Positions 1-12,595 of a stretch of DNA of 12,595 nt are shown here, one piece after another. The DNA comes from a virus (taxonomy: Duplodnaviria > Heunggongvirae > Uroviricota > Caudoviricetes): IMG/VR virus record IMGVR_UViG_2690316345_000019; one strand, written 5' to 3'. The stretch's first letter is position 1. Every line of letters begins with the position of its first letter. The notes under the pieces were generated by a model that ran no database searches, was not told the origin of the DNA, and saw nothing but the letters and a program-made list of their open reading frames with translations. The translations under genes were made by a program, and so were the position numbers.

Positions 1-241
1 TCAATAGGCCGCACGGTTGTTTGGTGGCGTCAAAATTGCCGAGGCGTTCCCTGAAGGCCGGGGCAGCCCACATGGATGTGGGCTGAGGGCGCGTTTTACA
101 GGGATGTTACCTCGCGCCCGACCCGGTAGCCGTAAGGGATAAGCCGAGGGCACCGCGCAGCGGCGATTTTGTTCGCCAGAGCCCGGGGGTGCAGGGGGCG
201 GCGGCGATTGGCCGCCCCCTGCGCGCTCCTTGCGCCAGTGA
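1..241. other. GC-rich non-coding stretch (about 67% G+C) with several strong hairpins; identity unknown
   Basis: Counted 161 G/C in the first 240 nt. Stops in all three forward frames (TGA 52-54, TAG 127-129, TAA 140-142, TGA 82-84). Hairpins at 64-85 (gcccac/gtgggc stem), 88-119 (gggcgcg/cgcgccc) and 191-222 (12-bp G/C stem, 8-nt loop). No U-run follows any of them. Confidence 0.5.
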
Positions 242-255
242 TTGGTTTGGGAGAA
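230..255. repeat. Left recombination site of the invertible segment (gix/hix-like 12+2+12 layout; core TT at 242-243, inner half-site GGTTTGGGAGAA)
   Basis: 242-264 (ttggtttgggagaagcggcaaaa) is the exact reverse complement of 1795-1817. The inner half-site resembles the gix/hix half-sites as I recall them. The outer half (230-241, ttgcgccagtga) is only weakly palindromic. Confidence 0.6.
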
Positions 256-588
256 GCGGCAAAAATGTCTGCCGCTGCACTTGTCATTAACGGTAATACG
301 TTGACAGCAAAAATCCCGGTAGTTATTAACGGCGTTAACAGGGAGTTTATTATTCAGGCATCTCAGATATCCAGCTCTGCAAGCAATGGTGTTATTACCT
401 TCCCATCCGCATTTCCAAATGCGTGTATTGCGATTTTTGCGCATGACTTTGCGACAGCGTCTACGGATTTATCGAATGTTCGGTTCTATATGCCAGGAAG
501 AACATCAGCATCATGGACAGGGCAAAATATGAGTACAGGCAGTGAATCATCACCTGCAACATGGTGTTGGCTGGCAATTGGCTGGTAA
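244..588 (+). CDS. Tail-fibre C-terminal variable-domain cassette (Mu Sv-like); probably a non-expressed remnant because no constant N-terminal region lies upstream
   Basis: The frame is open through the crossover site and encodes the junction peptide GLGEAAK, identical to the junction peptide of the opposite cassette. Internal ATG at 265. Upstream in the same frame there are stops at 127-129 and 133-135 and no tail-fibre-like coding sequence. Confidence 0.6.
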   Translation, partial: GLGEAAKMSAAALVINGNTLTAKIPVVINGVNREFIIQASQISSSASNGVITFPSAFPNACIAIFAHDFATASTDLSNVRFYMPGRTSASWTGQNMSTGSESSPATWCWLAIGW

Positions 589-1008
589 ATGGAGAAAACA
601 ATGAAATATTTTACATCTGCTCCGATTGCTCTTTATAACTCCGATATATCCTCTTATATACCCGGTGACGCAGTAGAAATCAGTGATGAAGTATATGACG
701 CACTTATTGCTGGTCAGGAGGCAGGAAAGAATATTACGACAGACAGTAACGGACTGCCTGTACTGGCAGAACCCGCACAACCAACTCATGATGAATTGGT
801 TGCAGCATCTGAATTAATGAAACAGCATCTGATTGATGCTGCTATGGCTTCCATCAGTCTGATTCAGCTGAAATTGCAGGCCGGACGTAAACTGACGCAG
901 GCAGAAACAACCCGCCTTAACGCTGTGCTGGATTACATTGACGCGGTGACGGCAACAGATACCAGCACCGCGCCGGATGTCATCTGGCCTGAACTGCCGG
1001 AGGCGTAG
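589..1008 (+). CDS. Tail fibre assembly protein (Tfa / Mu U-like chaperone)
   Basis: C-terminal DTSTAPDVIWP motif characteristic of the Tfa family. ATG 589 overlaps the upstream stop (TAAATG). An alternative ATG at 601 has a better-spaced GGAG. Confidence 0.85.
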   Translation: MEKTMKYFTSAPIALYNSDISSYIPGDAVEISDEVYDALIAGQEAGKNITTDSNGLPVLAEPAQPTHDELVAASELMKQHLIDAAMASISLIQLKLQAGRKLTQAETTRLNAVLDYIDAVTATDTSTAPDVIWPELPEA

Positions 1009-1432
1009 GCCATTCAATATCTGGCGCACTGGAAGTATCGACCAGTTCCAGTGCGTCCAGATAATCCAGCCACAAATTATATTGCGCCAGTTCCTCACCT
1101 TTCAGACGACCAATAGCCGCTTTACCTGGCCATTGTTTACTGTTCATATAATCGTTGGCCTGATTAATTAGTAGCTGTCTTTCTGATTCAGTGATTTCAA
1201 TAAGTTCTTCATGCGTGGGGGCAGGAATATCTGCCCACGCAGGCAGCCCATCATCTCCGGCAATACGGATTTTTCCTTGTGGCGGCTCAGCCATAAATTC
1301 ACTGATAATATTTTGATTTACTTCCTTTGCGTCTGATAAATCCCATCCCTCTGATTTATATTTATCAATCATATCCACAGGGAAAAAAGCATTATGCCTT
1401 GCGCTATAAACATATTCGTTCATATAAATCAC
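980..1432 (-). CDS. Alternative tail fibre assembly protein (Mu U'-like)
   Basis: C-terminal VDTSSAPDIEWP Tfa motif. Convergent with 589-1008 and overlapping it by 29 bp. The ORF-track start is GTG at 1432; ATG at 1421-1423 (MNEYVY...) is the more likely start. Confidence 0.85.
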   Translation of the reverse strand: MIYMNEYVYSARHNAFFPVDMIDKYKSEGWDLSDAKEVNQNIISEFMAEPPQGKIRIAGDDGLPAWADIPAPTHEELIEITESERQLLINQANDYMNSKQWPGKAAIGRLKGEELAQYNLWLDYLDALELVDTSSAPDIEWPTPPAVQAR

Positions 1433-1443
1433 CCTGAATAAAA

Positions 1444-1857
1444 TTACTCACCAACAGCCCACCAACTGTAATTCATCGATACTGTGGAGCTGGTTGATGC
1501 AGTTCTGTAAGCGGAATTAAAACCGGTTAGTGTTGGACCTTCTGCAGTCATCACGAATCCCCGTCCAGCGCCTAAAGGCGCACCACCATCACCAGAATGG
1601 GTAAGCATGGCGCAGTCCACTTTTTTAGGAAAAGGGATGCTGAATGTAATTCTCATTGTTTGCGTCGATAATGTCGGCGTAATCGCACCACGACCATATT
1701 GCAGGATTTTCCCGTTGGGTAATTTCATCCATCCATCACCACTGGCAAAAGAGGTCATGTCCGGTATCTGATTTTCCCCTGTCCCCACATCCCGTTTTGC
1801 CGCTTCTCCCAAACCAACGTTTAAGAAAATGCAGCGATTACGACTAACTGGCATCAT
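1444..1857 (-). CDS. Alternative tail-fibre C-terminal variable-domain cassette (Mu Sv'-like)
   Basis: Reads through the right crossover site with the same GLGEAAK junction peptide. The first ~14 codons (1818-1857) lie outside the invertible segment and are unlikely to be an authentic N-terminus. Confidence 0.6.
   Translation of the reverse strand: MMPVSRNRCIFLNVGLGEAAKRDVGTGENQIPDMTSFASGDGWMKLPNGKILQYGRGAITPTLSTQTMRITFSIPFPKKVDCAMLTHSGDGGAPLGAGRGFVMTAEGPTLTGFNSAYRTASTSSTVSMNYSWWAVGE
1804..1829. repeat. Right recombination site of the invertible segment (gix/hix-like; core AA at 1816-1817 on the + strand)
   Basis: Read on the minus strand it is TTTTCTTAAACG-TT-GGTTTGGGAGAA, an imperfect palindrome with 8 of 12 half-site matches. 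Its inner arm is part of the 23-bp inverted repeat 1795-1817. Confidence 0.7.
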
Positions 1858-1884
1858 CCCCGATTTTTATTCAAGGAGATGATC

Positions 1885-2451
1885 ATGCTTATTGGCTATG
1901 TACGCGTGTCAACAAATGACCAGAACACCGATTTGCAACGTAGTGCGCTGAACTGCGCGGGATGTGAGCGGATTTTTGAGGATAAAATCAGCGGCACTAA
2001 GTCCGACAGACCGGGGCTGAAAAAACTGCTCAGGACACTATCGGCAGGAGACACGCTGGTTGTCTGGAAGCTGGACAGGTTGGGGCGCAGTATGCGGCAT
2101 CTTGTTACGCTGATAGAAGAGTTACGCCAGCGTGGTGTGAATTTCAGAAGCCTGACTGACAGTATTGATACCAGTACCCCAATGGGCCGTTTCTTTTTTC
2201 ATGTCATGGGTGCCCTGGCTGAAATGGAACGCGAACTGATAGTTGAACGTACCAGGGCAGGGCTGGCTGCAGCTCGTGCCAAAGGCAGAGTAGGTGGACG
2301 CCGTCCTAAGTTGACCACCGAACAGTGGGCACAGATTGGGCGTTTACTCGAGGCCGGAGAATCAAGACAGCGTATTGCACTGATTTTTGATGTGGGTGTT
2401 TCTACCATTTATCGAAAATTTCCGGCAAATAAGAGCAATGAATCTCCCTGA
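1885..2451 (+). CDS. Serine DNA invertase of the Gin/Hin/Cin/Pin family
   Basis: N-terminus MLIGYVRVSTNDQNTDLQR with the catalytic Ser at residue 9 counted from ATG 1885, and a C-terminal helix-turn-helix (GVSTIYRKF). Very close to Mu Gin as I recall it. RBS AAGGAG at 1873-1878. The ORF track's longer start at 1879 has no spacing to the RBS. Confidence 0.93.
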   Translation: MLIGYVRVSTNDQNTDLQRSALNCAGCERIFEDKISGTKSDRPGLKKLLRTLSAGDTLVVWKLDRLGRSMRHLVTLIEELRQRGVNFRSLTDSIDTSTPMGRFFFHVMGALAEMERELIVERTRAGLAAARAKGRVGGRRPKLTTEQWAQIGRLLEAGESRQRIALIFDVGVSTIYRKFPANKSNESP

Positions 2452-2499
2452 ATCAGCTTTATTTTGATTATCCCTGAAAGCAGATAAATACCGTCATTT

Positions 2500-2517
2500 T
2501 GTGTGAATAACGGTACA
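2500..2517 (+). promoter_or_regulatory. TGT-N12-ACA dyad, the Ogr/Delta activator binding motif of a P2-type late promoter driving the tail operon
   Basis: TGT at 2500-2502, 12-nt spacer, ACA at 2515-2517. The dyad is centred about 85 nt upstream of the FI start codon, compatible with the reported -55 position plus a ~30-nt leader. Confidence 0.5.
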
Positions 2518-2593
2518 ACTGCGCTTAGCTGTTTGTCAGGCACAATCACTTCAACATAGGGCGAAGCCTAATCCAATCAGGAGGTTCGCCACT

Positions 2594-3766
2594 ATGGCTC
2601 AGGATTACCACCACGGGGTGCGCGTTGTTGAAGTCAACGAAGGCACCCGATCCATTACCACGGTGAGCACCGCCATCGTGGGTATGGTCTGCACGGGCGA
2701 TGATGCCGATGCAAAAATGTTTCCTCTTAATAAACCCGTGCTGATCACTGATGTGCTGACTGCCAGCGGTAAAGCGGGTGAGTCCGGTACGCTGGCTCGT
2801 TCGCTGGACGCCATCGCTGACCAGGCAAAACCCGTGACCGTTGTTGTGCGTGTGCCGCAGGGTGAAACGGAAGAAGAAACCACGACCAATATCATCGGAG
2901 CAGTGACCGCTGAAGGTAAAAAAACAGGCATGAAAGCCCTGTTATCTGCCCAGTCACAGCTCGGCGTTAAACCGCGCATTCTCGGCGTGCCAGGTCACGA
3001 CACGAAGGCGGTAGCTACTGAGTTGCTGAGCGTGGCGCAAAGCCTGCGTGGGTTTGCTTACCTGTCAGCGTATGGTTGCAAGACGGTGCAGGAAGCAATC
3101 ACTTACCGTGAAAACTTCAGTCAGCGTGAAGGAATGCTGATCTGGCCCGACTTTACTGGCTGGGACACGGTGCTGAATGCCGAAGCAACGGCTTATGCCA
3201 CCGCCCGTGCGCTCGGTCTGCGCGCCAAAATTGACGAGCAGACCGGATGGCACAAAAGCCTGTCCAACGTGGGCGTGAACGGTGTCACCGGAATTTCTGC
3301 TGATGTGTTCTGGGATCTGCAGGACCCGGCAACCGATGCAGGCCTGCTGAACCAGAACGACGTCACCACGCTTGTGCGCAAGGATGGTTTCCGCTTCTGG
3401 GGTTCCCGCTGTCTGAGCGATGATCCGCTTTTTGCTTTCGAAAACTACACCCGCACGGCGCAGGTGCTGACGGACACAATGGCAGAAGCGCACATGTGGG
3501 CGGTGGACAAACCGCTGACCCCGTCGCTGGCGCGCGACATTATCGAGGGTATCCGCGCCAAAATGCGCAGCCTGGTCAGTCAGGGGTATCTCATTGGTGG
3601 TGATTGCTGGCTGGACGAGTCGGTGAACGACAAAGACACCCTGAAAGCCGGAAAACTCACCATCGATTACGACTACACGCCAGTGCCGCCACTTGAAAAC
3701 CTGATGCTGCGTCAGCGCATCACCGATCAGTACCTGGTGAATTTCTCCAGCCAGGTCAGCGCGTAA
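2594..3766 (+). CDS. FI: Contractile tail sheath protein (P2 FI family)
   Basis: 390 aa, similar in size to P2 FI (about 396 aa). It is the first gene of the conserved order FI-FII-E-T-U-D. RBS AGGAGG at 2579-2584. Confidence 0.9.
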
Positions 3767-3775
3767 GGGGACAAC

Positions 3776-4291
3776 ATGGCTTTACCACGCAAATTAAAAC
3801 ACCTGAACCTGTTTAATGACGGGAACAACTGGCAGGGGATCGTTGAGTCGCTGACGCTGCCGAAATTCACCCGCAAATATGAGAAGTATCGCGGCGGCGG
3901 AATGCCGGGTGCAGTGGATGTGGATCTGGGGCTTGATGACAGTGCGCTGGACACAGAATTTTCCATTGGTGGTACTGAACTGCTGCTGTTTAAACAGATG
4001 GGCAAAGCTACGGTGGATGGCATCCAGCTGCGCTTTACCGGCTCTATCCAGCGTGACGATACCGGGGAAGTGCAGGCTGTGGAGCTTGTGGTGCGTGGAC
4101 GTCACAAAGAAGTGGATTCCGGCGAGTGGAAGACGGGCGAAAGCAACACCACCAAAGTGACCAGTACCAACAGCTACGCGAAGCTGACTATAAATGGTGA
4201 GGTGCTCTATGAAGTGGACCTTATCAACATGGTGGAAATTGTGGACGGTGTGGACCTGATGGAAGCGCACCGCAACGCCCTCGGCCTCTGA
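3776..4291 (+). CDS. FII: Tail tube protein (P2 FII family)
   Basis: 171 aa (P2 FII is about 172 aa). It lies 9 bp after the sheath gene; RBS AAGGGGA upstream. Confidence 0.9.
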   Translation: MALPRKLKHLNLFNDGNNWQGIVESLTLPKFTRKYEKYRGGGMPGAVDVDLGLDDSALDTEFSIGGTELLLFKQMGKATVDGIQLRFTGSIQRDDTGEVQAVELVVRGRHKEVDSGEWKTGESNTTKVTSTNSYAKLTINGEVLYEVDLINMVEIVDGVDLMEAHRNALGL

Positions 4292-4345
4292 TATATCTGA
4301 ACGGCGCGGGATACCGCGCCAGAACCCAATTTACAGGACAGCAAA

Positions 4346-4648
4346 ATGAGCGATAAGCAGACTGAAAAGACCATTCAACTGGATACCCCCATCAAGCGCG
4401 GTAAAACAGAAATCACCGAAATTGTGCTGCGTAAACCGCAGTCCGGTGCCCTGCGCGGTACACGCCTGCAGGCCATTATGGATATGGATGTAAACGCGAT
4501 GATGACCGTGATCCCCCGCATCTCCAGTCCGGCACTGACTGCACAGGAAATTGCAGAGATGGACCCGGCAGATCTCACTGCCATGTCGGTTGAGGTTGTC
4601 ACTTTTTTGTTGAAGAAGTCGGTGCTTGCCGGTTTACCGACAGCCTGA
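4346..4648 (+). CDS. E: Tail assembly chaperone E (P2 gpE family)
   Basis: 100-aa ORF between the tube and tape-measure genes. Contains the slippery heptamer T_TTT_TTG at 4603-4609 near its 3' end. Confidence 0.8.
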   Translation: MSDKQTEKTIQLDTPIKRGKTEITEIVLRKPQSGALRGTRLQAIMDMDVNAMMTVIPRISSPALTAQEIAEMDPADLTAMSVEVVTFLLKKSVLAGLPTA

Positions 4649-4785
4649 CGGTTGACGATCTGGTGGCAGATATTGCCACCATTTTTCACTGGCCGCCATC
4701 CGTTACTGACGTTATGCCGCTGACCGAAGTGCTGGAATGGCGGTATAAAGCGATTCAGAGAAGCGGGGCCAACGATGAGTTATAA
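4346..4785 (+). CDS. Tail assembly chaperone E+E', predicted product of a programmed -1 ribosomal frameshift at 4603-4609
   Basis: After a -1 slip on TTTTTTG the new frame stays open from 4609 to the TAA at 4783-4785, overlapping the tape-measure start at 4775. This mirrors the P2 E/E' and lambda G/GT arrangement. Confidence 0.6.
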
Positions 4786-7700
4786 TAACCTGCGCCTGCA
4801 GGTCATTCTTAATGCGGTTGACAAACTCACCCGCCCATTCCGTGCTGCACAGGCCAGTTCGAAAGAGCTGGCTGGCGCAATCAGAAACTCCCGTGACGCA
4901 TTAAAGCAACTCAATCAGGCGGGTAACAGCCTGGAAAAATTTCGCAAGCTGCAGGCAGATAACAAGAAGTTAGGCGACAGGCTGAACTATGCCAGACAGA
5001 AGGCAAATTTGCTTAGTTCTGAGCTGGAAGCGATGGAACAACCATCACAACGGCACCTTGTGGCTTTAGGTCGGCAAACGCTGGCAGTCCAACGCCTGGA
5101 AGAACAACAAAAATATTTGCAGAAGCAAACGGCGCTTGTGCGTGCAGAACTGTACCGGGCGGGAATTTCTGCGAAAGATGATGCGGGAGCAACTGCCCGT
5201 TTAGCCCGTGAAACATCACGTTATAACCAGGAACTTTCGAAACAGGAGGCGCGGCTGAAGCGACTGGGGGAAGCTCAGCGCAGGATGAATGCGGCGCGTG
5301 CCAGTTATGCCCGTTCACTGGAGGTGCGTGATCGTATTGCAGGCGCCGGAGCCACCACCACGGCTGCAGGGCTGGCAATGGGCGCACCAGTGATGGCGGC
5401 AGTAAAAAGCTATACCAGCATGGAAGATGCCATGAAAGGTGTGGCAAAGCAGGTCAATGGTCTGCGTGACGATAATGGCAACCGCACTGCACGTTTTTAT
5501 GAAATGCAGGATGCCATCAAGGCTGCCAGCGAACAGTTGCCGATGGAAAACGGTGCGGTTGACTTCGCTGCACTGGTTGAAGGTGGTGCGCGCATGAACG
5601 TCGCAAACCCTGACGACAGCTGGGAAGACCAGAAACGTGACCTGCTGGCCTTCGCCAGTACGGCGGCAAAGGCAGCAACAGCCTTTGAGCTGCCAGCGGA
5701 TGAACTGTCAGAAAGTCTGGGGAAAATCGCCCAGCTCTACAAAATACCTACCCGCAATATTGAACAGCTCGGTGATGCGCTGAACTATCTGGATGATAAC
5801 GCCATGTCGAAAGGGGCGGACATCATCGATGTGATGCAACGTCTGGGCGGTGTGGCTGACCGTCTGGATTATCGTAAAGCGGCGGCACTGGGTTCCACCT
5901 TTCTGACACTGGGCGCTGCGCCGGAGGTTGCAGCCAGTGCAGCAAACGCGATGGTGCGTGAATTGTCCATTGCCACCATGCAAAGCAAGAGTTTCTTTGA
6001 AGGGATGAATCTGCTGAAACTCAATCCTGAAGTGATTGAAAAGCAGATGACGAAGGATGCGATGGGAACTATCCAGCGTGTGCTGGAGAAGGTGAACGCA
6101 CTGCCGCAGGACAAGCGTTTGTCTGCCATGACCATGTTGTTTGGTAAAGAGTTTGGCGATGACGCGGCGAAACTGGCAAACAACCTGCCGGAACTACAGC
6201 GCCAGCTAAAACTGACTGCGGGCAATGATGCGCTCGGTTCCATGCAGAAAGAATCCGACATCAACAAAGACTCACTTTCTGCGCAGTGGTTGCTGGTCAA
6301 AACCGGAGCGCAGAACACCTTCAGCAGCCTGGGCGAAACGCTGCGCCAGCCGCTGATGGATATTCTGTACACGGTGAAAAGCATTACGGGGGCGTTGCGC
6401 CGCTGGGTGGAAGCTAACCCGGAACTGACAGGCACACTGATGAAAGTAGCGGCTGTTGTGGCTGCGGTTACCGTAGGCCTCGGCACCTTAGCGGTGGCGC
6501 TGGCTGCAGTGCTGGGGCCGCTGGCAGTGATCCGTCTGGGATTCTCTGTGCTGGGCATCAAAACGTTACCTTCCGTTACGGCAGCAGTAACTCGAACCAG
6601 CAGCGCGTTGTCCTGGCTGGCTGGCGCACCACTGGCACTGCTGCGACGCGGGCTTGCTTCATCGGGCAACGCCGCAGGTTTACTTACTGCTCCGTTGTCG
6701 TCTTTGCGCCGCACGGCATCACTGACGGGAAATGTCCTGAAAACGGTAGCAGGTGCGCCGGTTGCACTGTTGCGGTCTGGATTATCCGGTTTACGTGCGG
6801 TTGCTGTGATGTTTATGAATCCACTGGCAGCACTACGCGGCGGGCTGGCTGCCGCAGGCACGGTGCTGCGAGTACTGGCATCCGGTCCGCTGGCGATGTT
6901 GCGCGTTGCCCTGTATGCCGTATCTGGTCTGTTAGGTGCACTGCTTAGTCCGATAGGTCTTGTGGTTACTGCACTGGCGGGTGTGGCACTGGTTGTCTGG
7001 AAATACTGGCAACCCATCACCGCATTTCTCGGTGGCGTGGTGGAAGGATTCAACGCGGCGGCAGGTCCCATCAGTGCAGCGTTCGAACCGCTTAAGCCTG
7101 TGTTCCAGTGGATTGGCGACAAAGTGCAGGCGTTGTGGGGTTGGTTTACTGATCTGCTGACGCCCGTTAAGTCGACCTCTGCCGAACTGCAGAGCGCAGC
7201 GGCAATGGGGCGACGATTCGGGGAGGCACTGGCGGAAGGGCTGAATATGGTTATGCATCCGCTGGACTCCCTGAAATCTGGCGTTTCCTGGTTGCTGGAT
7301 AAACTCGGCATTGTCAGTAAAGAGGCTGCAAAGGCGAAACTGCCGGAAAGCGTGACGCGTCAACAACCTGCGACGGTGAATGCAGACGGTAAAGTGATGA
7401 TGCCATCGGGTGGTTTTCCGTCATGGGGATATGGCTTTGCGGGGATGTATGACAGCGGCGGCTATATCCCGCGTGGGCAGTTTGGCATCGTCGGTGAAAA
7501 CGGGCCGGAAATTGTTAACGGCCCGGCAAATGTGACCAGCCGGAGAAATACAGCTGCACTGGCTGCCGTTGTTGCCGGAATGATGGGCGTTGCTGCCGCG
7601 CCAGCAGAGCTTCCACCGTTGCATCCTTTGGCGCTTCCCGCGAAAGGCGGTGAAGCGATGGTGAGTCGCGCAGCTGCTGTGCCGCCCGTTCAACGGATTG

Positions 7701-7852
7701 AGGCACCGACGCAGATCATCATTCAGACGCAGCCAGGACAAAGTGCGCAGGATATTGCGCGGGAGGTGGCCCGCCAGCTTGATGAACGTGAACGCAGGCT
7801 GAAGGCAAAAGCCAGGAGTAACTACAGCGATCAGGGGGGATACGACGCATGA
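4775..7852 (+). CDS. T: Tail tape measure protein (P2 gpT family)
   Basis: 1025 aa. N-terminal coiled-coil-like region, Ala/Gly/Leu-rich central hydrophobic repeats, and a C-terminal region typical of P2-like tape measure proteins. Positioned directly after E/E'. Confidence 0.9.
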   Translation: MSYNNLRLQVILNAVDKLTRPFRAAQASSKELAGAIRNSRDALKQLNQAGNSLEKFRKLQADNKKLGDRLNYARQKANLLSSELEAMEQPSQRHLVALGRQTLAVQRLEEQQKYLQKQTALVRAELYRAGISAKDDAGATARLARETSRYNQELSKQEARLKRLGEAQRRMNAARASYARSLEVRDRIAGAGATTTAAGLAMGAPVMAAVKSYTSMEDAMKGVAKQVNGLRDDNGNRTARFYEMQDAIKAASEQLPMENGAVDFAALVEGGARMNVANPDDSWEDQKRDLLAFASTAAKAATAFELPADELSESLGKIAQLYKIPTRNIEQLGDALNYLDDNAMSKGADIIDVMQRLGGVADRLDYRKAAALGSTFLTLGAAPEVAASAANAMVRELSIATMQSKSFFEGMNLLKLNPEVIEKQMTKDAMGTIQRVLEKVNALPQDKRLSAMTMLFGKEFGDDAAKLANNLPELQRQLKLTAGNDALGSMQKESDINKDSLSAQWLLVKTGAQNTFSSLGETLRQPLMDILYTVKSITGALRRWVEANPELTGTLMKVAAVVAAVTVGLGTLAVALAAVLGPLAVIRLGFSVLGIKTLPSVTAAVTRTSSALSWLAGAPLALLRRGLASSGNAAGLLTAPLSSLRRTASLTGNVLKTVAGAPVALLRSGLSGLRAVAVMFMNPLAALRGGLAAAGTVLRVLASGPLAMLRVALYAVSGLLGALLSPIGLVVTALAGVALVVWKYWQPITAFLGGVVEGFNAAAGPISAAFEPLKPVFQWIGDKVQALWGWFTDLLTPVKSTSAELQSAAAMGRRFGEALAEGLNMVMHPLDSLKSGVSWLLDKLGIVSKEAAKAKLPESVTRQQPATVNADGKVMMPSGGFPSWGYGFAGMYDSGGYIPRGQFGIVGENGPEIVNGPANVTSRRNTAALAAVVAGMMGVAAAPAELPPLHPLALPAKGGEAMVSRAAAVPPVQRIEAPTQIIIQTQPGQSAQDIAREVARQLDERERRLKAKARSNYSDQGGYDA

Positions 7853-8334
7853 TGATGGTGCTGGGATTGTACGTGTTTATGCTGCGCACCGTGCCGTATC
7901 AGGAGCTGCAGTATCAGCGCAGCTGGCGACATGCGGCTAACAGCCGGGTTAACCGACGCCCGTCAACGCAGTTTCTGGGACCGGACAATGACATGCTGAC
8001 GCTTTCTGGTGTTCTTATGCCGGAGATAACAGGCGGCAGGCTGTCGTTGCTGGCACTGGAGCAGATGGCAGAACAGGGGAAAGCATGGCCTCTGATTGAA
8101 GGCAGCGGCACGATTTACGGCATGTATGTGATTGAGGGACTGAATCAGACTAAAACGGAGTTTTTCCGCGACGGTATGCCGCGCCGGATTGAGTTCACCT
8201 TGTCGCTCAAACGGGTGGATGAATCCCTGTCCGATATGTTCGGTGATCTCAGTACGCAACTGAATAATCTGCAGGACACGGCAACATCTGCCTTAAGTGA
8301 TATCAGTAAAACGGTGGGAGGGCTGCTGTCGTGA
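7849..8334 (+). CDS. U: Tail protein U (P2 gpU family)
   Basis: 161 aa (P2 U is about 159 aa). Its start overlaps the T stop (ATGA). Confidence 0.85.
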   Translation: MMMVLGLYVFMLRTVPYQELQYQRSWRHAANSRVNRRPSTQFLGPDNDMLTLSGVLMPEITGGRLSLLALEQMAEQGKAWPLIEGSGTIYGMYVIEGLNQTKTEFFRDGMPRRIEFTLSLKRVDESLSDMFGDLSTQLNNLQDTATSALSDISKTVGGLLS

Positions 8335-9431
8335 ATTTCAGCTCTGAACTGCTTAACAAAGGCAACAAAACTCCCGCATTCAGCATCAGTATTGAGGGCA
8401 GGGATATCACTACTGTCCTGGATAAGCGCCTGATGAGTCTGACGCTGACGGACAACCGGGGCTTTGAAGCAGACCAGCTTGATCTGGAGCTGGACGACGC
8501 CGACGGAAAAATCGTGCTGCCTCGCCGTGGTGCGGTCATTACGTTGGCGCTGGGCTGGAAGGGGCAGCCGCTTTTCCCGAAAGGGGCATTCACGGTGGAC
8601 GAGATTGAACACACTGGCGCACCGGACCGCCTGACTATCCGGGCGCGAAGTGCTGATTTTAGGGAAACGCTGAATACCCGCCGCGAAAAATCGTGGCACA
8701 AGACCACTGTCGGGGAAGTGGTGAAGGAAATAGCCGCACGTCACAAGCTGAAGATGGCACTGGGTAAAGACCTGTCGGATAAGCCCGTGGAGCATATAGA
8801 CCAGACTAATGAGAGTGACGGTAGTTTTCTGATGCGGCTGGCGCGCCAGTACGGTGCTATTGCGTCGGTGAAAAATGGCAATCTGTTATTCATCCGGCAG
8901 GGACAGGGTAAAAGTGCCAGCGGTAAACCACTGCCGGTGATCACTATCACACGTAAGGACGGCGACAGTCACCGCTTTACCCTGGCAGATCGCGGAGCTT
9001 ACACGGGCGTAATTGCCAGCTGGTTGCATACCCGCGAACCCACGAAGAAAGAAAGCACTACAGTGAAGCGTAAGCGCAGGACTAAGGCCCAGAAGAAAGA
9101 GCCGGAAGCGAAGCAGGGCGATTACCTAGTGGGTACGGATGAAAACGTGCTGGTACTTAATCGCACTTATGCCAACCGGAGCAACGCCGAACGAGCGGCG
9201 AAAATGCAGTGGGAACGCCTGCAACGCGGTGTTGCGTCATTCTCACTACAACTGGCAGAAGGGCGGGCGGATCTCTACACGGAAATGCCAGTGAAAGTCA
9301 GTGGCTTTAAACAGCCGATAGATGATGCGGAATGGACCATTACGACTCTGACGCATACCGTCAGCTCGGATAACGGTTTTACGACCAGTCTGGAGCTTGA
9401 AGTGAGGATTGATGATTTCGAAATGGAATGA
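8331..9431 (+). CDS. D: Tail protein D (P2 gpD, late control gene D family)
   Basis: 366 aa. GTG start overlaps the U stop (GTGA). Its position before ogr matches P2 synteny. Confidence 0.85.
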   Translation: MNFSSELLNKGNKTPAFSISIEGRDITTVLDKRLMSLTLTDNRGFEADQLDLELDDADGKIVLPRRGAVITLALGWKGQPLFPKGAFTVDEIEHTGAPDRLTIRARSADFRETLNTRREKSWHKTTVGEVVKEIAARHKLKMALGKDLSDKPVEHIDQTNESDGSFLMRLARQYGAIASVKNGNLLFIRQGQGKSASGKPLPVITITRKDGDSHRFTLADRGAYTGVIASWLHTREPTKKESTTVKRKRRTKAQKKEPEAKQGDYLVGTDENVLVLNRTYANRSNAERAAKMQWERLQRGVASFSLQLAEGRADLYTEMPVKVSGFKQPIDDAEWTITTLTHTVSSDNGFTTSLELEVRIDDFEME

Positions 9432-9521
9432 TTCTTCGCAATGGAGAACTTTTAAGTTTGCAAAATAGAATAATGCGGTATCATTATTGTGAATTTAGCA
9501 AAAATGGGGAGAACTCGAAAA

Positions 9522-9740
9522 ATGATGATTTGCCCACTGTGTGGAAGTGCCGCCCATACTCGCAGCAGTTTTCAGGTATCTTCATTGACCAAAGAGCGTT
9601 ACAACCAGTGCCAGAACATTAACTGCAGCCATACTTTTGTTACCCATGAAACTTTTGTTCGTTCGATTGCAACGCCAAAAGAGTCAAATCCGGTTCAGCC
9701 GCATCCAATGAAATCAGGACAGGTGGCGCTCTCTCTTTGA
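9522..9740 (+). CDS. ogr: Ogr/Delta-family zinc-finger late transcription activator
   Basis: MMICPLCGSAAHTRSS...YNQCQNINCSHTF has the four-Cys C-x2-C...C-x4-C motif and resembles P2 Ogr as I recall it. RBS GGGGAGA at 9507-9513. The ORF track's GTG at 9489 would add an unlikely N-terminal extension. Confidence 0.85.
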   Translation: MMICPLCGSAAHTRSSFQVSSLTKERYNQCQNINCSHTFVTHETFVRSIATPKESNPVQPHPMKSGQVALSL

Positions 9741-9816
9741 CGCTGCCGCCATTTTGTCGCCATCGTTAAAAAACAGTGTTTCTAACATCATGATTTTAAA
9801 CAGCTTAAATTTCAGG

Positions 9817-9863
9817 CAACAAAAAACCCATCAACCTTGAACCGAAATGGCGGGGTTGATGGG
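9817..9863 (-). terminator. Rho-independent terminator on the minus strand (stem cccatcaacc/ggttgatggg followed by UUUUUUGUUG); it terminates ybjL transcription and may coincide with the prophage attachment core
   Basis: 10-bp perfect stem at 9827-9836 and 9854-9863, with a long loop that can extend the stem by further pairing. A6 run at 9821-9826 on the + strand gives a U6 run on the minus-strand transcript. Confidence 0.5.
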
Positions 9864-9975
9864 CTCCACAAAATGGGGACATCAAAGAAAAGCAGTGGCA
9901 CTAATTAAGACTGATGCCCTGCGGAAAAGTTCTGCGGTTGTGCAAAAAAATTTCATTTTCAGGGCAACTTCAGTT

Positions 9976-11661
9976 TTATCCTAATCCTGGCCATACCATG
10001 ACGATGATTGTCCCTGCCAGCGTCAGCAGGACGTTGGCGATTGCATAGGTGCCCGCATAGCCCAGCGCCGGGATGTTACTGCGAGCTGTATCACTGATGA
10101 TCTCCATTGCCGGCGCGCAGGTACGTGCGCCCATCATTGCGCCGAACAACAGCGCGCGGTTCATTCGCAATACATAAGCACCGAACAAGAAACAGATAAC
10201 CACGGGCACCAGACTGACAATCAATCCGGCAATCAACATCTGACCGCCAATCGCGCCCAGACCGTTATTAATACCGCTACCGGCGCTCAGACCAACGCCT
10301 GCCATAAACACCATCAAGCCGAACTCTTTCACCATGCTTAATGCACCCTGCGGAATGTAACCGAAGGTCGGGTGGTTAGCACGCATAAAGCCCAGCATAA
10401 TTCCGGCGAATAACAACCCGGCAGCGTTCCCCATGCCGAAACTGAATGTGCTGAACTGGAAGGTGATCATCCCGATCATCAGCCCAATAACAAAGAAGGC
10501 GCAAAATGCCAGCAGGTCAGTGACCTGGCTGTGAATCGAGATAAAGCCGATGCGATCGGCGATGGTTTTTACGCGACGGGCATCACCGCTGACTTGTAAA
10601 ACGTCACCTTTGTTAAGCACGACGTTGTCATCTATCGGCATCTCAATCTGGCTACGAATGACGCGGTTAAGGAAGCAACCGTGATCGGTCAACTTCAGTT
10701 GTGCGAGACGTTTACCTACAGCGTTATGGTTTTTAACGACCACTTCTTCAGTGACGATACGCATGTCGAGAAGGTCACGATCGAAAACTTCTTTACCGTT
10801 ACGGAAGCTGGGATCGAGTCGGGCATGGGCGTCGGGATAGCCTACCAACGCTATTTCATCGCCCATTTGTAGCACGGCATCACCGTCTGGATTTGCCAGA
10901 ATCCCGTTACGTCGAATACGTTCAATGTAGCAGCCGGTTTGTCGATAAATACCCAGTTCACGCAGATTTTTGCCGTCGGTCCAGGCCACCAGCTCCGGGC
11001 CGACGCGATAGGCGCGGATCACCGGTAAATAAACCTTACGGTTGGCATCAGTGTCCAGGCCACGTTCGCGGGCGATTTGCTGGGCGCTGGTCTGTAAGTC
11101 CTGATGCTGCAATTTCGGCAAGTAACGCGCACCAACAATCAAACTCACCAGACCGATTAAATAGGTTAAGGCATACCCGAGGCTCAGATTATCCAGTGCC
11201 AGTGAGAGCTGCCTGCTTTCCATGCCGGAATGACGCAGTGTATCGCCAGCACCGACCAGAACCGGTGTCGACGTCATAGAGCCTGCTAACATACCGGCCG
11301 TCAGGCCAATATCCCAGCCAAACAGCTTACCTAACCCTAAGGCGATCACCAGCGCACTGCCAACCATCACCAGTGCTAACATTAGGTAATTTTTCCCATC
11401 GCGAAAAAAAATGGAAAAAAAGTTCGGTCCGGCTTCAACCCCAACACAGAAAATAAACAGCATAAAGCCAAGATTAAGCGCATCGGTGTTAATGCTGAAA
11501 TGTTGTTGGCCTAATAACAGCGATACGACTAAAACGCCAATGGAATTACCCAGTTGGATCGAACCAAGTCGTAACTTTCCGAGACATAGCCCAAGCGCGA
11601 GGACCACAAATAATAACAGAATGTAATTCCCATTTAACAATTCGGCGACGTTTATATTCAC
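9976..11661 (-). CDS. ybjL: Putative transport protein YbjL (AAE-family transporter with two TrkA-C/RCK-C domains)
   Basis: 561-aa product beginning [17 protein letters not shown], matching E. coli YbjL as I recall it. GTG start. It sits next to ybjM and grxA as in E. coli K-12. Confidence 0.92.
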
Positions 11662-11930
11662 GGAGGCTAACTTCTTGTTTACTAGTAAGCTGTTGAAAGA
11701 AATGGTAATTTACGATAATGTTTTTTACCAGAATTCAGGGCGCAGATTCATTCAGCGCACCTAAACGATAGTAAAGTAACAATATATTTTACTAGTGTAA
11801 TCACATTAGGTATCAACGGCTATATGAATTGCGTTGGCCTATATTAGCATGGAATGCGAAGCGGCTTTATCTTACTGAACGCCACACTGGCGAAAAATGT
11901 GTTCGATAGACGCAGTGTCAGGAGGAACGA

Positions 11931-12308
11931 GTGAAACATAAACAACGTTGGGCGGGGGCAATCTGCTGTTTTGTCCTCTTCATTGTGGTGTGCCTTTTTC
12001 TGGCGACGCACATGAAAGGCGCTTTTCGGGCTGCCGGGCATCCTGAAATCGGCTTGCTATTTTTCATTCTTCCTGGAGCAGTCGCCAGCTTCTTTTCACA
12101 GCGTAGAGAAGTCCTGAAACCTCTGTTTGGCGCAATGCTGGCGGCACCCTGTTCGATGCTCATTATGCGGCTGTTTTTTTCACCGACGCGCTCATTCTGG
12201 CAAGAGCTGGCATGGTTATTAAGTGCGGTGTTCTGGTGTGCGCTGGGGGCACTGTGTTTCTTATTTATCAGTAGTTTGTTTAAACCACAGCACAGAAAAA
12301 ATCAGTAA
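11931..12308 (+). CDS. ybjM: Inner membrane protein YbjM
   Basis: 125-aa hydrophobic protein beginning MKHKQRWAGAICCFVLF. GTG start preceded by AGGAGG at 11920-11925. Divergent from ybjL. Confidence 0.88.
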   Translation: MKHKQRWAGAICCFVLFIVVCLFLATHMKGAFRAAGHPEIGLLFFILPGAVASFFSQRREVLKPLFGAMLAAPCSMLIMRLFFSPTRSFWQELAWLLSAVFWCALGALCFLFISSLFKPQHRKNQ

Positions 12309-12328
12309 AGCCCTCAACGCGAGGGCTT
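12308..12328. terminator. Hairpin between convergent ybjM and grxA; most plausibly the grxA terminator
   Basis: 8-bp stem 12308-12315 / 12321-12328 with a 5-nt loop. On the minus strand it is followed by UACUGAUUUUUU. No U-run follows on the + strand. Confidence 0.45.
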
Positions 12329-12337
12329 GTCAGACGA

Positions 12338-12595
12338 TCAGGCGTCCAGATTTTCTTTCACCCATGCAGCAAAATCGGTATAGCCGCCGATATGTTGCTG
12401 ATCGACAAAAATCTGCGGCACGGTTTCTACGGGTTTACCTGCCTTTTGTTGTAGATCTTCTTTAGTGATCCCTTCCGCACGAATATCTACATAGTGATAC
12501 TGAAAATCATCGTGTTCATTGCTCAATTTCTCAGCCAGATCTTTTGCACGCACACAGTAAGGGCAACCCGGACGACCAAAAATAACGGTTTGCAT
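12338..12595 (-). CDS. grxA: Glutaredoxin 1
   Basis: 85 aa with the CPYC active site (MQTVIFGRPGCPYCVRAK...). Its start codon is the last three bases of the window. Confidence 0.93.
   Translation of the reverse strand: MQTVIFGRPGCPYCVRAKDLAEKLSNEHDDFQYHYVDIRAEGITKEDLQQKAGKPVETVPQIFVDQQHIGGYTDFAAWVKENLDA

Follow-up and report, generated by a model that had tools for sequence, protein, structure and literature searches.

A P2-like prophage tail-fibre switch joined at its crossover core to distant Escherichia coli chromosomal DNA: a candidate invertase-mediated inversion

The window analysed here, by which we mean the whole 12,595-nucleotide stretch of IMG/VR record IMGVR_UViG_2690316345_000019, opens with chromosomal DNA and a tail-fibre inversion switch and ends in host genes on the far side of a P2-like prophage. 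The invertible segment holds two tail-fibre C-terminal cassettes (Pfam Gp53-like_C) and two tail-fibre assembly genes (Tfa; Pfam Caudo_TAP) in convergent arrangement, offering alternative tail-fibre C-termini together with their assembly proteins. Cassette A, a C-terminal (receptor-binding) module at 265..588 on the forward strand (E = 4.5e-11), belongs to an open reading frame at 169-588 (+) that contains ...VIGLGEAAKMSAAAL... and keeps the frame of the crossover from position 244 on; an intact H gene in NZ_CP106924 ends in this same cassette. Its cognate Tfa gene follows at 601..1008 (+; E = 6.7e-23) and is called as a 135-aa gene in the draft assembly GCA_001285045.1. Cassette B, the alternative C-terminal module, occupies 1444..1857 on the reverse strand (E = 6.8e-13), and its open reading frame (1444-1857, reverse strand), containing ...NVGLGEAAKRDVG..., starts outside the segment in the invertase-side spacer. 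The Tfa gene cognate to cassette B lies at 980..1432 (-; E = 1.5e-30). Apart from GCA_001285045.1, the exact 136-aa product of cassette B was found in a single metagenome contig of 857 bp.

A perfect inverted repeat frames the segment, with 23-nt arms at 242..264 (forward) and 1795..1817 (reverse) that are 100% complementary; the left arm encodes GLGEAAK. We estimate the chance expectation of such a 23-nt repeat in 2.6 kb at about 5e-8. The right crossover site (1804..1829, +) is intact and reads TTCTCCCAAACC AA CGTTTAAGAAAA. Scored with a position weight matrix (PWM) built from natural half-sites, its halves reach +16.1 and +12.2 bits, both good and fully cognate; the same sequence occurs in 11 or more related loci and matches the consensus form tabulated in PMC4134206. 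The left crossover site (230..255, +) is a hybrid of TTGCGCCAGTGA (230-241), the core TT (242-243) and GGTTTGGGAGAA (244-255). Its inner half, with the motif GGTTTNNGAGAA abutting the cassette, is cognate (+16.1 bits) and the core is kept, whereas the outer half is non-cognate at -10.7 bits, against +12 to +16 for natural halves. In intact relatives the corresponding site is TTCTCGCATACC TT GGTTTGGGAGAA/G.

The Gin/Cin-family serine DNA invertase is encoded at 1885..2451 (+) as a 188-aa protein with Ser9, in the motif MLIGYVRVS, and the wild-type Met114. It carries Resolvase (E = 2.6e-53) and HTH_7 (E = 1.4e-15) domains, aligns along residues 1-184 with Mu Gin (PDB 3uj3/4m6f; E = 4e-92), and is 78.6% identical to P1 Cin. 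The exact protein occurs in 1429 blocks of the searched collection, and nine of the 10 places shown for it are P2-like prophages with a tail-fibre segment. A putative recombinational (Fis) enhancer, assigned by homology, lies inside the 5' end of the invertase gene (1903..1974, +), where 55 of 72 positions agree with cin nt 19-90, the stretch annotated in P1 as "enhancer of Cin-mediated C-segment inversion"; one loose Fis-like 15-mer, and no more, was seen in it. The preliminary description of this DNA had called the switch intact in structure, and the 23-bp repeat, both cassettes, both Tfa genes and the full-length invertase with Ser9 bear this out. Considered as such, the switch is a routine member of the Gin/Cin/Pin family. 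Three relatives (L013, L015 and L017) carry the same segment flipped, with breakpoints exactly at 242 and 1817, and contigs of related draft assemblies end at the right repeat, suggesting that this family of switches is active.

Beyond the switch lies the right half of a P2-like prophage (2594..9740, +). The late tail block is present, with sheath FI, tube FII, E/E', tape measure T, U and D, and is followed by ogr and attR; the gene labels come from open reading frames and from Pfam matches of identical genes in two loci (L016, which is the GCA_001285045.1 scaffold, and L026). The tail block is 95-97% identical to P2-like phages, for example Escherichia phage 500465-1. The prophage is integrated at the 3' end of rybB, adjoining ybjL; the attR boundary together with the intact RybB sRNA gene (9818-9896; Rfam RF00110, 105 bits) spans 9806..9896 on the reverse strand. 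Identity to MG1655 resumes at 9806, which equals MG1655 887,964, and the stretch 9806-12595 corresponds to 887,964-890,753 on the forward strand, with the host genes ybjL (-), ybjM (+) and grxA (-) at 9976..12595 in K-12 orientation. No integrase, regulatory, replication, head or baseplate genes were found at the locus to the left of the crossover site, and the prophage is incomplete here. Intact relatives at the rybB/ybjL locus have H fused to the segment; one of them, L003, is 99.7% identical over window positions 1795-12451, and in another, L001, H runs into the same cassette A.

The DNA to the left of the switch is E. coli core chromosome. Positions 1..243 are intergenic DNA from between dusC and yohP, identical (100%) to MG1655 from 2,229,396 to 2,229,154 on the reverse strand and thus inverted with respect to the window's right end; dusC itself ends some 40 nt before the first position of the window. 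Nearly every one of 5426 complete E. coli genomes contains these 243 nt and continues from them toward yohP as ...GTGATT followed by ATATGAAGCAATGC.... GC content falls from 66% (1-243) to 45.5% (244-1829). A constant tail-fibre region upstream, considered as a candidate, is ruled out, in decayed form too, by the core intergenic identity of all of 1-243, and the cassette A frame is closed there by stops at 52-54, 127-129 and 133-135, in agreement with the earlier claim that the cassettes have no constant gene to fuse to. Relatives carry a 350-aa H constant region where the window has dusC-yohP DNA. A perfect 12-bp GC hairpin lies at 191-222. We also considered a second prophage or a known attachment site in the dusC-yohP spacer and rejected both, as the spacer in K-12 and ER1709 is ordinary intergenic sequence in which no repeat is annotated. 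An Rfam search of positions 1-243 gave no match, and BLAST across about 0.5 Mb of E. coli loci found no other copy of them.

The join between these two kinds of DNA falls on the crossover core. The chromosome reads GCGCCAGTGA TT ATATGAAG across it and the intact phage CTCGCATACC TT GGTTTGGGAG, while the window reads GCGCCAGTGA TT GGTTTGGGAG. Phage sequence stops exactly at the 2-bp core, as the preliminary description had said, noting a degenerate outer half-site there, and the TT is in register in chromosome, phage and junction. From the dusC side into cassette A the junction runs ...CCAGTGATTGGTTTGGG... (40-mer J1, CTCCTTGCGCCAGTGATTGGTTTGGGAGAAGC), and the corresponding wild-type junctions are ...CCAGTGATTATATGAAGC... 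and ...CGCATACCTTGGTTTGGG... (40-mers WT1, CTCCTTGCGCCAGTGATTATATGAAGCAATGC, and WT2, ...CTCGCATACCTTGGTTTGGGAGAAGC). The 26-bp chromosomal partner, TTGCGCCAGTGATTATATGAAGCAAT, is at the 52nd percentile among 9974 TT-core positions by the half-site PWM; it scores like a random TT position, and we therefore do not regard it as a recognisable pseudo-site.

In MG1655 the flanks are separated by 1.34 Mb and lie on opposite strands, which is the geometry of an inversion and not of a deletion. The interval between them contains dif (MG1655 1,590,750), with arms of about 703 and 638 kb, and replichore balance is left almost unchanged, as expected of a tolerated inversion. On both sides of the junction the scaffold runs on through colinear host DNA, for about 228 kb on the left and about 109 kb on the right. 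In the corresponding scaffold of GCA_001285045.1 (CYCA01000001.1), an "N" stands at window position 241, beside the core, where the window has "A"; that scaffold crosses the right repeat without an N and is unambiguous from 242 through the cassettes into the invertase gene. Megablast found the junction in none of the 5426 complete genomes, its exact pattern was absent from the scanned JGI metagenomes and GTDB representatives, and look-ups of three junction-spanning open reading frames, together with a homology search, yielded nothing beyond GCA_001285045.1. The predicted reciprocal junction, ...CGCATACCTTATATGAAGCAATGC... (J2, the H-constant end ...GGTCTTCTCGCATACCTT then ATATGAAGCAATGCACATGAC), was sought by a homology search with the truncated 351-aa H, by exact look-ups of two variants and by pattern scans, and in a "partial H" cluster that we inspected for its product, in each case with no hit; as the source assembly lies outside the searched collections, these searches are uninformative rather than negative.

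The best reading of this arrangement, to which we give somewhat better than even chances, is an inversion catalysed by the invertase between the left crossover site of the phage and a non-cognate chromosomal site. In the ancestor, H, with its 350-aa constant part ending ...AGLLAYL, would have read over the left crossover site into cassette A, a reading that the relatives keep. The invertase of the prophage itself, or a related enzyme supplied in trans, would then have recombined the left site with the dusC-yohP sequence 1.34 Mb away, the two sharing only the central TT. With these "sites" in inverted orientation, the 1.34-Mb segment containing the terminus would be inverted, giving the junction seen here (dusC side, TT, cassette A) and, at the other end, a predicted reciprocal junction in which the rest of the prophage, from int to I and the H constant region, is joined to the yohP side. 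That junction would cut H to 351 aa (...AYL-I-stop). The prophage would thereby be split in two and disabled, leaving an orphan block made up of the switch with its two cassettes and two Tfa genes, the invertase gene and the FI-ogr tail genes. Flipping of the segment could go on, less efficiently, since the core and one good half-site survive in the hybrid left site, and it would no longer change any tail fibre.

Several observations favour this account. When the sequences are aligned on the core, the point of exchange is the 2-bp core that serine invertases cleave, and chromosome and phage have an identical non-palindromic core in register, as religation needs. The relative orientation predicts inversion, the product of this enzyme class. 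The mechanism of core cleavage is described in PMC3798978 and the anatomy of the crossover sites in PMC4134206, where Iida & Hiestand-Nauer 1987 is cited for the role of the central dinucleotide in the choice of quasi-sites. The invertase gene is complete and encodes Ser9, and its match to the P1 enhancer is conserved; the suspicion of the preliminary description that the invertase was the culprit is supported as an interpretation. The near symmetry of the interval about dif, the colinear host DNA on both sides of the junction, the flipped segments of relatives and their H fusions at the same locus also speak for the account. Homology is reportedly not strictly required for invertase secondary sites, and Rozsa et al. 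in 1995 reportedly obtained Cin-mediated chromosomal inversions of 109 and 210 kb at low-homology secondary cixQ sites. Against the proposal, the junction is seen in one draft scaffold only, with an N beside its core, the searches yielded neither another carrier nor the reciprocal junction, and the chromosomal partner is no more site-like than a random TT position. Furthermore, the wild-type Met114 presumably makes the invertase dependent on enhancer and Fis, and invertases so dependent are normally limited to nearby sites in cis (PMC3798978), which is a point against an event at a distant site.

It is possible, although in our judgement unlikely, that the join arose in assembly, and that a K-12-colinear genome with an intact prophage was misread when a contig from the GC-rich dusC-yohP spacer was mis-joined to a segment contig, for which 242, the repeat boundary, is a natural start when the segment flips in culture. 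The N at 241 falls exactly at the join, the join has a single source record, and the chromosomal partner is not site-like. The hairpin at 191-222 could depress Illumina coverage. Related short-read contigs break at the switch repeats (L027 at about 1691, L028 at 1795 and L029 at 1819), so no special event has to be invoked for a contig that begins at 242. A single N is the gap mark left between abutting contigs by scaffolders such as SSPACE; the join may thus rest on read pairs, and the "A" of the window may replace the N. Such programs, however, join only on multiple concordant read pairs, and a contig end in unique DNA together with a wrong partner, when the true neighbour is bases away, would take several independent mishaps. 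The wild-type chromosome moreover continues A-TT, and the TT of the segment contig fits after one unspecified base (a 1/16 chance), the orientation matches the invertase product (a 1/2 chance), the implied inversion is nearly symmetric about dif, and the right repeat was crossed without an N. We hold it to be quite improbable that the junction is real and the architecture different, with a second segment or copy of cassette A near dusC, brought there for example as a segment or prophage fragment by invertase-mediated fusion, a scaffold threaded through a collapsed repeat, and an inversion that is only apparent. Here too the breaking of relatives' contigs at the repeats is relevant, and an identical 107-aa cassette A product occurs in unrelated prophages (Mu-like and other myovirus-like, at six of the loci compared), which makes multiple copies of the segment in one genome plausible. 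[quoted passage not shown] Cassette B is unique to this assembly, however, and the scaffold is continuous and unambiguous from 242 into the invertase; such an architecture would still need recombination at the core with the same non-cognate sequence, and so is not simpler.

Still less probable, in our view, is a real inversion made without the invertase, by an illegitimate or microhomology-mediated rearrangement that happened to end at the crossover site. The 2 bp of identity (TT) at the junction and the lack of resemblance of the partner to a recombination site would suit such an event, but we estimate the chance of a breakpoint on the cut dinucleotide of a resident recombinase, in a prophage of about 30 kb, at about 1e-4; the core and inner half-site are perfectly kept and the orientation is as strand exchange requires. 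The preliminary description had proposed instead an invertase-mediated deletion that removed the constant tail-fibre gene and the left side of the prophage. The end of phage sequence exactly at the core is what such a deletion would leave, but a deletion keeps orientation, whereas the flanking DNA comes from 1.34 Mb away on the strand opposite to the ybjL side; a deletion joining these points would also have removed about 1.3 Mb including the terminus, or else the remainder of the chromosome including oriC. We consider it barely tenable, since an inversion can join these flanks and a deletion cannot. Nor is another role for the retained invertase, the other suggestion made earlier, needed, since its gene would just have remained in the right half when the prophage was split.

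Returning to inversion by the invertase, what is new at this locus is the junction with DNA from dusC-yohP, placed 1.34 Mb away in K-12. A stronger form of the same account, in which a wild-type invertase acting on a partner that shares only the central TT produced a fixed, replichore-balanced 1.34-Mb inversion that might serve as a reversible switch of host chromosome architecture instead of phage host range, seems to us doubtful. The inversion may stay reversible, since both new junctions would keep the core and one good half-site, and the ambiguous base at the junction could reflect a mixed population. If the inversion is as we propose, it would be a natural case of a Gin/Cin-family invertase using an unrelated secondary site, known so far mainly from laboratory constructs, and a third of an E. 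coli chromosome would have been rearranged by such an enzyme. Prophage invertases would then be a source of large host inversions with no repeat signature beyond 2 bp, an inversion could permanently ground a prophage by splitting it, and "orphan" tail-fibre switches in annotations could mark such events. On the practical side, short-read scaffold junctions at invertible segments are a known weak spot, and this case shows how biology may be told from mis-joins.

Set beside the Mu G, P1 C, e14 P, p15B Min and Shigella boydii B segments, the locus shares a serine invertase, at about 78% identity to P1 Cin. In common with the Gin/Cin/Pin/Hin switches it has 26-bp sites built around a 2-bp core in agreement with the published form of the consensus, two convergent C-terminal cassettes each with its own Tfa gene, and, near the start of the invertase gene, DNA homologous to the enhancer. 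It differs from them in that the outer half of its left site is unrelated chromosomal DNA and no constant tail-fibre gene reads in, so that it is a switch without output. P2-like (Peduoviridae) prophages with an invertible H/G region (500465-1, L003 and L013) show the same FI-FII-E/E'-T-U-D-ogr order at 95-99.7% identity, and those at rybB/ybjL share the rybB site and an identical invertase protein; here, in contrast, only the right half (crossover site to attR) is present, the left half being predicted 1.34 Mb away. The Fels-2 type, with the Fin invertase, belongs to this group of prophages as well.

The nearest parallel to the proposed event is with the Cin quasi-sites (cixQ). Both involve a bona fide site and a poorly related sequence sharing the central dinucleotide, and both yield a chromosomal inversion with hybrid sites. 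The cixQ events, associated with Iida and Hiestand-Nauer (1987) and with Rozsa et al. (1995), were reportedly laboratory-selected with Cin supplied in trans and spanned 2-210 kb, whereas the present inversion, of about 1.34 Mb, would have arisen spontaneously and become fixed in a natural isolate, at a partner without detectable half-site similarity. Large inversions are mentioned together with invertases in PMC4272514 and 10.1101/2022.05.07.487787, although theirs proceed via rRNA operons or large inverted repeats; for the mega-inversion in PMC4272514 the trend of coverage from ori to ter was used. The large replichore-symmetric inversions of E. coli and Shigella that arise by homologous recombination between IS elements, rRNA operons or prophages share the megabase scale and the approximate symmetry about the terminus seen here. 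Unlike them, however, this one has no repeats at its breakpoints beyond 2 bp, and one of its breakpoints is the cut point of a recombinase.

In the window, the right half of a P2-like prophage gives way to host genes. The invertible tail-fibre segment (244-1829) and the DNA invertase gene (1885-2451) are followed by the tail genes FI, FII, E/E', T, U and D together with ogr (2594-9740, with T at 4775-7852), by an intact RybB sRNA gene (9818-9896, minus strand; RF00110, 105 bits), and by the host genes ybjL (minus), ybjM (plus) and grxA (minus). Directly 5' of the tape-measure gene, two ORFs (4346-4648, 100 aa; 4663-4785, 40 aa) match the P2 E / E+E' pair (Phage_TAC_7, Phage_P2_GpE), the customary arrangement for tail chaperones, involving a programmed frameshift. 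On the right, the window matches MG1655 887,964-890,753 on the forward strand; identity to K-12 restarts at window 9806 (MG1655 887,964), which puts the prophage at the 3' end of rybB. Closely related complete prophages share the rybB site in many E. coli, and 637 of 5426 complete genomes cover at least 80% of the window; this attachment locus is taken up in hundreds of E. coli genomes.

The sequence features on which the preliminary description built its intact tail-fibre switch were all present on re-examination. The perfect 23-nt inverted repeat (242-264 and 1795-1817) is read as GLGEAAK by both flanking ORFs, the two variable cassettes are Gp53-like C-terminal tail-fibre modules with two convergent Caudo_TAP (Tfa) genes between them, and the invertase has its catalytic Ser9 along with Resolvase and HTH_7 domains. 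The alignment of the invertase with Mu Gin runs end to end (E = 4e-92), its identity to P1 Cin is 78.6%, and Met114 is wild type. Nucleotides 19-90 of the invertase gene form a putative enhancer, with 76% identity to the P1 element annotated as enhancing C-segment inversion. Of the two crossover sites, the right one, TTCTCCCAAACC AA CGTTTAAGAAAA (1804-1829), is fully cognate. In the left site, TTGCGCCAGTGA TT GGTTTGGGAGAA (230-255), the core and inner half are cognate, while the outer half, already described as degenerate, proves to be unrelated.

The exact invertase protein occurs in 1429 blocks of the collection, and nine of the ten places shown for it are P2-like prophages with the order I-H-tfa-tfa'-cassette'-invertase-FI. 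The same segment is flipped in three related loci (L013, L015 and L017), with breakpoints exactly at 242 and 1817, and in short-read assemblies of close relatives the contigs break at the right repeat, as expected where the segment flips in culture. In NZ_CP106924 the segment is oriented as in the window and cassette A is joined to a complete H gene. The closest relative, the rybB/ybjL prophage L003, is 99.7% identical over window 1795-12451, and the 350-aa constant part of its H protein ends ...AGLLAYL before GLGEAAK. The switch itself is an ordinary one of the Gin/Cin/Pin/Hin type.

The exact cassette B product (136 aa; 1444-1854, minus strand) is on record in just two places, GCA_001285045.1 and an 857-bp ENA metagenome contig (ERZ27318534); cassette B is a rare receptor-binding variant, and the window almost certainly derives from GCA_001285045.1. 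An identical 107-aa cassette A product lies beside invertases in unrelated prophage types at six other loci (L014 and L018-L022, around 10001-10324 in each): some are Mu-like and carry Mup48/gp45-47 baseplate genes, others are myovirus-like and sit elsewhere in the chromosome. Phage families therefore exchange these receptor-binding cassettes. The crossover sites of these six share the TT core and inner half GGTTTGGGAGAA/G, so that action in trans would be possible. Another prophage with the same invertase (L010; GCA_000458495.1, KE700470.1) appears internally rearranged: its H stops short at 354 aa, no genes are called across 2 kb, and the sheath gene, cut at 252 aa, precedes terminase and portal genes whose order is inverted. 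Either a second rearrangement at or near a switch of this kind or an assembly problem may be responsible.

Upstream of the switch there is indeed no constant tail-fibre gene. Window 1-243 is the dusC-yohP intergenic region, 100% identical to MG1655 2,229,396->2,229,154 on the reverse strand and conserved in nearly all E. coli, with three stops in the cassette frame; it is neither phage DNA nor the usual chromosomal neighbour of the prophage. A three-way alignment confirms that phage sequence ends at the crossover core: the chromosome reads ...GCGCCAGTGA TT ATATGAAGC..., the intact phage ...CTCGCATACC TT GGTTTGGGAG..., and the window ...GCGCCAGTGA TT GGTTTGGGAG..., which places the exchange point at the 2-bp core. 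Serine invertases make a staggered cut in this core, and religation needs matching overhangs in both partners (PMC3798978). The anatomy of crossover sites has been described (PMC4134206), and Iida & Hiestand-Nauer 1987, cited there, dealt with how the central dinucleotide affects the choice of quasi-sites by Cin.

The conserved dusC-yohP spacer includes a perfect 12-bp, GC-only hairpin (191-222; GCAGGGGGCGGC ... GCCGCCCCCTGC, 8-nt loop) with no T-run after it. It may be the 3' structure of dusC, and may also lower short-read coverage locally; no Rfam family was found for window 1-243. dusC, ending about 40 nt 5' of the window, shares its strand with cassette A and the associated Tfa gene (601-1008; GGAG 8 nt ahead of the ATG), so that read-through from dusC could lead to expression of an orphan Tfa chaperone and perhaps of a C-terminal piece of the tail fibre.

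The preliminary description had suggested an invertase-mediated deletion ending at the left site. The two flanks map to opposite strands of MG1655, however, and a deletion cannot yield such a junction, making this the least credible reading. A single inversion with one end at the prophage crossover site, near 0.888 Mb, and the other at 2.229 Mb would produce the junction exactly. The interval contains dif (MG1655 1,590,750), lying about 703 and 638 kb from the two ends, so replichore balance would barely change. The predicted reciprocal junction, which was not recovered from the collections searched, would join int...I-H(constant) to the yohP side, where the frame ...gca tac ctt ata tga would leave a truncated H of 351 aa. 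With its halves separated by 1.34 Mb, the prophage could no longer excise or build a tail fibre; the orphan block would keep a functional-looking invertase, and its segment could still flip, inefficiently and with no phenotypic output.

We regard a real invertase-mediated inversion as the probable, though far from assured, origin of the junction, which is present in one public record, the 336,945-bp scaffold CYCA01000001.1 of GCA_001285045.1. No further carriers turned up among 5426 complete genomes, in JGI metagenomes, in GTDB representatives or by look-ups of junction-spanning ORFs. Over 10,588 nt the window differs from this scaffold only beside the core, at 241 (position 9977 of locus L016, from this scaffold), where the window has A and the scaffold N; the A equals the wild-type chromosomal base and may be a substitution for the ambiguous call. 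Scaffolders typically leave a single N where abutting contigs are joined, so the adjacency of dusC and cassette A may rest on read pairs instead of a contiguous read path. A contig starting at 242 is also expected in any flipping culture, and the core position alone therefore does not discriminate between a real event and a scaffolding artefact. A mis-join, however, needs a contig end inside unique intergenic DNA and a scaffolder that favours the wrong partner over the true neighbour a few bases off. The wild-type chromosome moreover continues A-TT, leaving exactly one unknown base before the first bases of the segment contig match (1/16 by chance), the orientation agrees with that expected from an invertase (1/2 by chance), and the implied inversion is near-symmetric about dif. 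We consider an artefact unlikely, if still the most serious competitor. It is less likely again that the junction is real but belongs to a different architecture, with a second copy or repeat threading. An inversion not catalysed by the invertase is doubtful, slightly more so than a different architecture. A weakness of the favoured reading is that the chromosomal partner, TTGCGCCAGTGA TT ATATGAAGCAAT, ranks at the 52nd percentile among TT-core positions under a matrix from natural half-sites and is not a recognisable pseudo-site.

Compared with the Gin/Cin/Pin/Hin family, the window switch conforms in all tested respects but two, the missing upstream constant gene and the foreign outer half of the left site. 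There is laboratory precedent for such an event: in 1995 Rozsa et al. reportedly recovered chromosomal inversions of 109 and 210 kb made by Cin at secondary sites, and are said to have concluded that cix homology is not strictly required. The proposed event would share its mechanism with Cin quasi-site recombination, but unlike the laboratory Cin events it would be spontaneous, fixed in a natural isolate and about six times larger, with a partner of no detectable similarity.
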